Origin: an uncultured Acidimicrobiia bacterium
GTDB taxonomy: Bacteria > Actinomycetota > Acidimicrobiia > Spongiisociales > ZC4RG35
NCBI GenBank assembly: GCA_964195235.1
Contig: CAXMOW010000005.1
Span: 2,642 to 66,641, forward strand
Direction of reading: 5' to 3'
DNA: 64,000 bases
Shown: positions 1 to 64,000 of the stretch, one piece after another
Layout: every line of letters begins with the position of its first letter
Numbering within the stretch: the stretch's first letter is position 1
Notes under the pieces: generated by a model
The model's database searches: none
The model's input: the letters and a program-made list of their open reading frames with translations, nothing else
What the model was told of the DNA's origin: nothing
Position numbers and translations under genes: made by a program

Positions 1-256
1 GAATTGGCCCGTACACGTGGGGAAACTTCTCTCCCATGTCGTAGAGGTCTTCGTATACGAGTGCTTCGCCAATCACGGTTGAATCGATGGTGAGAAGCAC
101 GAGGTCTTCCCGGTCTTTGTAGAAAGACTCGGCCACCCCAGCCAACTGTGTTTCCGTCGAGCAATGGATGAAACCTTCGGATTCGAAATCGTCCGTTCGA
201 TAGACATCGCTCTTCGCTGCCCAAGCTCCGGGTTCTGCGATGTGATAGATACGCAT
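1..256 (-). CDS. DUF952 family protein (3' end runs off the window)
   Basis: Manual minus-strand translation from ATG at 256: MRIYHIAEPGAWAAKSDVYRTDDFESEGFIHCSTETQLAGVAESFYKDREDLVLLTIDSTVIGEALVYEDLYDMGEKFPHVYGPI. This fits the DUF952 pattern (IYHI..W, EGFIHCS, FPHVYGPI). It is not in the ORF track because no stop lies inside the window. Confidence 0.7.
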   Translation of the reverse strand, partial: MRIYHIAEPGAWAAKSDVYRTDDFESEGFIHCSTETQLAGVAESFYKDREDLVLLTIDSTVIGEALVYEDLYDMGEKFPHVYGPI

Positions 257-276
257 CCTCGTTCAAGATACCGGCA

Positions 277-292
277 TCGAACACACGTTTGG
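277..292. promoter_or_regulatory. Degenerate second LexA (SOS) box, TCGAACacacGTTTGG
   Basis: The left half-site is perfect and the right half-site matches 4/6 against TCGAAC-N4-GTTCGA. It lies in the 73-nt DUF952/lexA divergent spacer. Confidence 0.35.
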
Positions 293-302
293 GTTATCGT
301 GT

Positions 303-318
303 GCGAACACCAGTTCGA
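303..318. promoter_or_regulatory. LexA (SOS) box, GCGAACaccaGTTCGA
   Basis: 11/12 match to the actinobacterial/Gram-positive consensus TCGAAC-N4-GTTCGA. It directly abuts the GAGGAGGAG RBS of lexA (GTG at 330), which indicates autoregulation. Confidence 0.75.
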
Positions 319-329
319 GGAGGAGTCAA

Positions 330-947
330 GTGCTCACCGATCGCCAACAGCAAGTGCTCGACCACATCAAACAGACGGTCAATGACCGCGGCTATCCACC
401 GTCCGTTCGTGAGATCGGCGACGCGGTGGGTCTCAGCTCACCGTCGACCGTCCACTCTCATCTCAACTCACTGGTCAAGGCGGGCATGATCAAGAAGGAC
501 CCTTCAAAACCACGCGCCATCATGATCATGGACCAATCCGAGAGTGCCGCGGCCGACGATCGTCGGATCCGTGACATCCCGGTCCTGGGTCGGATCGCTG
601 CCGGTACCCCAATCCTGGCCGCCGAGCAGGTCGAGGAAATCATGCCACTCCCAACCGAACTTGTAGGCGACGGCCCGGTCTTCCTGCTCGAAGTCAAAGG
701 TGATTCAATGATCGACGCCGGGATTCACGAGGGCGACCTCGTCGCCATTCACAGCCAGCCCGACGCACGTGATGGCGAAATCGTGGCTGCCCTGATCCAC
801 GGTGAGGAAGCCACCGTGAAAAGACTGCGTCGTGAGGGCGGCAAGGTGAGCCTTGTCTCTGAGAATCCGGCTTACGAGCCGATGGTGTTCTCCGAAGGTG
901 TCGAGCTGATCGGCAAAGTGGTCAGCGTTCTCCGGCGTTACCCCTAA
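330..947 (+). CDS. lexA: LexA repressor (SOS regulator, S24 self-cleaving peptidase)
   Basis: 205 aa. N-terminal winged-helix region (LTDRQQQVLDHI..GYPPSVREIGDAVGLSSPSTVHSHL), an Ala-Gly cleavage site (RIAAGTPI), and catalytic Ser (GDSM) and Lys (VKRL). An SOS box lies upstream. Confidence 0.95.
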   Translation: MLTDRQQQVLDHIKQTVNDRGYPPSVREIGDAVGLSSPSTVHSHLNSLVKAGMIKKDPSKPRAIMIMDQSESAAADDRRIRDIPVLGRIAAGTPILAAEQVEEIMPLPTELVGDGPVFLLEVKGDSMIDAGIHEGDLVAIHSQPDARDGEIVAALIHGEEATVKRLRREGGKVSLVSENPAYEPMVFSEGVELIGKVVSVLRRYP

Positions 948-1677
948 ACGAGTATTCGGCAGGGCCACGAAGCCACGCCACCCCGTCCCGAAACTCGACC
1001 TGCCCGGTGCCCCCAGGCACCGAGACGCTGATGGGACTTTCAAGCCCGTCTGTCTTGGTAGCGACAAAAGCGGCTGCGACCATGCCCGATCCGCAAGCCA
1101 GAGTCTCGCCGACGCCCCGTTCCCAAACACGCATATGAACAGAACCATCGACAATCGATATGAATTCGACGTTCGTTCCGTTTTGGAAAACGTCTTCGGT
1201 CTGGAGCTTCTCGCCGATAGCCGCCACGTTTGAGGCGTCCGGATCGTCGACGACTACAACGGCGTGCGGATTCCCCACATCCACGAGGTGATATTGCTCT
1301 CCATCGATGTTGGCATGGCCGGCAACACTCGGTCGTCCGATTTGGGCCTCGATCCTGTCCTCGAGGACACGTACTCCCCTATCCCCCACCGGAGTTGCCA
1401 CGGCAAAGTTGCGGTCCATGGCCCATCCCTTGTCGTACACGTAGCGGGCCACACAGCGAAGCCCGTTGCCACACGTCTCCGCTTGGCTTCCGTCGGCGTT
1501 CCAGTACTCCATGCGTACCGGATCCAGTTTGGTGACGACAAGCACACCATCGGCGCCGACGCCACGACGACGGTCGCAGACTTCGATGATCTCCTCGACT
1601 GACAAATGCACCGGGCCATCGAGAACTACGAAGTCGTTGCCGAGACCCTGCATCTTGGTGAAAGACAGGTTTCTCAC
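922..1677 (-). CDS. dapF: Diaminopimelate epimerase
   Basis: 251 aa. FTKMQGLGNDFVVLD N-terminus and two catalytic Cys contexts (ETCGNGLRC, LACGSGM). GTG start overlaps the miaA stop (GTGA). Confidence 0.9.
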   Translation of the reverse strand: MRNLSFTKMQGLGNDFVVLDGPVHLSVEEIIEVCDRRRGVGADGVLVVTKLDPVRMEYWNADGSQAETCGNGLRCVARYVYDKGWAMDRNFAVATPVGDRGVRVLEDRIEAQIGRPSVAGHANIDGEQYHLVDVGNPHAVVVVDDPDASNVAAIGEKLQTEDVFQNGTNVEFISIVDGSVHMRVWERGVGETLACGSGMVAAAFVATKTDGLESPISVSVPGGTGQVEFRDGVAWLRGPAEYSFRGNAGER

Positions 1678-2558
1678 TTCAGGGCCTCCAGAGTCCGTTT
1701 GACACGCTCATCGCTGTGGTTGAGCCACGGTATCCAGCGTATCCGAGGATCACGCTGAAACCAGGTTCGCTGTTTCTTCGCAAGCCTTTTGGTGTTTCTC
1801 GAGATGGCTTGGAATGTCTCGTCGACGTCGATCATGCCGGCGAGATGATCCAGTATCTCGCGATATCCGACTGCGGATGCAGCCGTTCGGCCAATACGAG
1901 CCTGCAGGGCCTTTACTTCCTCGATCAGACCGCCATGTCTCATCTCGTTGAGACGTTGGTCGACACGCATCCCGAGCTGATCTCCAGGATCGATGCCGAC
2001 TGCGGTGAATTCGATCTCCGATTTGTATCTACGAATATCCTCGGCCTCGGCCGACCGCGCTCGCTGGGATGGTGTTTCACCGGTGAGGCGAAAAATCTCT
2101 ACCGCTCGAACGACTCGACGAGTATTCGCCAAGTCAACATGGTTCCCAGCCGCTGCATCGGCAGCCACAATTTCAGCCACCAACGCCGCTTTCTCAGTCC
2201 CTTCCAACATCGATTTCAACGCTTCGTCGGTAGGGGCAAAACTCATTGGATCGACCAAAGCCCGAAAGTGGAGCCCCGAACCCCCGGAAATGACCAGGGG
2301 AACCTCGGATGAGTCCATGATCCCTCGGGCTTGTCGGCGAAATTCGGCGACTGAGAACTCATCTTTCGGGTCGGCCACATCGATCATGTGATGTACGACA
2401 TCTCTCCGCTGTATCAGATTCGGTTTGGCGGTACCGACATCCATACCCCGATAGACCTGCATTGAATCAACAGAGATGACATCGGCGCCGAGACGCTTGG
2501 CAACGTCGACCGCCACCGCTGTCTTGCCCGACGCGGTAGGGCCGACAATCGCCACCAC
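1674..2558 (-). CDS. miaA: tRNA dimethylallyltransferase
   Basis: 294 aa. P-loop IVGPTASGKTAVAV, DSMQVYRGMDVGTAKP, and a conserved C-terminal KRQRTWFR-like segment (KKQRTWFQRD). Confidence 0.9.
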   Translation of the reverse strand: MVAIVGPTASGKTAVAVDVAKRLGADVISVDSMQVYRGMDVGTAKPNLIQRRDVVHHMIDVADPKDEFSVAEFRRQARGIMDSSEVPLVISGGSGLHFRALVDPMSFAPTDEALKSMLEGTEKAALVAEIVAADAAAGNHVDLANTRRVVRAVEIFRLTGETPSQRARSAEAEDIRRYKSEIEFTAVGIDPGDQLGMRVDQRLNEMRHGGLIEEVKALQARIGRTAASAVGYREILDHLAGMIDVDETFQAISRNTKRLAKKQRTWFQRDPRIRWIPWLNHSDERVKRTLEALK

Positions 2559-2563
2559 TCGGC

Positions 2564-3949
2564 TCAGACAGGGCTCCCCATCAGATAATGTTGTGCTGCT
2601 TTATCGATTTCGACGTTGATGAAAGTGCCTGGCGGGTATTCACCTGGGACGTGCACCAATTTACCGGTCCGGGAGCGTGTAGTAGCCACATCGGACCGTT
2701 TTTTCGAAGGCCCCTCCGAGAGCACACTCATCCGGGATCCCACCATCTCTCGATTGAGTTCCTCTGAAATCCTGTTCTGGGCTTCGACCAAACGGGCAAA
2801 TCGTTCCTGGATAACTTCTGCGGGAACGAACTCATCGGTCATCAGCGCTGCCCGTGTCCCGGGCCGTGGCGAAAAAATGAACGTAAATGCCTGATCGAAC
2901 CTGGCTTCCTCGATTACTTCCATGGTGAGCTCGAAGTCCCGGTCGGTCTCTCCGGGGAATCCAACGATGATGTCCGTCGAGACGGCAAGACCGGGGATAA
3001 GCCGACGGGCCATCGCCAAGCGCTCCATGTACTTCCGCCTGTTGTAGCCCCGGTGCATGTCACGCAGGATCCGATCTGACCCGGACTGGAGCGGAAAGTG
3101 AAGCTGCTCACAGACCGCCGCAGTTTCAGCCATCGCCAGAGCCACATCCTCGCGGAAGTCGTTGGGATGAGGACTTGTGAACCGAACTCGCTCGATCCCA
3201 CCGACATCACCGACTCTGCGGAGCAAGTCTCCGAAGATCGGCCGTCTCTTCCCGTCAATAGCCAGATCACGGCCGTAGGTATCGACGTTTTGACCGAGAA
3301 GCGTGACCTCAACCACACCGTCGTTGGAAAGCCGTTCGATTTCATGGACGATGTCGCCTGGGCGGCGAGAGACTTCGACACCCCGGACGGAGGGGACGAT
3401 GCAAAATGTGCAGCTGTTGTTACAGCCGACCTGGATCGTCACCCATGCCGAGTGAACCAACTCGCGGCGTGTCGGAAGAGAGCTTGGCATCGCCTGAAGC
3501 TCATCGACAACCTCGGTGATCGGACCCCATTGCTCGGCATGGTCCATCAGGTCGAGCACACGATCGAGGTTGTGGGTGCCCATGACCACGTCTACCCACG
3601 GAGCCTTCTCTCTGATCAGGTCACGATCCTTCTGGGCGGCGCAACCGCCGACCACCAGGAGCATCTCCGGATTGACATCTTTGATCGCTTTCAACTGGCC
3701 GAGGTTGCCGTACATTCGGTTGTCGGCGTTCTCCCTGATGGTGCAGGTGTTGACATAGACGACGTCAGCGGTGTCGAAGCCGTCGGTGGCCGTCATCCCA
3801 TCAAGCTCTAGCTGGCCAGCAATGCGTTCCGAGTCGTGTTCGTTCATCTGACAGCCGAATGTGCGGATGAAGTACTGCTTACCAACGCGCGTCGGCATGC
3901 GATGAACCCGCTCACGGGTGGTTGGCTCTGGAAGTAGTACTTGGGTCAT
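2564..3949 (-). CDS. miaB: tRNA-i6A37 methylthiotransferase (radical SAM MTTase)
   Basis: 461 aa. UPF0004 domain (FIRTFGCQMNEHDSE), radical-SAM motif CNNSCTFCIVP, and a C-terminal TRAM domain. Confidence 0.93.
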   Translation of the reverse strand: MTQVLLPEPTTRERVHRMPTRVGKQYFIRTFGCQMNEHDSERIAGQLELDGMTATDGFDTADVVYVNTCTIRENADNRMYGNLGQLKAIKDVNPEMLLVVGGCAAQKDRDLIREKAPWVDVVMGTHNLDRVLDLMDHAEQWGPITEVVDELQAMPSSLPTRRELVHSAWVTIQVGCNNSCTFCIVPSVRGVEVSRRPGDIVHEIERLSNDGVVEVTLLGQNVDTYGRDLAIDGKRRPIFGDLLRRVGDVGGIERVRFTSPHPNDFREDVALAMAETAAVCEQLHFPLQSGSDRILRDMHRGYNRRKYMERLAMARRLIPGLAVSTDIIVGFPGETDRDFELTMEVIEEARFDQAFTFIFSPRPGTRAALMTDEFVPAEVIQERFARLVEAQNRISEELNREMVGSRMSVLSEGPSKKRSDVATTRSRTGKLVHVPGEYPPGTFINVEIDKAAQHYLMGSPV

Positions 3950-3962
3950 GAGGTCGCTGACC

Positions 3963-5504
3963 TCAGCGTGCGTAGTCGGTTGCCCGAAACTCCCGGATCA
4001 CCGTGACCTGTATCTGTCCCGGGTACTGAAGGTCTTCCTCCAGTTTACGGGAGATCGCGCGGGAAAGCTCCCTGGCGTGCAGGTCGGACACCTCACCCGG
4101 ATCGACCATCACCCGAACCTCTCTACCGGCCTGAAGGGCAAAGACCTCTTCGACTCCGGAGAACTCCATCGCAATGCTCTCTAACCGCTCGAGACGTTTC
4201 ACATAACCTTCAAGTGTCTCGCGGCGGGCACCGGGTCTAGCGGCAGACACCGCGTCGGCGGCTTGAACAATCACGGCGAGCACCGTCCTCGGCTCCACTT
4301 CGTTGTGATGGGCCTCGATTCCATGCACCACGGCAGGGTCCTCATCAAAACGGCGGGCGATTTCGGCGCCTATCAGCGCATGGGAGCCCTCTACCTCATG
4401 GGTCACAGCCTTTCCGATGTCATGGAGAAGGGCAGCTCGTTTCACCGGGGCGGGGTCGATGTTGAGCTCCGACGCCAACATCGAGGCTATGTGAGCGGTT
4501 TCGACGAGATGGTTGAGAACATTCTGACCGTATGAAGTCCGATACTTGAGCCGACCCATCAACGTGATCAATTCGGAATTCATCCGCGACACCCCGACCT
4601 CGACGAGGGCCCATTCTCCGGCGTCCCTGATCGATGTCTCGACCTCGGCCTTGGCCTTCTCGTGGGCTTCTTCAATGGAAGCTGGGTGGATACGCCCATC
4701 TGCGACCAGCTTCTCGACCGTGATCCGAGCAACCTCACGTCGCACCGGATCGAACGAACTGACCGAAACTGCCTCTGGGGTGTCGTCGACGATGAGGTTG
4801 GTCCCGGTGACTGATTCGAGGTGACGAATATTGCGTCCCTCACGGCCGATGATCCGACCTTTCATCTCATCCGACGGAAGTTGGACAACTGACACGGTTG
4901 ATTCGCTAACCACTTCTGAGGCGAGCCGTTGGATGGCAGTAGCCAGAATACGCCGAGCCCTGCGGTCTGCCTCTTCACGAGCCTTGATCTCGAGATCTCT
5001 GACAACAATCATCGCCTCGCGACGGGCCTCATCCTCCACTTGTTCCAACATCTCCTCTTTGGCGGCAGCGACGTCGATACCTGATATCTGCTCCAAGCGG
5101 TAACGAGCGTCTTCCTTGAGGTGCTCCAACTCACCACGTGATGTGGTCAGTTCGTCCTCGCGGTCGATGAGAACCGTTTCCCGCTGGGCCAGATTCGATG
5201 CGCGCTGTTCAAGCGTTTCCTCGCGCTGTGCAAGGCGCGATTCGAGGTTGGAAAGTTCGAGGCGGCGGTGGGCCATCGCTTCTTCCTCGCGCTCTCGATA
5301 CGTCTCAGCCTTGGCTCGTCCTTCGTCTTCAGCCGATCCAAGGATGCGCTGGGCATCAGCGCGAGCGCTGCTAACCATGCCCTCAGCGGAGACACCATCG
5401 CGCTCACGGCGGCGAGCGATGGAAAGTCGGGCAAGCAGATACCCAAACCCGAGACCGATAGCAACCCCCGCGACTGCCAGTCCTATTGCCACGGCATTAC
5501 TCAT
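3963..5504 (-). CDS. rny: Ribonuclease Y
   Basis: 513 aa. N-terminal TM helix, a long coiled-coil, a KH domain (GRIIGREGRNIRHLESVTG) and an HD domain (LLHDIGK..HH). RBS GAAGGAAGGGA lies upstream. Confidence 0.9.
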   Translation of the reverse strand: MSNAVAIGLAVAGVAIGLGFGYLLARLSIARRRERDGVSAEGMVSSARADAQRILGSAEDEGRAKAETYREREEEAMAHRRLELSNLESRLAQREETLEQRASNLAQRETVLIDREDELTTSRGELEHLKEDARYRLEQISGIDVAAAKEEMLEQVEDEARREAMIVVRDLEIKAREEADRRARRILATAIQRLASEVVSESTVSVVQLPSDEMKGRIIGREGRNIRHLESVTGTNLIVDDTPEAVSVSSFDPVRREVARITVEKLVADGRIHPASIEEAHEKAKAEVETSIRDAGEWALVEVGVSRMNSELITLMGRLKYRTSYGQNVLNHLVETAHIASMLASELNIDPAPVKRAALLHDIGKAVTHEVEGSHALIGAEIARRFDEDPAVVHGIEAHHNEVEPRTVLAVIVQAADAVSAARPGARRETLEGYVKRLERLESIAMEFSGVEEVFALQAGREVRVMVDPGEVSDLHARELSRAISRKLEEDLQYPGQIQVTVIREFRATDYAR

Positions 5505-5540
5505 CGTGGTCCCTTCCTTCGGGACCTAAAACACAATGTG

Positions 5541-5560
5541 GCCGGACCCTCAGGTCCGGC
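5541..5560 (-). terminator. Hairpin GCCGGACC-ctca-GGTCCGGC between recA and rny (possible recA terminator or attenuator)
   Basis: Perfect 8-bp GC-rich stem. On the minus strand it is followed by cacattgtgtttt. It lies about 215 nt after the recA stop and about 37 nt before the rny start. Confidence 0.3.
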
Positions 5561-5774
5561 ACACGAAACAAGTAGCCAACTGGAAAGGGGCTAGATCACC
5601 CTGCTTTTCGTTCGCTCCTTCTGTACATGTCTCTTAGGTTCCGACGTTCTTGATTCAAAGCTATTTCGTGTGAGGTCTCAATGGTAGTCACATCAGGGGA
5701 CTCACATAACAAGAAAAGTCGCGAAATCTTGCGCTTCACCTTCTGCTCGCTCAGGGCGACACAAGCCGTCTGGA

Positions 5775-6911
5775 TTACTCCTCCGGAGCGACCACTTCCG
5801 TTTCCTCAACACCGTCGCCGGCTTCGGCTCCCGCTTCGGCTCCCGCTTCGGCTCCCGCTTCGGCTCCCGCTTCGGCTCCCGCTTCGATCTTGTCGTCGTC
5901 GTCGCTTTCGGTCATGCCGACCGCTTCGTACACCTTGGCCTGGAGTTGCATCGCAAGTTCGGGGTTCTCCCGGAGGAAACGTTTTGAGTTTTCCCGACCT
6001 TGCCCCAGCTGATCTTCGTCAAAGGTAAACCAAGCACCACTCTTACGAACCACACCGTTGTCAACGGCCACATCAAGCAGGCTTCCCTCACGGGAGATTC
6101 CGTGCCCGAACATGATGTCGAATTCAGCCAACCTGAACGGCGGGGCCATCTTGTTCTTGGCGACCTTCACACGGACCCGGTTTCCCACATTCTCGGTGCC
6201 ATCTTTGATCGCTTCGATACGACGGATGTCGAGACGCATCGATGAATAGAACTTGAGCGCCCGACCACCGGGGGTTGTCTCAGGTGAACCGAACATCACA
6301 CCGATCTTTTCCCGCAACTGGTTGATGAAGATGGCGGTGGTCCTCGATTTGCTCAAGGTTCCCGCCAGCTTGCGCAAGGCCTGCGACATCAAACGAGCCT
6401 GGAGACCCATGTGAGAATCGCCCATCTCGCCTTCGATCTCGGCTCTGGGGACCAGGGCTGCCACCGAGTCGATAACCACCACGTCGAGGGCGCCTGAGCG
6501 GATCAGCATGTCTGCAATCTCGAGGGCCTGTTCGCCAGTATCGGGCTGAGAAATCAACATCTCGTCGACGTCAACACCGAGCGCCTTGGCATATATCGGA
6601 TCGAGAGCATGCTCGGCGTCAATGAAAGCTGCGATGCCACCATTGCGCTGTGCTTCAGCGACGATATGAAGGGCAAGAGTTGTCTTTCCTGAGCTTTCCG
6701 GCCCGTAAATCTCGACGACACGACCACGGGGCACACCTCCGATTCCCAGGGCGAGATCCAGAGACAATGCCCCGGTCGGAATGATGTCGATGCTGCGTTG
6801 CGCAGCCTCACCCATTTTCATGATGGCGCCTTTGCCAAACTGACGCTCAATCTGACTGACCGCCATGTCGAGTGCGTTTTCTCGTTCCACTTCGCGTCCT
6901 TCCTGACTCAT
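5775..6911 (-). CDS. recA: Recombinase RecA with an extended repeat-containing acidic C-terminal tail
   Basis: 378 aa. Walker [13 protein letters not shown], and the L1/L2 regions are conserved. The C-terminal tail reads ..[43 protein letters not shown]. Confidence 0.97.
5821..5886. repeat. Direct tandem repeat (gcttcggctccc) x5.5 inside the recA 3' end
   Basis: Five perfect 12-nt units at 5821-5880 plus a half unit. In the recA frame it encodes (EAGA)n. Confidence 0.95.
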
Positions 6912-6919
6912 TAAATATC

Positions 6920-6942
6920 ACCGTATCGGGTGGCTCTGACAA
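6920..6942 (-). promoter_or_regulatory. RecA-NDp (PafBC-type) promoter-like element, TTGTCAGAG-N8-TACGGT
   Basis: The minus strand reads cTTGTCAGAGccacccgaTACGGTgatatttaATG. This fits tTGTCRgtg-8nt-TAnnnT. The -10 element ends 8 nt before the recA ATG, so the transcript would be leaderless or nearly so. Confidence 0.55.
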
Positions 6943-6961
6943 GAATTCTGAAAGCATAGAC

Positions 6962-6975
6962 CGAACACATGTTCG
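6962..6975. promoter_or_regulatory. LexA (SOS) box, CGAACacatGTTCG, upstream of recA
   Basis: Perfect CGAAC-N4-GTTCG core about 50 nt upstream of the recA start. It sits just upstream of a TATGCT -10-like hexamer (6953-6958, minus strand). Confidence 0.8.
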
Positions 6976-7069
6976 CAACGTGGATTCAGGGCAAACAAGG
7001 GAAGAAGGCCATTCCTCAGCCCCCTCGACATCAGGTACCACTGGCGCGGCACGGTCAGGCACGCGTGAC

Positions 7070-7630
7070 CTATATGTGATTGTTGGCAGGACTGAACCCG
7101 AATCGCTCCAACACCTCATAACTGGCCTCTCCGCTGCCAAAGTGGCTCCGGAACAACACGAGCTGATCCGCCTTCCACCCCAGATCAACGTGCTGTTCGA
7201 CTAATTGGGTGACGTCCTTCTGAGGACGGACTCGAGCCAGGGTGACGTGAGGATGAAAGGGGCGCTCTTCCGGCCCGAGACCTGCTGACTGAGCGGCGGT
7301 CTCTGTGATCTCGTTGAGCTCGCCAAGAGAGCCAGAACTGTCTACAACGCCTGCCCACACCACAGTCGCTTTCCTCGGATTAGGGAACGCACCCAAACCT
7401 GTCAGCCGAATCGAGAAAGACATCGGCATCTCAGCCTCAGCCAGAACTGCCAGAAATCGTTCGTAGGCGACTTGATCGACTGACCCAAGAAATCGGACGG
7501 TGATATGCCAATTCTCGGGTGGCACCACCTTGCCGGGAATGTCGATTCCGTTTATCCGATCCGCCAGAGCAAGCTTTATCTCATGCGGTAGTGGGACGGC
7601 GGCGAAGACCCTGCCTACGGTTTCCACCAC
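7070..7630 (-). CDS. thpR: RNA 2',3'-cyclic phosphodiesterase (2H / LigT-ThpR family)
   Basis: 186 aa. Two H-x-T motifs (NWHITVRFLG and HPHVTLARV). GTG start overlaps the cinA 3' end. Confidence 0.8.
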   Translation of the reverse strand: MVETVGRVFAAVPLPHEIKLALADRINGIDIPGKVVPPENWHITVRFLGSVDQVAYERFLAVLAEAEMPMSFSIRLTGLGAFPNPRKATVVWAGVVDSSGSLGELNEITETAAQSAGLGPEERPFHPHVTLARVRPQKDVTQLVEQHVDLGWKADQLVLFRSHFGSGEASYEVLERFGFSPANNHI

Positions 7631-8850
7631 TTGCCGATCAGCGCCAGACGGGTGAAATGAAGGGCATTGGTCGCTGCGTAGGTCCGGATTCGCTCACGGT
7701 CCCCCACCATTCGCAGCTCTTTGGCTTGAGTGTGATCCGGAGTTGCCACACCGATCACCATCGTCCCTGGCGGCTTCTCCATCGGATCGGGACCGGCCGA
7801 TCCCGTGACTGACACAACGACGTCCGCCCCCAAGAGCCGCCTCCCGCCTTCTGCCATGGCTTCCGCCGTTTCGGTGGTCACCACCGTGGACACATCGTCA
7901 ATACCGAGCAGCGTTTGCTTCAACTCCGAGTTGTAGGCAACCAGTCCGCCCCTGACCACCTTCGACGAACCTGGCAAAGATGTGAGAGCGGCGGCCACCA
8001 GTCCGCCTGTCATCGACTCGGCGGTTGCGATTGTGTAGCCGCGTTCGGTGAGGAGTCGGAGCAGGACTCGTTCGATGGTTTCGTCGTCGACACCAAACAC
8101 CGAATCACCAAGCCGCTCCCGGACTTCGCTCTCCATCGGGGCAATCAGCGCATCAGCCGCCGCCTGATTGTCAGCTTTGGCTGTGATGCGCACTTTGATC
8201 TCACCACCCGAAGCGAGAAAAGCGAGTGAAGGGTTGGTAGAGCCGCGGTAGACGTCGTCGAGAGTTTCTGCCACTCCCGACTCGGATTGGCCCCAGGTGC
8301 GCAAGAGTCGACTGACGAGAACTGAGGATTTCCCGGCGGCAGCTGATAAACGTGGGAGGACGTCTCTCTCAAGGAGGTATTCCATCTCTGCCGGCACACC
8401 CGGCACGCAATAGATCAGGGTTCCGTTGTGTTTGATCGCCAGCCCGGGCGCCGTGCCTTTGGGGTTCATCAGGAGCTCGGATCCGGCAGGATGCTGGGCT
8501 TGACGCAGATTCGACTCCGGCATCACCCGTCCCCGACTCTCCCACCATTCCCGCAGGTGATTGGCGTACGACTCACTAAATTCCATCTCAAGCCCAGTCG
8601 CCGCACACACCGCTTCCCGGGTGAGGTCATCCTGAGTGGGACCGATCCCACCAGTGATAATGACGGCGTCAGATCGGCCGATTGCCAACTCGATTGACCG
8701 GGTGAGCCGGTCATGATTGTCCCCGACTACCTGGCCGAAGTTGGCGTCGAGTCCGCGTTCAGCAAGAGCCGCTCCGATGTGAGATGCGTTGGTATTCACG
8801 ATTTGACCAAGCAAAAGCTCAGTCCCCACCGCGATCACTTCGACGATCAC
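7615..8850 (-). CDS. cinA: CinA family protein (MoCF-binding domain plus nicotinamide-nucleotide amidohydrolase PncC domain)
   Basis: 411 aa. N-terminus MIVEVIAVGTELLLGQIVNTNA, with a C-terminal CinA/PncC domain (TIATAESMTGGLVA). Confidence 0.9.
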   Translation of the reverse strand: MIVEVIAVGTELLLGQIVNTNASHIGAALAERGLDANFGQVVGDNHDRLTRSIELAIGRSDAVIITGGIGPTQDDLTREAVCAATGLEMEFSESYANHLREWWESRGRVMPESNLRQAQHPAGSELLMNPKGTAPGLAIKHNGTLIYCVPGVPAEMEYLLERDVLPRLSAAAGKSSVLVSRLLRTWGQSESGVAETLDDVYRGSTNPSLAFLASGGEIKVRITAKADNQAAADALIAPMESEVRERLGDSVFGVDDETIERVLLRLLTERGYTIATAESMTGGLVAAALTSLPGSSKVVRGGLVAYNSELKQTLLGIDDVSTVVTTETAEAMAEGGRRLLGADVVVSVTGSAGPDPMEKPPGTMVIGVATPDHTQAKELRMVGDRERIRTYAATNALHFTRLALIGKWWKP

Positions 8851-10154
8851 TGGACCATTGCCTCCATGTCAGGTCCGTAGGCGCCGACATACTCCACTTT
8901 GCGCCACTCCCCCGGCTCACCTGCGTCGAGGCGAACAACACCGTCGATCTCAGGAGCGTGTCGATAGGAGCGAGCGATCGGAACCCCGTCTTCGACCTGA
9001 TCCACCAACACCTCGTCATCAAGGCCAAGCCAAGCTGCGTTGGCTGCGGCCGTCGCCTCCTCTTGGACTGACGTGAGACGCCTGAGACGAGCCATGGTGA
9101 GCTCACGAGGCACCTGATTGTCCATGTCGGCGGCCGGAGTGCCCGGCTCGGCCGAGTATGGGAAAAACCCTGCCCAGTCGAGACGAGCTTGCTCCAGAAA
9201 CTCCTCGAGCTCGTCTGTGTGCGACTCGGTCTCGCCTGGGAACCCGACGATGAAAGAAGACCTGAGGGCTGCCTCGGGAGCAAGTTCTCGAATCCTCTGG
9301 ATCAGCGCCAGGTGTTTTTCGGTGTTGCCGGGGCGCTTCATACCCCGCAGCAGGGGCTGGGAGACGTGTTGAAGCGACAGGTCAAAGTAGGGGACGACCT
9401 TGTCATTGGACGTCATCTCGGTGAGGAGACGTTCGTTGATCTCACGGGGATGCAGATAGAGAAGTCGGAGCCGGCGCAACCCCTCGACATCAGAGAGGAA
9501 CGTGAGGAGGTCAGGAAGACCCCCCGGTGCGTCAATGTCGCGCCCATAGGCCGCGAGATCCTGTGCAACCAGGATCACCTCACTAACGCCGGAGCGAGTG
9601 AGCGCAACCAGCTCCTCACGGATCTCGGTGGGGCGCCGAGAGCGTTGTTTGCCTCTGATCAGGGGAATCGCACAAAAGGTGCACGGCTTGTTACAGCCTT
9701 CGGCAACCTTCAGATAGGCATATGGCAGACCAGTAGCGGGTCGGCCGGTGGCGTGCAGGATGTCCATCGCCGGGCGCCGCTTCATTTCGACCGGGTGCCA
9801 TCGCGTCAGATCGTCGAGGACGCCCACCAGATCGCCATACTTGTCCAGGCCAAGAACCGCGTCGACCTCGGGGAGAGCGCTTTCGACCTCGGTGCCGAAC
9901 CTTTGGGCCATACAGCCGATCACGATCGAGCGTGCGCCGCTGGCTTTGCGATCCTCCAGCTCGAGAATGGTCTCGACCGACTCTGCCCTGGCCTCTTCTA
10001 TGAAGGCACATGTGTTCGTCATCACAACGTCGGCCGTCTCGGGTGAGTCAGCCCACGTGTACCCGGCCTCGGAGAGCATCGCTATCACCTTCTCCGAGTC
10101 CACCTGATTCTTGGCGCAGCCGAGAGTCGTCAGCCAGAGGGAGGGACCTGCCAT
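8847..10154 (-). CDS. rimO: Ribosomal protein S12 methylthiotransferase
   Basis: MTTase N-terminus LTTLGCAKNQVDSE, radical-SAM motif CNKPCTFCAIP, and a TRAM domain. I moved the start to the ATG at 10154 (MAGPSLWL..). The longer ORF to 10268 has a Cys/Arg-rich, non-conserved-looking leader and would overlap the next ORF. Confidence 0.9.
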   Translation of the reverse strand: MAGPSLWLTTLGCAKNQVDSEKVIAMLSEAGYTWADSPETADVVMTNTCAFIEEARAESVETILELEDRKASGARSIVIGCMAQRFGTEVESALPEVDAVLGLDKYGDLVGVLDDLTRWHPVEMKRRPAMDILHATGRPATGLPYAYLKVAEGCNKPCTFCAIPLIRGKQRSRRPTEIREELVALTRSGVSEVILVAQDLAAYGRDIDAPGGLPDLLTFLSDVEGLRRLRLLYLHPREINERLLTEMTSNDKVVPYFDLSLQHVSQPLLRGMKRPGNTEKHLALIQRIRELAPEAALRSSFIVGFPGETESHTDELEEFLEQARLDWAGFFPYSAEPGTPAADMDNQVPRELTMARLRRLTSVQEEATAAANAAWLGLDDEVLVDQVEDGVPIARSYRHAPEIDGVVRLDAGEPGEWRKVEYVGAYGPDMEAMVQ

Positions 10155-10218
10155 CAGAGCGACACTAAATGCGTGTGCACAAAGGCGTACATGTTCACGC
10201 GTTGTGCAGACGCATCTC

Positions 10219-10476
10219 TCAATGGGTGCGGGTGGCTTCGACCACCGACAGGAGTTCGGCCGAGTCAACGGCGTCGGCCAAAGTGTTCCAGGTCGCTGTG
10301 CTCACGACGTTCTCCTCTTCGATTTCGGCACACGCCAGATAAACCGCGTCGGCGAGCGGGCCAATGTTCTGATCGACCTCAAAAGCTTCCGCAATGGAGG
10401 TGCGGGCGAGTGGAACGTCCAACCGGCCGACAGCCCTGATCGCCTCCTCGGCGAAGGCCGTCACCTTCAAGTCCAC
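10219..10476 (-). CDS. Hypothetical small acidic protein (85 aa)
   Basis: The GTG lies 4 nt after the stop of the upstream GAPDH-like gene. GC-rich third codon positions are consistent with coding. No family recognised and no clear RBS. Confidence 0.4.
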   Translation of the reverse strand: MDLKVTAFAEEAIRAVGRLDVPLARTSIAEAFEVDQNIGPLADAVYLACAEIEEENVVSTATWNTLADAVDSAELLSVVEATRTH

Positions 10477-10480
10477 GGGC

Positions 10481-11536
10481 TCAGATCTCGGCGTACAGGT
10501 AGCGACGGAGAATGTCGAGCCGTTCTTCCCTGGTCTCGGGATGCAAATACCAGAGCAACGCCGCCACCGTGGACAACAACGGATTCCCGTCTTGTGGTGT
10601 GAAGGAAAACCCGACCACTTCGTTGCCGTCGCGCACCGCCAGCGTGTCCAGAGGAATGACAGCCTGGCTCATGAGGCGTCCGAAATACCCGTGGTCGCGA
10701 CCGAAGGAGAAGATCTGGTTGGCCGACGTCTTGTGAGTGACCGCGATCCGGGTGTTCTCCATCAGACGTTCCTTGACCTCGTCGACGCTGATGTCGTGGT
10801 CGAGAGTCAGCGAAAAGTGGAGCGAATGCATGTACTGGGTGTTCATTTTCAGCGCACTCGAGAAAATATTGAGGTCATAGCCCAGGGTGCTGAACAGGTC
10901 ATGTGAGTCCCGGGCATGGTGGGTGCCGAAACGCTCATCGGCATGGCTACCTACGGTTGGGCTGGCGATGAACCCGTCGTCCTGAGAGATGTCGTTGGCC
11001 CGTCGGATGCAGAGGAACCGACCGTCTTCGAGATGGTTGGTTCCGTCAAGATCCATTCCCAGCGCCTTGACCAGCACTGAGATGTTGTGAGTGTTGCAAC
11101 TGACGATCTGGATGAATTTGTCCTCATTGTGAACGAGGGCCTCGTCGTTGATTCCACGGGCATACATCTTGCCGAAGCCGTATTCCGAGCCCTGGGCCAT
11201 GTAGCCAATCGGACCTGAAGCTTCGCCATAAAACTCCTGTTTGTTCTGATTGCCCACTGGAGTGCAGTCGATGACCACGGTGGCCCTCCCGATGGCCTCC
11301 CGCGTCTCGTACTTCGGAGTGTGACCCAACTCTTCGAAAGTGGCCTTGCGGTTGTCATCGACACAGAGCATCGCTCCACGGCGCACCAGATCGGAGACTT
11401 TCGCCCTTTCAGTAATCAGCGGAGTGCGCTTGTGGAATGTGACCTCGTCAATGCCGAAGTGCTCCTTGTTGTCGGCAAGCAGGCCGATCAGTGGTTCACC
11501 GATGGTGCCCGTGCCCACAACGTGGACGATGTTCAT
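10481..11536 (-). CDS. Type II (archaeal-type) glyceraldehyde-3-phosphate dehydrogenase-like NAD(P) oxidoreductase
   Basis: 351 aa from the ATG at 11536 (GGAGGG RBS 7 nt upstream). Rossmann N-terminus VHVVGTGTIGEP, and VVIDCTPVG. A catalytic-Cys motif IVSCNTH aligns with the archaeal GAPDH VSCNTT. A downstream HH..D segment is also present. Confidence 0.7.
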   Translation of the reverse strand: MNIVHVVGTGTIGEPLIGLLADNKEHFGIDEVTFHKRTPLITERAKVSDLVRRGAMLCVDDNRKATFEELGHTPKYETREAIGRATVVIDCTPVGNQNKQEFYGEASGPIGYMAQGSEYGFGKMYARGINDEALVHNEDKFIQIVSCNTHNISVLVKALGMDLDGTNHLEDGRFLCIRRANDISQDDGFIASPTVGSHADERFGTHHARDSHDLFSTLGYDLNIFSSALKMNTQYMHSLHFSLTLDHDISVDEVKERLMENTRIAVTHKTSANQIFSFGRDHGYFGRLMSQAVIPLDTLAVRDGNEVVGFSFTPQDGNPLLSTVAALLWYLHPETREERLDILRRYLYAEI

Positions 11537-11689
11537 GAGAGGTCCCTCCGGAGCAGATTGTGTCCGAAAACGCATGGTACTTGGGTTGCTCGAACCAGCG
11601 AAAGCCCAGCTACGACAGGCTTGAAGCCTCGGTCAAATAGCAAACGCCGAGTTCGAGATTTGCCGAGCTCTGGGAAGCCTCGCCCACTG

Positions 11690-13642
11690 TTAGAGCAAGA
11701 GTGGGTCAGCGTCGATCTGAACCAGCGACGGTCCGTTGTGGTCGAGGGCGAATCTGATCGCGGAGTCGAGCTCCGACGCGTCAGTCACTCGGATGCCGCG
11801 ACCACCACTCAGTTCAGCGAATTCGGCGAAGTCGGGGTTGTGGAGACTGGTCTGCCACACGTCGTACTCAGCACCCCGCTGTTCTTTGCTGATCTTCCCA
11901 AGCTCGTCGTTGACCAGGAGAATCAGTGTGATGTCCATTCCGTATTTCACCGCCGTCGTGAACTCCATTGCGTACTGTCCGAAACCCCCATCACCGGCAA
12001 CGGCAATCACCTGACGTTCGCCTCCGACGGCTGCCCACAGTCCCATGGCTGCAGGAAACGCAAATCCGATTGAACCGAGATAACCGGACATCACCACTGA
12101 CTGCTTGCGGACTTCGAAATAACGTCCGAATGAATATGTGTTGTTGCCGACGTCGACGGCAACAGCAGCATCGGCATCCACTAGGCGAGATAAAGAGTCA
12201 AAGATCGCGGCAGAGTTGACTCCGACGCCGGAGTCATCGGCACGGCGACTGGCCTTCTCTTCACGCCAGATGGCCCACCTCTCCGCCACCTCCTCGGTCC
12301 GGTCCGAAAAAGTGTGTCGAGAGGGCATCCGCTCCTGAATGAGTCTTGCCGTAACCCCGACGTCACCCAGAACAGGAACATCCACGGAATGGAACCGACC
12401 GAGAGCCATGGGATCGTGGTCAATCTGGACGATCGGCTTGTACTCGGCGATTCCAGTGTGATTGGAGAACGACGCTCCAAACACAACAAGGACGTCACTC
12501 TCATTCATGAACCAGGAGGCGACAGGGGTTCCACTACGACCGAGAACGCCACAACCCAGAGGGTGTGAGTCGCTGATCTGACCTTTTGCTTTGAATGTGG
12601 TGACGATCGGGGTGCCCATGGTCCCGGCACACTCGATTATTTGGGCCATGTGGCGCCGCGCCCCCGCGCCCACAATGAAGAGTGGACGCTCAGCCTTTGA
12701 GATCATCTTCAGTGCCGCATCCATCGCCTCGGCCGGCGGAGCAACCTCTCGAGAGCCGGTGCGGCCAATCGGCGAGCCGGATGGACGCAGACTCTCGATC
12801 ACCTGTACTTCGTCAGGGAGCATCAGGTGGGCGACCTCGCGCTCGACTAAAGCGGTCTTGCACGCGAGCGTCATCAGTTCGGCTGCGTCACTACCGGCGT
12901 GCACTGTCTCGCTGAATCTAGCGACGTCCGCAAAGGCCGCCTCGAGATCCAAGTCCTGGAATGCACCCCGACCTCTGATGCTCGAAGGCACCTGACCGGA
13001 CAACGCTAGGACTGGCGCCCGATCGACTTTGGCGTCGTAGAGACCGGTCATGAGGTTGGTGGATCCAGGTCCTGCGATCCCGAAACATGCCGCGAGCTCA
13101 CCAGTCAGCTTTCCGTAGGCGCTGGCCGCGAAAGCCGCGGCACCTTCGTGGCGTATCCCAATGTAAGTGAGATCACCCCGTTCCTCCGCAACACGCATGG
13201 CATCGGCGAAGCCGAGGTTGGAATGCCCAACCATCCCGAACACGTGGGTAACCCCCCAATTCACCATCGTTTCGACCAAGACGTCGCTGATTGTTCTCGG
13301 CCGTTCGGTTTCGATTGGCAGGGCTACATAGACACCGTCGTCTCGCACTTCAGTCGCGAAGCACGTTGGCGCGTCGCTGAATCCTTCAGGAGGTGTGCCG
13401 TCAAGCGGGTTGTAGTCGTATCCGTGCCAAGGACAGCGCAGCCAACCGTGCTCGATCGACCCTTCTCCGAGTGGCCCACCTTGATGTGGGCACTTGTTGT
13501 CGAGGGCACCGTAAGAATCTTGATAGTGAGCCAGAGCAAAACTTCGACGACCGACGTGAACGGTCTTCACCCGGCCTTCGGGTAGGTCGCCGAGATCGGC
13601 AACCTTGTGCCATACGGTGTCGGGTTGGACGCAATCAGTCAT
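11690..13642 (-). CDS. Rieske [2Fe-2S] domain fused to a thiamine-pyrophosphate enzyme (pyruvate oxidase / acetolactate synthase superfamily)
   Basis: 650 aa. The first ~105 aa form a NirD-like Rieske domain (CPHQGGPL...CPWHGYDY). The rest is a three-domain TPP enzyme: GIRHEGAAAFAASAYGKLTG, GPGSTNL, and TPP-binding GDGGFGQY...LVNDELG. Confidence 0.85.
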   Translation of the reverse strand: MTDCVQPDTVWHKVADLGDLPEGRVKTVHVGRRSFALAHYQDSYGALDNKCPHQGGPLGEGSIEHGWLRCPWHGYDYNPLDGTPPEGFSDAPTCFATEVRDDGVYVALPIETERPRTISDVLVETMVNWGVTHVFGMVGHSNLGFADAMRVAEERGDLTYIGIRHEGAAAFAASAYGKLTGELAACFGIAGPGSTNLMTGLYDAKVDRAPVLALSGQVPSSIRGRGAFQDLDLEAAFADVARFSETVHAGSDAAELMTLACKTALVEREVAHLMLPDEVQVIESLRPSGSPIGRTGSREVAPPAEAMDAALKMISKAERPLFIVGAGARRHMAQIIECAGTMGTPIVTTFKAKGQISDSHPLGCGVLGRSGTPVASWFMNESDVLVVFGASFSNHTGIAEYKPIVQIDHDPMALGRFHSVDVPVLGDVGVTARLIQERMPSRHTFSDRTEEVAERWAIWREEKASRRADDSGVGVNSAAIFDSLSRLVDADAAVAVDVGNNTYSFGRYFEVRKQSVVMSGYLGSIGFAFPAAMGLWAAVGGERQVIAVAGDGGFGQYAMEFTTAVKYGMDITLILLVNDELGKISKEQRGAEYDVWQTSLHNPDFAEFAELSGGRGIRVTDASELDSAIRFALDHNGPSLVQIDADPLLL

Positions 13643-13842
13643 GGTCCGAACCTAATCTACGTCCGGAGAACCTGGTCGAGGATCGATCTGTAGATCTTCC
13701 CAACTCCCCCGTCGGTTTTGCTTATGACGGTTGCGATGACGTCGTCGCCCAACCCAGCCCCCGAGATCCATTCCTGCTGAATCGGAAACTTCGTCCTGCA
13801 CAAACACCGAAAACGGTGGTCGTCATGTCCACATGATGTCTA

Positions 13843-13885
13843 GCGGGTGCAGTTGTGGTCTCTGAGCGACCACAACTGCACCCGC
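13843..13885 (-). terminator. Perfect 18-bp stem hairpin downstream of the ABC permease gene
   Basis: gcgggtgcagttgtggtc-tctgagc-gaccacaactgcacccgc. It starts 10 nt after the permease stop (TAG at 13895-13897) and has no U-tract. Confidence 0.5.
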
Positions 13886-13894
13886 TTGGGATCG

Positions 13895-16738
13895 CTATTC
13901 GCTCCGGAGCGCCACCGCCGGTGTGATCGCTGCGGCGCGTTTCGCCGGCGCCGCCCCGGCCAGGAGCGCCGCAACCGTGGGAACAACCACAACTACCACC
14001 AGACTCAGCCACGGCCAAGAGAACGCGAATCCGCTATCTCCAAACGTGTCGGAGTTCACAATTACCTGATAGGCAGTGACCAGACCCAAGGCCGCCCCGA
14101 TGACAACTCCTTGGATAGCGATGAACCCGGATTCGACGAGGAACGAGCGACGAACTGTTGTGGCTTGCGTCCCGAGGGCTCGCAGCACACCAATAGCCCG
14201 GCGTCTCTCCCTCACCGCACGAATCAGAACCACAGCAAGACCAGCGATGCCAATCAGTAAGCCAAGAGAGAGGAACCCTTGAAACAGGCGAATGATGGCA
14301 ACCGTCTCCGCGACCTCCTCTTCCACACCCGCGGTGAACGTCTCGGCACTCATCCCGAAATCCAGAAGCTCCGCGTTGAGCCGGCCGGCCACCAACTCGG
14401 CATCCACCCCAGCATCGACAGACACGTAGAAAAGACCGGATGCGGGCTCGGCATCCAAAGTCGTCTCGACGAGATCGATAGCTGCATACGAGCCGGCAAA
14501 CAGGAAGTCGCTGGCAAGAACGCCGGCAACCGTCATCATCCGACTCTCTCCGGACGTCGTAAGCATCTCGACGATGTCGCCGGGAAGGTATCGCTTGGCT
14601 CCGGGCCCCGATCCATTGTCAAGGAAGAAGTCATCAACGATCAGCAGACTCGAATCGCCGAGCACAGCTCTAAAAACACTCTCGTCAGAGTCATAGCCCT
14701 CTAGCCGGGCTCCAAGCGCCGGAGCATCGAACTCGAGAAGTCTTTCGTCGAAACCGGTAACACGCCATGGAAGCGGGTCGTCTTCACCATCCACCTCGAA
14801 CTCGGCAGAGGAACGAGTAAGCGGCGCGGCAACGACCACCCCCTCGACGGCTGTTACTTGACTTTCTGAAACAGGATTGAAGGCGGCGGAGCTGGCGACG
14901 ATGTCGTAGCCAGCACGGCTGTCGTCGGCCAATCCACGGGTCTGATCAGAGAGGATCTGGGAAAAAACCGCCATGAAAGTGATCATGAACACCACCAGCG
15001 AGAACATCCCGAGAAGCAACCCGGTTCGACCCTTGCGAGCCAACGGATAGACAAGGCCAAGCCGCGTGGAGAGACCCGCCCCTGCCTTCGACGTGGCGCT
15101 CACCGCCCAATTCCACAGGGGCGCAGCCGATGCTGACACTGTGACAGCCCCAGCTACCAGAACAACGCCCTGGACCACGAAGACATCAATGTCTGACTCA
15201 CGCATCGCGTCCGGGAAGAGGTTGAATACGAACACACCCCATGCCATTGCCGTCATCCCTCCGACGAGGCCCGCAATGCGGTCTCCAACAAGAGGCCGAA
15301 TCAGCGGAATCGCTGAGAATGCCATCACTGGGACACCCGCCATGGCCGCGGTTTGGACGTCACCTGACAACCCGAGGTAGGTGATACCCGCTCCAATCAA
15401 CACCCCAACCACTGATGCAATCATCACCTTGGCTCGTCCTTTTCGAGTTGGAGGTTGGGGAAGATCACGCACCGCTGCAATCACGTTGAAATGAGAAATC
15501 CTCAGTGCCGTGGCCCAGATGGTGATCATCGTGATACCCAGGCCAATGGCAGCCGCGAGCATCAAACTCTCGGCCTGTGGCGCGTAAGTGATGTTGAGAA
15601 AGTCGTTTTCGTTGAAAAAGATGCTCTTGAGCACCTGGACGAGTATCCAGCCAACCCCCACACCGACACCAACGCCAACCAGGGAAGCGGTCACCGAATA
15701 GACAGCTCCCTCGATTGCGAACGACTTCGTCACTGCGGACCTCGAGAACCCAATTGCTCGCATCACGCCAAGCGAGGACTTCCGTTCCTCGGAGAGCATG
15801 ACAAAGAGATTGACGATCAGAAGGATGCCGGCGATAACGGCAAAACTGCCTATCCCGTTGAAGAGGGTGGTGAATTCGGCTCCTTCTGCGACGGCTGAAT
15901 CGAGAAGATCCGTTTTCGTCGATGACACGTCGACCTCCTGGAACTCCGCCGTGACGATCTCCAGGTCGGCAACGACAGCTTCCGTGTGGTCGGCGCCCGT
16001 TAGCCAATCACCGGTGTTGGAAATCAGAACCTCGGCTCGCGGGGGTTGATTTACCTCAACAGCACCCGACTGAAATGACTCGATGGTGCCTGCTGGTAGG
16101 TAGATCGAGTTGTATCCGGCGGAACTGTATCGATCGATCACCTGTCGCACGGTGAAGGTCTCAGCCTTCCCAAACGCGTGAATCTGAAAATTATCGCCTG
16201 CCGACAGACCCAACTGTTTGGCTACGAGAGAAACAAGAACGGCCTCGGTGCCCGTGGGAGTCTCCCCTGCGCCAAAGAAGCCACTTGTTCTGGGATCTCC
16301 GCCGAATGCGCGCGCTTGATCAAAGTCGATTTCCGCAATCCAGACCGATGGCTCACCTACTGGATCAGATCCGATAGTGGTCACAGCGGTAGGAAGCGAG
16401 AGGACCGAGACAACGCCGTCGACATTTGATTGATGGGCGTCTTTGACCGCCGCTTCCAGGGCGGGGAGTTGGGCCGGGTCCTCAATAGTCACCGACTCGT
16501 CGATCGGGCCAAGGGAGGTGTCGACGACGCTGCCAACACCGTCACTGATCGTGTCGCCTACTGCGAAAGAGGCAACAATGATCGCGGTTCCGAGCATGGT
16601 GCCCGCCGTGACGAGAAGGGCCTCGGTCGGACGGGCGACAACATTTCGCCATGCAAGGCGACGCAGTGTCGCCTTTCTAGCCACCCAGATCGCTGGAGCG
16701 AGCAGAACAAGCGCAATGACGAGCGCTGTCTGCGACAT
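13895..16738 (-). CDS. ABC transporter permease, FtsX/MacB-type with duplicated FtsX domains
   Basis: 947 aa. Multiple TM helices in two blocks separated by large extracytoplasmic domains. ATG overlaps the stop of the upstream ATPase (TGATG). Confidence 0.85.
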   Translation of the reverse strand: MSQTALVIALVLLAPAIWVARKATLRRLAWRNVVARPTEALLVTAGTMLGTAIIVASFAVGDTISDGVGSVVDTSLGPIDESVTIEDPAQLPALEAAVKDAHQSNVDGVVSVLSLPTAVTTIGSDPVGEPSVWIAEIDFDQARAFGGDPRTSGFFGAGETPTGTEAVLVSLVAKQLGLSAGDNFQIHAFGKAETFTVRQVIDRYSSAGYNSIYLPAGTIESFQSGAVEVNQPPRAEVLISNTGDWLTGADHTEAVVADLEIVTAEFQEVDVSSTKTDLLDSAVAEGAEFTTLFNGIGSFAVIAGILLIVNLFVMLSEERKSSLGVMRAIGFSRSAVTKSFAIEGAVYSVTASLVGVGVGVGVGWILVQVLKSIFFNENDFLNITYAPQAESLMLAAAIGLGITMITIWATALRISHFNVIAAVRDLPQPPTRKGRAKVMIASVVGVLIGAGITYLGLSGDVQTAAMAGVPVMAFSAIPLIRPLVGDRIAGLVGGMTAMAWGVFVFNLFPDAMRESDIDVFVVQGVVLVAGAVTVSASAAPLWNWAVSATSKAGAGLSTRLGLVYPLARKGRTGLLLGMFSLVVFMITFMAVFSQILSDQTRGLADDSRAGYDIVASSAAFNPVSESQVTAVEGVVVAAPLTRSSAEFEVDGEDDPLPWRVTGFDERLLEFDAPALGARLEGYDSDESVFRAVLGDSSLLIVDDFFLDNGSGPGAKRYLPGDIVEMLTTSGESRMMTVAGVLASDFLFAGSYAAIDLVETTLDAEPASGLFYVSVDAGVDAELVAGRLNAELLDFGMSAETFTAGVEEEVAETVAIIRLFQGFLSLGLLIGIAGLAVVLIRAVRERRRAIGVLRALGTQATTVRRSFLVESGFIAIQGVVIGAALGLVTAYQVIVNSDTFGDSGFAFSWPWLSLVVVVVVPTVAALLAGAAPAKRAAAITPAVALRSE

Positions 16739-17448
16739 CAGACGGCCTCGAGACGGCGCGGCGCCGCGGCGGGGACGCCGTCGTATTCGATCATGCCATC
16801 ACGAATCAGGACAAGACGGTCGGCTACGTTCGCGATATCTGGCTCATGAGTGACCATCACAAGCGTTTGGCCAGCATTGTGAACCTCAACCAGGAGGTCG
16901 AGGACCGAGTCGGCCGTTTCGCTATCGAGGTTGCCGGTTGGCTCATCAGCCCAGACGATTTCCGGTTCCGCTACCAGGGCACGGGCGATGGTGACACGTT
17001 GCTGTTCGCCACCAGAAAGCTCGTTCGGTCGATGGTTCATGCGGTCACTAAGACCGACACGGTCCAACATTGCAGCCGATCGTGAACGTGCCTCTTTGGG
17101 GCTGACTCCATTCACCAAAAGCGGCAACTCCGTGTTTTCCACGGCTGAAAGGACCGGGATCAGGTTGTAGGCCTGGAACACAAACCCCATGGAGGAGGCC
17201 CGGTGTCGAGTGCGTTTGCGATCGCTGAGATCGTGAATCGAATGGCCTTCGATCTCGACTACACCTTCGTCGATATCGTCGAGACCACTCAGACAATTGA
17301 GCAGTGTCGTCTTTCCGTTACCTGATGGGCCCATCACGATGACGAACTCACCCGACTCGACGTCGATGTCGACGTTCCGAAGTGCCGCGACCTCGAGGCT
17401 TCCTGATCGGTAGGTCTTGGTGACGTTTCGCGCCGAGAGGATCGGCAT
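16738..17448 (-). CDS. ABC transporter ATP-binding protein (MacB/LolD-like)
   Basis: 236 aa. Walker [10 protein letters not shown], signature LSGGEQQRV, Walker [19 protein letters not shown]. Confidence 0.92.
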
Positions 17449-17540
17449 GGTTTCTCCTCCGAATTGGGATACTTCGGTGAAGATAAGGAACGCCGAGTCC
17501 GACGCATATTGGGGAGACCCCCGGGGTCACCCTGAGCGGG

Positions 17541-17975
17541 TCAGGGGTCATGCGGGTGCAGTTGCGTGCCTGCGGTGCCCACCAACTCCATCAACACGTC
17601 CATATCGATGTCGGCCACTGTCTTGAAGCTGATCGAAGCGCTCCCGGTTTTGACCTTGCCCAGCCTGTCTTGGTACTTGGCCAAGAGGTAGCCGTCGTCA
17701 TCGACGGCGTTGACATACATGCTGATGTAGTTCTTCTGAGCCGCCAGTCCGACCATGAACCACTCGACTGGCGTGCCGCTCGCATTGGTGTATCGGAATT
17801 CTCCGTAGCCGATGATCTTCTGATCGCTGCCACCCCAGAACTTGCCCTCGAAGAGCACCCTCGATGCGTCTTTTGTCCTCGCCGTGATCTCGGTATCGAG
17901 TAACTCCATGTCGGCCCGCACACCGTCCGGGAGGGTGGCCAGATGGTCGTCAACTGACTGGGGGGATATCTCCAC
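17541..17975 (-). CDS. DUF1801 (YdhG-like) domain protein
   Basis: 144 aa. The pattern FEGKFWGGSDQKIIGYG...NYISMYV is typical of the DUF1801 family. GTG start shares a G with the upstream TAG (TAGTG). Confidence 0.65.
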   Translation of the reverse strand: MEISPQSVDDHLATLPDGVRADMELLDTEITARTKDASRVLFEGKFWGGSDQKIIGYGEFRYTNASGTPVEWFMVGLAAQKNYISMYVNAVDDDGYLLAKYQDRLGKVKTGSASISFKTVADIDMDVLMELVGTAGTQLHPHDP

Positions 17976-19435
17976 TACTGCGTCTCTTCCACAAAGTCCC
18001 GGAGATGACCTGCCAGCCGTTCCAGGGACGGAAGATGGACGTACATCATGTGCCCGGCTTCGTAATACTCCATCCGCACGTTCTCCCTCAGCTCAGGGTC
18101 GAGACCCATATGGGAGAAGGTGTACTCGGTGGCAAAGTGTGGCGTCGCCAGGTCGAAATAGCCGTTGGCGACCAGGACTTTGGTCCTCGGAGACCGTGAC
18201 ATCAGTTCCCGCATTTTCTCCGAGGTGTCGACGTAGCGGTTCTTGAAGTCCTCCATATTCCACCGCTCGTTGATCTTCATCGACATGACCTTGTAGATCT
18301 TCTCGGCCTCGAATCCGAGCTCATCTCGCAGGTAGGCGTTGAGCGCGGACGTCGCCACCGGCCCGGTCACGTCGGTACTGGGGTCGGCTTCCATGTTGTC
18401 TCCGTCTGCCACCCGATCGATGCCGGTGTACCGGGAGTCGATCCGGCCCACGGTCCGCCGCTGATCACGAAGCAGCTCCTTGCAGAATCGAATGATGTGG
18501 ATGCGGAGGTCATACCGGTCCAGGTATTCCTCATCGAGACCCGTGTACTCGGCGAGTTTGGATGCAATCTCGTTCCGGCTCGCATCGTCGAGACGATCGC
18601 CCTGCGCAAGAGCGGTCCAATATCCGCCGAGGGCGAAGCCCTCCACCTCGTCGAGCAACTCACGCAACGGCCGACCCTGGTGTTTCTCGGAGAGGGCCTG
18701 GTGGTACCAGGCGGTAGCGGCGTAGGTAGGGAGGTAGAGAGCAAAAGGAAGATCGTTTCCCGGGTGAACCATGTAGTTCTTCACGTCGATGGCCGAGGTC
18801 TGATAATTGAGAATCGTCGAGATGAAGACAATGCCGTTGAATTCGACCCCGTGAGTAGTGAGGAGGTCGTTGGCGATGGCGGCACCCCGCAACGTTCCGT
18901 AGCTCTCCCCGGCCAGATATTTGGGCGACGCCCAGCGCCCGTTGTCATTGAGATAGTGGACGATGAAATGGCTGAAAGCTTCTACATCATGTTTGAAGTG
19001 GTGAAATTCCTCCTCGTCCTTCTTCTTGACGGTAGTGCTGAAGCCTGTGCCGATGGCGTCGACGCAGACCACATCAGCCACGTCGAGAATCGAGTATTCA
19101 TTGTCGATGAGCTTGCCCTGCATGCCGACCTTGAATCCGTCGGCGTCGAACTCCATTCGCTTCGGCCCAAAAAGCCCGAGATGGAGCCATACGGTGGAAG
19201 AGCCGGGACCACCGTTGAAACAGAAGAGAATCGGACGCTGTGAGGCTTCGGTCTCATCTTGCGTATAAGACACATAGAAGAATTCGGCCTTCTTCTCATT
19301 GACTTCGAATATCTGAGTTGCCGCGGTTGCTGTGTAAGCGACCTTGGCTCCACCAAACTCGCCTTCGAACTGGCGGGTCGACCTCTGCGGCTTGACTGCC
19401 GGCTTCTTTTTCTTTTTCTTGGATTTCTTCGCCAT
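17975..19435 (-). CDS. Peptidase S10 (serine carboxypeptidase-like) with a poly-lysine N-terminus
   Basis: 486 aa. NGGPGSSTVWLHLG and the nucleophile motif GESYG. The N-terminus MAKKSKKKKKKPAVKPQ replaces a signal peptide. Confidence 0.8.
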   Translation of the reverse strand: MAKKSKKKKKKPAVKPQRSTRQFEGEFGGAKVAYTATAATQIFEVNEKKAEFFYVSYTQDETEASQRPILFCFNGGPGSSTVWLHLGLFGPKRMEFDADGFKVGMQGKLIDNEYSILDVADVVCVDAIGTGFSTTVKKKDEEEFHHFKHDVEAFSHFIVHYLNDNGRWASPKYLAGESYGTLRGAAIANDLLTTHGVEFNGIVFISTILNYQTSAIDVKNYMVHPGNDLPFALYLPTYAATAWYHQALSEKHQGRPLRELLDEVEGFALGGYWTALAQGDRLDDASRNEIASKLAEYTGLDEEYLDRYDLRIHIIRFCKELLRDQRRTVGRIDSRYTGIDRVADGDNMEADPSTDVTGPVATSALNAYLRDELGFEAEKIYKVMSMKINERWNMEDFKNRYVDTSEKMRELMSRSPRTKVLVANGYFDLATPHFATEYTFSHMGLDPELRENVRMEYYEAGHMMYVHLPSLERLAGHLRDFVEETQ

Positions 19436-19447
19436 ATTGGAGCGAGG

Positions 19448-19654
19448 CTATACGGGTTTTGGCTTTCCGTCTTCGGCAATCCAATCCTCGGTCTCTGCGC
19501 TTAGACCGTCGGCAACCCTGTTGATGTAGTTGAAGTAGGCAACCACTTGGACACAGCTGGAAATACCCTCATCGTCGACCTCAGCCCGGAGGTCGTGGAG
19601 ATGGGCGAGTGTCCAGTAATGACATTCGTTTCCTGCACGCCGTTGCGCCGCGTC
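19448..19654 (-). pseudogene. Possible remnant of a carboxymuconolactone-decarboxylase (AhpD-like) family gene
   Basis: Manual translation of a start-less open frame: DAAQRRAGNECHYWTLAHLHDLRAEVDDEGISSCVQVVAYFNYINRVADGLSAETEDWIAEDGKPKPV*. The C-terminal ..YFNYINRVADGL resembles CMD-family C-termini. An in-frame TAG lies at 19655-19657 and there is no ATG, GTG or TTG near the 5' end. Confidence 0.3.
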
Positions 19655-19716
19655 CTACTCGGGTCTCGCCACACCTGTCGTCTCGTCGTATCCGAGAACG
19701 TGAACGTGAAGCACGG

Positions 19717-20949
19717 TCAGCCGGCCAGAAACAAAGCAGGTTCTTCGAGATTTTCCATCACAAGTTCCATGAATCGACGCCCGGTGCCACCGTCGATGAC
19801 GCGGTGATCGTAAGAGATCGAAAGTGGCATCACCGGGGCGATTGCCAAGTCGCCGTCATAGACGATCGGCCTCGCTTGAGCCCGCCCGACGGAGAGAATG
19901 GCTGTCGTCCCATAGGGGACAATCGGCGTGCCATGACCGCCACCGACGGCGCCAATATTCGAAACGGTGAAGGTTTGACCGGTGAGTTCGGACAAACCCA
20001 ACGTCCGCTCCCGGGCACCTTCTCCGAGACGACGAACCTCGTCTGCGAGCTCGATCACATTCCTCGAGTCGGCATCAATTACGACTGCCACCATGAGGCC
20101 CTCTGGTGTGTCGACAGCGATCCCGATGTCGTGCGATCCATGTAACACGAGGTCGTCGCCGTCGAGTGTCGCGTTGAACTCGGGGAAAGCACTCAGCGCC
20201 GGGAGGACGCCCCGGACCACCAACGCTTCCAGAGGGATCTTGATGTCGTGACGGTCGCTCAGCGCAGCGCGGACTTCGAGCAGGCGGGTGGCGTCGACGT
20301 CGTCGAACGTTGTGACATGTGGAATCTCGGCCCAGCTCTTTGACATGTTGGCTGCGATGGTGCGACGAAGACGCGACATCTGGGTGCGAGTCTCGGCCCG
20401 AACCCCCTCCGCCTCGGCCTGCGACCGAGGCACCTCCCCCGCCGGCGCAGGGGAGGAAGGGGAAGAAACAGTTTCGGTCGCGGCTTCTACATCTTCGCGG
20501 GTTATCCGCCCGTCGGGCCCGGTTCCTGTGATGGTCTCGATATCGAGCCCGGCTTCTCGCGCCATTTTGCGAACGATGGGCAGGGCCTTCACCTTTGCGG
20601 ATGTCTCGACGACTATCTCTGAAGGTGTCTCGATGACCTCGGCTTCTTCGCTCAGGGTGCCCACAATGGGGGCAGCGTGGTCCACGAGTAGATCTTCGGC
20701 AGTCGCCTCCCCCTCTTCACCAATAACCACTAGGACCGCACCGACTGCCAGCACTTCGCCCTCTGCGCCACCGTGTTGAAGTACGACACCGGCGTAGGGC
20801 GAAGGGATCTCAACTACAGCCTTGTCTGTTTCGACTTCGACAATCGGCTGATCGGATTCAACATGGTCACCTTCGGCAACTAGCCACGTGACGATCTCGG
20901 CCTCAGTGAGGCCTTCTCCGATATCGGGGAGCCTGAACTCTCGGGCCAC
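19717..20949 (-). CDS. Dihydrolipoamide acyltransferase (E2) of a 2-oxoacid dehydrogenase complex
   Basis: Lipoyl domain (FRLPDIGEGLTEAEI..VETDKAVVEIPSP), a subunit-binding domain (ALPIVRKMAREAGLD) and the catalytic motif DHRVIDG. I set the start to the GTG at 20949, which shares a G with the E1beta TAG. The longer ORF to 21087 overlaps E1beta. Confidence 0.9.
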   Translation of the reverse strand: MAREFRLPDIGEGLTEAEIVTWLVAEGDHVESDQPIVEVETDKAVVEIPSPYAGVVLQHGGAEGEVLAVGAVLVVIGEEGEATAEDLLVDHAAPIVGTLSEEAEVIETPSEIVVETSAKVKALPIVRKMAREAGLDIETITGTGPDGRITREDVEAATETVSSPSSPAPAGEVPRSQAEAEGVRAETRTQMSRLRRTIAANMSKSWAEIPHVTTFDDVDATRLLEVRAALSDRHDIKIPLEALVVRGVLPALSAFPEFNATLDGDDLVLHGSHDIGIAVDTPEGLMVAVVIDADSRNVIELADEVRRLGEGARERTLGLSELTGQTFTVSNIGAVGGGHGTPIVPYGTTAILSVGRAQARPIVYDGDLAIAPVMPLSISYDHRVIDGGTGRRFMELVMENLEEPALFLAG

Positions 20950-21926
20950 TATCCCTCCAATGTCTTGTTGGCTGCTGTGATGATCTGATCGACACTTGGA
21001 AGGTAGTGGGCTTCGGAGCGCTTGAGCGGAAACACGGTGTCCCACCCGGTCACTCGTTGTACCGGGGCGACCAGCGAGTAGAGACACCTCTCCTGAATCG
21101 AGGCAGCTATTTCACCCCCGAGCCCACCGGTGAGCGGCGCTTCGTGAACTACTACCGCCCGTCCCGTCTTTTCGACACTCGTTGCTATTCCGTCTCGGTC
21201 AAGCGGGGACAAGGTGCGCACATCGATGACTTCTACTGAAACTCCGAGGTCTTCGAGTCTTGTCGCGGCCTCACGGGTCTCTTTCATCATCGAGCCCCAG
21301 GCGATCAGGGTCAGATCATCACCTTGACGCTCAACGCGAATCGGCCCGATTTCGGTTGTGTAGTAGATCTCTGGGATGTCTTCTTTGACCGCGCGATAGA
21401 GCCTGATTGGCTCGAGGAATATCACAGGGTCGGGATCTTCGATTGCGGCGAGAAGAAGACCCCGGGCGTCGCGTGGTGTCGAGGGGACCACCACCTTGAG
21501 GGCTGGGATGTGTGTGTAGATCGCCTCGGTCGACTCCGAGTGATGCTCAGCGGCGCCAATCCCACCGCCGTATGGCATTCGAATCACCAACGGTGCGGTG
21601 AAACGGTGGTTCGAGCGGTTCCGGATCCGAGCAACATGATTGATCACCTGGTCGTATGCGGGATACGAGAAACCCATGAATTGAAGCTCGGCTACAGGCC
21701 GCAAGCCTGCGATCGCCATTCCGAAGGCTGCGCCGACGATCCCCGACTCGGCAACCGGAGTATCAAATACTCGGCTCGCGCCATATTTGGCCAAAAGCCC
21801 ATCGGTGATCCTGAACACACCACCAGCACGCCCAATGTCTTCTCCGAGAAGCACTACTCGGTCGTCCGACCTCAACGCCGTATCCATTGCACCGGTGAGG
21901 GCCAAAGCGAGATTGACTTCAGCCAC
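20949..21926 (-). CDS. 2-oxoacid dehydrogenase E1 component, beta subunit
   Basis: 325 aa. Typical transketolase-like Pyr and C-terminal domains (GEDIGRAGGVFRIT.., DTPVAESGIVG..). Confidence 0.93.
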   Translation of the reverse strand: MAEVNLALALTGAMDTALRSDDRVVLLGEDIGRAGGVFRITDGLLAKYGASRVFDTPVAESGIVGAAFGMAIAGLRPVAELQFMGFSYPAYDQVINHVARIRNRSNHRFTAPLVIRMPYGGGIGAAEHHSESTEAIYTHIPALKVVVPSTPRDARGLLLAAIEDPDPVIFLEPIRLYRAVKEDIPEIYYTTEIGPIRVERQGDDLTLIAWGSMMKETREAATRLEDLGVSVEVIDVRTLSPLDRDGIATSVEKTGRAVVVHEAPLTGGLGGEIAASIQERCLYSLVAPVQRVTGWDTVFPLKRSEAHYLPSVDQIITAANKTLEG

Positions 21927-23025
21927 TTGCTCCCCCGGAAGCGCTCATTCGGCTCAACATCTCCTCACGAGTCGGCGCCGGGACCGACTCCGCCCACTCG
22001 ACAGCCGCCTCGATCACATCAGAGGCACTCTGCTCTATCGCGTCTTGCCACTCCTGATCCCAGCCGCCCGCCTTCTCGAGTAGAAGCCTGACTCGTTCCA
22101 ACGGATCACGATCCCTCCACATCTCGGCTTCATCGTCGTCTCGATAGCGTGTTGGATCATCTGATGTGGTGTGGGGCCCGATTCGATATGTGACGGCCTC
22201 GATGAGACTGGGACCTTCTCCGCGGCGCGCCCGCTCGGCAGCTTCTCTCACCGCCACGAGCACACCGACAACATCGTTGCCATCGACCCGAATACCAGGC
22301 ATACCGTATGCATCAGCCTTTCCTGCAATCGTCGCCGAACGAGTCTGTTCGGATGTGGGATAGCTAATCGCGTAACCATTGTTCTGGCAGAGAAACACTG
22401 TGGGTGTTTCATAAACAGCTGCGAAGTTCATTGCCTCGTGAAAGTCACCCTCCGATGTGGCGCCGTCGCCAAACGACGTGAGGGCAATGCGACCAGACTC
22501 CTGGAGTTCTTCAGCCCAGGCCAAGCCAACGGCGTGGATCATGTGCCCGCCAACGGTGATCGAAGGCGGGAGCACATTCACTCCTTCGGGGACTTCCCCA
22601 CCCCTCTCGTCGCCGGTTCGACCCAGAATGAGGAGACGCCACGGATAACCGGCCCGCCAGTTGAGCGCTGCGTCGCGATACGTTCCAGCCACCCAGTCAC
22701 CGTCGCTCAATGCAGCAGCGGCACCGATTTGTGCAGCCTCCTGACCCTGAAATGGCGCGTAGGTGGCCAACCGGCCCTGTCGCTGCATCGCAATCGACTT
22801 GGTGTCGTAAGTCCTCGCCTCGACCATGTCTGCGTACAGACCCTTCATCTCGTCAAGGGTGATCGGGAGACGGTCGCGCACCGACCCGTCTGGGTTGACC
22901 AGGCCGTACACACCAGGATTCAAATCATGGTCTGATTGGCGTGGAACGTTGTCGATTGTCTTTTGAGGGGCGCTTGGGATCAAAGCCTCGAGGCCACGTC
23001 CCAGCCCCGGTTTGCGTGTATTCAC
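21919..23025 (-). CDS. 2-oxoacid dehydrogenase E1 component, alpha subunit, with a ParB-like N-terminal peptide
   Basis: TPP-binding motif GDGATSEGDFHEAMNFAAVY..LCQNNGYAIS. The preferred start is the GTG at 23025 (AGGAG 4 nt upstream); the alternative is the GTG at 23046. The N-terminus reads (M)NTRKPGLGRGLEALIPSAPQ. Confidence 0.88.
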   Translation of the reverse strand: MNTRKPGLGRGLEALIPSAPQKTIDNVPRQSDHDLNPGVYGLVNPDGSVRDRLPITLDEMKGLYADMVEARTYDTKSIAMQRQGRLATYAPFQGQEAAQIGAAAALSDGDWVAGTYRDAALNWRAGYPWRLLILGRTGDERGGEVPEGVNVLPPSITVGGHMIHAVGLAWAEELQESGRIALTSFGDGATSEGDFHEAMNFAAVYETPTVFLCQNNGYAISYPTSEQTRSATIAGKADAYGMPGIRVDGNDVVGVLVAVREAAERARRGEGPSLIEAVTYRIGPHTTSDDPTRYRDDDEAEMWRDRDPLERVRLLLEKAGGWDQEWQDAIEQSASDVIEAAVEWAESVPAPTREEMLSRMSASGGASG

Positions 23026-23085
23026 GCCACTCCTGTATTGGCACACCGAGAGGAAGCGGCGAGCTTATACCTGATTGAAAGGCTT

Positions 23086-24702
23086 TCAGCCGGCCTCGAC
23101 AGGCTCGTCTTCTGCCTCAATGGCGGCGATTTCTTCGAATGACATATCAGGGATACGTCTGACCATGAACAAGGCAATCACGACAACCACACCGGCCACA
23201 AAGAGACCGAGGCGCAATGCCTCAAGCTGGCCCGCTTCATACGATTCCACAATCGCGTCGATTTCTTCAGAAGAGAGGTCAGTCTCTGCCAGCCCGTCCT
23301 CGAGATCGGAGGAGTTGACGAACTCGATCGAGCCGCTGAGTTCAACGCCAATCGCCTGACTCACCTCTGGTGGGATGCGAGGATCCTGTTCCACAAGGGT
23401 GACAAACGCCGAAGCGAGGGCACTGATAACGACCGCCCCAATGAGTGCTGTCCCCATTGACGAGCCAAGTTGCTGCGCAGTGTATTGAAGCCCACCTGCT
23501 TCAGACCGGTCCTTCGGGCCCACGGCGGATTGGACGACGTTGCCTAACTGTGACGCGAGAAGCCCCATGCCAACTCCCAGCAGTGCCATTGAGATCGCGA
23601 ATGCGAATCCCTCGAGAACCGGCTCGATCGTCCCAATCAGCACCACTACGGCGACCAACAAGACCCAAAGGCCGACCTTGACGATCCAACGCGGTGTTTT
23701 GGTAGCACTCATTCGGGCACCGGCGAATGACATGATGAACATCGTCACCGAAACAGGGAGCATCCTGAGACCGGTCTCGAGGGCGTCGAGGCCTTGAACA
23801 ACCTGCAAATAGAGCGGTATCGCGAAGAAGACACCCATCAGGATCAGGTTTTGAGCAAAGAACATCTGCAGACCACCCTTCAGCGGGCGAATCTCGAGTA
23901 GCCCAAGTCTGAACAAAGGGTCCTCACCCCGCGTTTCGCGGCGCTGTGTCCATCTCACGAACCCGGCGAGCACCAAGACCCCGGCACCAACTACAAACGG
24001 TGTCAGGGCAAGCCCCAGCGGTGTCACAGGCGAGCTGTTATTGGCAACCCATCCCCATTCGCTTGCCTTGAGAATTCCATAGACAAGTAGACCCAGTCCG
24101 AGTGCCGAAAGCCCAGAACCCACCCAATCGACTTCAGGCTTTCTCCCCACTCGAGCGATGTCGGTCACCCAACCAAGCAGCACGATGATCAGCAAGACGA
24201 GAACCACCTCGCCGACGAAAACGTACCGCCATGTGAAGTTGGTGGTCACCCAACCCCCGAGGATGGGGCCGACAGCAATTCCGGCGCCGGCCACACCTCC
24301 AATAACACCATAGGCAACAGCGCGATCGGCACCCTGGTAGCTCCCCGCAATCAAGGCGACTAAAGCCGGCAGGACAAGTGCCGCTCCGATTCCTTCGAGA
24401 ATCGACCAGCCCAGAAGAAGTTGCGGCACGGTCTGCGACACTGCCGTAAGGGCCGATCCCAGTCCGTAGATGATCAACCCAATCAAGAAAGCTCGTTTCC
24501 TGCCCCAACGGTCGCCAAGCTTTCCACCGGTGATCATCAAAGCCGCCATGGTCAGGGCGTAGAAAGTGATGACACCCTGGATGACAGTGACCGTTGTATC
24601 GAAATCCTCGACAAGCTGGCTGATGGAGACGTTCATCACGGCCTGGTCCAGAACCATCAAGAACTGGGCAAGCGAGAGAACGATCAGGGCGCGCCATTTC
24701 AT
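23086..24702 (-). CDS. MFS transporter, DHA2 (14-TMS EmrB/QacA-like) family
   Basis: 538 aa. About 14 predicted TM helices, with motif A-like GKLGDRWGRKR. Confidence 0.88.
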   Translation of the reverse strand: MKWRALIVLSLAQFLMVLDQAVMNVSISQLVEDFDTTVTVIQGVITFYALTMAALMITGGKLGDRWGRKRAFLIGLIIYGLGSALTAVSQTVPQLLLGWSILEGIGAALVLPALVALIAGSYQGADRAVAYGVIGGVAGAGIAVGPILGGWVTTNFTWRYVFVGEVVLVLLIIVLLGWVTDIARVGRKPEVDWVGSGLSALGLGLLVYGILKASEWGWVANNSSPVTPLGLALTPFVVGAGVLVLAGFVRWTQRRETRGEDPLFRLGLLEIRPLKGGLQMFFAQNLILMGVFFAIPLYLQVVQGLDALETGLRMLPVSVTMFIMSFAGARMSATKTPRWIVKVGLWVLLVAVVVLIGTIEPVLEGFAFAISMALLGVGMGLLASQLGNVVQSAVGPKDRSEAGGLQYTAQQLGSSMGTALIGAVVISALASAFVTLVEQDPRIPPEVSQAIGVELSGSIEFVNSSDLEDGLAETDLSSEEIDAIVESYEAGQLEALRLGLFVAGVVVVIALFMVRRIPDMSFEEIAAIEAEDEPVEAG

Positions 24703-24741
24703 GAGTTGTGACCCTAGAGACGGCTGTGGCTGTCTTGACGG

Positions 24742-27048
24742 CTAGACGCCGGCCGACTCCGCGTGAAGAATGTCCTCGAGCTCGTCCACCGTCATCAAAA
24801 CGTCACGAGCCTTGCTACCCACCGAAGGCCCGACGACGCCCTTGAGCTCCAGGGCGTCCATCACACGGCCGGCACGGGCGAAGCCGATTCGGAGCTTCCG
24901 TTGCAACATCGACGTCGAACCCAGCTGCGAACGCACCACCAGATCCATAGCCTGCCTGATCAAAACCGCATCGTCATCATCTGCCTCCACAGCTTGGGCA
25001 GCTGAGGCGGCCGCGGCAGCCTCGAGAACCTTCTTATCCTCATAAACGGCTTCACGTTGCCCTTTCACCCAATCGACAACGGCTTCGATCTCGGACTCTC
25101 GTACCCACGCTCCCTGGATTCGTTGCGGTCGCGGTTCCTTGGCGGTGACGACGAGCATGTCCCCCATGCCTATCAGCTTCTCAGCGCCTGAGCCGTCGAG
25201 GATCACACGGCTGTCCGTTTGCGACGCAACACTGAAAGCGAGACGGCTGGGCACGTTGGCTTTGATCACACCGGTGATGACATCAACCGAAGGGCGCTGG
25301 GTCGCAATGACCAGGTGGATGCCGACCGCTCGCGCCATTTGTGCGATACGAACGATGGAATCCTCAACTTCACGACCAGCAACCATCATCAAGTCGTTGA
25401 GCTCGTCGATGAGAACAACGATGAAGGGGAAGCGATCGAATCCCTCAGGATCGAGGTTCCCGGAGTCGAGTTTGTCACGGTAACCCTCGATGTCACGAAC
25501 CTTGGCGTCGGCCAGCAAGTCATAACGTCGGTCCATCTCGGCCACGGCCCACTTCAGCGCATCATTCGCCTTTTTCGGGTTGGTGATCACGCGCGTGAGC
25601 AAATGTGGAACGCCGTTGTACTGCCCCAGCTCCACACGCTTCGGGTCGACCATGATCAGACGGACATCATCAGGATGGGTTCGCATCAGCAGCGAAGTCA
25701 CGATCGAGTTGATGCAAGATGATTTTCCGGCGCCGGTGGCTCCCGCAATCAGAACGTGGGGAAGCTCGGCCAGATTGAGCAGCTTGGGGGAGCCCGAGAT
25801 GTCCATTCCCAAGCCGACAGTCAGAGGACTCGTTGGTTTCGCAAATTCAGGGCTGGCCAGAATGTCGCCCAAGGAGACAAGACGACGTTTGGTGTTGGGT
25901 ACCTCGACTCCGATTGCAGATTTCCCGGGAATCGGCACAAGGAGACGGACATCGGGCGTGGCAAGGGCGTATGCAATGTCATGTGAGAGGTTGGAAACCC
26001 GGTTCACCTTGACCCCGGGAGCGAGCTCGATCTCGTAACGGGTCACGGTGGGCCCGGGGACGATCTTGGTCAGGGTCGCGTCGACCCCGTGTTGGAGAAG
26101 AGTGTCTTCCAGTTGGCGTGCTGTTTCTTCTAACGAGCGACGATTGATCTCGCCACCGGTTCCACCCTCGAGGAGCTCCAGCGGCGGAAGCTCATAGTCG
26201 GTCTGGGTTAGATCGATTGTGGCGACGATCGGAGAGTCCTCGACGACCTCTACCGGTTCCGGCTCATCTTCGACCTTCGGCTTCTTCTCCTTCGCCGGTT
26301 TCTGACGTTGGTGTTTGCCTTTCTTTGGCCCTGCGGCAGGCGTGACCATCGGCGTCACCGGACCAGGCTTCAGACTCGCAAACGCTTCGGTGGCGAATCT
26401 CTTGACACTGCGACCCATGTCGGCAATCCCATGAAAAAGCTGGCGCACGGTCGTTTGGGTCATGATGAGAACGCCCATTCCAATGGTCGCGGCAAGCACA
26501 ACAAAAGAACCCCACGAGCCGAGGATGCGACGCATCGGGAAGGCGATCAAAGCACCGACTGCGCCGCCGCGCTCCGTGACCAGATCGATACTTGGTCGCA
26601 GTGACACAGCCCCGGTCAGGAGATGAAAGAGAGCGAGTGTGCCTATGAATGTGGTGATGCCGCCGATAACGAGACGTCGCGCTCCGTCGCGTGGTTTGCC
26701 CACGATCAGGGCGATTCCGATTCCCAGCAGAGCCACAGGCAGCGCAAATCTCCAGACGCCGAAGAGGAACGTGCTCCCGGTCTGGAGTCCGTCGCCAACG
26801 GGGCCGGCGCGATCGACGAATGCCAACGTGACCAGGATCGAAAGGACGACGAGCACCAGACCCCAGACGTCATCCGTCTGTCGGCCAAATGTCGTACGGA
26901 TCGAGTCCCGAAACGCCGCCAGCTTTTGGCGAATCGTGCTCGACTTTGACTTCTTGTTCTTTTTGGCTGAGGACACCCGTCTCCGCCCGGATCCCTTCCG
27001 GGTGGGTGTCCGCGTTGTCATGTGAATGGAGACAATACCCGCCCACAC
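24742..27048 (-). CDS. ftsK: DNA translocase FtsK
   Basis: 768 aa. N-terminal TM helices, a Pro/Lys/Glu-rich linker, a motor domain (Walker A GATGAGKSSCINS) and a C-terminal gamma winged-helix (SMLQRKLRIGFARAGRVMD). An alternative ATG start lies at 27021. Confidence 0.93.
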   Translation of the reverse strand: MWAGIVSIHMTTRTPTRKGSGRRRVSSAKKNKKSKSSTIRQKLAAFRDSIRTTFGRQTDDVWGLVLVVLSILVTLAFVDRAGPVGDGLQTGSTFLFGVWRFALPVALLGIGIALIVGKPRDGARRLVIGGITTFIGTLALFHLLTGAVSLRPSIDLVTERGGAVGALIAFPMRRILGSWGSFVVLAATIGMGVLIMTQTTVRQLFHGIADMGRSVKRFATEAFASLKPGPVTPMVTPAAGPKKGKHQRQKPAKEKKPKVEDEPEPVEVVEDSPIVATIDLTQTDYELPPLELLEGGTGGEINRRSLEETARQLEDTLLQHGVDATLTKIVPGPTVTRYEIELAPGVKVNRVSNLSHDIAYALATPDVRLLVPIPGKSAIGVEVPNTKRRLVSLGDILASPEFAKPTSPLTVGLGMDISGSPKLLNLAELPHVLIAGATGAGKSSCINSIVTSLLMRTHPDDVRLIMVDPKRVELGQYNGVPHLLTRVITNPKKANDALKWAVAEMDRRYDLLADAKVRDIEGYRDKLDSGNLDPEGFDRFPFIVVLIDELNDLMMVAGREVEDSIVRIAQMARAVGIHLVIATQRPSVDVITGVIKANVPSRLAFSVASQTDSRVILDGSGAEKLIGMGDMLVVTAKEPRPQRIQGAWVRESEIEAVVDWVKGQREAVYEDKKVLEAAAAASAAQAVEADDDDAVLIRQAMDLVVRSQLGSTSMLQRKLRIGFARAGRVMDALELKGVVGPSVGSKARDVLMTVDELEDILHAESAGV

Positions 27049-27068
27049 CGTTCAGTACGGTGAATCCG

Positions 27069-27752
27069 ATGCCGGCACCAATGATCCCCTATCAACCAGA
27101 GCGTCTTGACCCGGCTGAGCAGATGCGGCGGGCTCATGACTACTACAGAGAGATGGACGACAGACGCAGTGTCCGATTCTTCTCCGATGACGCCGTACCT
27201 CGCGAACTGGTGGAGCACGCGATTCTCACCGCATCGACCGCGCCTTCAGGTGCCCATCGTCAGCCGTGGACATTTGTGGTGACTGGGGATCCGGACGTGA
27301 AACGTCAGATCCGGGAAGCGGCTGAAGAAGAAGAGCGGATCAATTACGAAGGTGGACGTCTACCCGATCATTGGAAAGAGGCGTTGGAGCCTCTCGGGAC
27401 CGATTCAGATAAAGCGTATCTGGAGACGGTTCCTTGGGTCGTGGTCTTGTTCGAGGAGCGGTATGGCGTCGCCGAAGACGGATCGCGGATCCACAACTTC
27501 TATGTGAAAGAGTCGTGTGGGATTGCGGCAGGCATCTTCATCACAGCACTCCACCATGCTGGTCTCGCCACGCTCACCCATACACCAAGCCCCATGGCCT
27601 TTCTGACCAAACTCTTGGAGCGACCCAAAAACGAACGCCCGTTTTGCATGTTTCCCATCGGCTACCCGTCGGACGACTGTGTTGTGCCGGATTTACGTCG
27701 CAAGAGCCTCGACGAGGTGATGGTCGAGGTGGGCACAGCGGGGAAGGGTTAG
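27069..27752 (+). CDS. Iodotyrosine deiodinase (IYD)-like flavin-dependent halotyrosine dehalogenase, nitroreductase superfamily
   Basis: 227 aa from the ATG at 27069. RRSVRFFSDDAVPRELVEHAILTASTAPSGAHRQPWTFVVTGDPDVKRQIREAAEEEERINY... and ..FPIGYPSDDCVVPDLRRKSLDEVM line up closely with my recollection of animal IYD (RRSVRF..., GTAPSGAH.EPWTFVVV.DPDVK..I....EEEE.INY, VGYPS....VPDLKRK.L). The 5' part of the track ORF (26889-27068) overlaps ftsK and is rejected. Confidence 0.8.
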   Translation: MPAPMIPYQPERLDPAEQMRRAHDYYREMDDRRSVRFFSDDAVPRELVEHAILTASTAPSGAHRQPWTFVVTGDPDVKRQIREAAEEEERINYEGGRLPDHWKEALEPLGTDSDKAYLETVPWVVVLFEERYGVAEDGSRIHNFYVKESCGIAAGIFITALHHAGLATLTHTPSPMAFLTKLLERPKNERPFCMFPIGYPSDDCVVPDLRRKSLDEVMVEVGTAGKG

Positions 27753-27816
27753 CCCCCCTTCGGCCACGCTCGCTCCGTTACTGGCGGCCGGTCCCCCGCT
27801 GCGCAAGGGGACAATT

Positions 27817-29451
27817 TCACAGCTCCATCACGACCGGGACGATGACCGGTTTGCGGGCGGTCTCAGCACGGATCACGCGGCCGGCCGCCTGACGAATCGT
27901 CTTCTGGAGCTCAGCGTGGTCTGTGCGACCCGATTTGTGCCCGTCGATCACCGATCTGACCGCGTCAGCCGCTTTCGACAAAACAGGGGCCGGGTCGTCC
28001 ATGACCCCATGACTGTCCATTTCCGGCCCGTAGAGGATCTCCCCCGTTTCGTGGTCAATGCCAACTGTGATCACCACGACACCATCGTCAGCCAGGTGCG
28101 ACCTATCGCGGAGGACGGCGTTCTGCACATCCCCGACTGCCGACCCATCGAGGTAGACGTATCCGGCCGGGACCGCCCGTCGCTGGACCGTGGTCTTCTT
28201 CCCATTGATCGTGATCCGATCACCATCTTCCAACACCTCAACCGTTTTCACACCCATCTTGCGCGCAAGTTCCGCGTGCGCCGAGAGATGTCGGTATTCA
28301 CCGTGGACGGGGACAAACGCCTTCGGTCGAACAATATTGAGGAAGGTGAGGAGCTCTTCTCTGGCCGCATGACCCGAAACATGAACGTGGCTGCTCCTGC
28401 CGTGAACCACTTTGGCCCCGCGGCGCATCAAATTGGAAATCACTTTCGATACTGCCGTTTCATTGCCAGGAATGGGCTTGGCCGAAATCAGCACCGTATC
28501 GGTTTCGTCCAGCTCGACGAACTTGTGACGACCCTGCGACATCAATGAGAGGGCCGCAAAGGCTTCACCTTGACTACCGGTTGTTATCAAGAGTTGCTGG
28601 TTGTCAGGAAGGTCTGTGAGCTCTTTGATGTCGACGATCGACCGCTCCGGAATGTCCAAAATCCCCAAGTCGCCGGCAACCGTTGTGTACCGGTGCATCG
28701 AACGACCGAAGAATGCGATCTTGCGCCCTGCGGCAATCCCTGCATCTGCGATCTGCTGAACACGATGGACATGAGAGGCAAAACACGCAGTGATTACACG
28801 ACCCTCCGCGTCTCGGATCACATCCGCAATCGGTTGGCCAACGGAACTCTCAGAGGGTTCGAAACCTTCCTTCTCGGCGTTGGTGGAATCGGAAAGGAGC
28901 AAGCGCACACCCCTGCGGGCCAACGCTGCAAACGCGGGCAGATCGGTCGGCATCCCGTCGATCGGCGTCGGATCGAGTTTGAAGTCCCCTGAATGAACGA
29001 CAATTCCCTCAGGTGTGTCAAAAGCAATCGCGGAAGCGTTAGGTACCGAGTGGCTCACCGGGATCATCATGAACTTGAAGGGACCATGCTCGATCCACTT
29101 CTTCTGAGTGATTGTGTGGAACTCCGCTTCGACACCCAACTCGTCGACACGGCCTTGAGCCAACGCAAGTGTCAGCACTGTGCCATAGACCGGTACCTGA
29201 ATGTCTCTCAGGAAATAAGCGAGCGCCCCCATGTGGTCCTCATGGCCGTGGGTGATGACCGCCATCACCACGTCATTTTTCCTCTTGACCAACCACGACC
29301 AATCGGGAAAAACCAGGTCTACGCCAAGCATGTCCTCTTCGGGGAACATCAGACCGACATCGATAAGTGCGATCTTGCCGTCGACCTCGAGGGCGGCGCA
29401 GTTGCGCCCGATTTCACCGAGGCCGCCTAGAAATGTGACTGAAACGCTCAC
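27817..29451 (-). CDS. rnj: Ribonuclease J
   Basis: 544 aa. Metallo-beta-lactamase motif HGHEDHMGAL, a beta-CASP domain and a C-terminal domain. Confidence 0.93.
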   Translation of the reverse strand: MSVSVTFLGGLGEIGRNCAALEVDGKIALIDVGLMFPEEDMLGVDLVFPDWSWLVKRKNDVVMAVITHGHEDHMGALAYFLRDIQVPVYGTVLTLALAQGRVDELGVEAEFHTITQKKWIEHGPFKFMMIPVSHSVPNASAIAFDTPEGIVVHSGDFKLDPTPIDGMPTDLPAFAALARRGVRLLLSDSTNAEKEGFEPSESSVGQPIADVIRDAEGRVITACFASHVHRVQQIADAGIAAGRKIAFFGRSMHRYTTVAGDLGILDIPERSIVDIKELTDLPDNQQLLITTGSQGEAFAALSLMSQGRHKFVELDETDTVLISAKPIPGNETAVSKVISNLMRRGAKVVHGRSSHVHVSGHAAREELLTFLNIVRPKAFVPVHGEYRHLSAHAELARKMGVKTVEVLEDGDRITINGKKTTVQRRAVPAGYVYLDGSAVGDVQNAVLRDRSHLADDGVVVITVGIDHETGEILYGPEMDSHGVMDDPAPVLSKAADAVRSVIDGHKSGRTDHAELQKTIRQAAGRVIRAETARKPVIVPVVMEL

Positions 29452-30341
29452 AGGCCCTGTATTGCCCCCAAAGCCTTCTCTATGGCTCTAACTGTGTCGT
29501 CGGAGGCGGACACTAACGGAAGGCGAACATCGCCGACAGGCTCCCAAAAAGCATTCATCGCAGCTTTGACCGGAGCCGGGTTGGACTCGAGGAAACAGGC
29601 CTCACACAGTGGAAGCAGGTCGTTGTGCAGGCTTCTCGCCTCGTTCCAGTCGCCCTCATATGCGGCGTTGATCATTGCCTTGATTGTTGGCCCGGCCAAA
29701 TGCCCTACGACAGAGACGACGCCAACAGCCCCAATAGCGAGCATGGGGAGCGTGAATGTGTCCTGTCCGGAGTAGATCGGAAGACTGGGCGCGCTTTTGA
29801 TCGTCGCCGCGGTCAATTCCAGGTCGAGCGCGGCGTCTTTCACTGCCGCAATATTGGGATGTGATGCCAGCGCGGCCAGAGTCTCGACTTCGGTCTTCAC
29901 GGCTGTCCGACCCGGGATGTTGTACACGATCACTGGAAGGCCGACGTCGGCAATGGCGGTGAAGTGCGCAACCTGACCGGCCTGCGACGGTTTGTTGTAA
30001 TAAGGCGTCACCGCGAGCGCCCCGTCAGCGCCAATATCTGCGGCACGTCCCGTCATCTCAACTGAGTGGCGTGTGTCGTTGGTGCCAGTTCCAGCCACCA
30101 CCAGAGTGTCCTTTTCTTGGACCGCTTCGATGACCGTTACAAACAACGCAATCTTCTCGTCGTCCGACAGTGTTGGGGATTCACCGGTGGTGCCGGCCAC
30201 AACCAGGGCATCGGTTCCTTGGTCGGAAAGATGGCGGGCTAGCCGCCACGCCGCTTCGTGGTCGACGGCACCGGATGATGTGAACGGGGTGATCATCGCC
30301 GTGGCCAGTCGGCCGAAGGGGGCGGATGGAGTGGAGTTCAC
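29448..30341 (-). CDS. dapA: 4-hydroxy-tetrahydrodipicolinate synthase
   Basis: 297 aa. GTTGESPTL, a YNIPGRT-type motif (VYNIPGRTAV) and a Schiff-base Lys context (AAVKDA). Confidence 0.93.
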   Translation of the reverse strand: MNSTPSAPFGRLATAMITPFTSSGAVDHEAAWRLARHLSDQGTDALVVAGTTGESPTLSDDEKIALFVTVIEAVQEKDTLVVAGTGTNDTRHSVEMTGRAADIGADGALAVTPYYNKPSQAGQVAHFTAIADVGLPVIVYNIPGRTAVKTEVETLAALASHPNIAAVKDAALDLELTAATIKSAPSLPIYSGQDTFTLPMLAIGAVGVVSVVGHLAGPTIKAMINAAYEGDWNEARSLHNDLLPLCEACFLESNPAPVKAAMNAFWEPVGDVRLPLVSASDDTVRAIEKALGAIQGL

Positions 30342-30385
30342 GTGTGCAACCCTACCGATCGAATCGCTAGAAACCGGAGACAGAG

Positions 30386-31864
30386 ATGGAGTTGAAACTT
30401 CCTGCGCCTTGCGTTGTCGTGCTCATCGGCCCAAGCCGGACCGGCAAGACGACTTGGGCCCACAACCACTTTGCCTCAAACGAAGTGGTGTCTTCGGACG
30501 CGCTCCGTGCAATGGTGGGAATCGACGAAGACGACCAGATCGCAAGCACCTCCGCCTTCGAGCTCCTCGATCAAATTTTTTCCGAGCGTCTCACACGAGG
30601 ACTGACGACGGTGATCGACACCACCGGGCTCCAAACCGAAAACCGGGCGAAATGGATCGAAACAGCGCACGGGGCAGAACTTCCTATTTACGCGATCGTC
30701 TTCACCGCAACACTCGATGAGGTCGAGCGACCCAACCAATCGCGAGCGAGACCGATCCCCAAGACTGTCCTCCGCAAGCAGTTCACGACCATGCAAAAGG
30801 TGATGAAAGGAATCGCCGATGAGGGATTTGACGGAGTGCACGAAGAGCAAACGGTACGTGCGGTTGTCTCAACTCTCATAGCTTCCACTCCCGACGATGC
30901 ACAGCCGACGGGCCACACCTTCGGGCTGCTGTTGAGCAGATTCGAGTGGGCGACACGTGATTTCGGCGATCAACTAGCCAAGATCGCCCGGCGTGCAGAG
31001 GACGCCGGGTTCACCGACCTATGGGTCATGGATCACTTCCGCCAGATCCAACAGGTGGGCAGACCGTGGGAAGACATTCCAGAGGCCTACACCGCCCTCG
31101 CCTACCTGGCAGGTGTGACCACCAATATTCGACTTGGGGCTCTGGTTAGCGGGATCACACATCGCAATCCGGTGCTGCTTGGAAAAATGCTGGCTTCACT
31201 CGACGTGCTCTCAGGGGGGCGGGTCATCGCTGGACTGGGAGCGGCTTGGGACGAAAAAGAACACGAGGCGTACGGGATCGACTTCCCGAGCCTCAGTGGT
31301 CGTTATGACCTCCTCGAGGACACGCTGAACATGCTCCCGCTGCTTTGGGGCAAAGGCACGCCTGGCTTTGAGGGCAAGACCTTTTCCGCGGCCGAGTTGA
31401 TCTCATATCCGCGCCCCATCCAGGACCCGATTCCGATCATGGTGGGTGGCTCGGGAGAGCTGAAGACGTTGCGTTTGGTCGCTGAGTACGCCGATGCTTG
31501 CAACCTGTTCGGTGACCCGAACACGATTCGCCACAAGGTCGAAGTGCTTCGTCGACATTGCGCCGACCTCGACAGAGATCCATCCGAGATACGGGTTACC
31601 CATTTGATCACGGCGATGGCGGCATCCGATCCCGGTGCCCTGCGGGAACGGATCGGAAGCCTCCGGGGCCGCAACCAGACGGTCGAGCAGTATGCCAAGC
31701 AGAACAACGCAGGGACTGTGGACGACCTGATCGGTCTGTTCTCGACCTACTCGGAAGCCGGTGCCGACCACTCGATTGTGGCGCTTCCCGACGTGGCGAT
31801 GGAAAGGTCCATCGAGACATTCGCAGAGGTGATCACATTCTTCAAACAGCCGTTGAGGTCCTAG
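30386..31864 (+). CDS. Fusion protein: N-terminal polynucleotide-kinase-like P-loop kinase domain plus C-terminal LLM-class (F420-type luciferase-like) oxidoreductase
   Basis: 492 aa. Residues 1-165 carry Walker A GPSRTGKTTW, SSD..R, TVIDTTGL and NQSRARPIP, as in Pnkp/AAA_33 kinase domains. Residues ~175-492 form an LLM TIM barrel (LWVMDHF.., GALVSGITHRNPVLLGKMLASLDVLSGGRVIAGLGAAW). Confidence 0.8.
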   Translation: MELKLPAPCVVVLIGPSRTGKTTWAHNHFASNEVVSSDALRAMVGIDEDDQIASTSAFELLDQIFSERLTRGLTTVIDTTGLQTENRAKWIETAHGAELPIYAIVFTATLDEVERPNQSRARPIPKTVLRKQFTTMQKVMKGIADEGFDGVHEEQTVRAVVSTLIASTPDDAQPTGHTFGLLLSRFEWATRDFGDQLAKIARRAEDAGFTDLWVMDHFRQIQQVGRPWEDIPEAYTALAYLAGVTTNIRLGALVSGITHRNPVLLGKMLASLDVLSGGRVIAGLGAAWDEKEHEAYGIDFPSLSGRYDLLEDTLNMLPLLWGKGTPGFEGKTFSAAELISYPRPIQDPIPIMVGGSGELKTLRLVAEYADACNLFGDPNTIRHKVEVLRRHCADLDRDPSEIRVTHLITAMAASDPGALRERIGSLRGRNQTVEQYAKQNNAGTVDDLIGLFSTYSEAGADHSIVALPDVAMERSIETFAEVITFFKQPLRS

Positions 31865-33588
31865 GTCTCATTACGCGCAGCCGCGGAGACTGCGACCTCT
31901 ACCGCTCCGGCGACGGTTGCGTGAATGTTGGCGTCCCCGATCACGGCGAGGGCCCCGGATCGCTGCGCAACCGCCACAGCATCGCCGTGGAGTCGTGCCA
32001 GATAGACATCAACACCGTTATCCCGCAACTCGACGGTCAACTCCTGGAGCGCAATCGCGCCGGTCATGTCTATGACCGTCATCTGCTCGCAATCCAACAC
32101 GACAGCAAACGCCTCAGGGTCAGTCTCGTAGAGCATCTCTCTGACTGAATCGCCGAAGCCATTTGCATTGGAAAAAATCAGATCAGCCTCAAATCGGTGA
32201 ACCACGACACCTTCTAGTCGCCGAGCGTCTTCCGAGTCGGCAAGTGACACGAAGGTCTTCCGATCACCTATCTGGACCCGGCCGAGCTCTGTCGCCGCAG
32301 GAAAGCTTGCTCGATATATGAGTATCAACAAAGAAATGCCAACTCCGATGACTATGCCTTCCAAGACGCCGAAAACGAGTACCCCGACGAATGAGGCCAA
32401 ACCTGCGTAGAAGTCTTCTCGACGAACCGCCATCATCCGGCGGAGCTTCTTGAGGTTGATCAGCTTCCATACAGCGTGGACAACGATGGCGCCCAAAGTC
32501 GCTTCCGGCAGATAGAAGAACAGTCCCGTCAGGAAAAGAATCGTGACAACCGTTATCACGGCTGTGATCAGCCCGGACATCTGAGTCTTCTGACCGGCGG
32601 AGTCTCCAGCTGCGGTCCGCGACAGTGAGCCATCAACGACGAACCCTTGGGAAATGCCAGCGCCGAGGTTGGCGATTCCAAGACCAATCATCTCTTGATT
32701 CGGATCGACCTGGTAGCCGTATTTCTTTGCGTATTGACGCGCTGCCGCCAGCGACTCGGCGTAGCCAACAACCACGATGGCCAGAGCCCCGGCAATGAGC
32801 TCGGCAATGAGGACGCCTTCTGGCCAGCCAGGCAAGCCGATAGGTGGAAGGCCGGCGGGAATGTCACCGATGATTTCAATGCCAGCTTCTTCGAAACCGA
32901 AAACAGCCGATGTGACGATGGCAAGTATCACGACCGTGAGAGCAGCTGGGATCTTCGGTGTGAATTTGTGCATTGCGAAGAGCAGTGCCAGAGATGTGAA
33001 TCCGACGATCATCGTGCCCAGATGCCAATCCCCGATGTCGCGGATGATGTCGAGGAATTCCCGCACGACGTTTTCGCCTTCGGCCTCTACTCCAAACATC
33101 TTGTCAAGCTGTCCAACAGCGATGGTGATAGCCAGCCCAACGATGAACCCATCGAGCACTGACTGAGACATGAAGTTGGCGATCCAACCCATTCGGACCA
33201 GCCCAAGGATTATAAGGATGGCTCCGGTGATTAATGCCAGCCACGACGTGGCTTCCCAAAACGTGGCTGAACCCGTGCTCACAAGCGCCCCAACTGTTGC
33301 CGCTGACACGATCGCCACAGTCGAGCTCGGACCCACGGACAGATGGCGCGAAGTACCAAAGACGGCGTACCCCAGAAGAGCCAACGGCGCGGTATAGAGA
33401 CCAGCTTCGGGCGGAACGCCGGCGATCCCGGCATAAGCCATTGCCTCGGGAACCAGTAAGGCCCACACCGTGAGACCAGCTACCAAGTCCCAGCGAAAAC
33501 TCTTGCCCCAATCGTAGTTGGGTAGCCAACCGACGATCGGAACATATCGCTCGAGGAGCGATTTCTCGTCGGGTCGGGTCAGTGGCAA
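31861..33588 (-). CDS. SulP family anion (sulfate/bicarbonate) permease with a C-terminal STAS domain
   Basis: 575 aa. The N-terminal motif region (WLPNYDW.. DLVAGLTV..LVPEAMAYA), multiple TM helices and a STAS domain are all present. Confidence 0.9.
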   Translation of the reverse strand: MPLTRPDEKSLLERYVPIVGWLPNYDWGKSFRWDLVAGLTVWALLVPEAMAYAGIAGVPPEAGLYTAPLALLGYAVFGTSRHLSVGPSSTVAIVSAATVGALVSTGSATFWEATSWLALITGAILIILGLVRMGWIANFMSQSVLDGFIVGLAITIAVGQLDKMFGVEAEGENVVREFLDIIRDIGDWHLGTMIVGFTSLALLFAMHKFTPKIPAALTVVILAIVTSAVFGFEEAGIEIIGDIPAGLPPIGLPGWPEGVLIAELIAGALAIVVVGYAESLAAARQYAKKYGYQVDPNQEMIGLGIANLGAGISQGFVVDGSLSRTAAGDSAGQKTQMSGLITAVITVVTILFLTGLFFYLPEATLGAIVVHAVWKLINLKKLRRMMAVRREDFYAGLASFVGVLVFGVLEGIVIGVGISLLILIYRASFPAATELGRVQIGDRKTFVSLADSEDARRLEGVVVHRFEADLIFSNANGFGDSVREMLYETDPEAFAVVLDCEQMTVIDMTGAIALQELTVELRDNGVDVYLARLHGDAVAVAQRSGALAVIGDANIHATVAGAVEVAVSAAARNET

Positions 33589-33787
33589 GAGAATGACCTG
33601 GCTAGAAGCAAATCCATCATCTGACAGTTGACCTCGCCCCTAATCCCACGGTTGGGCTGGTTGCTAGGGGGGCTTTGATCATTTCACTCCCAGCTTCTTT
33701 TCTGAGTGCTCAGACGAGCAAAAGCATCGTTCGGCGCTGCACGCTATCACTCTGGCCTGTCGCTCGGGCTCCCCTATCCTGGGCGCT

Positions 33788-34300
33788 ATGACAGACAAGA
33801 GTTACAGCAATCCGCCTGAAATGACCATCGACCTGGCGAAGACATACAGCGCCATCCTCCAAACAAACCACGGAGACATCAGCGTTGCCCTGGACGCCGA
33901 ACGCTCTCCGCAGACAGTCAACAACTTTGTGTTTCTTGCTAGGGACGGCTTTTACGACGGCTGCATCTTTCACAGGGTCATCAGTGGCTTCATGGTGCAG
34001 GGTGGCGACCCCACAGGAACCGGCAGAGGTGGTCCTGGCTACAAGTTCAGGGATGAGACTGAAGGTGACGGCCACTACGCCAGAGGTACCTTGGCGATGG
34101 CCAACTCCGGCCCAAACACAAACGGTTCACAATTCTTCATCACCCATGCCGACGCTGGTCTGCCTCACAGCTACACGATCTTCGGCAACGTCACAGAAGG
34201 CCTGGACGCGGTTGACTCCATTGCGGCTTCAGACACCGACCACAGCGATAAGCCACATGATGATGTGGTGATCTCCAAGGTGACCATCAGCGAAAACTGA
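33788..34300 (+). CDS. Peptidyl-prolyl cis-trans isomerase, cyclophilin type
   Basis: 170 aa. FHRVISGFMVQGGDPTGTGRGGPGY, with MANSGPNTNGSQFFI. Confidence 0.93.
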   Translation: MTDKSYSNPPEMTIDLAKTYSAILQTNHGDISVALDAERSPQTVNNFVFLARDGFYDGCIFHRVISGFMVQGGDPTGTGRGGPGYKFRDETEGDGHYARGTLAMANSGPNTNGSQFFITHADAGLPHSYTIFGNVTEGLDAVDSIAASDTDHSDKPHDDVVISKVTISEN

Positions 34301-34333
34301 CACTGGAGGGAGCCCCTCAAGTAGAGGCGACGA

Positions 34334-34963
34334 CTAACCCAGCCTTCTTGGATTCTGCGTGTAGGTCCCCTCGACGCTGGCCTCGGCAAGGATGTGGCCA
34401 GCGATTGCTTCACGAAGGTCGTGTCCGGTGAACCCACCCTCGACTAACACGGTCTCAACGTCTAAGGCGAAGACTGTAAAGACATAGTGGTGGAGAATGC
34501 TGTCGTTCCATGGTGGGGCGGGACCGTCGTAGCCGTGATATTGGCCGGTCATTTCAGGATCGCCCGAGAACCACCCGGTGAAGTCATTGAGCCCCTGTCG
34601 GCTTCCATGAGGTCCATCGGCAACGTCCTGACCGCCGACCACGACACCGTCGGCGAAAGCGCCCTCCTCAATGGAGTGCAACTCCGGGGGAAGGTCAGCC
34701 ACGACCCAGTGAAAGAAATCCACCCTGGGTAGATCCGCAGGGATCTCGCGATCCTCTTGATTCACATCGTCGCCAACGCTGGGGACGTCGTAGTCGTGAC
34801 AGACGAGCGCAAATGAACGCGTGCCTTCCGGGACGTCGCTCCAGGAAAGATGGGGATTGACGTTGCCGGCCAGGGTGACATGTGTCTCTGGATGTGGTTC
34901 GGCAAACGCGTAACGCGCCGGGATCGTCCCTCCATTTTCAAAACTGGATGTCGTGAGCTCCAT
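34334..34963 (-). CDS. YbhB/YbcL family Raf-kinase-inhibitor-like (PEBP) protein
   Basis: 209 aa. PEBP-like pattern (SFALVCHDYDVPS, FHWVVADLP, YHGYDGPAPP). Confidence 0.75.
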   Translation of the reverse strand: MELTTSSFENGGTIPARYAFAEPHPETHVTLAGNVNPHLSWSDVPEGTRSFALVCHDYDVPSVGDDVNQEDREIPADLPRVDFFHWVVADLPPELHSIEEGAFADGVVVGGQDVADGPHGSRQGLNDFTGWFSGDPEMTGQYHGYDGPAPPWNDSILHHYVFTVFALDVETVLVEGGFTGHDLREAIAGHILAEASVEGTYTQNPRRLG

Positions 34964-34983
34964 GTTCCGGACCCTACCTCCCG

Positions 34984-35916
34984 CTAGATGAGCGAAACAA
35001 TGTTCGCTAGTTCCTCCACCCCGGCAGCATCGATCGGGTCGAGAACCACCTGAATGTGGTCCATTCCAGCATCAGCGAACGCAGCGATGTTTGACGCCAT
35101 CTCCTCATGGCTACCCGTGATCGGACCTGCCTGCGGACGATCTTCACTGCCGGCCACTCGTCCCTCGCCTCTAGATAGCTGAACGTAGATAGCGGCGGTC
35201 CTCTCGACCTCCGAGGGGTCACGACCAACCTCGACACAAGCAGCCTCGAGATCGCCGACCAGTGGTGCCAAACCAGATACGTTGTTGCCAAACCAGACAT
35301 GCCACGTATTCCAGAGATCGACATGAGGAGCGGTGATTCTCAGCATTCGAGGACCGTTCGATCCGACCATGATCTTCATGTCGGGACGCGCCTCAGGCAG
35401 TAGCTCCATGCTTCGATGGGTGTAATACCGACCTTCGAAGTCGATTGCACCTTCACGCAACAGCGTCCGAATGACTGTGAAGGCTTCCTCGAACCGAGAA
35501 ACACGGTTGTCGTAAGGGAAACCGAATGCTCTGTACTCGGGAAGATTCCACCCCGCCCCCAAGCCGAGAATCAGCCGGCCTCCGCTGATGTCGTCCACCG
35601 TTGCGGCCTTTTTGGCAATCATGGCCGGGGAATGGAATGAAGTCGCTGCCACCAGCGGCCCCAACTCGACCCGATTGGTTGCTTCCGCGAGGGCCGCAAG
35701 TGTCGACCAGGCTTCGAGAGGTCCCCTCGTCCCGGTGACATCGTCACGAAACAAGAGGTGATCCCCCACCCAGATCGAATCGAATCCACAGTTTTCTGCG
35801 GTCAATGCGATGTCACGGAACTCGATCCAGGGAACGTCCCGTTCGACTTCGGGTAGCTGAACACCGATCTTCATTTCTCCAATCATCCAGGCATCGTACG
35901 AACATCGGTGTCTCAT
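34984..35916 (-). CDS. LLM-class F420-dependent-type oxidoreductase
   Basis: 310 aa. Luciferase-like barrel (FDSIWVGDHLLF, GRLILGLGAGW). The true start may be an internal Met (35886 or 35874, MKIGVQLPE). Confidence 0.82.
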   Translation of the reverse strand: MRHRCSYDAWMIGEMKIGVQLPEVERDVPWIEFRDIALTAENCGFDSIWVGDHLLFRDDVTGTRGPLEAWSTLAALAEATNRVELGPLVAATSFHSPAMIAKKAATVDDISGGRLILGLGAGWNLPEYRAFGFPYDNRVSRFEEAFTVIRTLLREGAIDFEGRYYTHRSMELLPEARPDMKIMVGSNGPRMLRITAPHVDLWNTWHVWFGNNVSGLAPLVGDLEAACVEVGRDPSEVERTAAIYVQLSRGEGRVAGSEDRPQAGPITGSHEEMASNIAAFADAGMDHIQVVLDPIDAAGVEELANIVSLI

Positions 35917-35929
35917 CGGCTACAAAGGG

Positions 35930-37627
35930 ATGATGTCGAACGACCTCTCTGCACTCAATCCGATTCAGAGGTCCAGAGACATCGAGCAGATGACGTCATC
36001 TCCTCTCGACATCCTCGTCATCGGTGGTGGCATCACGGGAAGCGGTGCTGCGCTTGACGCTGCGAGCCGTGGGTTGAGCGTCGGCCTCCTCGAACAGCGT
36101 GATTACGCATCGGGGACTTCAAGCCGGTCGTCCAAGCTGTTCCACGGCGGACTCCGCTATCTCGAACAACTCAATTTTGGGCTAGTCAGTGAGGCGCTTG
36201 GCGAGCGAAATCTGATGCTGAAGATGCTCTGCCCCCATCTGGCGAGACCGGTCTCATTTGTCTACCCGCTGAGACATCGGTTGTGGGAACGAGCTTATGT
36301 CGGTGTCGGGGTCTTCATATACGACCTCATGGCAAAGAGATCGGGAAGCCCACTCCCCCGCCACGAGCACATCTCCAAGTCACAGTTGGAGGAGATGGCC
36401 CCGGCAATCGATGGGTCGAAATTCCATGGCGCGGTCCGCTATTGGGATGCGCAGGTAGATGATGCCCGTCATACCATGATGGTGGCTCGAACTGCCGCCG
36501 CCCACGGAGCAACTCTGGCTACCAGTTCCCGTGTCGTCGGCCTCGAGGCCACCGATGCCGGTGTCCTGGTGTCGGCTATTGACCTCGAGTCGGGGAATCC
36601 ACTCAACATCGAAGCCAAGACCGTGATTAACGCCGCAGGAGTTTGGAGCGATGACATTCAGGATCTAGCCGGTAGCGACGGTCTCGATGTTGAGGCATCG
36701 AAGGGAATTCATCTCGTCGTGCCCAGGGATCGAATCGCTTCGGAAACCGGAATGATCCTTCGCACCAAGGACAGTGTCCTCTTTGTGATCCCATGGGATC
36801 AACACTGGATCATCGGGACCACCGACACACCATGGTCTCTCCGCCGTGCCCATCCAGCAGCCAGCAAGACAGACATTGACTACGTCCTCGGATGGATCAA
36901 CACGGTCCTGGCTAAACCCCTTCGACCCGATGATGTCGTCGGGGTCTACGCCGGGCTGCGACCATTGCTCACGGGCGAATCTGAGGAGACATCCAAGCTA
37001 AGCCGCGAACACGCGGTCATTGACGATGGGCGCGGACTGATTTCTGTGGCCGGTGGCAAGTACACGACCTACAGACTGATGGCGAGGGACGCCGTCGATG
37101 TTGCAGCCCGTTATCTGACGGGCAAAGTTCCCGAGTCACGCACTGCCGAACTGCCGCTGGTGGGTGCCGACTCCTACCGTTGGGCCAAGGGCGAATCGCT
37201 TCCGGCAGATGTGAGCGAGGACACCCATGTTCGGCTCCTGGGCCGATATGGATCCTTGGCCCGGGAGATCTATGCCATTCTCGAACGGCGACCCGAACTT
37301 GGAGATCGGGTTTCGGAAGAGCCATATATGGGCGCCGAGATCGTGTATGCCGCCACCCACGAAGGCGCCCTCCATCTCGATGACTTCCTCACCCGACGCA
37401 CCCGGATATCCATCGAAACCCGGCATCGCGGTGCGCAGGCGGCCGGGCCGGTGAGCCGTCTTGTCTCACCCCTGTTGGGCTGGGATGAGACGATACAAAA
37501 CCGCGAAATTGAACACTATCGAGCCCGCGTCGAAGCTGAGCGAGACTCACAGCGGCAACCAGACGATCGTACGGCGGACGCCGCTCGGATGGGAGCTTCC
37601 GACGTCCGTACCGGATTGTCCATTTAG
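35930..37627 (+). CDS. glpD: FAD-dependent glycerol-3-phosphate dehydrogenase
   Basis: 565 aa. FAD fingerprint DILVIGGGITGSGAALDAASRG, SSRSSKLFHGGLRYLE, and a C-terminal alpha-helical domain. Confidence 0.9.
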   Translation: MMSNDLSALNPIQRSRDIEQMTSSPLDILVIGGGITGSGAALDAASRGLSVGLLEQRDYASGTSSRSSKLFHGGLRYLEQLNFGLVSEALGERNLMLKMLCPHLARPVSFVYPLRHRLWERAYVGVGVFIYDLMAKRSGSPLPRHEHISKSQLEEMAPAIDGSKFHGAVRYWDAQVDDARHTMMVARTAAAHGATLATSSRVVGLEATDAGVLVSAIDLESGNPLNIEAKTVINAAGVWSDDIQDLAGSDGLDVEASKGIHLVVPRDRIASETGMILRTKDSVLFVIPWDQHWIIGTTDTPWSLRRAHPAASKTDIDYVLGWINTVLAKPLRPDDVVGVYAGLRPLLTGESEETSKLSREHAVIDDGRGLISVAGGKYTTYRLMARDAVDVAARYLTGKVPESRTAELPLVGADSYRWAKGESLPADVSEDTHVRLLGRYGSLAREIYAILERRPELGDRVSEEPYMGAEIVYAATHEGALHLDDFLTRRTRISIETRHRGAQAAGPVSRLVSPLLGWDETIQNREIEHYRARVEAERDSQRQPDDRTADAARMGASDVRTGLSI

Positions 37628-38919
37628 GCATCGACCTCGTCATCGGAGGGCAGTGCTTCAAGATCGAAATTGCTTCTGGCATTCCATAGAATCCAACCCA
37701 CTCCCCTGTCCTCAGCTGCCTGAATCGACGACCGGATCTGAACGTTTCGCCACCAAAACGCCTGGAGCCAAGGCCGCAGCACCGTTCCCGGCGCCAGCCG
37801 GGGCAGAGCGTCGTCAATGGCGTCCGCCGTCACTTCATACGGATGATCGTTGGGGTCGGGGAAACCCAGCCATCCCAGCGAATAGTGACTCGGGTAGACC
37901 ATTGGGCTGAGTGCATCCAGCTGTCTGGATAGCTCCTCCGGCCGTTGTCCGAGACCCTGGTCGTCTGACACCGACACCACGATGGCAAACACGTCCGCAC
38001 TCACTGCACAGCCCATTGGTATCAAAACCTCGCGAGCCGCTGCCAGGAAACCCTCTGTTGCTGCGAGACGCTCCTCCGAAGTCAACCCCAGCTGACCGGT
38101 CACCTGGGCAGTACGACCCGCGGGAAACCGCACGTAGTCAAACTGGATCTCGTCGAATCCAATTGCGCACGCCTCGATGGCCAGGTCGATGTTGTATTGC
38201 CATGCCGGCAATGAACGGGGGTCGATCCAGGCGCCTGCCAGCTTCTCTTCAGGATGTGCCCTCACTCGATGCAAGTCCTCGAAGACGACCAGCCGAGTGA
38301 TGGCGTACAAACCGTGCTCATGCGCTTGATTGATCCTGTTGGCTGGGTTGTATAGGGGTTCGACGGCGTCGATGGCGTGCGCCTCGTCAACCGAAGTCTC
38401 ATAGAGCACCCTCCCACCCTGTTGTTTGGTGTCGAAGACAAAGGCATTCACAGCTGATTTATCAGCCAACTCCAGAAGATGGTCAAAACTGGCGTCGTCT
38501 CGAGCCGCCTCGGCGCCCACACGCAAGCCACGGATTCGCAACGGATCGATGACGGTCCTGACAAGCTCGGAGGAGTCTTCCCACTTGGTTTCGGTTTGAG
38601 TCCACCCCGGCTTCTCGACTGTCACCAGAGCAGGAACGCTGATCTCGAGAGTGAACAGGCCGGATTGGTCTGTGTAGACCTCCAAACCAAAGGCGTTGAC
38701 TCGCGCTCCCGCTACTGGATCGCCATTCGAATCTTCTACCAGCCCCGACAGCAGCGCTAATAGCATGGTGCTGGTTGTGGTCGGCGAAAGGGTCGTCGTT
38801 GTAGTCGACGTAGAGGTCGTAGTGGTCAGCTCGGTGGTCGTGGTGACGCCTGTTCCCGCACCGGTACAGGCAGTGAGGAGCAGCCCAAGAATCGGAACGA
38901 AGACCCGTCGGCACTTCAC
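37624..38919 (-). CDS. Lipoprotein with a Thr-rich linker, a CarboxypepD_reg-like domain and a putative glycoside-hydrolase-like (DUF4015/GHL) TIM barrel
   Basis: 431 aa. Lipobox LLLTAC, then a VTTTTELTTTTSTSTTTTTLSPTTTST linker. NAFVFDTKQQGG..., IDPRS..WQYNIDLAIEA..GFDEIQFDYVRFP is typical of DUF4015. Confidence 0.65.
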   Translation of the reverse strand: MKCRRVFVPILGLLLTACTGAGTGVTTTTELTTTTSTSTTTTTLSPTTTSTMLLALLSGLVEDSNGDPVAGARVNAFGLEVYTDQSGLFTLEISVPALVTVEKPGWTQTETKWEDSSELVRTVIDPLRIRGLRVGAEAARDDASFDHLLELADKSAVNAFVFDTKQQGGRVLYETSVDEAHAIDAVEPLYNPANRINQAHEHGLYAITRLVVFEDLHRVRAHPEEKLAGAWIDPRSLPAWQYNIDLAIEACAIGFDEIQFDYVRFPAGRTAQVTGQLGLTSEERLAATEGFLAAAREVLIPMGCAVSADVFAIVVSVSDDQGLGQRPEELSRQLDALSPMVYPSHYSLGWLGFPDPNDHPYEVTADAIDDALPRLAPGTVLRPWLQAFWWRNVQIRSSIQAAEDRGVGWILWNARSNFDLEALPSDDEVDA

Positions 38920-38935
38920 TGGTGGATCGTAAGAG

Positions 38936-39388
38936 TCAACTCCAGCGTATGACCATCACACCAATCGCGAAAAGGATGAGCAACGTGTCGACGGTGCCCC
39001 ACATCGCTAGCTTGGCGCTCGATGCCTTGATCCGGCTCTGATCGCCCGATTCAACTGCTTCGGCGGCAGCTTCACCACCTGGCGTGAACACAACAATCCC
39101 GAGAATCGCCCCGATGATGATGACGACGAAACCAACGGTCACAAACCTGGTTCCAAGTCCGAAGGCCTCAATGCGCAAGACCATCCATATGCCGGTGACA
39201 AGGATCAGGAGTGCGGCAGGCATGTACAGCTTCTTGCTGAGCCCGGCACCTACTCGATACCAACCGGCAACAGCTTCGACACTCTGTTTGGCCATTAGCG
39301 GTGGCACCACGGCTTGCATGATGTTGGCGCCGAACCATGTCGCTGCGGCGGCGATGTGAATGATGAGGAGAAAACTGTTGAGGTCCAT
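38936..39388 (-). CDS. Integral membrane protein (4 TM), family not recognised
   Basis: 150 aa from the ATG at 39388 (MDLNSFLLIIHIAAAATWFGANIM...), with hydrophobic helices throughout. The upstream 27 codons of the track ORF look non-coding. Confidence 0.55.
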   Translation of the reverse strand: MDLNSFLLIIHIAAAATWFGANIMQAVVPPLMAKQSVEAVAGWYRVGAGLSKKLYMPAALLILVTGIWMVLRIEAFGLGTRFVTVGFVVIIIGAILGIVVFTPGGEAAAEAVESGDQSRIKASSAKLAMWGTVDTLLILFAIGVMVIRWS

Positions 39389-39423
39389 GAACGCGCCACG
39401 ATACCGCGACATCTCATTCTCCG

Positions 39424-39822
39424 GTGGCAGCCGTACGATCGTTTCTCGTGGCCAGAAACCAAGACGCACCCGGATGTCGCGACGCAGCTATCGGCACTTT
39501 TCTGCTCTTAGGGCTAGCGATTGTTTTCATGGCCATCGGCATCACTTTGAGCAACCAGGCCGACTGCACCGATGCCTGCGAGACACTGGGACTCACACTC
39601 TTGTACGCCGGCGGTCCCATTTCTGGTGGCTTCGGCGTTCTGCTCGGCGGTGTATGGCTGGCCTGGCCTTTGGAAGTGACCCTCTGGGTGGTGCTCGGCT
39701 TTCTGTCGGCCAGGTGGGCAGAGAGACGTGGGCGGGGTGCCCTTGGTGTCGCCCTCATCATCGTTCTGATTGCCCTGGTCTATGGACTAGTCCTCTCGCA
39801 ATTCGTCGAAATAGCCATTTAG
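39424..39822 (+). CDS. Hypothetical membrane protein (about 4 TM)
   Basis: 132 aa with four hydrophobic segments (IGTFLLLGLAIVFMAIGITL, GGPISGGFGVLLGGVWLAW, LWVVLGFL, GVALIIVLIALVYGLVL). The start is uncertain (GTG). Confidence 0.5.
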   Translation: MAAVRSFLVARNQDAPGCRDAAIGTFLLLGLAIVFMAIGITLSNQADCTDACETLGLTLLYAGGPISGGFGVLLGGVWLAWPLEVTLWVVLGFLSARWAERRGRGALGVALIIVLIALVYGLVLSQFVEIAI

Positions 39823-39854
39823 AAAACTTCGCCACCACTTACCGTGATGGTTGC

Positions 39855-40220
39855 ATGCCAAAAGTGACACTTTTCCAAACCAATATCGTCCGTCTCGTGG
39901 GGTTGGGACTAGCAGCGGCGATCCTCATCGCCGCTGCTGGAACTTCGTTCGCCAGTTTCGAGGCCGCTTCAACCGGTTCAGACTTGAAGCCGTTGAATGG
40001 TGCCGAGACAGTCATCGATCTGATTCAGGGCCGCGAGACAATTCTGTGGAGCTCCCTGACCGGCACTGTCACCAACATTCGCACAGTTGGGTGGCCGAGC
40101 AGCGACGCCACACACGAACTCGGAGGCGCCTTGATGCTCGAACATCCGGAGGACGGAACGGTTGGCATCGTCGATTTTGGTGAGAAGCCAATGTCGATGG
40201 CTTTCGAAGTCAACGGCTGA
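39855..40220 (+). CDS. Hypothetical exported/anchored small protein
   Basis: 121 aa from the in-frame ATG at 39855, with a signal/anchor (IVRLVGLGLAAAILIAAAGTSFA). Only the 3' third of track ORF 39360..40220 looks coding. Confidence 0.5.
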   Translation: MPKVTLFQTNIVRLVGLGLAAAILIAAAGTSFASFEAASTGSDLKPLNGAETVIDLIQGRETILWSSLTGTVTNIRTVGWPSSDATHELGGALMLEHPEDGTVGIVDFGEKPMSMAFEVNG

Positions 40221-40232
40221 CCTGAGCCACCT

Positions 40233-41489
40233 CTAAACGGCTAGATATTTGGTTAGGTCGTTTTCGTCGAACGGTCCTACTGCACCGATCATTCGAGTCT
40301 CTGCACCAAACATGTCGCCGGCGACGGCCTGAACCTGATCGAGATCGATCGACTCCAGTTTGTCGAGCCGCTCATCGACTGAAAGATGGGGCATCCCGGT
40401 CATCTCATCCCGGCCAAGTCTGACCATACGACTGTTGGGGTCCTCCATCGCTAGGGCGAGGCCTCCCCTCATGGAGCCTTTGGCGCGTTCCAACTCCTCT
40501 GCTGTGATGCCTTCGGCCACGACCTTGGCCAGTTCTTCTCGAATGATGTTCATCGCGGTTTCGGTCTGACTTGGCGTCGTCCCGACGTACACCCCCCACG
40601 CGCCATTGTCGGCGTAGGCGAGCTTGAAGGCGTAGATGGCGTACGCAAGACCACGTTCTTCGCGCACCTCGCGGAATAGGCGCGATGACATTCCAGAGCC
40701 CATCACATGGTTGAGAATCTCGAAAGCCCAGCGGCGGTCATCAGAGCGATCGAGACCGTGGCCACCGAGGATGATATGGGCCTGCTCGGTATCGCGGCGC
40801 TTCACATGGATTTTCGAGGTTGCCTCCGCAGGACTGTGATCATGATTGACACGTTCACCTGACCAGTCGCCGAACCTGTCACCGATCATCTCAACAAGCT
40901 CATCGTGGTCGACAGAACCGGCCGCGGCAACAACCATCGAGCCGGCGCCGTAGCGACGCTTCCAGTAACTGGCGATCTCGTCGCGGGAGACGCTCCTGAT
41001 CGAGTCCCGGGTTCCCAGCACCGGATCTTCGAGGTCATGGTCGGTGAATACCGCAGTCGTGAATCGTTCGAAGGCGACGTCGTTGGGGTCGTCCTCGTAC
41101 ATGTTGATCTCTTCGATGACCACCTGGCGCTCGGAATCGATCTCGTTGGAGCGAAATGCTGGTCGCTGAATGATCTCGGAAAGGATGTCCAGTCCTGTTG
41201 ACAATTCCTGGTCGAGAAGTCGAGCCCAGTAGCAAGTCGCCTCTTTCGACGTGAATGCGTTGGATTCAGCACCGATAGCATCAAACGTCTCAGACACTTC
41301 TCTTGCAGACAGCGTCTCAGAACCCTTGAAGAGAAGATGTTCGAGGAAGTGGGAGATCCCGGATTCGTTGGAGTTTTCGTCGCGGCTTCCAGTGTCGACC
41401 CAGCAGCCGATGGCCACTGAACGCAGCGATGGCATCGACTCGGAGACGACTCGGAGGCCGTTGGGAAGTGTTGTCAGGTCGTAGTGCAC
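40233..41489 (-). CDS. M16 family zinc peptidase (pitrilysin-like)
   Basis: 418 aa. Inverted zinc motif HFLEHLLFKG with a downstream Glu. Confidence 0.9.
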   Translation of the reverse strand: MHYDLTTLPNGLRVVSESMPSLRSVAIGCWVDTGSRDENSNESGISHFLEHLLFKGSETLSAREVSETFDAIGAESNAFTSKEATCYWARLLDQELSTGLDILSEIIQRPAFRSNEIDSERQVVIEEINMYEDDPNDVAFERFTTAVFTDHDLEDPVLGTRDSIRSVSRDEIASYWKRRYGAGSMVVAAAGSVDHDELVEMIGDRFGDWSGERVNHDHSPAEATSKIHVKRRDTEQAHIILGGHGLDRSDDRRWAFEILNHVMGSGMSSRLFREVREERGLAYAIYAFKLAYADNGAWGVYVGTTPSQTETAMNIIREELAKVVAEGITAEELERAKGSMRGGLALAMEDPNSRMVRLGRDEMTGMPHLSVDERLDKLESIDLDQVQAVAGDMFGAETRMIGAVGPFDENDLTKYLAV

Positions 41490-41562
41490 GTCGGAAGGGT
41501 ATTACGCCTCCATGCGTGTGCACATCGGGACACCCATTGCCGCTCTTGTGAACACGCGTGGG

Positions 41563-43041
41563 CTAGCGACGCACTGCGGAGAAGTCAGTGGTCAGCAGGG
41601 TCGCCCACATGTCTATTCCGTACCAAAGATTTGCGATTCGCACATTCTCATCAGGCGCATGCTGGTTGTTGTCGTGATTGGCGATCGGCAACAGCGCGAC
41701 GGGTGCCTTCAAGATGTCCTTGAACAGATAGAGCGGGATCGAACCACCAAAAGTGGGCAGCGCAACCACGTTTTCCCCACTTGCCCTCTCGCAAACGTCG
41801 AGCAATGTTGTGGCCAGTGGTGAAGACATTGGGATCCTTGCTGCGCGGTAACCGGAGCCCCTATCCATCTTTGCGATCCGCCGCGTCGCACGACGCTCCT
41901 CAGACGTTGGCTCCCGATCGAGGATCATGTAGCCCTCCGCCTCCAATCGAGCCGCAACACGGTCGAGCATTGTGTCGGGATCGTCCCCGGCTGCGAGACG
42001 GATGTCGACCGAAGCCGTGGCTTCAGCCGGGATCACGTTCCTTGCGTTTTCACCGACAGCGGCAGCCTCGAGGCCTCTCACGTTGAACGTCGGCAACATG
42101 AGTCGCTCCGCATAGCTGCCGTCTTCCACCTCAGGGCCACCGAATCCGAGTTCGTCGCGAAGTCGATCTTCAACCGGAGGAAGGGCGTCGATCGCAGCCC
42201 TGTCGGCGTCCGAAATCGGCCAGGTGTCGTCGTAGAAACCTTCGATGGTGACCATCCCCGCATCGTCTTTGCACCCTGCGAGAAAAGATGCCAGCTCAAA
42301 AGCAGGGTTTGGGACCCAGTTGCCGTAGTGCCCTGAGTGCAACTCACGAGCAGGCCCGTAGAAAGTCAGCTCAAACCCTGAGTAGCCACGCACTCCAAAC
42401 GCCACTTGGGGGGCGCGCGTTTGATGAACCGGACCATCACAGAGGAGCCAGGCGTCGGCGTCCAGCGGTGACGCCAGGTGCTCCATGTATCGCCCCAAGT
42501 TCGGACTCCCAGACTCCTCTTCCCCTTCGAACAAGAAGACCAGATCAACCGTCCTCTCCACTTCCCCGAGCGCATCAATAGCCGCTGTCAGGGCGGCGAA
42601 GGGAGTCTTGTCATCCGAGGCACCCCTGGCATAGATTCGCCACTCGGGGTCGATGCGATCTCCCGGCTTGGGGAACTCGATCACCTCTCCCCCTTGGTGC
42701 CACGGACCTGAGGTCAACACTGGAGAGAACGGAGCCGTTGTCCAGTTGGTTGGGTCGACGGGTTGACCGTCGTAGTGGACATACACACCGAGAGTCGCTG
42801 TCGGGTTGGGCGAACACAATTCACCAATCACGACTGGACTCGCGTCGGGGAGCTCCACGATCTCCATTGAGGCTCCCCTAGCCTCAAAACGACGAACCAG
42901 CTCCTCGGCGTTGCGCCGCAGGTCATGGACGGAACCTGTCACATTCGGTATCTCGAGGAGGGCGGCAAAGTCGCGGAGCACCTGCCAGCCACGATCGCTT
43001 TTGTGAGTTGACGCGGCGGCGAGAGCTGGTGTTGCGGTCAT
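41563..43041 (-). CDS. M20/M25/M40 family metallo-hydrolase (dipeptidase-like)
   Basis: 492 aa. VHYDGQPVD, RGASDDK, FEGEEESGS. Confidence 0.87.
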   Translation of the reverse strand: MTATPALAAASTHKSDRGWQVLRDFAALLEIPNVTGSVHDLRRNAEELVRRFEARGASMEIVELPDASPVVIGELCSPNPTATLGVYVHYDGQPVDPTNWTTAPFSPVLTSGPWHQGGEVIEFPKPGDRIDPEWRIYARGASDDKTPFAALTAAIDALGEVERTVDLVFLFEGEEESGSPNLGRYMEHLASPLDADAWLLCDGPVHQTRAPQVAFGVRGYSGFELTFYGPARELHSGHYGNWVPNPAFELASFLAGCKDDAGMVTIEGFYDDTWPISDADRAAIDALPPVEDRLRDELGFGGPEVEDGSYAERLMLPTFNVRGLEAAAVGENARNVIPAEATASVDIRLAAGDDPDTMLDRVAARLEAEGYMILDREPTSEERRATRRIAKMDRGSGYRAARIPMSSPLATTLLDVCERASGENVVALPTFGGSIPLYLFKDILKAPVALLPIANHDNNQHAPDENVRIANLWYGIDMWATLLTTDFSAVRR

Positions 43042-43094
43042 GGTGGAATCGTAGGGATATCAGGCTTGACAACTCATGAGACAATGAGCGATCT

Positions 43095-45182
43095 ATGCGT
43101 GAACGTGAGCAGACCTTTCTTGCCGACTTGATCGGCCCCGAGGACCGGGCGATCGAGGCCGTGGTGAGTCGCTATCAGAGAGTGGCCCCGGCAGTCACCC
43201 GGCTGGCAAGGAGTCTGTCCGACAACCCGAACCTCCGCGTGCGTCTCGGTTCGGAAGCGGCGGCTTCGGAGGATGAAATCGTTTGTGACCCGCGAATTTT
43301 TCAAGCCGCGTATCACAGGAACGCACCCGTCACCCCCGACGAAGTGGCGCTCGCATCGGCCCTCCATGAGGTCATGCATCTCGTCTCAACCAATCTCGAC
43401 GAGGTCCGCGAGCTTCCCGATGGCTGGCCGATTGAGGGACCGATTACCGAAGGCGTCGAGCTCGACCTGTTGACAGCACTCGAGCGGACCGAAAAGCCGG
43501 TCGCAGAGGTTCTCTTCTTCAGCCTCGAAGATGCCCGTCAGGAGATCCAAGGCTTGGCCAGCTACCCGGGCGCCCGCTCGGTGCTCGACGACCTTTATCT
43601 TTCTTCTCTCGGACAGGCGATCGCAAAGTCTGGAGCACTGAGTCAGTTCGTCCTTGGTTGCTTCCTTCTCACTGGTGGCTACGTAGAGCGAGAGGTCCTG
43701 GAAACCCGGTTCGAGGCGCGGGCAGCCGTTGCGATCGACGATGCGACCGAACACTGCAAGATGGCCTCCGAGACGGATGACCCCTGGTACGTGGCACAAC
43801 TTGCTTTGGAATTGGAGGCCATTGCGCGAACGCATGGGTTGATCACGGAAGTCCCCGAAAGTGCAAGCAACGCACAACGGAAGTTGGCGTCGGAAAGTGA
43901 CGCTGAGAAAGCAGCCTCTGGCGTTGACGCCGTGCGGATGGTTTCCCCGATTGTCACCGACGCCGACTCGTATCAGGACACAAAGCGCGCAGCCGAGTCG
44001 CGCTCGGGGTTGTCCGACCGGAAAGGTGCGTCAGAGCTTGCCGGCGATGAGTCGACTGATCAGCTACTCAGGGTTAGCCAGGCTCCGGACGTCTACCTTC
44101 CGACGGGCCAGGGGGGGAAACTTCTGGTCACACCGATTCCTTCGTCGTTCTCCAAATTCGGGGCCCAGGGATTGGAGGCCTTGAGCATCGCCGCCAAGAA
44201 GTGGGAGGTGGCACAACGTCGCGTTTCTGGCGAGCTCTTCCCACTGTTTGCAGCCAACCAACGTCGTGGTCTTCGGTCTGGCTTCGACCAGGGAGACGTT
44301 TCGCCCCACGCCGCCCTGTTCATTGGTGCCGGTCTCTACCAGCGTCTCTATGAGCGCAGAGCGGCACGGACCCGTCGGCGGTACGCAGTTTCACTTCTTG
44401 TCGACGCGTCGGCTTCGATGCTCAGCCCCGGCCGCCGTGAAGGACGGGGGACGACGTGGGCCATGTCTGCAGCATTGCTTGGAGCCTGGACAATGGCCCG
44501 GCTGTGTGATGAGCTTCAGATCGATTTCGAAGTCGCCCTGTTCAACCGGGGCTTCGCCGCTCGCCCTCACGACACCGAAAAAAGCTTTCGAGCTGCCCGG
44601 TCTGCTGCCACAGCAGGTCTGAGACAGACCCAAGGAACCGCCGCTGATCGTCTGACGACAACCGTCAATCATTATCTGGTGAAGTCGTTCGACCGGCGAT
44701 GGCGTGATGCTCAGCACACACTGTCCGGTCTCTTCTTCACGGTTCAAGACCCGAAACGAGCCGCTGCATTAACCCGTCGTGATCCAGAAAACGCACCGCC
44801 TGTATCACTGTTCGAGAAGGCGGCCAACGTCGACGAGTACAACGTAATCCACGCCGCAGAACGGATGGCCCGACAAGGCGCCGACGTGAGATTGCTGATG
44901 GTCCTCGCCGACGGGATGACCCGCGGGTCGGTGGATGCGCTCACCAAGTCGGTGTCATCGATCGAGGCTACCGGCACCACCGTCATCGGAATCGGCATCG
45001 GAGATCACACTGTCGACGAGGCATATCAGCGCCACGAGGTTGTCGAACAGCCAGAGCATCTGGCGAAGGCGATGATCGACGGCACACGAAGCGCCCTCCG
45101 CCGAAGTCTTGCCATTTCGGGCATGGACGGATGGTGGGTCAAGGTTTCTGAAAATCAATCCAAGGAGAAAGCAATTGCCTGA
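43095..45182 (+). CDS. CobT-like von Willebrand factor A protein with an N-terminal HExxH motif
   Basis: 695 aa. HEVMH lies at 43365-43379. The C-terminal vWA domain has a MIDAS DASAS motif (44403-44417) and ..MVLADGMT. Its size and its partner match CobT/NorD-type proteins. Confidence 0.8.
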   Translation: MREREQTFLADLIGPEDRAIEAVVSRYQRVAPAVTRLARSLSDNPNLRVRLGSEAAASEDEIVCDPRIFQAAYHRNAPVTPDEVALASALHEVMHLVSTNLDEVRELPDGWPIEGPITEGVELDLLTALERTEKPVAEVLFFSLEDARQEIQGLASYPGARSVLDDLYLSSLGQAIAKSGALSQFVLGCFLLTGGYVEREVLETRFEARAAVAIDDATEHCKMASETDDPWYVAQLALELEAIARTHGLITEVPESASNAQRKLASESDAEKAASGVDAVRMVSPIVTDADSYQDTKRAAESRSGLSDRKGASELAGDESTDQLLRVSQAPDVYLPTGQGGKLLVTPIPSSFSKFGAQGLEALSIAAKKWEVAQRRVSGELFPLFAANQRRGLRSGFDQGDVSPHAALFIGAGLYQRLYERRAARTRRRYAVSLLVDASASMLSPGRREGRGTTWAMSAALLGAWTMARLCDELQIDFEVALFNRGFAARPHDTEKSFRAARSAATAGLRQTQGTAADRLTTTVNHYLVKSFDRRWRDAQHTLSGLFFTVQDPKRAAALTRRDPENAPPVSLFEKAANVDEYNVIHAAERMARQGADVRLLMVLADGMTRGSVDALTKSVSSIEATGTTVIGIGIGDHTVDEAYQRHEVVEQPEHLAKAMIDGTRSALRRSLAISGMDGWWVKVSENQSKEKAIA

Positions 45183-46170
45183 AATAGTCACTTTCGAGGA
45201 CCCCAGTGGCGAAGGGGCGCCGATCAAACTCGATAGGTTTGTGGTCGGGAAGGACGCAGCGGATCTCGAACTCCGACGACGAAAGGTCCCCGAACCAGAC
45301 CCCCACTACGTCGACCTGGGCATGCTCTACCGGTTCGCCCAAGTAGAGCAGGCACGACGGTCCGGCGCCGACGGTCTTGTCCCGCTGCACATTGCGGTCC
45401 GGGGTCATATGGGAACCGGGAAGGACCACGACATCGAGCAATTCGCCGCTGCAATGGGTCTCCCCTACTTCCGGATCCCGCTGACCGGTGAAGTACGAGA
45501 CGTCACGCTGATCGGGTCGACCCATCTTCACGGTGACGGCAAGGGTGGCACTGAGAGTCGATGGGAGGACGGTGACATCACCCGAGCGCTTCGCGGTCCT
45601 GCCCTGCTCAATCTCTCCGAGTTGAACGCTGCCGGCGCTGAGACGTTGTTTGCCCTCCATGGTTTGCTCGATCGCTACGGAGCCCTCGACCTGCCCAACG
45701 GCGAAACAGTGAGCCTCCGAGACGATGTGAGGGTCTTCGGCACCATGAACCCCACCGACATTCGGGACTATGCCGGCACCCAGACCCTCAACAAGGCCTT
45801 CGCCGACCGATGGGTGATTTGGGAGAAGAAATTTCCCGCTGAGGAACAGGTCAAGGAAATGCTCACCACCCGCTATCCAAGACTGAACGACGAATACGTC
45901 GAGGCTGTGTCCCGACTCACGGTTGAGATCAACGCATCATTCGACACGACCGACACCGACGTTCGTGTGGAGACGCCGCTCTCACTTCGTGCTGTCCTCG
46001 ACAGGGTGCCGACTGGGCTCTTGGTCTACGCAGATCGTGAAGACCCACTACGTCATGCCTGGGATGAGTTTGTCCTGCCACAGGTGGATGCGTACGACCG
46101 TGACCACTATGAGACGGTGTGGAATGCGGTGGTAAGACGCGGTCCTTCGGTCAAGCCGTTTGGAAAGTGA
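45175..46170 (+). CDS. CobS-like AAA+ (AAA_5/MoxR-related) ATPase with deviant Walker A/B residues
   Basis: Start moved to the TTG at 45175 (AAGGAG RBS at 45163-45168, overlapping the upstream stop). VRGHMGTGKDHDIEQFAAAMGLPYFRIPL.., ALLNLSELNAAGAETLF and GTQTLNKAFADRW parallel CobS (GTGKSTHIEQ, FDEYDAG, GTQ.NQA..DRW). Confidence 0.8.
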   Translation: MPEIVTFEDPSGEGAPIKLDRFVVGKDAADLELRRRKVPEPDPHYVDLGMLYRFAQVEQARRSGADGLVPLHIAVRGHMGTGKDHDIEQFAAAMGLPYFRIPLTGEVRDVTLIGSTHLHGDGKGGTESRWEDGDITRALRGPALLNLSELNAAGAETLFALHGLLDRYGALDLPNGETVSLRDDVRVFGTMNPTDIRDYAGTQTLNKAFADRWVIWEKKFPAEEQVKEMLTTRYPRLNDEYVEAVSRLTVEINASFDTTDTDVRVETPLSLRAVLDRVPTGLLVYADREDPLRHAWDEFVLPQVDAYDRDHYETVWNAVVRRGPSVKPFGK

Positions 46171-46182
46171 TTGCTATAGCAA
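46171..46182. promoter_or_regulatory. Perfect 12-bp palindrome TTGCTATAGCAA (candidate operator) upstream of the dehalogenase gene
   Basis: Starts 1 nt after the CobS-like stop and lies 76 nt upstream of the dehalogenase start. There is no further support. Confidence 0.2.
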
Positions 46183-46257
46183 CAGGTGGCGAAATACGCC
46201 ACGCGGTGCACGCGCAACATTTCAACGTCCCATTGACCTGCCACCTACGCTCGCCGG

Positions 46258-47148
46258 ATGATCGAAGCACTACGCACCGACGACAACCGATTCGCCGATC
46301 TTTCCGACTGGCCATATGAGCCTCGGTACGAAATCGATCTGGCCGGTAGCGAAGGCCTCCGGATGCACTACATCGACGAGGGGCCTTCTGACGCTGAGGT
46401 ATTTCTCTGCCTGCACGGCGAGCCCACGTGGGCATACCTCTACCGGCGGATGATCCCAACGTTTCTTGGTTCGGGTGCCAGGGTGGTGGCCCCGGATTTC
46501 TTCGGGTTCGGACGCTCCGACAAGCCGGTTGAGGATGCGGTCTACACCTGGGACTTTCACAGGGATTCGCTTACTGGCTTCATCGAACGTCTCGACCTCA
46601 CCAACATCACCCTCGTGGTTCAAGACTGGGGCGGAGTCCTCGGTCTGAGTCTTGGTGCCGACATGGCTGACCGGATTTCGGGTCTGCTCATCATGAATAC
46701 AGCGTTTGGCATCGGTGGGAAACCGACGCAGGGATTCGTCGACTGGCGAGACTACGTCGCTCGCACACCGGACTTGGACGTGGGCAGGCTGATGAAGAGA
46801 ACAGTGCCCCATCTCACCGACGCTGAAACCCGTGCCTACGACGCCCCTTTCCCGAGTGTCGCTCACAAGGCAGGTGTCAGGCGATTCCCTGCGATCGTGC
46901 CAACCAGCCCTGATATGGATGGTGTGGAGATTTCCAAGAGAGCTCTCAGCTGGTGGGCAGACGCTTTCGACGGCCGCTCTTTCATGGCTATTGGAGCGAC
47001 CGACCCGGTCCTTGCTTCAGTCATGCCCTGGGTTCGGGAACGCATCAACGGATGCCCCGAGCCACTCGTCCTCGAGGAAGCTGGTCACTTCGTCCAGGAG
47101 TGGGGCGAAGAAGTTGCGATCGCAACACTGACCTATTGGAACAGGTGA
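46258..47148 (+). CDS. Haloalkane dehalogenase (HLD-I, DhlA-like alpha/beta hydrolase)
   Basis: 296 aa. IEALRTDDNRFADLSDWPYEPRY.., FLCLHGEPTWAYLYRRMIP, VAPDFFGFGRSDKP, nucleophile-Trp pair VVQDWGG, and catalytic His in EEAGHFVQE. It is close to my recollection of Xanthobacter DhlA. Confidence 0.85.
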   Translation: MIEALRTDDNRFADLSDWPYEPRYEIDLAGSEGLRMHYIDEGPSDAEVFLCLHGEPTWAYLYRRMIPTFLGSGARVVAPDFFGFGRSDKPVEDAVYTWDFHRDSLTGFIERLDLTNITLVVQDWGGVLGLSLGADMADRISGLLIMNTAFGIGGKPTQGFVDWRDYVARTPDLDVGRLMKRTVPHLTDAETRAYDAPFPSVAHKAGVRRFPAIVPTSPDMDGVEISKRALSWWADAFDGRSFMAIGATDPVLASVMPWVRERINGCPEPLVLEEAGHFVQEWGEEVAIATLTYWNR

Positions 47149-47162
47149 ACTACGTTTGAGTC

Positions 47163-48245
47163 ATGGCCTACGACCTCGGTAACACCGATTTAGACGAACG
47201 ACTCCAGCAGCTCGTGGGCGACGCATCAGAGAACGACAACAAGGACCTGATCGCCGAGCTGGTCACCACCGTTCTCAAACTCCACCGAGACGGCGCAACT
47301 CGTGGTGATCTGAAGATGATCAACACCGCTGTCAAAGAAATGAGGTACTCAAACCTGGTCTTTTCCCGGCACGAGGAGCCCAAGGTCACCATCTATGGCT
47401 CGGCGCGTACCCAGGAGGGTGATCCCAACTACGAGATGACCGTCTCGTTCGCCAAATTGATGACCAGCCACGGTTGGGGTGTGATTACCGGGGCGGGACC
47501 CGGGATCATGGAGGCCGGCAACAAGGGCGCGGGTAGCAACAACTCCTACGGTGTCAACATCCGGCTCCCGTTCGAGTCTGCGGCCAACGAATACCTGGAT
47601 GAAAACCGAACTGTCAACTTCAAATACTTCTTCACACGCAAACTCGGCTTCGTCAAGGAATCAAACGCATTCGTCATTCTGCCCGGTGGTTTCGGCACCC
47701 TGGACGAGACGTTCGAACTGCTCACCCTGATCCAGACCGGAAAGAGCGATCTCCATCCGATCGTGCTACTCGAAGCTGAGGGAACTGGCTACTGGGAACC
47801 GGTCATCAGATTCATAATGGACAATCAACTCGCTGCTGGGCTGATCTCGGAGTCGGATCTCTCACTCTTTACCCACACGACCGACCCGCAAATGGCGTGT
47901 GATCACATCCTTGAGTTCTATACGAACTATCACTCGCAACGTTATGCAGGCGGCCGACTCATCCTACGTGTGCGGGAAACACCAACCGACGCCGACCTGG
48001 CTTCGCTCAACGAGGACTACGCCGACATCGTGGCTGAAGGACGAATCGAAAGGGCTGAGCCCACCCAGACCGAGATAGACGACGACGACGCACTCCACTG
48101 CGAGCGAGTCTCATTTGTGTTTGATCGACGGCATTTCGGGCGACTCCGACAGTTGATCGATCGCCTCAATGAAATGGCCGACCTTCCCGAGACGACCCAA
48201 ATTCCCATGCCGATGCGTGAGGAACAAGCCGAAAGAGCCTGGTAG
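47163..48245 (+). CDS. LOG family (TIGR00730-type) nucleotide N-glycosidase-like protein with N- and C-terminal extensions
   Basis: 360 aa. GSARTQEGD, GGGPGIMEA-like (GAGPGIMEAGNKGA), and PGGFGTLDE. Confidence 0.78.
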   Translation: MAYDLGNTDLDERLQQLVGDASENDNKDLIAELVTTVLKLHRDGATRGDLKMINTAVKEMRYSNLVFSRHEEPKVTIYGSARTQEGDPNYEMTVSFAKLMTSHGWGVITGAGPGIMEAGNKGAGSNNSYGVNIRLPFESAANEYLDENRTVNFKYFFTRKLGFVKESNAFVILPGGFGTLDETFELLTLIQTGKSDLHPIVLLEAEGTGYWEPVIRFIMDNQLAAGLISESDLSLFTHTTDPQMACDHILEFYTNYHSQRYAGGRLILRVRETPTDADLASLNEDYADIVAEGRIERAEPTQTEIDDDDALHCERVSFVFDRRHFGRLRQLIDRLNEMADLPETTQIPMPMREEQAERAW

Positions 48246-48295
48246 CGACGATTCCGCCTTGGGAATACCCCCGCGTCCAATACTAGAATTGGCTG

Positions 48296-49027
48296 GTGCG
48301 CGACATCCTTTCCGACCTGGTAGCTGAACAACAGTTCCTGGATCAATCCCTTCAACGGATTCCCATCAAGGTTTGGGATCTGAAAACACCCAACAAGCCG
48401 TGGACCGTGAGGGACACAATCTCTCACCTGGCGGACTTCGAGAACCTCGGCGCCGACTCGATCAATGGCGGCGACAGAATCAAGGAATGGCAAAACTCCA
48501 CCGATCTCGAAGCCCTCAAGAAACAGGCGATCAAAGAGGGTCGATCAATGCGGCCTCAGGACGTCATCGAGTGGTGGCGTGGCGGTCGGGCCAAGGTTGT
48601 CGAACCGCTATCCCACATGAACGGTGAGGACCGAATTGATTGGATCGCCGGCGATATGAGCGCGCGGACCTTTGCGACCTTCCGTCTCATGGAGACCTGG
48701 ATGCACGGTCTCGACATATACAGCACCTTGGGTCTCGAAGTCGAAGACACTCCTCGCATCCGTCACATTGCGTGGTTGGGCTGGAAAACCCTCCCCTACG
48801 CCTTCAAACAAGCTGGCGAGGACTATGAACCAGTCCGAGTAGAGGTGATTGGCCCTGGGTATTCCAGATGGGTTTACGGCCCAGAAGACACTGACCAGGT
48901 AATCAAAGGCTCCGCGTCTGACTGGACCAGGATCGTTGTACGTCGCGTCAAACCCAAGAACACCCGTCTCAAAGTCACTGGCAAATACGCCGAGAAGGCA
49001 CTTGCGATAGCCAGGGCCTGGCTTTGA
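48296..49027 (+). CDS. DinB / mycothiol-dependent maleylpyruvate-isomerase-like (TIGR03084-like) family protein
   Basis: 243 aa with a GTG start. The N-terminal DinB-like helix pattern is L.DLVAEQQFLD..L..IP..VWDLKTPNKPWTVRDTISHLA. Confidence 0.65.
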   Translation: MRDILSDLVAEQQFLDQSLQRIPIKVWDLKTPNKPWTVRDTISHLADFENLGADSINGGDRIKEWQNSTDLEALKKQAIKEGRSMRPQDVIEWWRGGRAKVVEPLSHMNGEDRIDWIAGDMSARTFATFRLMETWMHGLDIYSTLGLEVEDTPRIRHIAWLGWKTLPYAFKQAGEDYEPVRVEVIGPGYSRWVYGPEDTDQVIKGSASDWTRIVVRRVKPKNTRLKVTGKYAEKALAIARAWL

Positions 49028-49815
49028 CCCTCATCCCCCGTTTGGTGGGGATGGTTCATCTTCTTCCGCTCCCCGGGTCACCCGGCTACGGGGGTTCTAT
49101 GCAAGAGGTTGTCGAAACCGCCGTTGCCGACGCTGGCGAATTGGCGTCTGCGGGTTTTCCTGCATTGATGATTGAGAACTTTGGCGACGTCCCGTTTCAT
49201 GCCGACTCGGTGGCGGCGGAGACCATCGCCGGCATCACCGTGGCCGTTGCTGCCGTTCTCGAGGCGACCACGCTGAACATCGGCGTAAACGTGCTTCGCA
49301 ACGACGTGCTGTCAGCCCTCGGCATCGCCGCTGCAACCGGAGCATCGTTCGTCCGCGTCAATGTCCTCACCGGTCTGATGTACACGGACCAGGGACCGAT
49401 CGTCGGGCGAGCAGCGGAGGCATTGCGTAAACGTCAAATGCTCGCCCCAACAGTCGAGATCTGGGCTGATGTCATGGTCAAACATGCCGCTTCTCCGTAT
49501 GGGGTCGACGCTCGCCAGACAGCAGCCGACACGATTGAACGAGGCTTGGCAGATGCGGTGATCGTCTCAGGATCCGGTACCGGTGCTGAGCCTGACATCC
49601 ACGAAGCGACCGTTGTGAGGGCCTCGGTGCCAAAAGACACCAGAGTTGTCATCGGTTCTGGAGCCAACGTCAACAACCTTTCCAAGCTTATGGACGTGGC
49701 GGATACCGTCATCGTGGGATCGGCCATCAAAGTAAACGGCGACGCCAACAACCGCGTCGACCCGGCCAGAGCTGCGCACTTCGCTCAGGTCGCCGGCGAA
49801 CACGGCCTGACATGA
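49024..49815 (+). CDS. BtpA/SgcQ family TIM-barrel protein
   Basis: 263 aa. LVGMVHLLPLPGSPGY..., DA..L...GFPALMIENFGDVPF. Confidence 0.78.
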   Translation: MTLIPRLVGMVHLLPLPGSPGYGGSMQEVVETAVADAGELASAGFPALMIENFGDVPFHADSVAAETIAGITVAVAAVLEATTLNIGVNVLRNDVLSALGIAAATGASFVRVNVLTGLMYTDQGPIVGRAAEALRKRQMLAPTVEIWADVMVKHAASPYGVDARQTAADTIERGLADAVIVSGSGTGAEPDIHEATVVRASVPKDTRVVIGSGANVNNLSKLMDVADTVIVGSAIKVNGDANNRVDPARAAHFAQVAGEHGLT

Positions 49816-50600
49816 GTTCGGTCAAGACTCGCACCGACGGTGGGGTGTTCGTAACGACACTCGCCGAGCCCGAGATTCGCAACGCAATCACCGGCGAAGA
49901 CATGCTCGAGGAATTGCTCGACGCAATCCATGACGCTGAAACCGACCCCGATGTCGGTGTCCTGATCATCGACGCCGAAGGGCCAGCCTTTTCGTCGGGT
50001 GGCAACGTCAAGGACATGGTGGAAAAAGTCGGGCTGTTTCAAGGTAGCCCATCGGAAATCACCGAGAGATACCGCGAGACGATCCAACAACTCACCCGAA
50101 TGCTCGCAACCACCGACCTTGTCACAATTGCTGCGGTGAACGGTCCTGCTATCGGGGCAGGTTTTGACCTGGTGTTGGGGTGCGACCTCCGTCTCGGAAC
50201 CTCGAGGGCGAGATTCGCCCACACTTTCATTGAGATGGGGATCATCCCGGGTGACGGAGGAGCCTGGCTTCTCCCCCGTATCGTCGGCTGGCAACGTGCA
50301 ACCGAACTCGCGATGACCGCCCGATCGATCGACGCCGAAACTGCGGTCGAGTGGGGCGTCCTGCTCGAAGTTGTGCCCGACAGCAAACTCTCGGTTCGGA
50401 CGATGAAGCTCGCACAGGACATAGCTTCCAAGCCACGACCGGCGGTGGTGCTGGCGAAACGGCTGCTCCGTCAATCCAAGATCATGGACCTCGATGCATT
50501 CCTCGAGTACTCGGCTGCCCTTCAGGCAGTGGCCCACACCACACCCGAACACGAGGCTGCCGTGGCGTCTTATGTGGAGCGTCTCAAGAGTCGCGACTGA
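49812..50600 (+). CDS. Enoyl-CoA hydratase/isomerase (crotonase) family protein
   Basis: 262 aa. FSSGGNVKDM, AAVNGPAIGAGFDLVLGCDLR. ATGA overlap with btpA. Confidence 0.88.
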   Translation: MSSVKTRTDGGVFVTTLAEPEIRNAITGEDMLEELLDAIHDAETDPDVGVLIIDAEGPAFSSGGNVKDMVEKVGLFQGSPSEITERYRETIQQLTRMLATTDLVTIAAVNGPAIGAGFDLVLGCDLRLGTSRARFAHTFIEMGIIPGDGGAWLLPRIVGWQRATELAMTARSIDAETAVEWGVLLEVVPDSKLSVRTMKLAQDIASKPRPAVVLAKRLLRQSKIMDLDAFLEYSAALQAVAHTTPEHEAAVASYVERLKSRD

Positions 50601-51207
50601 TTCGGAAACCGTTCTTGTGCAACAGCTTCAGCATCGAAGCGGCGGCGCTCGAACTCCGAGCAGAACGGAGTAGCTCTTCATGACTTTCAAACCTTCCGGC
50701 TGCACGCTCCAGAATGACCGCAATGGGAATGATGTTGATCGTCACCTCTTCAGCCTGGCCGAACGCAACTAACCGTGTTCTGACGGTTCCACCGCCCCGA
50801 GCAGGGGTATAACAAACCCCCTTCTTGCCAAGATCCTCGACTACCTGTTCGAGGTCGCCGTCTGTGTAGATCCACGCCAGACGGTGCAGTGCCGTGTGCA
50901 GCGTTTGGTGTTTGACAATCGATGGGTTGAACCGTGCCTCACCCTGTTTCACCTCTCCGATGATCACGTCGATGGTGTCTTCCTCCAGAAAGAGCGGAAC
51001 CCCCGGAACTTCGAGGTAACTCGCCTGATGCTCGTCATCAGGATCGGCCATGAAGATTCGTCCCGGGAACCTGAGGGCGAGAATGTCAACATCGGTGACT
51101 GTTTCCCAGTCGCCTCTTTTGTTCAAGGCCTGTATCGGAAGTTCCGACAATGTCAGGTAGCCGTTGGAGCGAAGAAATGCTTCTACTAAGTCGGTTGCAA
51201 CGTCCAT
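50584..51207 (-). CDS. Hypothetical protein with a PD-(D/E)xK nuclease-like motif arrangement
   Basis: 207 aa from the ATG at 51207 (MDVATDLVEAFLRSNGYL...). DVDILAL...IIGEVKQGE resembles the D...(D/E)xK core of Hjc/NucS/YraN-type nucleases. The longer track ORF to 51360 would overlap the HD-GYP gene. Confidence 0.5.
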   Translation of the reverse strand: MDVATDLVEAFLRSNGYLTLSELPIQALNKRGDWETVTDVDILALRFPGRIFMADPDDEHQASYLEVPGVPLFLEEDTIDVIIGEVKQGEARFNPSIVKHQTLHTALHRLAWIYTDGDLEQVVEDLGKKGVCYTPARGGGTVRTRLVAFGQAEEVTINIIPIAVILERAAGRFESHEELLRSARSSSAAASMLKLLHKNGFRISRDS

Positions 51208-51216
51208 GGCGTCATT

Positions 51217-51861
51217 TTGCCAATTGAGACGGTCGACCCATGTATTGACTACGAGGAATGGGCAGAATTTGCGGCCGGAGATGAAATGCGGGAGATTCCC
51301 AGAGACATTTTGATAGAAGTCATGGAGGATGTCATCGAAGACCTCCACGGCCACGTTCACCGCGTATCCGATCTATCGGTGGATCTTGGAACTGGACTCG
51401 GCCTACCTGACGACGACCTCGACCGCCTCGCCTTAGCCGGAGTCCTTCACGACGTGGGCAAGATTCATCTCGATCCGAACATCTTGGGCAAACCGGGACC
51501 ACTCGATGATGACGAATTCGAACTGATGCGTCGTCATCCCGAGATGGGTTTCGCAATGACCCGCAACCGTCTTGACTCCAGGGTTGCCGAAGCCATCCTC
51601 TACCACCACGAACGTGTCGACGGTCGTGGATATCCCTTCGGTCTCGAAGCGGACAACATTCCGATTCTCAGCCGGATCGTTCTCGTGGCCGACGCTTTCG
51701 ACGCGATGACCTCAGTCCGGGCCTACCAAGCAGCTTTGCCTATCGAATTCGCTGTTCAGGAGATTCGCCAGAATGCCGGCGCCCAATTCGATCGCAACGT
51801 GGTTGACATCTTCTTGGAGCTTGCCGCAATCGACAAGCTCCCTCTCGAACTCTCGGCGTAA
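51217..51861 (+). CDS. HD-GYP domain protein (putative c-di-GMP/cyclic-dinucleotide phosphodiesterase), stand-alone
   Basis: 214 aa. HDVGKIHL, HPEMG, HHERVDGRGYP. The start is uncertain (TTG at 51217 or ATG at 51286). No receiver or sensor domain is present. Confidence 0.8.
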   Translation: MPIETVDPCIDYEEWAEFAAGDEMREIPRDILIEVMEDVIEDLHGHVHRVSDLSVDLGTGLGLPDDDLDRLALAGVLHDVGKIHLDPNILGKPGPLDDDEFELMRRHPEMGFAMTRNRLDSRVAEAILYHHERVDGRGYPFGLEADNIPILSRIVLVADAFDAMTSVRAYQAALPIEFAVQEIRQNAGAQFDRNVVDIFLELAAIDKLPLELSA

Positions 51862-51993
51862 ACAGCTCACTCTCCTGAGTATCACCCCACACCACTTCGC
51901 ATATGGTGTAGCGGGTCCAACCCTGGGGGTAGTCACCTGATCTCTTCTCTGTTCGAACGATCCGACTATTCGACTCTGACCGACGCCACCTAT

Positions 51994-53076
51994 TTGAATC
52001 AGGCTTCCTTGGGTCTCATCGGCCAGCCTGCTCTCGACGCGATGCATGAGTTTCTCGAGGTGATCGGTCGCCACGGCAACCTCTATATGTCTGATGACGA
52101 TGAGGTGGGTTTTCTCGAAGCGCTGATCGATCGGGCCAGCCGGCTATTCGGAGGTGATGCGAGGCGTCTTGCAATCCTCTCCAGCGCCAGTGAATTACTA
52201 GGCCAGGCGCCTTTTGTGTTGCCGCCTCCTAGTCAGGTCAGCGTGATGGTGGTTTCCTCTGACTTCCCGGCGATAACCCGTCCTTGGCTTCGTCTAGTCG
52301 AACAAGGAAAATGTCATCTCGACTTTGTCGATGAGAGCCCCGAATCCGACCTCACATCCGATCTCATAGCTCACATCGACGAACGAACATTCCTAATTGC
52401 GGTGAGCCATGTCCAGTATGCGACCGGCACGGTCATCGATGTTCCTCGCTTGCAAGCTGCCACCGCGGCCGCCGGAGTAAGACTCGTCATCGATGCGACT
52501 CAAAGCGCAGGTGCAATCAAAACCAAAATCGGGTTCTGGGACGTCGACATCGTTGTTTCCAGTGGATACAAATGGCTGGGCGGTCACGGTGGAGTTGCGG
52601 TGGGCGCGCTTTCCCCTGACCTACTCCAAGAAACGCCTCCGATGCCGGGATGGATGGGCTCCCCCACTCCGTTCGACTTCGATGCGACACGGCTACGACT
52701 CGCCGAAGGTGGGCGTCGGTACACCCAAGCGACGATGTCCTACATTTCAGTGGTCGGGCTCACCGCGGCCATTGACCAGCTATTGACCGTCGGGGTCGAG
52801 AAGATCGAGCACCACGCAGAACGACTTGCCCACAAGTTGGTTGACGGCGTCGCAGCATACGGCTGGCAGCCGTTTCGCCACCTAGACGACCCGGCCGCCT
52901 CGCCCCACATCGTCTCTCTCGGGCACCAAGACCACAAGCTGGGAAAAGTTTCAAATCGACTTCGTGACGTCGGTGTCGTCTGTAGCAACCGAGGTGGTCG
53001 CCTACGTGTGTCTCTGGCGCCCTACAACGACGAAAACGACATCACAGCCTTGGTTGGCGCCCTCGCCCAGGTCTGA
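51994..53076 (+). CDS. Class V aminotransferase / cysteine-desulfurase-like PLP enzyme
   Basis: 360 aa. Fold-type I class V pattern (SHVQYATGTV, DATQSAG, SGYKWLGG with the PLP Lys). The conserved N-terminal ..ATYLNQASLG motif begins upstream of the called TTG start (see findings). Confidence 0.78.
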   Translation: MNQASLGLIGQPALDAMHEFLEVIGRHGNLYMSDDDEVGFLEALIDRASRLFGGDARRLAILSSASELLGQAPFVLPPPSQVSVMVVSSDFPAITRPWLRLVEQGKCHLDFVDESPESDLTSDLIAHIDERTFLIAVSHVQYATGTVIDVPRLQAATAAAGVRLVIDATQSAGAIKTKIGFWDVDIVVSSGYKWLGGHGGVAVGALSPDLLQETPPMPGWMGSPTPFDFDATRLRLAEGGRRYTQATMSYISVVGLTAAIDQLLTVGVEKIEHHAERLAHKLVDGVAAYGWQPFRHLDDPAASPHIVSLGHQDHKLGKVSNRLRDVGVVCSNRGGRLRVSLAPYNDENDITALVGALAQV

Positions 53077-53102
53077 TGGCATGAGATCAATCTGGTCTTT
53101 GG

Positions 53103-53489
53103 CTACCCAGGGATGACCGACTCGATTGCCGCCACCAGCTTCTTGACCGACAACATGCCGTAGTCGAAGACGAAGCGCTCACCGTTGTTCATCATGACAA
53201 CTGCACATTTGGTCATCCCCGATTTCACGGCCTCCACACCATCGATCTCCGCTGTTGGAAGGTCAATGGTCGCAGTCTCGTCGTTCGAGTAGCGATACAC
53301 CGTGTGGCCTCCGGCTGCAGCAAAGGTGGCGACGTCAAGGAAGATCGCTTTGACGATTGTCGTGTTGCTCGACTCGTAGAGAGTGTCGAATCGCAAACTC
53401 GCTTCACCTACTTCAAGCGTCCCTGTGTACCGACCGCCCTCTTCGGGCACGTAGTTGATAGTCCACGACCCGTTGCTTTTGCTCAACAC
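53103..53489 (-). CDS. Hypothetical protein (128 aa), possibly a PH/GRAM-like beta-sandwich
   Basis: An ORF with coding-like composition. No family recognised. Confidence 0.45.
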   Translation of the reverse strand: MLSKSNGSWTINYVPEEGGRYTGTLEVGEASLRFDTLYESSNTTIVKAIFLDVATFAAAGGHTVYRYSNDETATIDLPTAEIDGVEAVKSGMTKCAVVMMNNGERFVFDYGMLSVKKLVAAIESVIPG

Positions 53490-53707
53490 AAACTCCGTCC
53501 GATTGGCCGACCAACCTAATCAGGCAACAGGACTTCAAGCGAGTGCGCTGCGGTAGGTTTCCTCAGCAGTTTTGGCATCCAGCTTCTCAAGTGGCGAGGT
53601 GAGTTTCCCTTGGAGCGCGCTCGTTGGAGTGCCGTTACATCTGGTTGACATAGCAAGTGGTACCTGTTGGATCACACGTCAAAGAGAAGCAATGAAGTTA
53701 ACCGTGT

Positions 53708-54091
53708 TTGGGCACAGTCGAGTCAGCTCCAACAATCCTTGTAACAGGTGCTTCGTTCGGCGGGGTACTCGCTGATGGCAGCGGACGAACCTTCTATGTA
53801 TTCGAACGCGATCCATCAGGCGTCAGTTCCTGCAACGACGAATGCGCAGCGAACTGGCCCCCGGTGGTAGTCGGCTTGGTCGCTGGAACCAACATTGACG
53901 TGACCATCAGCTCAATTGCACGGAATGACGGCGTCAGCCAGCTGACTGTCAATGATCGCCCGGTCTATCTATTTTCCGGGGATAGCCAACCTGGCGACTT
54001 CAATGGGCAGGGGCTCAGCGACATGTGGTTCGTACTGGGAATCGATGGTGAGCCAATCACCAAGACCACAGACGGAGGTTACGGCAACTAG
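53708..54091 (+). CDS. COG4315-like protein (lipoprotein family with Yx(FWY)xxD repeats) lacking a signal peptide
   Basis: 127 aa. It has two repeats (GRTFYVFERDPSGVSSCNDECAANWPPV and DRPVYLFSGDSQPGDFNGQG). TTG start with an in-frame TAA 6 nt upstream of it. Confidence 0.5.
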   Translation: MGTVESAPTILVTGASFGGVLADGSGRTFYVFERDPSGVSSCNDECAANWPPVVVGLVAGTNIDVTISSIARNDGVSQLTVNDRPVYLFSGDSQPGDFNGQGLSDMWFVLGIDGEPITKTTDGGYGN

Positions 54092-54279
54092 CGCGCGGGA
54101 TATGTTTCTAAAGCCAAAGCATGCGATCGACGACACAAGACGTGAGGAGCAACCTCCGTCCCCTCGGTTCCTGAACACTTCAGGTGCTGATCGGAGGGCG
54201 CTCCTCAACTCCGACGGAGTGCACGCTTTGCGAGTGCCACGGGTATGTTCTCGGAGCCAATCAACGAGGAGCACACCCG

Positions 54280-54645
54280 ATGGCAACTGTCAGATACATC
54301 GTGGACGACGTTGCAGAATCGGTCGACTTCTACGTCTCCAAACTTGGTTTCGAAGTGGAATTTCAGGTCCGCGCTTTTGCAACCCTGCAGCGCGACGACT
54401 TGACGTTGTGGCTGGCGGGTCCTGGAGCGTCAGCGACCCGGCCGATGCTCGATGAATCCGTGCCAACTCCCGGAGGCGGCTGGGCGAGGTTTGTTCTGAC
54501 CTTTCAGGATTTGGAAAGTGTCGTGTCAAAACTCGAAGGCGATGGCGTGGTTTTCAGAAGCGACATCGTCGAGAACCAGGGACGGAAACAGATTCTCTGC
54601 GAGGACCCTTCCGGCAACGTGATCGAACTCCACCAGCCGGCGTAG
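54280..54645 (+). CDS. VOC (glyoxalase/bleomycin-resistance/dioxygenase) family protein
   Basis: 121 aa from the ATG at 54280 (GAGGAG RBS at 54265-54270). MATVRYIVDDVAESVDFYVSKLGFEV... ends ..DPSGNVIELHQP. Confidence 0.8.
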   Translation: MATVRYIVDDVAESVDFYVSKLGFEVEFQVRAFATLQRDDLTLWLAGPGASATRPMLDESVPTPGGGWARFVLTFQDLESVVSKLEGDGVVFRSDIVENQGRKQILCEDPSGNVIELHQPA

Positions 54646-54697
54646 CATCTCCCTGCGGCTCAGACCCGTTATTGGGTGGTGCCTGTAGCCTTGAATC

Positions 54698-55159
54698 GTG
54701 CGGTTCTTCACTGTTTTTGCTCTGGTGGCGGTTGCCGAGATGGCGACCTTCTTTTGGGTTGAATCAAAGATCGGACTGGCTTGGGCGTTGGGACTGGCTC
54801 TCACTACTGCCCTGGTCGGATCGTTTTTGGTGCGACGCGCCGGGCTTGCGGTTCTGGGTCGACTCCAGAGCAAAGTGAGCCAGGGACAGCTCCCTGGACG
54901 CGAACTCAGCGATGGTGCTGCGATCCTCGTCTCTGGGGCCTTCTTGATCTCACCGGGGTTCATCACCGACATCCTCGGGTTTCTTCTACTGATCCCGCCG
55001 GTGCGTGATGTCGCTTATCGCATCGTGTCGAAGCGTATTTCCGCTCGGATCACCGTATTCACCACCAATTCTCGAATGCAGCACGGGCAGTGGTCTGGCA
55101 GTTCAGAGTCGGTGGAGGGTGGTCAACCTGATGTCATCGACATCGAAAGTTTGGATTAG
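54698..55159 (+). CDS. fxsA: FxsA family cytoplasmic membrane protein
   Basis: 153 aa. FALVAVAEMATFFWVESKIG, LISPGFITDILGFLLLIPPVR. Confidence 0.8.
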   Translation: MRFFTVFALVAVAEMATFFWVESKIGLAWALGLALTTALVGSFLVRRAGLAVLGRLQSKVSQGQLPGRELSDGAAILVSGAFLISPGFITDILGFLLLIPPVRDVAYRIVSKRISARITVFTTNSRMQHGQWSGSSESVEGGQPDVIDIESLD

Positions 55160-55197
55160 AAACCGGCTTCTTCCTCGATAGGGGTATCCGTGACTTC

Positions 55198-55220
55198 TTG
55201 TCTCGCGGTCCGGATACGCT
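55198..55220 (+). promoter_or_regulatory. Candidate TTGTC-N12-TACGCT promoter giving a leaderless lhr transcript
   Basis: TTGTCtcgcggtccggaTACGCT has the same spacing as the recA element. The TAnnnT element ends 6 nt before the lhr ATG (55227). Only the TTGTC core of the upstream half matches the RecA-NDp consensus. Confidence 0.3.
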
Positions 55221-55226
55221 CGCGGG

Positions 55227-58200
55227 ATGGTCGCTCTGGACTCGTTCACCCCGGCAACTCGGACTTGGTTCGAAGCTTCATTCAGCGCGCCCACGCAAGC
55301 TCAAGAGTTGGGATGGCCTGCGATCGCGGATGGCGATCACACCCTGATCCATGCCCCAACCGGATCAGGCAAGACCCTCGCCGCTTTCCTTTGGACCCTC
55401 GACCGTCTCCTCACCGAACCTATCCCAGAAAAGCTGGAGCGATGCCGGGTTCTCTACATCTCTCCCATGAAAGCTCTGGCCCACGATGTCGACCGCAACC
55501 TGAGAGCACCCCTGGCCGGCATTCGACATGCCGCCGAGCGCCTAGGGGGAGAGCCACTACCCGAGATTCACACATTCCTTCGCACTGGCGACACCCCACA
55601 GGAGGAGCGTCGCCGGATGGAACGAAACCCACCCGACATCCTCATCACGACCCCGGAGTCGCTCTATCTGATGTTGACCTCCGCAGTTCGTTCGGTTCTC
55701 AGCACGGTTCGGTGGGTCATAGTCGACGAGATCCATGCGGTGGCAGCCACCAAGCGAGGCACCCACCTTTCACTTTCCCTGGAACGTCTGGAGGAGATCA
55801 CCGACCAGCCTCCACAACGGATCGGCCTTTCGGCAACCCAGCGCCCATTGGAGACCATCGCCGAGTTCCTTGGAGGTGGAACCGTCGACGATGAGAGTTG
55901 GACCCCGAGACCAGTCACCGTCATCGATGTTCCTCACGACCGAGAACTGGATCTCGAGATCGTGGTCCCTGTTGAGGACATGAACGAGCCCGGGCAGCCA
56001 GACCCGCTCGACCCTGGCAGCACAACAACAAGATCGATTTGGCCTGCGATGTATCCACAGCTGCTCGACCACATCCGGAGCCACAACAGCACAATCGTCT
56101 TCGCCAACTCCAGACGTCTTGCCGAGAGGATCTGTGCCGAGCTGAACAATCTCGCCGGTGAGGAACTTGCTCGTGCCCACCACGGGTCGGTGGCACGCGA
56201 AAAGCGTCTTGAGATCGAAGAGGCCCTCAAGCGAGGTGACCTCAAGGCTGTGGTGGCGACGTCGTCACTCGAACTCGGCATCGATATGGGTGCGGTTGAT
56301 CTCGTACTCCAGATAGAGGCCCCGACATCGGTGGCATCCGGCTTGCAAAGAGTTGGCCGTTCCGGTCACCAAGTGGGCGGAGTTTCCCGAGCGAAAGTGT
56401 TTCCAAAATACCGAGGTGACCTCCTCGTGGCAGCCGTGGTGGCCGACGAGATGGCCAACCGCCACGTCGAACAAACACGAATTCCAGCCAATCCGATTGA
56501 TGTCTTGTCCCAACAATTGGTAGCCCAGGTTGTCTCCGCTGACATGTCGGCCGACGATCTCTACGTGATGACACGTCGTGCCGCACCGTTCTCGGGATTG
56601 AGTCGTCAGGTTTTTGACGAGACGCTCGACATGCTTTCTGGTCGCTATCCGTCTGACCTTTTTGCCGAGCTACGCCCCAGGATCACCTGGGATCGGGCCA
56701 CCGGTGAGATCACGGCTCGACCAGGCTCGCGCCAACTGGCGGTTACCAATCCGGGCACCATCCCCGACCGCGGGCTCTACCGAGTGACACTTCCCGACGG
56801 AAGCCGAGTCGGAGAACTCGACGAGGAGATGGTCTACGAATCACGTGAAGGGGACGTCTTCCTTCTCGGCTCTAGCGCATGGCGAATTACCCAGATCACC
56901 CACGACAAAGTCGAAGTAGTTCCGGCACCGGGAGCACCGGGGGCAAAGATGCCCTTCTGGCATGGCGACATGGCCGGTCGGCCGCTCGAAACTGGCCAAG
57001 CCGTCGGCAAGTTCATTCGGGAGACCGCAGCCATCGAACCAGACCTCGCCCAAGAGATCCTCCGAGGCAGATACAAACTCGATGAGTTCGCAGCCCGCAA
57101 CCTCGTCTCCTATCTGGAAGAAGAGCGGGAGGCGACGGGTCTTCTGCCCACCGATCAGACACTGGTCGTTGAGCGATTTCGCGATGAAATCGGCGATTGG
57201 AGAGTCGTCCTCCTATCGCCGTTGGGAGCACGGATTCATGCGCCCTGGGCAATGGCGCTCCGGCATCGATTCCGATCCCGCTACGGGATCGATGCCGATG
57301 TCATCTGGGCCGACGCTGGAATCGCATTTCGCTTCCCCGACTCGGACGAGCCGCCAGAAGCCGCCGACCTGATCCTCGACCCCGAAGAGGTCGAAGGCCT
57401 GCTGATCGATCATCTTTCCGATACAGCTCTGTTTGCTGCCCGGTTCCGGGAGGCCGCCGGCCGAGCACTACTCCTCCCCCGCCGACGACCTGGCGAACGG
57501 ACGCCCCTGTGGTTGCAGCGACGACGGTCGGCTGACCTTCTCGGTGTGGCCAAGCAGTTTGGATCCTTCCCCATTCTGCTCGAGGTCTACCGCGAGATCC
57601 TCCAGGACGATTTCGACCTCCCGGCTCTCCAGCAGGTTCTCGGTGAAATCCGGTCACGCAAAATTCGAGTCGCCTCGATCGACACCCAGAGCCCGAGTCC
57701 CTTTGCTTCATCGCTCCTTTTCTCCTTCGTGGCCGCCTATCTGTACGAAGCTGACGCACCGCTGGCCGAACGTCGAGCCACAGCCCTCACCCTCGACCGT
57801 GAATTGCTCCGCGAACTCCTTGGTGAGGGAGAGCTGCGGGAGTTGATCGACCCCGAGGTGGTGGCAGCAGTCGAACTCGAGCTTCAGCACCTCACTGACA
57901 GCCGTCGTGCTACGTCGATCGACCGCGTCCACGATCTGCTCCGAGATCTGGGGCCGCTCACCACCGAAGATGTCGAAGTTCGATCCGAAGGGCTCGACGT
58001 TGTCCACGTACTCGGTGCTCTAGGGGAGCAGCGGCGCGTCATCCCGGTAGTCATGTCAGGCGATGAGCGCTGGGCGGCCATCGAGGATGCAGCTCGGTTG
58101 CGAGATGGTCTTGGTGTGCAACCACCGCCCGGTGTTCCCCACGCGTTTCTCGAACCGGTCGACGACCCCTTGGGAGATGTCGTTGGGCGATACGCAAGAA

Positions 58201-59600
58201 CCCACGGGCCATTTGCAGCAGACGAAGCCGCCCGAGCATTAGGACTCCCGACGGGTGTCGTGGAGACAGCGCTGGCACGGCTCCAGGCATCCGGCCGAGT
58301 GATCGAGGGCGCCTACCGCCCGGCTGGAGAAGGTCGAGAATGGATCGACGACACTGTTCTGCGCCGTCTCAAACGTCGGTCACTCGCCGTGCTCCGAAGC
58401 GAGATCGAGCCTGTAGAACCTGAGGCCCTTGCCAGATTTGAGTTGCAATGGCAGGGAGTGTCTGTCGACCCGCCCCGGGGAAGAAATGCTCTCGCCGACA
58501 CCATTCGACGTCTCACTGGTGTCGCCATCCCGGCCTCCACCCTGGAAAGAGATGTGCTGGCGGCGCGAGTTGCCGACGCCGGCTCGGCCATTGACAACCT
58601 GTTCCTTGCTGGCGATCTGGTCTGGATTGGTGTTGGAGGCTTGGGCAGTCGCGATGGTCGCGTGGCTCTTTACCCTCGGGACGCCTTGCAGACGTTCTGG
58701 GCCGGTCCCGATCCCGACACAGAGATTGAAGGACGAGCCAAAGAGATCCTCGAATATCTCGAAAGTCGGGGCGCCAGCTTCTTCCGCGACCTCTACGAAG
58801 GTGTAGGTGGCGGCGACCCCGACGAGACCCTCGAAAGCCTCTGGGACCTGGTCTGGGCCGGATATGTCAGCAATGACACCTTTGAGCCAGTGCGGGCATA
58901 CATATCTAGGCGCAAGAGCAAGGGATCAGGTCGGCCATCTGTCTCCAGTCGTTTTCCCGCTCATGCGGCCGGCCGTTGGTCACTCACCACCGCCTTAGTC
59001 GACGGAACGACAGCCGACACCGAACGTCACGCCGCGTGGGCTGAACTGTTGCTCGACAGACACGGAGTGGTGACCCGGCCCACTGTTCTCGCCGAGAAGT
59101 ACCCGGGCGGCTTCAGCACGCTCTACCCGGTTCTGAGCCGACTCGAAGAGATCGGACGAATCCGACGTGGCTATTTTGTCGAAGGGCTTGGCGGCTCACA
59201 ATTCGCCCTCCCGGGGGCGGTCGACCGGCTGCGAAGTGAGTCAACAGCGGAACTGGTGGTTGTCGCTGCGACCGATCCAGCCAATCCCTACGGATCTGTG
59301 ATTCCGTGGCCGGAGGTTGAAGACGTTCGCCTCGCCAGGGACGCCGGCGCCTATGTATTGCTTCAAGGAGGGAAGATGATCGGTTATCTCGACAAGGGAC
59401 GCCGCGGGCTCACCCTGCTCGACTCCTCACCCGAGTTTCTTGGGATGATCTCGCGAGGCCTCGCCGAAGTGGCAGGGCGTTACCGACGACTCACTTTGGT
59501 GACGGTCAATGGTGAGCCGGCGTCGTCATCCACTCTGGCTGCGCCATTGTCGGAATGGGGGTTTGCAACTGCGCCTCGTGGCCTCACTTATCGCGCCTAG
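55227..59600 (+). CDS. lhr: Lhr-family ATP-dependent DNA/RNA helicase (large helicase-related)
   Basis: 1457 aa. Motif I APTGSGKTLAAF, motif II DEIH, SAT, a DEAD-associated (Lhr WH/beta-barrel) region and a long C-terminal domain. Confidence 0.93.
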   Translation: MVALDSFTPATRTWFEASFSAPTQAQELGWPAIADGDHTLIHAPTGSGKTLAAFLWTLDRLLTEPIPEKLERCRVLYISPMKALAHDVDRNLRAPLAGIRHAAERLGGEPLPEIHTFLRTGDTPQEERRRMERNPPDILITTPESLYLMLTSAVRSVLSTVRWVIVDEIHAVAATKRGTHLSLSLERLEEITDQPPQRIGLSATQRPLETIAEFLGGGTVDDESWTPRPVTVIDVPHDRELDLEIVVPVEDMNEPGQPDPLDPGSTTTRSIWPAMYPQLLDHIRSHNSTIVFANSRRLAERICAELNNLAGEELARAHHGSVAREKRLEIEEALKRGDLKAVVATSSLELGIDMGAVDLVLQIEAPTSVASGLQRVGRSGHQVGGVSRAKVFPKYRGDLLVAAVVADEMANRHVEQTRIPANPIDVLSQQLVAQVVSADMSADDLYVMTRRAAPFSGLSRQVFDETLDMLSGRYPSDLFAELRPRITWDRATGEITARPGSRQLAVTNPGTIPDRGLYRVTLPDGSRVGELDEEMVYESREGDVFLLGSSAWRITQITHDKVEVVPAPGAPGAKMPFWHGDMAGRPLETGQAVGKFIRETAAIEPDLAQEILRGRYKLDEFAARNLVSYLEEEREATGLLPTDQTLVVERFRDEIGDWRVVLLSPLGARIHAPWAMALRHRFRSRYGIDADVIWADAGIAFRFPDSDEPPEAADLILDPEEVEGLLIDHLSDTALFAARFREAAGRALLLPRRRPGERTPLWLQRRRSADLLGVAKQFGSFPILLEVYREILQDDFDLPALQQVLGEIRSRKIRVASIDTQSPSPFASSLLFSFVAAYLYEADAPLAERRATALTLDRELLRELLGEGELRELIDPEVVAAVELELQHLTDSRRATSIDRVHDLLRDLGPLTTEDVEVRSEGLDVVHVLGALGEQRRVIPVVMSGDERWAAIEDAARLRDGLGVQPPPGVPHAFLEPVDDPLGDVVGRYARTHGPFAADEAARALGLPTGVVETALARLQASGRVIEGAYRPAGEGREWIDDTVLRRLKRRSLAVLRSEIEPVEPEALARFELQWQGVSVDPPRGRNALADTIRRLTGVAIPASTLERDVLAARVADAGSAIDNLFLAGDLVWIGVGGLGSRDGRVALYPRDALQTFWAGPDPDTEIEGRAKEILEYLESRGASFFRDLYEGVGGGDPDETLESLWDLVWAGYVSNDTFEPVRAYISRRKSKGSGRPSVSSRFPAHAAGRWSLTTALVDGTTADTERHAAWAELLLDRHGVVTRPTVLAEKYPGGFSTLYPVLSRLEEIGRIRRGYFVEGLGGSQFALPGAVDRLRSESTAELVVVAATDPANPYGSVIPWPEVEDVRLARDAGAYVLLQGGKMIGYLDKGRRGLTLLDSSPEFLGMISRGLAEVAGRYRRLTLVTVNGEPASSSTLAAPLSEWGFATAPRGLTYRA

Positions 59601-61477
59601 TTGTAAGACGGCCCACTTGTAGTCGACTCGAGAATCTCGTAAGTCGTGTTGCGGAGGGCAGGAGTTCTGCCCGCCGCCACGATGACCGACCTGAACTCCT
59701 CCGGTGTCACTTCTTGGCCGTGTTCTGCACCCGCCGCTCGTGTGATGATTTCGCCCATCAATGTGCCGCCGAGGTCATTGCATCCGGCCTCAAGTAGACG
59801 TCTACCACCATCGAGGCCGAGCTTCACCCAGGACGCTTGGATGTTGTCGATCAGTCCGTCGAAGGCGATTCGGGAGACCGAATGGAGCAGCACGGATTCG
59901 TCCCAGGTCGGGCCGGGTCGAGCACGACCACGCAGGTAAATGGGCGACCCCATGTGGACAAACGGGAGTGGGACCATCTCAGTGAATCCGCCAGTCCGAC
60001 GTTGGATCTCGCGTACTACTTCGAGGTGGTTTGCCCAGGATCGAGGATGATCAATATGGCCAAACATGATCGTGGACGTAGCCCTCAGCCCCATCTCGTG
60101 GGCTGTGATCATCACTTCGGCCCATTGGGAGGTGCGGATCTTGTCCGGGCAAAGATGGGTACGGATGTCATCGTCGAGGATCTCGGCTGCTGTTCCGGGC
60201 AGCGTGCCAAGACCGGCGTCTTTGAGTTCTGAAAGGAACTGTTTCACGGAGACACCCAAAGTCTCAGCCCCTTGCCATACCTCGAGTGGTGTGAATCCAT
60301 GAATGTGCATGTCCGGCATCTCTTCTTTGATCGCCTTGACGACTTCGACGTAGAAATTTCCGGTGAAGTCCGGGTGGATGCCACCTTGAAGAGTGACTTC
60401 GGTGGCCCCCAAATCCCAGGCCTCACGAGCCGCGGCCACTATTTCGTCAAGACCCATGAGGTAGGGCTCGCCACGAAGATTCAGTGATTTCGGACCTTTG
60501 GAGAATGCACAGAAGCCGCACTTGAAGTAACAAAGGTTGGTGTAGTTGATGTTCCGATTCACCACATACGTGACAGTGTCGCCGACAGTCCTCTTGCGAA
60601 GCTCGTCAGCAACGAATCCGACCGCATCGATCTGATTGCCGCGAGCTTTGAACAGCGCCTCGACTTCCTCGGGGCTAGGTGCATCGCCTTCAAGCGAACG
60701 CTCCAGAATCTGGGTGAGATCACCAGCGCCGCCAATACCTTCGGGAGCCGATCCATCAACCCAGAGAGCATCGGGCCACTCCGCGGAGAGTCGATGAGTC
60801 GGTACCGGTGGTTCCATGTCTTTGCCCGGTGCCCACTCGTAACGGGGACGAACAGCTCCCGAGCCGTCCACCTGGTTGAGCCAGGTTGTGAAATCATCTT
60901 TGGATAAAACACGACGAGCGTCATCGATTTCGACACCGACCGGGAACGCCGATCGCTCTATCAGAAGATGATCGGACAAGGCCTCGCGCAGTTCACCGAT
61001 TCGTTCGATACTCCAGTCGCGCAACAAGAGATCGGTAGCCCCTTCGTCGACGGCCCGTACTGCTTGAGGAACATCGTCGACGAAAACCGACACCGCTGTG
61101 CCCAGCCCGGGAAGCATTGCGATGAGTGCTGCTTCATTCACTCCGGACCGAGGTGCCCGGAGATATGGGGCGCGAGTCCGGGCCACCGCGTCAAGAATCT
61201 CTTCTCTAGCGCCTTCGGCGAGGACGGTGAGTCGCCACGGTGAGATGCCGGTCTCGGCATGTTCCAGAGCAGTAGCCGGCGGCAAGGCCCACGCTGCAGA
61301 GTTTTCGTTCCCAACGCTGGTGCCGACCACAAGAATTGTGCCGCTAGCGGCGGCTCGTAGGTCATCGTCGGACGGCGAGTCCATCTCAACGGCGGTTGTC
61401 CCTTCCCGACGCCGGCTCACCGCTGTGAGTTCCGCGAGCATTTCGGTAGGACGGACTCGGAGGTAGGTGATTCTCAT
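59597..61477 (-). CDS. cofH: FO synthase subunit 2 (CofH, radical SAM) with a ~250-aa N-terminal extension
   Basis: 626 aa. The radical-SAM motif CYFKCGFCAFSKG sits at residues 316-323, and the CofH core starts at about residue 255. The ATG overlaps the cofG stop (ATGA). Confidence 0.85.
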   Translation of the reverse strand: MRITYLRVRPTEMLAELTAVSRRREGTTAVEMDSPSDDDLRAAASGTILVVGTSVGNENSAAWALPPATALEHAETGISPWRLTVLAEGAREEILDAVARTRAPYLRAPRSGVNEAALIAMLPGLGTAVSVFVDDVPQAVRAVDEGATDLLLRDWSIERIGELREALSDHLLIERSAFPVGVEIDDARRVLSKDDFTTWLNQVDGSGAVRPRYEWAPGKDMEPPVPTHRLSAEWPDALWVDGSAPEGIGGAGDLTQILERSLEGDAPSPEEVEALFKARGNQIDAVGFVADELRKRTVGDTVTYVVNRNINYTNLCYFKCGFCAFSKGPKSLNLRGEPYLMGLDEIVAAAREAWDLGATEVTLQGGIHPDFTGNFYVEVVKAIKEEMPDMHIHGFTPLEVWQGAETLGVSVKQFLSELKDAGLGTLPGTAAEILDDDIRTHLCPDKIRTSQWAEVMITAHEMGLRATSTIMFGHIDHPRSWANHLEVVREIQRRTGGFTEMVPLPFVHMGSPIYLRGRARPGPTWDESVLLHSVSRIAFDGLIDNIQASWVKLGLDGGRRLLEAGCNDLGGTLMGEIITRAAGAEHGQEVTPEEFRSVIVAAGRTPALRNTTYEILESTTSGPSYN

Positions 61478-62613
61478 GTGGCCCCCATCTTGGTTGGAAT
61501 GGCCGCCAATCCGTCGTCATCGACGGCAGCACGTATGTCGTCAATGAGCAAGGGGTCGATCCATTCGTCATTGATGAATTCGGGATAAACCGGCAACCTT
61601 GGTCGCAAATCGAATCCGGCAGCAACGGTGCGACTTCGAAGCTCGTCGAGGTGAGGCCATGGCGCTTCCGGATTGACCCAATCGATGGTCAACGGTGAGA
61701 CGCCGCCCCAATCGTTTATGCCGGCGTCGAGGTACATTTCGTAGGCATCAGTGAGATTCGGTGGTACCTGGACACTTGCCTCTGGTCCCATGATCCATCG
61801 AGCTATTGCAACCACCCGGGCAAACCAACGCGGTACCGGCTCGGCGGATCGGCGCATCGGGGTATCAGCCTTGGCTCGGAAATTTTGGATGATCACCTCT
61901 TGAATGGCACCGGTTTGATCGGCCAAGTCACGCAAAGCAAAAAGGGAATCGACAATCTCTGCTCGATTCTCTCCGATGCCAACGAGAATCCCAGTAGTGA
62001 ACGGGACCTTCTGTCGTCCCGCGGATTCGATCGTCGCCACTCTCTTGGCCGGCTCTTTGGTGGCCGAGTTGTGATGGGCCATCCCAGGCTCGAGTAGCCG
62101 GCGAGAAATGTTCTCGAGCATCATCCCCATAGAAGGGTTGGTGGGTCGGAGCATCTGCATCGCGTCATCGTCGAGAAGACCCGGGTTGGCGTGTGGGAAC
62201 AATCGAGTTTCTTCCCTGACCAGAGCCGACATCTCCGCCACATATTCGATTGTGGAGCTCAGTCCCCGCGCTTCCAGGAATTCGACAGCTTGCGGCCATC
62301 GCTTCTCGGGTCGATCACCCAAAGTGAACAATGCTTCGGTGCAGTCCGCTTCGTCTCCCGCCTTCGCCACAGCGAGTACTTCATGTGGCTCGAGATACAT
62401 ACCTCCAGCACCCGGTGGTTTGGCAAAGGTGCAATAAGTGCAGCGGTCGTTACACAAGGTTGTCAGAGGAATGAATACCTTTCGGCTGTAGGTGACCGTC
62501 CGACCCCGGCCCTCATCCCGAAGTGAAGCGGCATGTGCGAACAGTGGAGAGTCATCAATAGTGCCTTTGAGATAACGCAGGGCGAGCTCGGCCTCAGGAA
62601 CGGGGTGGGCCAT
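61474..62613 (-). CDS. cofG: FO synthase subunit 1 (CofG, radical SAM; 7,8-didemethyl-8-hydroxy-5-deazariboflavin synthase)
   Basis: 379 aa. Radical-SAM motif CNDRCTYCTF with a CofG-like core. Confidence 0.88.
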   Translation of the reverse strand: MAHPVPEAELALRYLKGTIDDSPLFAHAASLRDEGRGRTVTYSRKVFIPLTTLCNDRCTYCTFAKPPGAGGMYLEPHEVLAVAKAGDEADCTEALFTLGDRPEKRWPQAVEFLEARGLSSTIEYVAEMSALVREETRLFPHANPGLLDDDAMQMLRPTNPSMGMMLENISRRLLEPGMAHHNSATKEPAKRVATIESAGRQKVPFTTGILVGIGENRAEIVDSLFALRDLADQTGAIQEVIIQNFRAKADTPMRRSAEPVPRWFARVVAIARWIMGPEASVQVPPNLTDAYEMYLDAGINDWGGVSPLTIDWVNPEAPWPHLDELRSRTVAAGFDLRPRLPVYPEFINDEWIDPLLIDDIRAAVDDDGLAAIPTKMGAT

Positions 62614-63390
62614 CTACGAGATTCCTGAGGAGCCGGCGCCAATCACACCACCATCAACCGGAATGATCGCTCCTGTCATCCAAGAAGATGCATCTGAGGC
62701 GAGAAAAGCAATCAGTTTCGCAACATCATCAGGCTCACCGACCCGCCCTAGGGGGTGCATCCGTGCAGTTGATTCCTCATCGACCAAAAGCGCTCCCGCG
62801 AGACGAGTCTTCACTACACCGGGAGCTACCGCGTTGACCCGAGTCTTGGGGGCCAGTTCCATGGCCAGCTGCTTCGTCATGTGAATCAGTCCAGCCTTCG
62901 AAATGTTGTAAGCACCCATAATCGGACTTGGCCGGAGTCCAGCAACCGATGCAACATTGACAACCGAACCACCATTTGCTCCCATCCAGGCGCGGTGGGT
63001 TGCACGCACCCAGAGCAGGGGCGCTCGCATGTTCACCGCCCACGTCTTGTCCAGCGCACCAAGGTCAACTTCCGTCAGCATCCCGGCTGCCGGATTGGTG
63101 CCTGCGTTGTTAACGAGAATGTCGACCGAGCCGAATCGCTCAACCGTGGCCGCGACTGCCTGGTCCGCAGCATCTTCGTCATCGGCTCTGGCTGCGAGCG
63201 CAAGAAGGCGGTCATCGCCGACACCCGCCGCGACCAGCTCGGATTTCGCCGCCTCAATGTTCTCAGGTTTCCGTGACGTGATGGCAACACCTGTTGCACC
63301 ACTGTTGGCAAGCTCTAGCGCGGTTGCCCAGCCAATTCCTCGACTTCCCCCCGTGACCAGGGCGACCTTGCCCTCTACCGAAACTTCCAT
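62614..63390 (-). CDS. SDR family oxidoreductase (FabG-like)
   Basis: 258 aa. TGGSRGIG, NNAG, and the catalytic YNISKAG motif (YxxxK). Confidence 0.9.
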   Translation of the reverse strand: MEVSVEGKVALVTGGSRGIGWATALELANSGATGVAITSRKPENIEAAKSELVAAGVGDDRLLALAARADDEDAADQAVAATVERFGSVDILVNNAGTNPAAGMLTEVDLGALDKTWAVNMRAPLLWVRATHRAWMGANGGSVVNVASVAGLRPSPIMGAYNISKAGLIHMTKQLAMELAPKTRVNAVAPGVVKTRLAGALLVDEESTARMHPLGRVGEPDDVAKLIAFLASDASSWMTGAIIPVDGGVIGAGSSGIS

Positions 63391-63429
63391 GGCACTCCTA
63401 GTTTTGAATTGCCGAAGATAGTTGCGATT

Positions 63430-63927
63430 TCAATGTCCGCCACGTTTCACGCCGCCGTACTTCATACGAGTGTCCGACATCGCAGCGGCCGGCTCATGGT
63501 CGTTACGCACTTCAGCATCGATGATCTCACCGGCGAACAGGGTGTGGGTCCCGAAGTCGCTGGCCTGTCGGACGACGCAGTCCATCCAGGCGATTGCCTC
63601 ATCAAAGATAGGTGCACCAGAAGTCCCGGGGCGCACGGGACGACCGTTGAGAGTGTTTCCATCGCGAGTGGCAGGTTTGGAGAACTTGACAAATGTCCTC
63701 GTGTCTTCTGCTGACCAGAGGTTCACAGTGAACGACCCGCCCTCTTCGATCAGCCGATGAGTCACTGCCTTATTGTCGACTGCCACCCCAATCAGGACCG
63801 GTTCCATGGAAAGCTGAGTGATCCAGCTTGCAGTCATCGCGTTCCAGTCCTCGCCCGACGCCGATCCGATCAGGGCGAGTGCGTTTGGAATCTTCCAGGT
63901 GACCTTGTTGATGAGTTCGGCGTCCAT
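63430..63927 (-). CDS. Flavin reductase-like (FMN-binding split-barrel) domain protein
   Basis: About 165 aa from the ATG at 63927 (MDAELINKVTWKIPNALALIGS...MTASWITQLSMEP). The track ORF extends to 63993. Confidence 0.78.
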   Translation of the reverse strand: MDAELINKVTWKIPNALALIGSASGEDWNAMTASWITQLSMEPVLIGVAVDNKAVTHRLIEEGGSFTVNLWSAEDTRTFVKFSKPATRDGNTLNGRPVRPGTSGAPIFDEAIAWMDCVVRQASDFGTHTLFAGEIIDAEVRNDHEPAAAMSDTRMKYGGVKRGGH

Positions 63928-64000
63928 GCGATCCTCTGAGCAGAGTCGGGCCGAGAACCCTAATGTTTTGGGAGTGCGGATCCTCATTGCCACAACCGGC

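Follow-up and report, generated by a model that had tools for sequence, protein, structure and literature searches.

A widely conserved bacterial fusion of a Rieske domain to a pyruvate oxidase-like ThDP enzyme, probably a soluble oxidative 2-oxoacid decarboxylase

A gene of an uncultured Acidimicrobiia bacterium encodes, in one open frame, a Rieske [2Fe-2S] domain followed by a complete three-domain thiamine diphosphate (ThDP) enzyme, and this Rieske::ThDP fusion is genuine, unbroken and conserved across many genomes. Its product is probably a soluble enzyme of the pyruvate oxidase (POX) type carrying ThDP and flavin, which would decarboxylate a 2-oxoacid oxidatively and return its flavin to the oxidised state through the protein's own Rieske cluster. 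The gene lies in a window of 64,000 nucleotides (GCA_964195235.1, CAXMOW010000005.1:2642-66641), in which its reading frame stays open for 650 codons counted from the first ATG and shows no interruption. In a Pfam scan of the 650-residue product every domain match exceeds its gathering score, TPP_enzyme_N, TPP_enzyme_M and TPP_enzyme_C included, in agreement with the original prediction of an unbroken chain that runs from the Rieske domain into a complete TPP enzyme. Translation likewise recovered both Rieske boxes at their predicted positions, as well as the predicted TPP-enzyme motifs GIRHEGAAAFAASAYG, GDGGFGQY and NDELG. The AF2 model of the fusion reaches a mean pLDDT of 91.1 and a pTM of 0.89. 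All features are collected in Table 1.

Table 1. Features of the fusion gene and of the two genes downstream of it, in window coordinates.
Feature	Position	Strand	Basis or remark
Whole gene, 650-aa Rieske::ThDP/FAD-type enzyme (P0001)	11690..13642	(-)	One open frame, 4 Pfam domains, AF2 model
Rieske [2Fe-2S] domain, residues 9-109	13316..13618	(-)	PF00355, E 1.4e-14; all-beta in the model
Rieske box I CPHQGGPL, ligands C51 and H53	13469..13492	(-)	Translation checked; ligands invariant (70 and 84 sequences)
Rieske box II CPWHGYDY, ligands C70 and H73	13412..13435	(-)	Translation checked; ligands invariant; predicted docking surface centred here
Short linker IETERPR, residues 110-116	13295..13315	(-)	Junction 103-121 equally long in 84/84 sequences
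PYR domain, TPP_enzyme_N, residues 117-233	12944..13294	(-)	Pfam E 4.9e-34
Catalytic Glu166 in PYR domain	13145-13147	(-)	Invariant, 84 sequences
F228-Q229 in PYR domain	12956-12961	(-)	Invariant, 84 sequences
Middle domain, TPP_enzyme_M, residues 308-432 (FAD-binding in POX/PoxB)	12347..12721	(-)	Pfam E 1.9e-30
Loop plus helix, residues 367-380, LGRSGTPVASWFMN; predicted landing site of the Rieske cluster loops	12503..12544	(-)	Complex prediction
Loop 394-399, NHTGIA, second predicted docking segment	12446..12463	(-)	Interface residues 394, 397, 399
PP domain, TPP_enzyme_C, residues 497-643	11714..12154	(-)	Pfam E 1.6e-31
ThDP-Mg motif GDGG...N (G550-N578), clade-specific GQY after GDGGF	11909..11995	(-)	Translation checked; aligned to PoxB D433/N460
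Lys583, at the position of PoxB Phe465 / LpPOX Phe479	11894..11896	(-)	Alignment to 3eya
GAPDH-like gene	10481-11575		Downstream of the fusion, co-oriented
85-aa ORF	10219-10476		Downstream of the fusion, co-oriented

The original prediction had allowed for a frameshift or sequencing error that conceals two separate genes. The fusion is not such an artefact, since the same four-domain set recurs in more than 120 protein clusters (70-99% identity), relatives are encoded in at least 591 species genomes, the matches span the fusion in a single frame and the junction is free of indels. The fusion was found in 34 of the 201 sampled Acidimicrobiia genomes and also in Bacteroidota and Marinimicrobia. 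All 34 Acidimicrobiia matches cover the protein from residue 10 or earlier through residue 200 in a single frame, and 84 sequences, drawn from two clades of phylum rank, keep the 19-residue junction without a single indel. The Rieske ligands C51, H53, C70 and H73, the conservation of which in orthologues the original prediction had made a further touchstone, are invariant in sets of 70 and 84 sequences, as are E166, F228, Q229, D551, N578 and E587 across the 84. Two kinds of match were set aside: G456, seemingly split into a Rieske and a ThDP gene, carries a frameshift within the Rieske domain and represents a pseudogene or an assembly error, and proteins of about 1100 residues are tandem ThDP enzymes irrelevant to the fusion. 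One family member comes from an organism that NCBI names Maribacter sp. 2308TA10-17; the name lacks a 'MAG' tag, and the organism is therefore probably a cultured strain. Full-text literature searches found no study of the Rieske::POX-like fusion, nor of rubredoxin or CDGSH counterparts, in keeping with the initial impression that this architecture was not known to have been characterised.

The Rieske domain itself matches PF00355 over residues 11-83 with 54.2 bits (cut-off 20.3). Its ligand boxes, C51-P-H53 and C70-P-W-H73, follow the CxH...CxxH pattern with 16 residues between them. A disulfide-forming Cys pair in the Rieske boxes marks the high-potential bc1/b6f type; the boxes CPHQGG and CPWHGY have no second Cys and hence no such pair. 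Among solved structures, residues 9-107 come closest to two Rieske ferredoxins, CarAc (PDB 1VCK, E 2.6e-10) and T4moC (PDB 1VM9, E ~2e-5). The 'NirD-like' label first given to the domain does not hold, as PF13806 scores 21.3 bits, under its cut-off of 27. Since its ligands are invariant, the extra Cys pair is missing and its nearest relatives are CarAc and T4moC, the domain looks functional and of the low-potential ferredoxin type. CarAc and T4moC have the same CxH..CxxH spacing, likewise lack the Cys pair, and take single electrons from an FAD enzyme, namely a flavoprotein reductase. In the fusion, by contrast, the carrier is covalently joined to the flavoenzyme, which would be a ThDP-dependent 2-oxoacid oxidase instead of the NAD(P)H-dependent reductase of CarAc and T4moC. 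Unlike in the multicomponent oxygenases that these two ferredoxins serve, no oxygenase partner is seen near the fusion.

By sequence and model, the ThDP core is closest to pyruvate oxidase, PoxB and pyruvate:quinone oxidoreductase (PQO). The top NCBIfam models for the core are pyruvate oxidase, pyruvate dehydrogenase and PoxB, its top PDB sequence matches are PoxB (3eya/3ey9), L. plantarum POX and C. glutamicum PQO, and a Foldseek search with the AF2 model returned 1pox, 3eya and 9ev6 at E ~1e-40 with TM values of 0.78-0.90 (by target). Pfam, AF2 and Foldseek agree on the PYR/middle/PP fold typical of this group, and the catalytic Glu, the GDG-X-N ThDP-Mg motif and the active-site FQ pair are present and align to PoxB. 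The protein stays below the curated equivalog cut-offs of NF006377 (389.6 versus 742), NF006591 (298.8 versus 792) and TIGR02720 (290 versus 637.85).

With the pyruvate:ubiquinone oxidoreductase PoxB of E. coli (3EY9/3EYA), C. glutamicum PQO (9EV3-9EV6) and S. aureus CidC the fusion has the three-domain ThDP/FAD fold in common. In sequence, PoxB comes first among PDB entries (E 2e-66, fusion residues 116-643 aligned to PoxB 3-525). The two proteins share the catalytic Glu, the GDG..N motif, the active-site FQ and the equivalent of E587, and the middle domain aligns without gaps to PoxB 204-306; on the PoxB equivalog model the fusion nevertheless scores 298.8 bits against a cut-off of 792. Relative to these three enzymes the N-terminal Rieske domain is an addition, and their C-terminal membrane-binding/lipid-activation peptide is absent: the alignment stops at about PoxB residue 530, where 84 of 84 members end. 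In PoxB, the lipid-activation helix comprises residues 558-568 and Phe465 is credited with aiding ThDP-to-FAD transfer (PMC7245740). The aromatic residue between ThDP and flavin (F465 in PoxB, F479 in LpPOX) is also missing from the fusion: 82 of 84 family sequences have Lys583 at this position, which true POX relatives fill with Met, Phe or Leu. Regarding the POX of Lactobacillus plantarum and Aerococcus, of the SpxB type (1POX, 4FEE, 1V5E), PRK08611 'pyruvate oxidase' is the best NCBIfam match (389.6 bits), 1y9d and 1pox are the top Foldseek matches, and the equivalent of Glu483 (E587) is invariant in the fusion family. The fusion differs from L. plantarum-type POX in scoring far under the equivalog thresholds (742 and 637.85), in the Lys at the Phe479 position, and presumably in its acceptor, an internal Fe-S cluster as opposed to O2.

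Assignment to the acetohydroxyacid/acetolactate synthases (AHAS, ALS) fails, the best ALS model scoring 289.7 against 509. The positions of the AHAS motifs PGMHG and RFDDR read LGRSG and SFSNH in the fusion; a separate AHAS-like paralogue in the same genome (C48) has both motifs. The analogy to PFOR/OFOR is functional only, in that these enzymes too couple ThDP-dependent oxidative 2-oxoacid decarboxylation to electron transfer via Fe-S clusters to a protein acceptor. PFOR has an unrelated fold and domain set and uses [4Fe-4S] clusters and CoA but no flavin, and the Pfam scan matched no PFOR domain in the fusion.

The original prediction had asked whether the FAD-binding residues of the middle domain are retained, and the answer is divided. 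The GxG, TT..KG and IQ(I/V)D loops are kept and are common to the fusion and its POX and AHAS relatives, whereas two loops after middle-domain strands 3 and 4 carry the clade-specific residues R369, S370 and H395 in place of the residues of FAD-binding relatives. Loops 367-370 and 390-394 together with D408 we take to correspond to the FAD contacts of PoxB. From homology and loop conservation we infer that the middle domain probably binds FAD.

The two loops after strands 3 and 4 also form the predicted landing site of the Rieske domain. For docking, the chain was cut between residues 111 and 112, and the core (112-650) was paired with the Rieske part (1-111), FAD and a 2Fe-2S cluster riding along. 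The prediction gave an ipSAE of 0.71 (median of 0.85, 0.71 and 0.50), compared with 0.17 for the best of three controls. When the tool was calibrated, 58 of 80 solved complexes attained this mark, as did 2 of 110 mismatched pairs; the counts apply only roughly here as our own alignment was supplied and small molecules were included. The runs share at least 71% of their contacts, with a partner pLDDT of at least 87. A Foldseek search found no solved chain that has both a Rieske domain and a POX core, and because of this the result does not amount to the recall of a similar complex. On the Rieske side the predicted interface comprises residues 50, 54, 56, 61-62, 64 and 69-76, i.e. the cluster loops including H73; on the core side it comprises residue 590 as well as 367-369, 371, 373, 376-377, 379-380, 394, 397 and 399, the latter in loops that come after middle-domain strands 3 and 4 and align with PGMHG and RFDDR of the AHAS-like paralogue. 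The interface is more conserved than the remainder (0.85 versus 0.66 in the core, 0.91 versus 0.57 in the Rieske domain), a difference that is confounded with cofactor binding. By this prediction, the Rieske cluster loops rest against those middle-domain loops that line the cofactor edge. The docking covered one cut chain; the native unit is probably a dimer or tetramer, in which the Rieske domain may dock in cis or onto a neighbouring subunit.

A different reading of these loops is that the flavin has been lost and that the Rieske cluster oxidises hydroxyalkyl-ThDP directly in one-electron steps, like the proximal [4Fe-4S] cluster of PFOR. The Lys in place of Phe between ThDP and flavin would suit it, as would R369, S370 and H395, which replace residues of FAD-binding relatives in both predicted Rieske-contact loops, and the docking prediction gives no score to a ligand. 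We grant this reading only a very small chance, given that the middle domain retains the glycine-rich, TT..KG and IQ(I/V)D loops of its POX and AHAS relatives and that the docking prediction puts the Rieske domain there instead of at the PYR/PP interface, where the ThDP site lies.

A tree built from the ThDP core only, with the N-terminal modules left out, unites all Rieske forms, four CDGSH-Fer4_19-CDGSH-Rieske forms and two rubredoxin forms in one clade (SH-aLRT 100%) on a long stem of 1.01; more rubredoxin forms fall just outside it. Every sampled member of the clade has an N-terminal iron carrier, be it Rieske, CDGSH plus Fer4_19 plus Rieske, or rubredoxin. The clade is marked by R369, S370, H395, GQY and K583, the first three being clade-specific and invariant. 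The sister fusions, rubredoxin::POX-like and CDGSH-Fer4_19-CDGSH-Rieske::POX-like (P0128, P0132, P0123 and L106-L108; 44-60% identity), belong to this core clade and bear the same signature, and they differ in the N-terminal iron module, which is replaced or extended. Among the proteins with a long N-terminus (L105-L111), real CDGSH/Fer4_19 modules occur only in L106-L108, where the in-chain extension looks, from its domain content, like an electron wire; the extensions of L105 and L109-L111 are Arg-rich, GC-rich read-through and not domains. A Peripla_BP_6 gene lies downstream of one rubredoxin form and of L002, which is not general (1 of 83 loci).

These swapped modules bear on the direction of electron flow, which the architecture by itself leaves unfixed. 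Rieske ferredoxins are usually donors to their partners, and the domain might instead feed the flavin, either to drive a reductive step (the reverse reaction or the reduction of a bound intermediate) or to keep FAD reduced for a non-redox carboligase or lyase activity like that of AHAS-type enzymes; the divergence of the ThDP core (long stem, under all equivalog cut-offs) and K583 in place of the Phe tied to ThDP-to-FAD transfer could be read in this way. Nevertheless, we consider electron input unlikely. The best-matching characterised relatives, PoxB, POX and PQO, are all oxidative FAD enzymes, and PGMHG and RFDDR reside in the separate AHAS-like paralogue while the fusion is without them. 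The potentials of rubredoxin, CDGSH and ferredoxin-type Rieske proteins lie far above that of the 2-oxoacid/acyl couple, and uphill reduction by such modules would therefore be unlikely. On thermodynamic grounds, the reverse reaction that the original prediction had kept as an option would also be the less likely one. The other part of that proposal, the Rieske domain as electron partner of a POX/PoxB-type decarboxylase, draws support from the POX-like core, the missing membrane tail, the swapped iron carriers and the docking.

In the oxidative direction that we prefer, ThDP activated by Glu166 would decarboxylate a small 2-oxoacid to the hydroxyalkyl-ThDP enamine and two electrons would pass to FAD in the middle domain, both by homology. 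The cluster of the N-terminal Rieske domain, at the domain tip that is predicted on the cofactor-edge loops, would re-oxidise the flavin in two one-electron steps and deliver the electrons to a protein acceptor, and the domain would thereby stand in for the membrane quinone of PoxB and PQO and for the O2 of Lactobacillus POX. Pyruvate is our default guess for the substrate, and the acyl-ThDP might yield the acid by hydrolysis or the acyl phosphate by phosphorolysis. In relatives, the electrons would most often go to a GltS-like FMN protein that is encoded nearby and fused to a Rieske domain of its own. A Ferric_reduct::Rieske membrane protein would receive them at one Flavobacteriales locus, and the in-chain CDGSH/Fer4_19 wire in further variants.

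The gene for the Rieske::GltS-like FMN protein is present in 21 of 83 related loci. Within the class, 23 of 201 genomes have it, and the fusion occurs in 16 of these 23 as compared with 18 of the 178 genomes without it, counts that ignore kinship, the genomes not being phylogenetically independent. The two genes adjoin in 9 of the 16 genomes having both, and the pair is also found in one Flavobacteriales genome; at another Flavobacteriales locus the Ferric_reduct::Rieske gene lies downstream of the fusion. In the source genome (assembly 86% complete) neither a Rieske::GltS-like nor a Ferric_reduct::Rieske gene was found; it has five Rieske ORFs and one P450, none linked to the fusion. In 21 of 83 loci the fusion is followed by a gene of about 240-335 aa, which could not be placed in a family by Pfam, NCBIfam or Atlas. 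Scanning 10100-14000 of the window revealed no sigma-70-like promoter site, and terminator-like sites were no better than shuffles. Elsewhere, the fusion gene of the Maribacter isolate stands among msrB, osmC, redoxin and msrA, and a peroxiredoxin gene is divergent from the fusion in five Acidimicrobiia loci.

The latter two settings would fit a Rieske domain that acts as a sensor (of redox state, iron, O2 or NO) or as a structural cap, gates the active site like the C-terminal peptide of PoxB and stands outside the catalytic electron path, as would its predicted place over the loops that open onto the cofactor and active-site region and the rigid junction of fixed length. Such a role would leave unexplained why rubredoxin occupies the same position, why two CDGSH modules and Fer4_19 extend it, and why recurrent neighbours carry Rieske domains of their own, and we give it a slim chance.

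The original prediction had further joined the fusion, the GAPDH-like gene and the 85-aa ORF into one compact pathway from a 2-oxoacid to an acyl phosphate or aldehyde. The three genes do lie near each other in one orientation in the window, their order is kept in nine related loci, and the ORF is conserved as a protein (56-89% identity). These nine, however, are nine of 83 related loci and all belong to the closest relatives. Among the 201 class genomes, 80 have the GAPDH-like gene, 34 the fusion and 14 both, the two being adjacent in only seven. The GAPDH-like gene is moreover present in 21 of 21 genomes of the window's family and in 45 of 47 streamlined one-megabase genomes without the fusion, and in one genome of the window's family the two genes are 246 kb apart. 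A common pathway is thus scarcely credible. Nor is the GAPDH-like gene the sole GAPDH of its genome, which has two canonical Gp_dh_C genes on contig 28.

The preferred reading of the fusion as an oxidative decarboxylase with a built-in Rieske acceptor concerns a family that covers several phyla and is masked as a distinct one by the names 'thiamine pyrophosphate-binding protein', 'pyruvate oxidase' and 'Rieske 2Fe-2S domain-containing protein'. To our knowledge, all characterised POX-type ThDP/FAD enzymes pass their electrons to O2 (POX/SpxB) or to a membrane quinone (PoxB, PQO, CidC). A conserved clade without a membrane anchor and always with a swappable iron carrier would represent a third electron outlet for POX-type enzymes. 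It would offer aerobes a route, based on flavin, by which single electrons are drawn from 2-oxoacids, a task for which the textbook enzyme, PFOR, is oxygen-sensitive. A bolder and rather doubtful extension is that the clade forms a new class, an oxygen-tolerant 2-oxoacid:iron-sulfur-protein oxidoreductase on the POX scaffold and thus a counterpart of PFOR, with the Rieske tag as a plug for Rieske-to-Rieske electron transfer to further enzymes that are Rieske-tagged. Were the extension true, pairing with the GltS-like FMN protein would let 2-oxoacid oxidation drive a reductive (amination-type) reaction directly, with no NAD(P)H in between, and with the Ferric_reduct::Rieske partner the electrons would be sent into or across the membrane.

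On the reverse strand of the window, 650 uninterrupted codons, counted from the first ATG in the frame translation, encode a Rieske domain followed by a three-domain ThDP enzyme. The in-frame architecture described in the original prediction is borne out by this single open frame with four Pfam domains above their gathering scores, and both predicted ligand boxes, CPHQGGPL and CPWHGYDY, are found in the translation (see table). The description of the Rieske part as "NirD-like" was not upheld, since the NirD model scores below its cut-off. Instead, among solved structures the domain comes closest to CarAc and T4moC, two ferredoxins of oxygenase systems, and because the boxes lack a second Cys pair, it is, as judged from sequence, of the ferredoxin type and not of the bc1 type.

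Coordinates of the features discussed; residue numbers refer to the fusion protein P0001, and L-handles denote genomic loci
Feature	Location	Strand	Remark
Rieske-ThDP fusion gene, 650 aa	window 11690-13642	-	
Rieske	residues 11-83		Pfam, above gathering score
TPP_enzyme_N	residues 117-233		Pfam, above gathering score
TPP_enzyme_M	residues 308-432		Pfam, above gathering score
TPP_enzyme_C	residues 497-643		Pfam, above gathering score
Ligand box I, CPHQGGPL	window 13469-13492	-	translation
Ligand box II, CPWHGYDY	window 13412-13435	-	translation
Hairpin	window 13843-13885		18-bp stem, 7-nt loop
GAPDH-II-like gene	window 10481-11575	-	no Pfam match; best NCBIfam 79 bits vs cut-off 185
85-aa ORF	window 10219-10476	-	start 4 nt past GAPDH-like stop
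Rieske::Glu_synthase(FMN), 538 aa	L033:6363-7979	+	also L002, L027, L122:6168-7784
Ferric_reduct::Rieske, 352 aa	L121:5992-7050	-	two genes downstream of fusion, another Flavobacteriales genome
Unfused P0136 and GltS-like gene	L112:2485-6282		
aceB-aceA	L001:2573-5431		also L004, L005, L007, L009, L010
Stress-repair genes with fusion	L118:4476-9494		co-directional
Downstream gene, ~240-335 aa	L033:9966-10973	+	20 other loci
Second Rieske fusion, 575 aa	own genome G000:C1 ~46015-47742 (L091:1504-3231)	+	
Broken orthologue, genome G456	L104 (G456:C1:724500-729500)		frameshift at ~2686-2704

A frameshift joining two separate genes, which the original prediction had named as a possible refutation, was not found. 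All four domains occur together in more than 120 protein clusters at 70-99% identity, mostly from Acidimicrobiia MAGs and mostly named only 'thiamine pyrophosphate-binding protein'. Species-representative genomes hold at least 591 relatives, the best 80 being nearly all from Acidimicrobiia. In an even sample of this class the fusion is present, in one copy each, in 34 of 201 genomes and 27 of 102 genera, and all 34 matches span residue ≤10 to 200 in a single frame; elsewhere in Actinomycetota it was found in 7 of ~270 genomes. A second clade at ~53% identity comprises Marinimicrobia and Bacteroidota, including a sequence labelled Maribacter sp. 2308TA10-17 by NCBI, in whose order the fusion is rare (3/201 genomes). 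Across 84 sequences of both clades, the Rieske ligands C51, H53, C70 and H73 are intact and invariant, so that the other refutation named there, ligands not conserved in orthologues, is likewise not borne out; equally invariant are E166, F228, Q229, R369, S370, H395, D551, N578 and E587, while K583 is kept in 82. Moreover, the 19-residue junction between Rieske and PYR shows no indel, and all 84 sequences end at the same residue. A seemingly natural split form in the Actinomycetota genome G456 was rejected, as a frameshift separates the PLTGESPF and DAVPSYPLEV segments of its Rieske domain; the break reflects a pseudogene or else an error of assembly. We found no study of the Rieske::ThDP architecture in the literature, though it is visible in databases.

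The core (residues 112-650) is of the POX type: three measures agree in placing it closest to pyruvate oxidase, PoxB and PQO. NCBIfam gives 389.6 bits to PRK08611, far under the cut-off of 742; a PDB sequence search retrieves PoxB at 2e-66, followed by POX and PQO; and the predicted model (pLDDT 91.1, pTM 0.89) matches 1pox, 3eya and 9ev6 in Foldseek. The alignment to PoxB stops at PoxB residue ~530, and the fusion has thus lost the C-terminal membrane-binding and lipid-activation tail that PoxB possesses. Both the PoxB helix spanning residues 558-568 and the function of Phe465 have been described (PMC7245740); Phe465 aligns with Lys583 of the fusion.

The same core also carries other iron modules. 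The nearest relatives without Rieske bear an N-terminal rubredoxin (P0128 at 49%, P0132, P0139, P0148 and P0151; 50% clustering), and one representative at this clustering level carries Fer4_19 and two CDGSH domains ahead of Rieske, a long form present in three further species genomes. In a core-only tree, all Rieske forms share one clade (100% SH-aLRT, stem 1.01) with the four long forms and with two of the rubredoxin forms; further rubredoxin forms and a pair of unfused proteins branch just outside. Since this was a 'quick' search with unresolved inner order, the tree shows swappable iron modules within one core clade, without indicating which module replaced which. The clade signature, missing from bona fide POX, comprises GRSG and H395, which follow strands 3 and 4 respectively, together with GQY behind GDGGF and with K583.

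For docking, the chain was cut at 111/112 and both parts were submitted with FAD and the 2Fe-2S cluster riding along. The Rieske part docks on the core with an ipSAE of 0.71 (runs 0.85, 0.71 and 0.50), compared to 0.17 for the best of three controls, with a contact agreement of ≥71% and partner pLDDT ≥87. In the tool's calibration, 58/80 solved complexes and 2/110 mismatched pairs reach the same mark, counts that apply only roughly here because our own alignment was used and ligands were present. As no solved chain spans both a Rieske domain and a POX-type core, the prediction does not reproduce a similar complex already known. The docking surface, a prediction that passed its controls, involves the cluster loops on the Rieske side (50, 54, 56, 61-62, 64 and 69-76, H73 among them) and residues 367-380, 394-399 and 590 of the core, which, according to the model's secondary structure, are the loops that follow strands 3 and 4 in the middle domain, a Rossmann-like fold. 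In Rossmann-like domains, these loops are the edge for dinucleotide binding. In the alignment they correspond to PGMHG and RFDDR in the AHAS-like paralogue encoded by the window's own genome, and to what we take to be the annotated FAD contacts of PoxB (251-254, 274-278 and D292). The fusion presumably binds FAD, and the predicted interface supports, rather than shows, a direct electron path from flavin to cluster. A path from ThDP straight to the Rieske cluster without flavin appears very unlikely, and we regard a Rieske domain serving as mere sensor or cap as quite unlikely.

The gene most commonly linked to the fusion (21/83 loci) encodes a Rieske::Glu_synthase(FMN) protein and usually overlaps the fusion start; translational coupling upstream of the fusion is seen in many relatives from Acidimicrobiia and in one Flavobacteriales genome. 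A Flavobacteriales genome has the pair with a DUF2721 gene in between. The fusion is present in 16 of 23 class genomes with this gene vs 18 of 178 without it (raw odds ratio ~20, kinship ignored), and the two genes are direct neighbours in 9 of those 16. The partner appears to be uncharacterised, and its Rieske domain shares only 22% identity with the one in the fusion. The pairing also exists without Rieske tags, because at L112 the unfused relative P0136 follows an unfused 411-aa GltS-like FMN gene; an acylphosphatase gene beside them hints, at this single locus, at an acyl-phosphate as putative product. A candidate membrane acceptor for the fusion is the L121 protein, in which a Ferric_reduct domain (transmembrane b-type cytochrome) carries Rieske C-terminally. 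Neither this protein nor Rieske::Glu_synthase(FMN) was found in the window's own genome (86% complete). The same genome encodes a second Rieske fusion, located next to a gene for CtaA (heme A synthase): its N-terminal Rieske domain (CPHQG..CAWHNW) precedes ~460 soluble, mostly helical residues that match no Pfam or NCBIfam family.

Other surroundings vary. In 5-6 of the closest loci, the fusion is immediately preceded by malate synthase and isocitrate lyase genes (aceB-aceA); the window has an FtsX-type ABC transporter at this place, and the own assembly holds only a partial ICL-family match at a contig start. In Maribacter sp. 2308TA10-17 (L118), the fusion sits in an oxidative-stress-repair neighbourhood (msrB, osmC, acetyltransferase, DUF2721, redoxin, NTP_transf_9, fusion, msrA), and a peroxiredoxin gene is divergent from it in five Acidimicrobiia loci. 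Directly after the fusion, 21/83 loci have a ~240-335-aa gene without family, for which the Atlas returns only actinobacterial 'hypothetical protein' clusters and a weak DUF5996 lead. In the window, 250 nt separate the fusion from the end of the ABC-permease gene upstream, and a perfect hairpin without U-tract directly after the permease stop marks the boundary between the permease operon and the fusion-gene leader; gap and hairpin make an own promoter probable, and a simple sigma-70 scan returned none.

The original prediction suggested that the fusion may form one compact 2-oxoacid pathway with the GAPDH-like gene and the 85-aa ORF. This is not supported, as both genes follow the fusion in only 9/83 loci, all from closest relatives, and only 14 genomes of the class sample carry both the GAPDH-like gene and the fusion, which are adjacent in 7; such a pathway thus seems highly improbable. 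The GAPDH-like gene is present in 80/201 genomes, including the whole of the window's family, and is single-copy in 21/21 genomes of that family and in 45/47 one-megabase fusion-less genomes of another family. The gene appears to encode a conserved housekeeping enzyme of cryptic role, independent of the fusion; two canonical GAPDH genes lie elsewhere in the own genome, on contig 28. The 85-aa ORF, without Pfam or NCBIfam family, is a real gene, since its protein is conserved at 56-89% identity and it invariably comes after the GAPDH-like gene in eight related loci.

Entry of electrons through the Rieske domain, the reverse of the direction we presume, is unlikely. We consider it reasonably probable that a 2-oxoacid, the putative substrate, is oxidised at ThDP, from where two electrons would pass to FAD and leave one at a time via the fused Rieske cluster to a presumed protein acceptor, an exit that would replace the quinone or O2 outlet.

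Follow-up and report, generated by a model that had tools for sequence, protein, structure and literature searches.

The window analysed here, a stretch of 64,000 nucleotides from an uncultured Acidimicrobiia bacterium, carries on its reverse strand an operon for the E1alpha, E1beta and E2 components of a 2-oxoacid dehydrogenase complex (Table 1). The E1_dh domain of the first protein, followed by the E1beta and E2 genes downstream, identifies it as a 2-oxoacid dehydrogenase E1alpha. It scores 410.5 bits against the pyruvate-specific equivalog TIGR03181, for which the curated cut-off is 411.35, and its candidate substrates are pyruvate and a branched-chain 2-oxoacid. Likeness to other E1alpha proteins begins around residue 40: the Pfam E1_dh domain (PF00676) starts at residue 67, and the nearest solved structure, the Geobacillus PDH E1alpha (1W85), aligns from residue 41 of the query. 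The true start of the E2 gene is the GTG at 20949, which overlaps the TAG stop codon of the E1beta gene and has a GGAGG 4 nt upstream.

Table 1. Features of the tagged E1alpha gene and its operon (positions in the window)
Feature	Positions	Strand	Basis or remark
Shine-Dalgarno site AGGAG	23030..23034	(-)	read directly; 4 nt (TGGC) ahead of GTG
Start codon GTG of the tagged E1alpha	23023..23025	(-)	same position in orthologues, three codons ahead of R4
ParB-type tag, putatively ParA-binding, residues 1-17, (V/M)NTRKPGLGRGLEALIP	22975..23025	(-)	conservation, codon variation, ParB profile match
Hypervariable, disordered linker, residues 18-38	22912..22974	(-)	entropy, AlphaFold2
GTG (V39), ancestral start position	22909..22911	(-)	most relatives have an internal Met here
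E1alpha catalytic body, TPP-dependent, PDH type, residues 40-368 and stop	21919..22908	(-)	Pfam E1_dh, 6e-84
E1beta subunit gene	20949..21926	(-)	Pfam Transket_pyr and Transketolase_C; overlaps E1alpha stop
E2 acyltransferase gene (lipoyl, E3-binding and catalytic domains)	19717..20949	(-)	Pfam

The first 17 residues of E1alpha, encoded from the GTG at 23025, read VNTRKPGLGRGLEALIP and include the sequence GLGRGLEALIP. A preliminary description of this DNA had recognized in them the N-terminal ParA-interaction peptide of ParB, and was exact in both coordinates and sequence, from the AGGAG and its TGGC spacer through the GTG to the end of the tag. E1_dh is the sole Pfam domain of the protein, in which no ParB-CTPase (ParB_N) fold, HTH or ParB dimerisation domain was detected; the tagged E1alpha is not a protein of the ParB/Spo0J family. 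An NCBIfam scan with its 41 N-terminal residues yielded nothing at E up to 10, a peptide of this size being too short for the filters of hmmscan.

Translation of the tag was assessed by comparing 24 non-redundant tagged loci. In all 24, the upstream GTG or TTG has a Shine-Dalgarno-like site (4 nt or longer, in most cases AGGAG) 5-10 nt ahead of it; at the tag, the start codon of orthologues is GTG in nine out of 10 and TTG in one. An alternative start of a longer ORF at 23046 has no Shine-Dalgarno site and is not conserved. The preliminary description had allowed that translation might begin at a downstream TTG (22923, here L35) or GTG (22911, here V39), which is not borne out by the conserved upstream site and by the loss of the internal start codon in some species. 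Position V39 is equivalent to that at which untagged sister lineages initiate (MF/ML..LI.PDG). In the tagged loci the corresponding codon is ATG in 19 of 24, ATA or ACG in others, and a weak Shine-Dalgarno site precedes it in 8 of 24 only. A minor short isoform produced from this internal start is possible in some species, as a feature that is not conserved.

The carriers of the tag form a monophyletic E1alpha clade within uncultured Acidimicrobiia, comprising nine GTDB species representatives and the window (NJ tree of GTDB species representatives). An alignment of orthologues, as the preliminary description had proposed, revealed that the extension is conserved, with the tag present in hundreds of orthologues and in more than 100 protein clusters. 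Some 112 of the 120 nearest homologues (73-100% identity) have it, contrary to the possibility, raised at the same time, that the motif might be absent from all orthologues. The eight apparently tagless homologues correspond to gene-caller starts at an internal ATG; the miscalled start was read directly in one locus (L001, protein P0079, with L002 identical) and inferred for the other seven. R4, G7, L8, G9, G11, L15 and P17 are invariant among 109 homologues, and R10, L12 and I16 are nearly so. Codon differences in the tag average 6.25 synonymous against 1.84 non-synonymous per pair, and mean pairwise differences at codon positions 1, 2 and 3 are 1.56, 0.37 and 7.11. Since the residues are invariant while third codon positions vary freely, this pattern indicates that the tag is under purifying selection at the protein level. 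We rejected a DNA- or RNA-level element because of this free synonymous variation and because the upstream DNA is not conserved apart from the Shine-Dalgarno site. A twin-arginine signal peptide was also discarded: in most tags the pair is RK, not RR, a hydrophobic h-region is missing downstream, and E1 is a cytoplasmic enzyme.

Straight after P17, the entropy rises above 2 bits per position in a linker of about 22 residues (20-25 across homologues). In the AlphaFold2 model of the E1alpha from the window, residues 1-37 are predicted as coil with pLDDT below 50. In that of a natural alpha-beta fusion, residues 1-25 likewise stay below a pLDDT of 50, and residues 11-14 of the tag form a nascent helix. 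None of the AlphaFold2 models docks the tag confidently on the alpha or alpha-beta enzyme body.

The relationship of the tag with ParB was examined in several ways. Searching 177,635 PDB sequences with a 20-column profile of the tag gave a single match, the N-terminus of Thermus Spo0J (SRKPSGLGRGLEALLPKT; E = 6e-5), which was also looked at by a single-sequence PDB search; the profile match verifies the Spo0J sequence that the preliminary description had given. With a scoring matrix made solely from N-termini of Acidimicrobiia ParB proteins, the E1 tags score 29-41 bits (32.5 for the window), against 17.7 for the best unrelated sequence window among 2.07 million, in agreement with the earlier view that such an identity is very unlikely to arise by chance. 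Acidimicrobiia ParB proteins have the N-terminal consensus MTTRRSGLGRGLESLIP; GLGRGL begins at residue 7 in 106 of 120 of them, and their invariant set is identical to that of the E1 tag. Within GLGRGLEALIP, the tag has both the core of the ParA-binding motif, [LIF]G[KR]G[LIF], and its hydrophobic face (L8, L12, L15 and I16, with R10); the motif begins at residue 7, after the basic residues R4 and K5. Aligned over residues 1-20 with ParB and Thermus Spo0J, the tag shares the pattern R-K/R-x-GLGRGL-E/D-A/S-L-I-P in the same register, R being at residue 4 and GLGRGL starting at 7. ParB/Spo0J likewise has an unstructured N-terminus, a variable linker after it and two copies of the peptide on a dimeric protein. 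The peptide thus appears to be a ParB-type ParA-interaction motif, a reading supported by every available sequence test.

The window has a single copy of the motif; in 1.2 Mb of related E1 flanks it is found nowhere else, bar one antisense ORF. A metagenome census of the best 80 matches to R[KR][PSA]GLGRGL[ED] gave 61 ParB, 18 split E1alpha, 1 fused E1 and 1 unknown. At every ParB locus with upstream DNA present, parA stops no more than about 25 nt from the tag; these loci have the parA adjacency of a parA-parB operon, which the E1 loci do not.

There is a second E1 family, paralogous to the first, with the same tag: an orphan E1 in which alpha and beta are fused, with Pfam E1_dh and transketolase domains, no ParB fold and no adjoining E2. 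One contig of 1.14 Mb carries both the dnaA...rsmG-parA-parB region and a tagged fused E1, allowing a same-genome comparison for the fused family on this single contig (the E1alpha of the window was compared with Acidimicrobiia ParB generally). Between the parB and fused-E1 tags of this contig, 8 of 15 third codon positions differ and 7 match, no more than chance gives, so the tag has not been copied recently from parB. The preliminary description had offered two explanations, and its interpretation stands in part. The ParB-type nature of the motif is upheld by its residues, its distance from the start, its disorder and the selection acting on it. The second of its explanations, a recent and neutral capture of the 5' end of parB, is not supported: the tag is ancient, it is found in many species and in two E1 families, and on the contig that carries both genes it shows no excess of synonymous-site identity with parB. 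Its origin may lie in an ancient capture of parB.

Sister lineages with the same E1alpha-E1beta-E2 operon have no tag, and decayed tag remnants are present in some fused-E1 lineages. Since the untagged lineages keep the same operon, the tag is, as far as the comparison of lineages indicates, dispensable and has been repeatedly lost.

We searched for a possible ParA partner around the tagged genes. A search for ORFs with a deviant Walker A motif (KGGxGK[ST]) came up empty for both the window and 1.2 Mb of E1 flanks, so the orphan ParA-like ATPase that the preliminary description had suggested looking for was not found there. No ParA-like gene adjoins a tagged E1, and no dedicated ParA/MinD ATPase is encoded within 10 kb of any of them. 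The window contains neither the parA nor the parB of its genome, and has no match to parS at up to two mismatches. A canonical chromosomal parA is present elsewhere on the contig bearing one of the tagged fused E1 genes. With no dedicated ATPase nearby, only the chromosomal ParA would be left as the putative partner.

ParA/MinD ATPases position chromosomes, plasmids, carboxysomes, chemoreceptor arrays and division sites. To our knowledge, each of these positioning systems acts via a partner protein with an N-terminal peptide. Such peptides serve as 'luggage tags' of the cargo (PMC10241942), and those of the McdB, PomX and ParP type are believed to contact a nucleoid-bound ATPase of the ParA type (PMC10241942, PMC11407121). 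The E1 tag resembles those of McdB-McdA (carboxysomes), PomX-PomZ and ParP/CheW-ParC in being a short, positively charged and disordered N-terminal peptide on a protein cargo. These systems differ in that a dedicated ATPase is encoded close by and the peptide, specific to each system, belongs to an adaptor, whereas the tagged E1 carries the chromosomal ParB motif in its canonical form on the enzyme subunit itself, with no dedicated ATPase seen. Compared with ParB/Spo0J, the tag sits on a TPP-dependent dehydrogenase instead of a ParB-CTPase/HTH protein, and E1 has neither parS nor DNA binding, nor a CTP-gated juxtaposition of the peptides, and its gene is not beside parA. The ParA-binding motif is used outside the classical parS partition complex in PadC of Myxococcus and KorB of RK2 (bioRxiv 10.1101/2025.10.10.680097), but both keep the ParB-CTPase fold, which the tagged E1 proteins do not have according to Pfam. 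In the literature that we found, the canonical ParB motif is reported on ParB-fold proteins only, and our search returned no paper joining ParA, ParB, pyruvate dehydrogenase and an N-terminal peptide. In Bacillus subtilis, the PDH E1alpha is a nucleoid-associated regulator of division (Monahan et al., 2014, PMC4030479); the same enzyme subunit is there tied to the nucleoid and the cell cycle, although in another phylum and with neither a ParB-like motif nor ParA dependence reported.

The tag suggests that a PDH-type E1 couples a central metabolic complex to the chromosome-segregation machinery. On balance, we think it probable that the tag is a translated and selected copy of the ParB motif, which docks the dimeric E1 via a disordered tether onto nucleoid-bound ParA. 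As a short linear motif, it would dock E1 on DNA-bound ParA-ATP dimers and stimulate their ATPase as ParB does. Because E1 is dimeric, the alpha2beta2 (or fused) enzyme would present two tags, fitting the two face-to-face peptide sites of the ParA dimer; two juxtaposed peptides produce a far stronger activation than one (PMC12462528). Mounting E1 on an E2 core would create a multivalent particle, a valency that is based on the known alpha2beta2 state of homologues and on E2 cores, with a large multimeric E2 core assumed here. The 2-oxoacid dehydrogenase complexes would then be tethered to the nucleoid and spread over it by the chromosomal ParA gradient, with no need for a dedicated ATPase or adaptor. 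The first explanation of the preliminary description, in which the E1/E2 complex is a cargo of ParA, is consistent with the data and is our preferred reading. We propose more tentatively that the E1 of a large group of soil Acidimicrobiia has acquired a ParB 'luggage tag' with which megadalton complexes could ride, or feed back on, the chromosomal ParA gradient. Against docking, E1 is normally abundant, and with ParB-like tags in their thousands one might expect the ParA gradient that serves chromosome segregation to be upset.

The likely excess of E1 over ParB would rather fit a titrating role, in which the tag binds ParA so that the amount or state of E1 tunes ATPase activity and nucleoid occupancy, E1 being a modulator or decoy instead of a cargo. 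Such cross-talk, which could make chromosome segregation, the initiation of replication or division responsive to central carbon metabolism, shares all of the sequence evidence described above and would suit the orphan fused E1, which is tagged though no E2 adjoins; PDH components also co-purify with mycobacterial FtsK (PMC13277299). We nevertheless regard it as rather unlikely: there is no sign that the accessibility of the tag varies with substrate or assembly state, no such motif is known on B. subtilis PdhA, and its repeated loss suggests that no essential regulatory circuit relies on it. A partner other than ParA (E2, E3, a chaperone or a protease), with a ParB likeness that is convergent or inherited with no retained ParA binding, seems less likely still. 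The N-terminal tail of E. coli E1p contacts E2, as some E1 tails do, the tag is confined to E1 components (in two families), and the tagged genes show no linkage to parA. However, the match with ParB spans all conserved positions, the preceding basic residues and the distance from the initiator, making such convergence unlikely. The tag is moreover left undocked by AlphaFold2, and E1beta and E2 are equally conserved in the untagged sister lineages, whose retention of the operon implies that complex assembly does not need it.

The notion that the tag is a non-functional relic of a captured parB 5' end, or is untranslated because synthesis begins at a downstream TTG, GTG or ATG, could draw on the close relatives with no tag and on the in-frame start-capable codon found at the ancestral start in 21 of 24 loci, which some gene callers choose. 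This is highly improbable in view of the initiation signals conserved ahead of every tag, the ATA or ACG internal codons of some species, the invariance of residues despite near-saturated synonymous change, the persistence of the tag across many species and two gene families, and the lack of excess nucleotide identity with the parB of the same genome on the fused-E1 contig. The comparative data have largely refuted it already.

The tag places a canonical ParB motif directly on a core metabolic enzyme, kept by selection in two paralogous E1 families and repeatedly lost in others. If the tagged complexes do ride, or feed back on, the chromosomal ParA gradient, this would be the first metabolic enzyme to hijack ParABS by motif mimicry, with neither dedicated ATPase nor adaptor, and a direct molecular link of central carbon metabolism with chromosome segregation. 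A tag that binds ParA would represent a new class of cargo, or a new regulator, using the chromosomal ParA itself. Through it, the bacterial cell cycle and pyruvate metabolism, whose connection has long been suspected, could be approached with a concrete molecular handle, and synthetic biologists would have a naturally occurring case of the 'luggage tag' principle that they seek to exploit.

The presence/absence polymorphism of the tag among close relatives offers a ready-made comparative experiment. Upstream of untagged relatives, sequences suspected to be frame-shifted tags ('RSRRWKR..') turned out to be the C-terminus of FtsK read out of frame; a real out-of-frame tag is present in a single locus, L014.

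The E1alpha gene of the window opens with a 17-residue peptide of the ParB ParA-binding type (hereafter the tag), and the start proposed for it in the preliminary description, a GTG codon preceded by a Shine-Dalgarno (SD) sequence, was borne out (see table). The sole Pfam domain of the protein, E1_dh, begins only at residue 67; its score against the NCBIfam model of pyruvate dehydrogenase (PDH) E1alpha, TIGR03181, is 410.5 bits (cut-off 411.35), and the alignment with the closest solved structure, Geobacillus PDH E1alpha (1W85), starts at query residue 41. The possibility that E1alpha is itself a ParB protein was ruled out: it has no ParB-CTPase fold and no HTH domain, and parA is not adjacent. 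The window is ordinary chromosome (~58% G+C; recA, RNase Y, cinA and Lhr helicase are present), in which searches for an ORF with a ParA-type Walker A motif, a second GLGRGL motif and parS found none. MFS transporter, FtsK and RNase J genes lie upstream of E1alpha. FtsK occupies this place in tagged and untagged lineages alike (the window; loci L001, L002 and L011-L026 of relatives); in mycobacteria, PDH components are reported to co-purify with FtsK (PMC13277299).

Features of the tagged E1alpha operon and of the fused E1alpha-beta genes
Feature	Position	Strand	Remark
Shine-Dalgarno AGGAG	23034-23030	-	4 nt before GTG
GTG start codon of tagged E1alpha	23025-23023	-	read in sequence
E1alpha reading frame	23025 to 21919	-	N-terminus VNTRKPGLGRGLEALIPSAPQKTIDNVPRQSDHDLNPGVYGLVNPDGSVRDRLP...
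E1beta	21926-20949	-	downstream of E1alpha
E2	GTG 20949 (true start) to 19717	-	start overlaps E1beta stop; downstream of E1beta
MFS transporter	23086-24702		inserted between FtsK and E1alpha operon
FtsK	24742-27048		conserved upstream neighbour of E1alpha operon
Fused E1alpha-beta, ~715 residues	L141:3998-6148; L163:10001-12148; L165:6001-8145		outside window, Acidimicrobiia

The preliminary description had left open whether orthologues share the extension. Nearly all of the 120 closest E1alpha homologues (73-100% identity; those with a named source are all uncultured Acidimicrobiia/Actinobacteria MAGs) begin with M/V/L-S/T-S/T-R-K/R-x-GLGRGL-E/D-A/S-L-I-P, followed by a hypervariable linker of 20-25 residues and the conserved core MFxLINPDGSVRDRLP. 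Eight of the 120 appear tagless, with an internal Met as annotated start; the tagless start of homologue P0079 is a gene-caller artefact, since the DNA upstream encodes an in-frame tag preceded by AGGAGG and GTG, and the other seven are probably to be explained likewise. Among 109 sequences, R4, G7, L8, G9, G11, L15 and P17 are invariant and R10, L12 and I16 are more than 96% conserved, while entropy exceeds 2 bits at positions 18-20. The invariant residues are encoded by many synonymous codons: in 18 non-redundant split-E1 tags (from separate E1alpha and E1beta genes; 14 codons), mean pairwise differences at codon positions 1, 2 and 3 are 1.56, 0.37 and 7.11, with 6.25 synonymous and 1.84 non-synonymous codon changes per pair, which indicates selection on the peptide and not on a nucleic-acid element. 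In the same 18 tags, Gly7 (window 23005-23007) is GGG in 17 and R4 is CGC in 16, while all four glycine codons occur at Gly9 and Gly11; this bias may be a constraint of the translation-initiation region.

Translation from a codon further downstream, which the preliminary description had set against its own claim, is contradicted by the signals at both starts. An SD match lies 5-10 nt upstream of the GTG/TTG in 24/24 non-redundant tagged loci. The ancestral start, the downstream codon used by untagged sister lineages, is ATG in 19 of these 24, ATA in L085, ACG in L133 and GTG in the window (V39, 22909-22911), and is preceded by only a weak SD in eight; the long form is thus the conserved product. 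In L001, AGGAG precedes the internal codon, and a minor untagged isoform beside the tagged one is possible in some species.

When a profile of the tag was run against all PDB sequences, Thermus Spo0J alone was matched, at its N-terminus (SRKPSGLGRGLEALLPKT, E = 6e-5); a single tag sequence also served as query. A metagenome census with the pattern R[KR][PSA]GLGRGL[ED] gave at least 600 matches, the best 80 of which included ParB (61), split E1alpha (18), a single fused E1alpha-beta and one other ORF. At the ParB loci, wherever upstream DNA is present, a ParA gene with Walker A (KGGxGK[ST]) ends within ~25 nt of the tag; at the E1 loci no such gene precedes the tag. The conserved R is residue 4 in 44 of these 61 ParB and in all E1 tags. 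The 120 listed homologues of the ParB of locus L087 (consensus MTTRRSGLGRGLESLIPIDP; those with a named source all from Acidimicrobiia) are invariant at R5, G7, L8, G9, R10, G11, L12, L15, I16 and P17 and variable at positions 2, 3, 6, 13, 14 and from 18 onward, a distribution that the E1 tags share. A position matrix built from these ParB N-termini alone (residues 4-17) and slid across the window and E1 loci in all six frames (2.07 million positions) gave 29-41 bits for every E1 tag and 17.7 for the best unrelated position. In sequence, position and disorder, the tag agrees with ParB's ParA-binding motif. An ORF on a GC-rich metagenome contig (L114:1230-1605, ..STRRSGLGRGLEALIPSTTSELTANGIELVAIEDRPAGTLVRVV..) is neither ParB nor E1 and has only a sub-threshold Pfam match, DUF7393; the contig end cuts it and its start is uncertain. 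It is possibly a tagged protein of a third type.

In a single scan of GTDB species representatives, 80 loci with E1alpha were retrieved, of which L003-L009 and L029 are tagged. The tag of the GTDB representative MAG L014 (9890-10000; VSSRRSGLGRGLGALIS..) is out of frame with the E1alpha core: either the assembly carries an indel or the tag is being lost. The tag is absent from other relatives of similar core identity (72-81%) and throughout at 68% identity or less. At most loci of this 72-81% range (L012, L014-L018, L020, L021, L023, L024 and L026), the start follows closely on the FtsK stop, and the protein sequence opens with MF/ML..LI.PDG. Tagged cores form a single clade in a neighbour-joining (NJ) tree of the cores (this and the NJ tree below are simple and carry no support values); its immediate neighbours are the tagless L016 and L010, the latter keeping a linker-like sequence. 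The top 150 representatives of 50%-identity clusters include only one with the motif, a fragment of the same clade. The nearest other representative, P0121 (54% identity, N-terminus MRGRHVAVSERFVGEPLLALIEHTEP), begins with MRGRHVAVSERFVGEPLLALIEHTEPEPS.., which is possibly a decayed tag (..LLALIEHTEP vs ..LEALIPTEP) and hints that the tag may predate the clade retaining it. The E1alpha-E1beta-E2 operon is common to tagged and untagged lineages, with E1beta (78-85%) and E2 equally conserved, so the tag is an accessory module and not part of the assembly core. Records L003, L011, L012 and L076 are titled 'Acidobacteria/Acidobacteriota bacterium' despite a clearly Acidimicrobiia-type operon, probably a naming or binning error.

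A second tagged family consists of natural E1alpha-E1beta fusions, such as that of L141 (716 residues, N-terminus MVTTRRSGLGRGLEALIPSENELTSKTSALRVIDPDG). The tag is annotated in 55 of the 120 homologues closest to L141 (Acidimicrobiia); about 20 further ones begin within the tag (LEALIPS.., LGRGLEALIP..), a sign of starts set by the gene caller. Other homologues have no tag (MGRFETLRVID..) or apparently decayed remnants (PELETSIPSEN, METPIPGEN; VTAREAGPGRGLEALIP in L166). The genes are syntenic, in the order aminotransferase (opposite direction), E1alpha-beta, LOG-family gene and NUDIX/His-phosphatase gene, with no adjacent E2. The NJ tree of this family shows a widespread tag and, nested within, two clades without it, a distribution that suggests early gain followed by losses. 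Contig_4678 of ERZ25039492 (1,144,023 bp) carries both a tagged fused E1, (L/M)ARRGGLGRGLEALIPTE, and parA-parB, in the order dnaA-rnpA-yidD-yidC-jag-rsmG-parA-parB (ParB N-terminus MTTRRSGLGRGLDALIPTS). Of 45 nucleotides the two tags have 33 in common, but at third positions just 7 of 15. Their likeness is therefore kept at the protein level and does not stem from recent copying or gene conversion; the capture of a parB 5' end envisaged in the preliminary description finds no support as a recent event in this fused E1.

In an AlphaFold2 model of the window E1alpha (45 homologues), residues 1-37 are coil (pLDDT 28-49) and the core exceeds 90 from about residue 40. In the fused protein, pLDDT is below 50 for residues 1-25, with a 4-residue helix at tag residues 11-14 and no confident docking of the tag onto the enzyme body. 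The models agree with a flexibly tethered short linear motif, one that would fold upon binding a partner in trans. For ParB, ATPase stimulation by the peptide is synergistic with DNA, and two juxtaposed peptides are far more effective because two sites face each other in the ParA dimer (PMC12462528). N-terminal peptides also serve as cargo tags on partners of other ParA/MinD ATPases (PMC10241942, PMC11407121).

All functional statements on the E1 tag are deduced from sequence. The reading that we favour, with somewhat better than even confidence, has the tag attach E1, and via E1 the dehydrogenase complex, to chromosomal ParA-ATP bound to the nucleoid, so that the complex would be tethered to and distributed over the nucleoid. 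E1 of this type is alpha2beta2, as homologues such as 1W85 show, and would therefore present two tags on tethers of ~22 residues; an E2 core with docked E1 molecules would form a multivalent particle. The tag might instead be a regulatory or decoy device acting on ParA, a rather unlikely alternative with some precedent in Bacillus subtilis, where PDH E1alpha is nucleoid-associated and affects where the Z ring is placed (PMC4030479). A partner other than ParA is quite unlikely, as the tag is identical to that of ParB position by position and untagged lineages retain the same operon. That the tag is a relic or untranslated is highly improbable, given the protein-level selection, the upstream start with SD in every non-redundant tagged locus, a clade spanning several GTDB representatives, a second tagged family and the lack of recent copying from parB on the same contig.

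In the literature that we found, reports of the motif outside classical ParB are confined to proteins with the ParB fold, among them PadC and KorB, whereas E1alpha lacks the ParB-CTPase fold; our search found no paper tying it to a 2-oxoacid dehydrogenase. The tag thus apparently places a ParA partner peptide on a new kind of protein, with chromosomal ParA as putative partner.

The window also encodes an unusual fusion of a Rieske [2Fe-2S] N-terminal domain to a complete acetolactate-synthase-like TPP enzyme (TPP_enzyme_N/M/C; 11690-13642, -), which a related contig (L001:18515-20467) also keeps close to its PDH operon. Other ORFs encode a luciferase-like monooxygenase fused to an AAA_33 kinase-like domain (30386-31864, +) and, at 43095-46170 (+), a 695-residue protein without Pfam match followed by an overlapping AAA_5 (MoxR/dynein-related) ATPase.

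Follow-up and report, generated by a model that had tools for sequence, protein, structure and literature searches.

A Pnkp-clade kinase domain joined in one polypeptide to a predicted F420-dependent luciferase-like oxidoreductase in Actinomycetota

Introduction

The locus studied here raises the question of what a polynucleotide-kinase-like domain does in one polypeptide with a luciferase-like (LLM) oxidoreductase, whether such a pairing is real, and on which substrate the two halves would act. The gene lies in a 64,000-nt stretch of DNA from an uncultured Acidimicrobiia bacterium (GCA_964195235.1 CAXMOW010000005.1:2642-66641); the whole stretch is called the window throughout. A preliminary description of this DNA had read the gene product as a bifunctional enzyme that phosphorylates and oxidizes or reduces one substrate, with a sugar phosphate, an antibiotic or a cofactor intermediate as examples, and had stated that no characterised example of the fusion was known. 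This statement holds: our literature searches for a kinase-LLM fusion found neither a description nor a characterised example. Both halves belong to well-studied superfamilies, yet their pairing was found in no paper, and public databases name the fusion protein by its LLM half only.

Results

One open reading frame encodes both domains

We confirmed that the open reading frame proposed for this locus is open throughout and encodes 492 amino acids on the plus strand; upstream of its ATG there are just five more open codons. Composition is uniform across the junction between the two domains. The gene and its immediate surroundings are as follows.

30386-31864, plus strand: kinase-LLM fusion ORF, 492 aa plus stop, ATG start (protein P0001)
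30376-30379, plus strand: GGAG, Shine-Dalgarno-like, located 6 nt upstream of the ATG by direct reading of the sequence
29448-30341, minus strand: dapA, divergent from the fusion gene
27817-29451, minus strand: RNase J, divergent from the fusion gene
31861-33588, minus strand: SulP transporter, convergent with the fusion gene

The kinase domain retains its catalytic residues

The N-terminal domain matched Pfam AAA_33 (PF13671) over residues 10-141 with 80.7 bits (cut-off 27; E = 1.7e-22), covering profile positions 1-141 of 143 and passing the gathering score. The bacterial Pnkp model TIGR04075 (NCBIfam) was matched at positions 1-168 of 851 with 131.8 bits, compared to at least 750 bits for the full three-domain protein with its kinase, metallophosphoesterase and adenylyltransferase/ligase parts, which places the window's protein outside this equivalog. 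No other Pnkp-like match and no full Pnkp was found elsewhere in the same genome. The closest match with a solved structure was the kinase domain of Clostridium thermocellum Pnkp (CthPnk; 4gp6, 4jst, 4mde), aligned over residues 1-152 with an E-value of 2.5e-24. Since this alignment is gapless up to residue 120, the residue numbers of the two proteins coincide over that range. The four kinase motifs quoted in the preliminary description were all found with their stated spacing (GPSRTGKTTW, residues 15-24; VVSSDALR, 34-41; TVIDTTGL, 75-82; N.SRARPIP, 117-125). Within the domain, the following segments carry the residues discussed below.

30386-30880, plus strand: Pnkp-clade P-loop kinase domain (AAA_33), residues 1-165, from Pfam, TIGR04075 and CthPnk matches
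30428-30454, plus strand: P-loop GPSRTGKTT, residues 15-23, equivalent to CthPnk 15-GSSGSGKST-23, with K21 and T22 (Ser22 in CthPnk)
30491-30508, plus strand: SSDALR, residues 36-41, with Ser37, the predicted general base Asp38 and the predicted acceptor-anchoring Arg41
30608-30634, plus strand: TVIDTTGLQ, residues 75-83, with the invariant Asp78 followed by an acceptor loop whose residues are not the same in fused and Pnkp-clade kinases
30728-30760, plus strand: lid segment, residues 115-125, with Arg115, Arg120 and Arg122 equivalent to CthPnk Arg116, Arg120 and Arg123

In the Michaelis complex of CthPnk, Lys21 and Ser22 serve the NTP and Mg2+, Asp38 is the general base, and the lid is formed by Arg116, Arg120 and Arg123; Arg41, Ser37 and Thr80 contact the first phosphodiester of the acceptor and Gln83 the second, while Gln51 and Val129 contact its first base and Phe58 its second (PMC3902929). 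We counted the conservation of the corresponding residues in 70 diverse fusions sharing 36-88% identity. K21, D38, R41, F58 and D78 were each present in all 70, G20 was likewise invariant, S37 occurred in 68, and position 22 was S or T in every sequence. The lid was more variable: R120 was found in 58 of the 70 fusions (plus six with K), position 122 was R, K or H in 51, 9 and 6 sequences, respectively, and position 116 was R in 59, the window's protein having Pro there and Arg at 115 instead. The window's protein itself carries the complete set of Pnk catalytic-type residues (K21, T22, D38, R41, D78, R120 and R122). The phosphoryl-transfer machinery of the kinase (Lys21, Thr22, Asp38, Arg41, Asp78 and the lid arginines) is thus complete and conserved. 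Its invariance across 70 members argues against a dead domain and for a kinase selected for phosphoryl transfer to an acceptor hydroxyl, beyond nucleotide binding.

The fusion recurs across Actinomycetota

To follow the proposed domain architecture (AAA_33 plus Bac_luciferase), we searched 5.8 billion proteins and found it to be real and conserved in many actinobacteria. The search yielded at least 120 full-length homologues with 59-88% identity, all with both Pfam domains, from ENA, JGI, NCBI and Logan assemblies. In a scan with each prokaryotic species represented by one genome, kinase and LLM domain shared a single frame at 70 of the 80 best loci, and the ESM Atlas contained at least nine clusters in which each member has both domains. 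Within the same class, the kinase domain was present in 43 of 301 genomes, about 39 times in frames of ~480-680 aa and four times in true-Pnkp-like frames of 857-927 aa; most hits were in frames of ~490-520 aa. An even sample of 401 genomes from the phylum (including the unpublished genome G345) contained about 10 fusion-type and about 27 Pnkp-type frames. Carriers of the fusion include Acidimicrobiia, Solirubrobacteraceae and cultured Kribbella, Terrabacter, Nocardioides, Pseudonocardia and Antrihabitans; one Candidatus Dormiibacter MAG carries it likewise.

The check for relatives that encode the two halves as adjacent genes, suggested in the preliminary description, gave no split pair. Ten LLM-only relatives had no kinase within 6 kb, and in the fused clade no stand-alone or adjacent-gene form could be confirmed. 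The one apparent split, locus L043, proved to be a frameshifted copy of the fusion; the 228-aa kinase frame in genome G268 is a frameshifted fusion. By these counts, the fusion is obligate in its clade, patchily spread through Actinomycetota and confined to one clade on the kinase tree.

The possibility that a sequencing or assembly frameshift joins two genes here, or that the kinase is a decayed remnant, can be regarded as negligible. Of about 90 loci examined, two do have frame problems: in L043 the frame shifts between the domains, and in L123 a stretch inside the kinase is out of frame. However, the same in-frame junction is present in about 200 independent sequences, drawn from the independent assemblies named above and from isolate genomes, and composition does not change across it. 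The loss of Walker A or Asp residues in orthologues, which had also been considered, is not observed either, as all 70 members keep the Walker A Lys, the general-base Asp and the Arg paired with it. Together, the at least 120 homologues, the 70 of 80 loci in one frame and the invariant catalytic residues refute the artefact.

The acceptor loop differs from that of true polynucleotide kinases

To compare the acceptor site, we set 40 Pnkp-side sequences against 24 full-length fusions. The catalytic residues were the same in both groups, whereas the acceptor loop was not.

Position 80: Thr in 39 of 40 Pnkp-side sequences; Leu 14, Thr 8, Val 2 in the 24 fusions
Position 81: mostly Asn on the Pnkp side; Gly in 23 of 24 fusions
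Position 83: Gln, Arg, Glu or Thr on the Pnkp side; Asp 17, Glu 5 in the 24 fusions
Position 51: Gln in 32 of 40 Pnkp-side sequences; Leu 12, Gln 10 in the 24 fusions

With Leu or Val in place of Thr80 in 16 and Asp or Glu at position 83 in 22 of the 24 fusions, the acceptor may not be a polynucleotide. The window's protein keeps Thr80, Gln83 and Gln51, so that it lies nearer to the Pnkp pattern than most of the fused clade. T79, which is conserved in the fused clade, might stand in for Thr80. The remodelled loop suggests an acceptor that is related to, yet not identical with, a polynucleotide 5' end. Although the loop has changed, the kept residues S37, D38, R41, F58 and V128 point to a nucleoside-type acceptor; the sugar phosphate, antibiotic and cofactor intermediate named in the preliminary description found no specific support.

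An exhaustive search with the kinase domain returned 3361 relatives at E-values up to 1e-3, and we determined the architectures of the best 150. Besides the LLM fusion, these 150 comprised Pnkp-type proteins (Metallophos forms with or without PNKP_ligase), one HAD_PNKP, one Maf and one partial SGL form. The architectures without an LLM domain are mostly nucleic-acid end-processing proteins (Metallophos plus PNKP_ligase, HAD_PNKP), in addition to the one Maf fusion. The SGL case is a metagenomic protein (P0143) of the same kinase clade that carries part of an SMP-30/gluconolactonase-like (SGL) domain on a single 1.8 kb contig. A quick maximum-likelihood tree of the kinase domains contains a split (SH-aLRT 80) that separates all 37 LLM-labelled kinases from every Metallophos, HAD and Maf form, which is compatible with the fusion having arisen once.

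The LLM domain belongs to the Rv1855c family

The C-terminal domain matched Pfam Bac_luciferase (PF00296) over residues 195-430 with 158.1 bits (cut-off 27.9; E = 4.4e-46). It narrowly passed the NCBIfam model TIGR03560 (F420_Rv1855c), with 238.5 bits against a curated cut-off of 231.4 (7 bits over), and database homologues carry the NCBI name TIGR03560 family. To our knowledge, no member of this Rv1855c-type family has been characterised, and the literature on Rv1855c contained no functional study of it.

30917-31861, plus strand: LLM TIM barrel of the TIGR03560 / Rv1855c type, residues 178-492, from Pfam, NCBIfam and Foldseek; predicted to be F420-dependent
31022-31048, plus strand: WVMDHFRQI, residues 213-221, with the Asp216-His217 motif at the barrel active site

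The next three NCBIfam matches after TIGR03560 are F420 families as well, while the Fgd families lie far under their cut-offs (TIGR03554, 32 bits compared to 420). The best Foldseek matches were the F420-bound Mer, KvPepI, Adf, Fgd and FGD2, beside the uncharacterised LLM 3rao. The FMN-dependent SfnG, RutA and MsuD were also among the top structural matches, Foldseek probability was 1.00 to many LLMs, and sequence E-values to the FMN-dependent RutA and the F420-dependent Mer were similar. From the family scores and structural neighbours we infer the use of F420 rather than FMN. Genes for F420 biosynthesis are present in the same genome (cofD, 276.2 bits, cut-off 257.45; cofH, 488.4 bits, cut-off 374.1). 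This co-occurrence does not discriminate and adds little, since cofD was found in 286 of 301 genomes of the class (a count including the unpublished genome G275).

The Asp216-His217 motif, which we take to be the counterpart of the catalytic His in Fgd and Adf, is invariant in the 70 fusions, as is Q220, and all three residues are common to the unfused relatives. These unfused LLM proteins (~292 aa, for example from Cellulomonas and Luteimicrobium) are 47-51% identical to the domain. The core common to fused and unfused proteins comprises D216, H217, Q220, R260, K267, R279, W288, E292, H293, R306, G354, G355, D370 and N373. In contrast, about 20 positions, including R226, W228, Y341, R343 and Q346, are conserved in the fusions only and absent from the unfused relatives. 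These fusion-only residues could line a changed substrate pocket or an inter-domain interface.

The two domains may share a fixed interface

An AlphaFold2 model built on 70 homologues reached a mean pLDDT of 94.5 and a pTM of 0.90, and consists of a P-loop domain, a linker and a beta/alpha barrel. The barrel has a pLDDT above 90, and values are lower (77-83) in the linker region around residues 161-180.

30881-30916, plus strand: variable linker, residues 166-177, without conserved columns, pLDDT 77-83

When folded as separate chains, kinase and LLM domain gave an interface score of 0.54 (best control, 0.00), which lends weak support to a contact: 58 out of 80 solved complexes attain the mark applied, as do 2 out of 110 mismatched pairs, but just 7 of these 80 complexes attain it with a score of 0.60 or under, a range that includes both passing mismatches. 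The interface runs agreed in at least 93% of contacts, with a partner pLDDT of at least 90. Taken with the single-chain pTM of 0.90, the score hints at a fixed kinase-LLM interface.

The fusion gene appears to be a solitary unit

In the window's own family, the gene sits in a layout of ftsK ... RNase J - dapA, the divergent fusion gene, PPIase, PEBP, a second LLM and GlpD, a layout restricted to this family. The order seen in the window, with dapA and RNase J divergent and the SulP gene convergent, recurs in about ten related genomes, though not outside the family. Across 11 more distant loci of the class and 70 loci of the phylum, for which neighbour ORF calls are crude owing to the high-GC DNA, no neighbour was shared in more than about 10 loci. 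Pfam annotation of the isolate neighbours returned unrelated genes (anti-sigma-type HATPase, DUF5926, D-Ala-D-Ala carboxypeptidase, SnoaL, CoA transferase and IMPDH), and metagenome contexts were unrelated too, with one convergent RNase HII. Beside the fusion gene, the loci examined showed no conserved partner such as a ligase or a 3'-phosphatase, and in no lineage examined did a biosynthetic or catabolic gene cluster surround it. Among 70 upstream regions, the search for DNA-damage promoter motifs returned one LexA-like box and no PafBC-type motif. Given the unrelated neighbours and the lack of a recurrent LexA- or PafBC-type motif, the fusion gene behaves as a solitary, self-contained unit. 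A defence-system library gave just a weak, generic oxidoreductase match.

The sole suggestive neighbour was seen in two Kribbella species, where a divergent LigT/2H phosphoesterase, from a family of RNA 3'-end healing enzymes, adjoins the fusion gene.

Discussion

Judged on sequence, the protein is a genuine bifunctional fusion of a Pnkp-clade P-loop kinase and a TIM-barrel oxidoreductase of the Rv1855c family (TIGR03560) in one polypeptide. We propose, with a probability of roughly one in two, that it is an enzyme with two activities directed at one molecule: phosphorylation of a nucleoside-like primary hydroxyl by the kinase and F420-dependent hydride transfer by the LLM domain. The kinase would move the gamma-phosphate of an NTP onto the primary hydroxyl of a nucleoside-like acceptor that Ser37 and Arg41 hold in place and that stacks on Phe58; an RNA or DNA strand could offer its 5' end for this, or the acceptor could be a small nucleotide-like compound. 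The LLM domain would use F420 or F420H2 for hydride transfer on this same molecule, so that one protein would perform two consecutive steps of a repair, salvage or detoxification reaction. As the gene is solitary in most genomes, it would presumably need no dedicated partner. The two observations from which we infer that both domains work on one substrate are the obligate fusion and the weak predicted inter-domain interface.

Two other readings of an intact fusion have to be weighed. The acceptor could be a non-nucleotide small molecule such as a sugar, a polyol, an antibiotic or a cofactor precursor, whose phosphorylated form the LLM domain then oxidizes or reduces, for example by an Fgd-like oxidation of a sugar phosphate that regenerates F420H2. 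The substrates of F420-dependent LLMs characterised so far are small molecules, lipids or peptides, and most fusions have lost Thr80 and gained an acidic residue at position 83, both of which would suit such a substrate, as would the kinase joined to an SMP-30/gluconolactonase-like domain. However, the latter is a partial domain on one short contig, the residues that serve the first nucleotide and second base in CthPnk (S37, R41, F58 and V128) stay conserved, and the detectable kinase relatives process nucleic-acid ends rather than sugars or antibiotics. Considering also that no biosynthetic or catabolic cluster surrounds the gene in the lineages examined and that the Fgd models score far below their cut-offs, we regard a non-nucleotide substrate as possible, if rather doubtful. 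Alternatively, the domains could share no substrate at all, the kinase-like domain binding or hydrolysing an NTP to regulate or stabilise the LLM domain, or having an unrelated activity. The variable linker with its lower confidence and the weak interface prediction are in line with this, and close unfused LLM relatives work without a nearby kinase. Yet Asp38 and Arg41, present in all 70 fusions, are what transfer to an acceptor hydroxyl would demand rather than plain NTP binding, and no confirmed stand-alone or adjacent form breaks the obligate linkage, which makes independent modules unlikely.

A further, highly speculative reading, to which we give only a slim chance, is the healing of oxidatively broken ends. 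C5'-hydrogen abstraction by radicals or enediyne-type agents would leave a 5'-aldehyde terminus, which the LLM domain with F420H2 would reduce to a 5'-hydroxyl for the kinase to turn into a ligatable 5'-phosphate. A single carbon of the terminal nucleotide would be the target of both active sites, one after the other, which would explain an obligate fusion that lacks a conserved partner gene. If true, end healing would gain its first redox step, and F420 enzymes their first nucleic-acid substrate. We know of no LLM enzyme that acts on nucleic acids.

Compared to known systems, the kinase half is closest to the CthPnk module of the Pnkp-Hen1 RNA repair system (4gp6, 4gp7, 4jst, 4mde), with the same fold, the gapless numbering described above and matches in the window's protein to Lys21, Ser/Thr22, Ser37, Asp38, Arg41, Gln51, Phe58, Asp78, Thr80, Gln83, the lid arginines and Val129. 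Unlike Pnkp, the window's protein has no metallophosphoesterase or ligase domain; across the fused clade, Thr80 is exchanged for Leu, Asn81 for Gly and position 83 for Asp or Glu, and the fused kinases lie across the tree split from the Pnkp-type kinases. The LLM half shares its conserved core with unfused actinobacterial TIGR03560 relatives, to which the window's protein adds the kinase N-terminus. Its TIM barrel resembles those of Mer (8qpl, 1z69), Adf (1rhc), Fgd (3c8n, 5lxe), FGD2/fHMAD (9fp4) and KvPepI (9gm0), with target-normalised TM-scores of 0.72-0.78 and E-values of 1e-10 to 1e-13 at just 19-24% identity. None of these has a kinase domain, and the window's protein passes none of their family models. 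The nearest parallels in architecture are T4 Pnkp, HAD_PNKP, kinase plus Metallophos and Maf plus kinase, which combine a Pnk-type kinase with a second enzyme on the same nucleic-acid or nucleotide substrate. There the partner is a phosphoesterase, a ligase or a nucleotide pyrophosphatase, whereas in the window's protein it is a predicted redox enzyme.

An intact Pnk-type module joined to an F420 enzyme would imply a reaction that links phosphoryl transfer and deazaflavin hydride transfer and that neither field has described. If the acceptor is a nucleic-acid end, a redox step would be added to RNA or DNA end healing. If it is a small molecule, Pnk-type kinases would gain a new substrate class, and the Rv1855c LLMs, a group with a member in Mycobacterium tuberculosis, would receive their first function. 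The question is directly testable, since cultured strains carry the gene, among them Kribbella orskensis, Terrabacter species, Nocardioides agri and Pseudonocardia sp.

F420 biosynthesis and LLM paralogues

The window carries a gene for F420 biosynthesis, of the CofH/FbiC type (FO synthase), whose match scored 488 bits, above the curated cut-off, and falls within a 639-aa frame. The window that contains the fusion thus also encodes F420 biosynthesis. A weaker radical-SAM match lies just past this region. The window's genome also holds at least 10 LLM paralogues. One of them, an unfused second copy within the window, shares ~30% identity with the LLM domain of the fusion and is the divergent neighbour of a GlpD-like gene, a pairing that several related genomes share (clusters 0 and 11).

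~59633-60670 (-): CofH/FbiC-type F420 (FO synthase) gene
34984-35916 (-): second LLM paralogue, unfused, 310 aa
35930-37627 (+): GlpD-like FAD glycerol-3-phosphate oxidoreductase

Additional genes in the window

Called from its first start codon, a nitroreductase-family ORF shares ~160 nt with the 5' end of FtsK; its true start probably lies further downstream. The window additionally contains a LigT/ThpR-type 2H phosphoesterase homologue. In two Kribbella species, LigT genes lie divergently beside the fusion (L071, 5101-5664; L072, 5002-5562), and the window homologue is 36% identical to these fusion-adjacent proteins. With 23 kb separating it from the fusion, its presence does not imply linkage.

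26889-27752 (+): nitroreductase-family ORF, 287 aa
24742-27048 (-): FtsK gene
7094-7612 (-): LigT/ThpR-type 2H phosphoesterase homologue

Irregular relatives of the fusion

At locus L043 (8917-10484 on G268:C7; this genome belongs to the same class), the kinase (8917-9525) and the LLM frame (9015-10484) occupy different, overlapping frames. This frame change is a frameshift in the linker, which stems from faulty assembly or marks the copy as a pseudogene; the locus does not represent a genuine split kinase/LLM gene pair. In one MAG copy (L123, 6001-6440), an Arg-rich stretch, apparently out of frame, replaces kinase residues ~36-100, including the catalytic positions D38, R41 and D78, after which the frame is restored; the explanation is either two frameshifts that compensate each other or a series of indel errors.

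A different partner was encountered once, on a single 1.8 kb metagenomic contig (L130, 498-1433; protein P0143), where a kinase of the fused clade is joined to a partial SMP-30/gluconolactonase-like (SGL) domain in place of the LLM domain. This contig may be chimeric.
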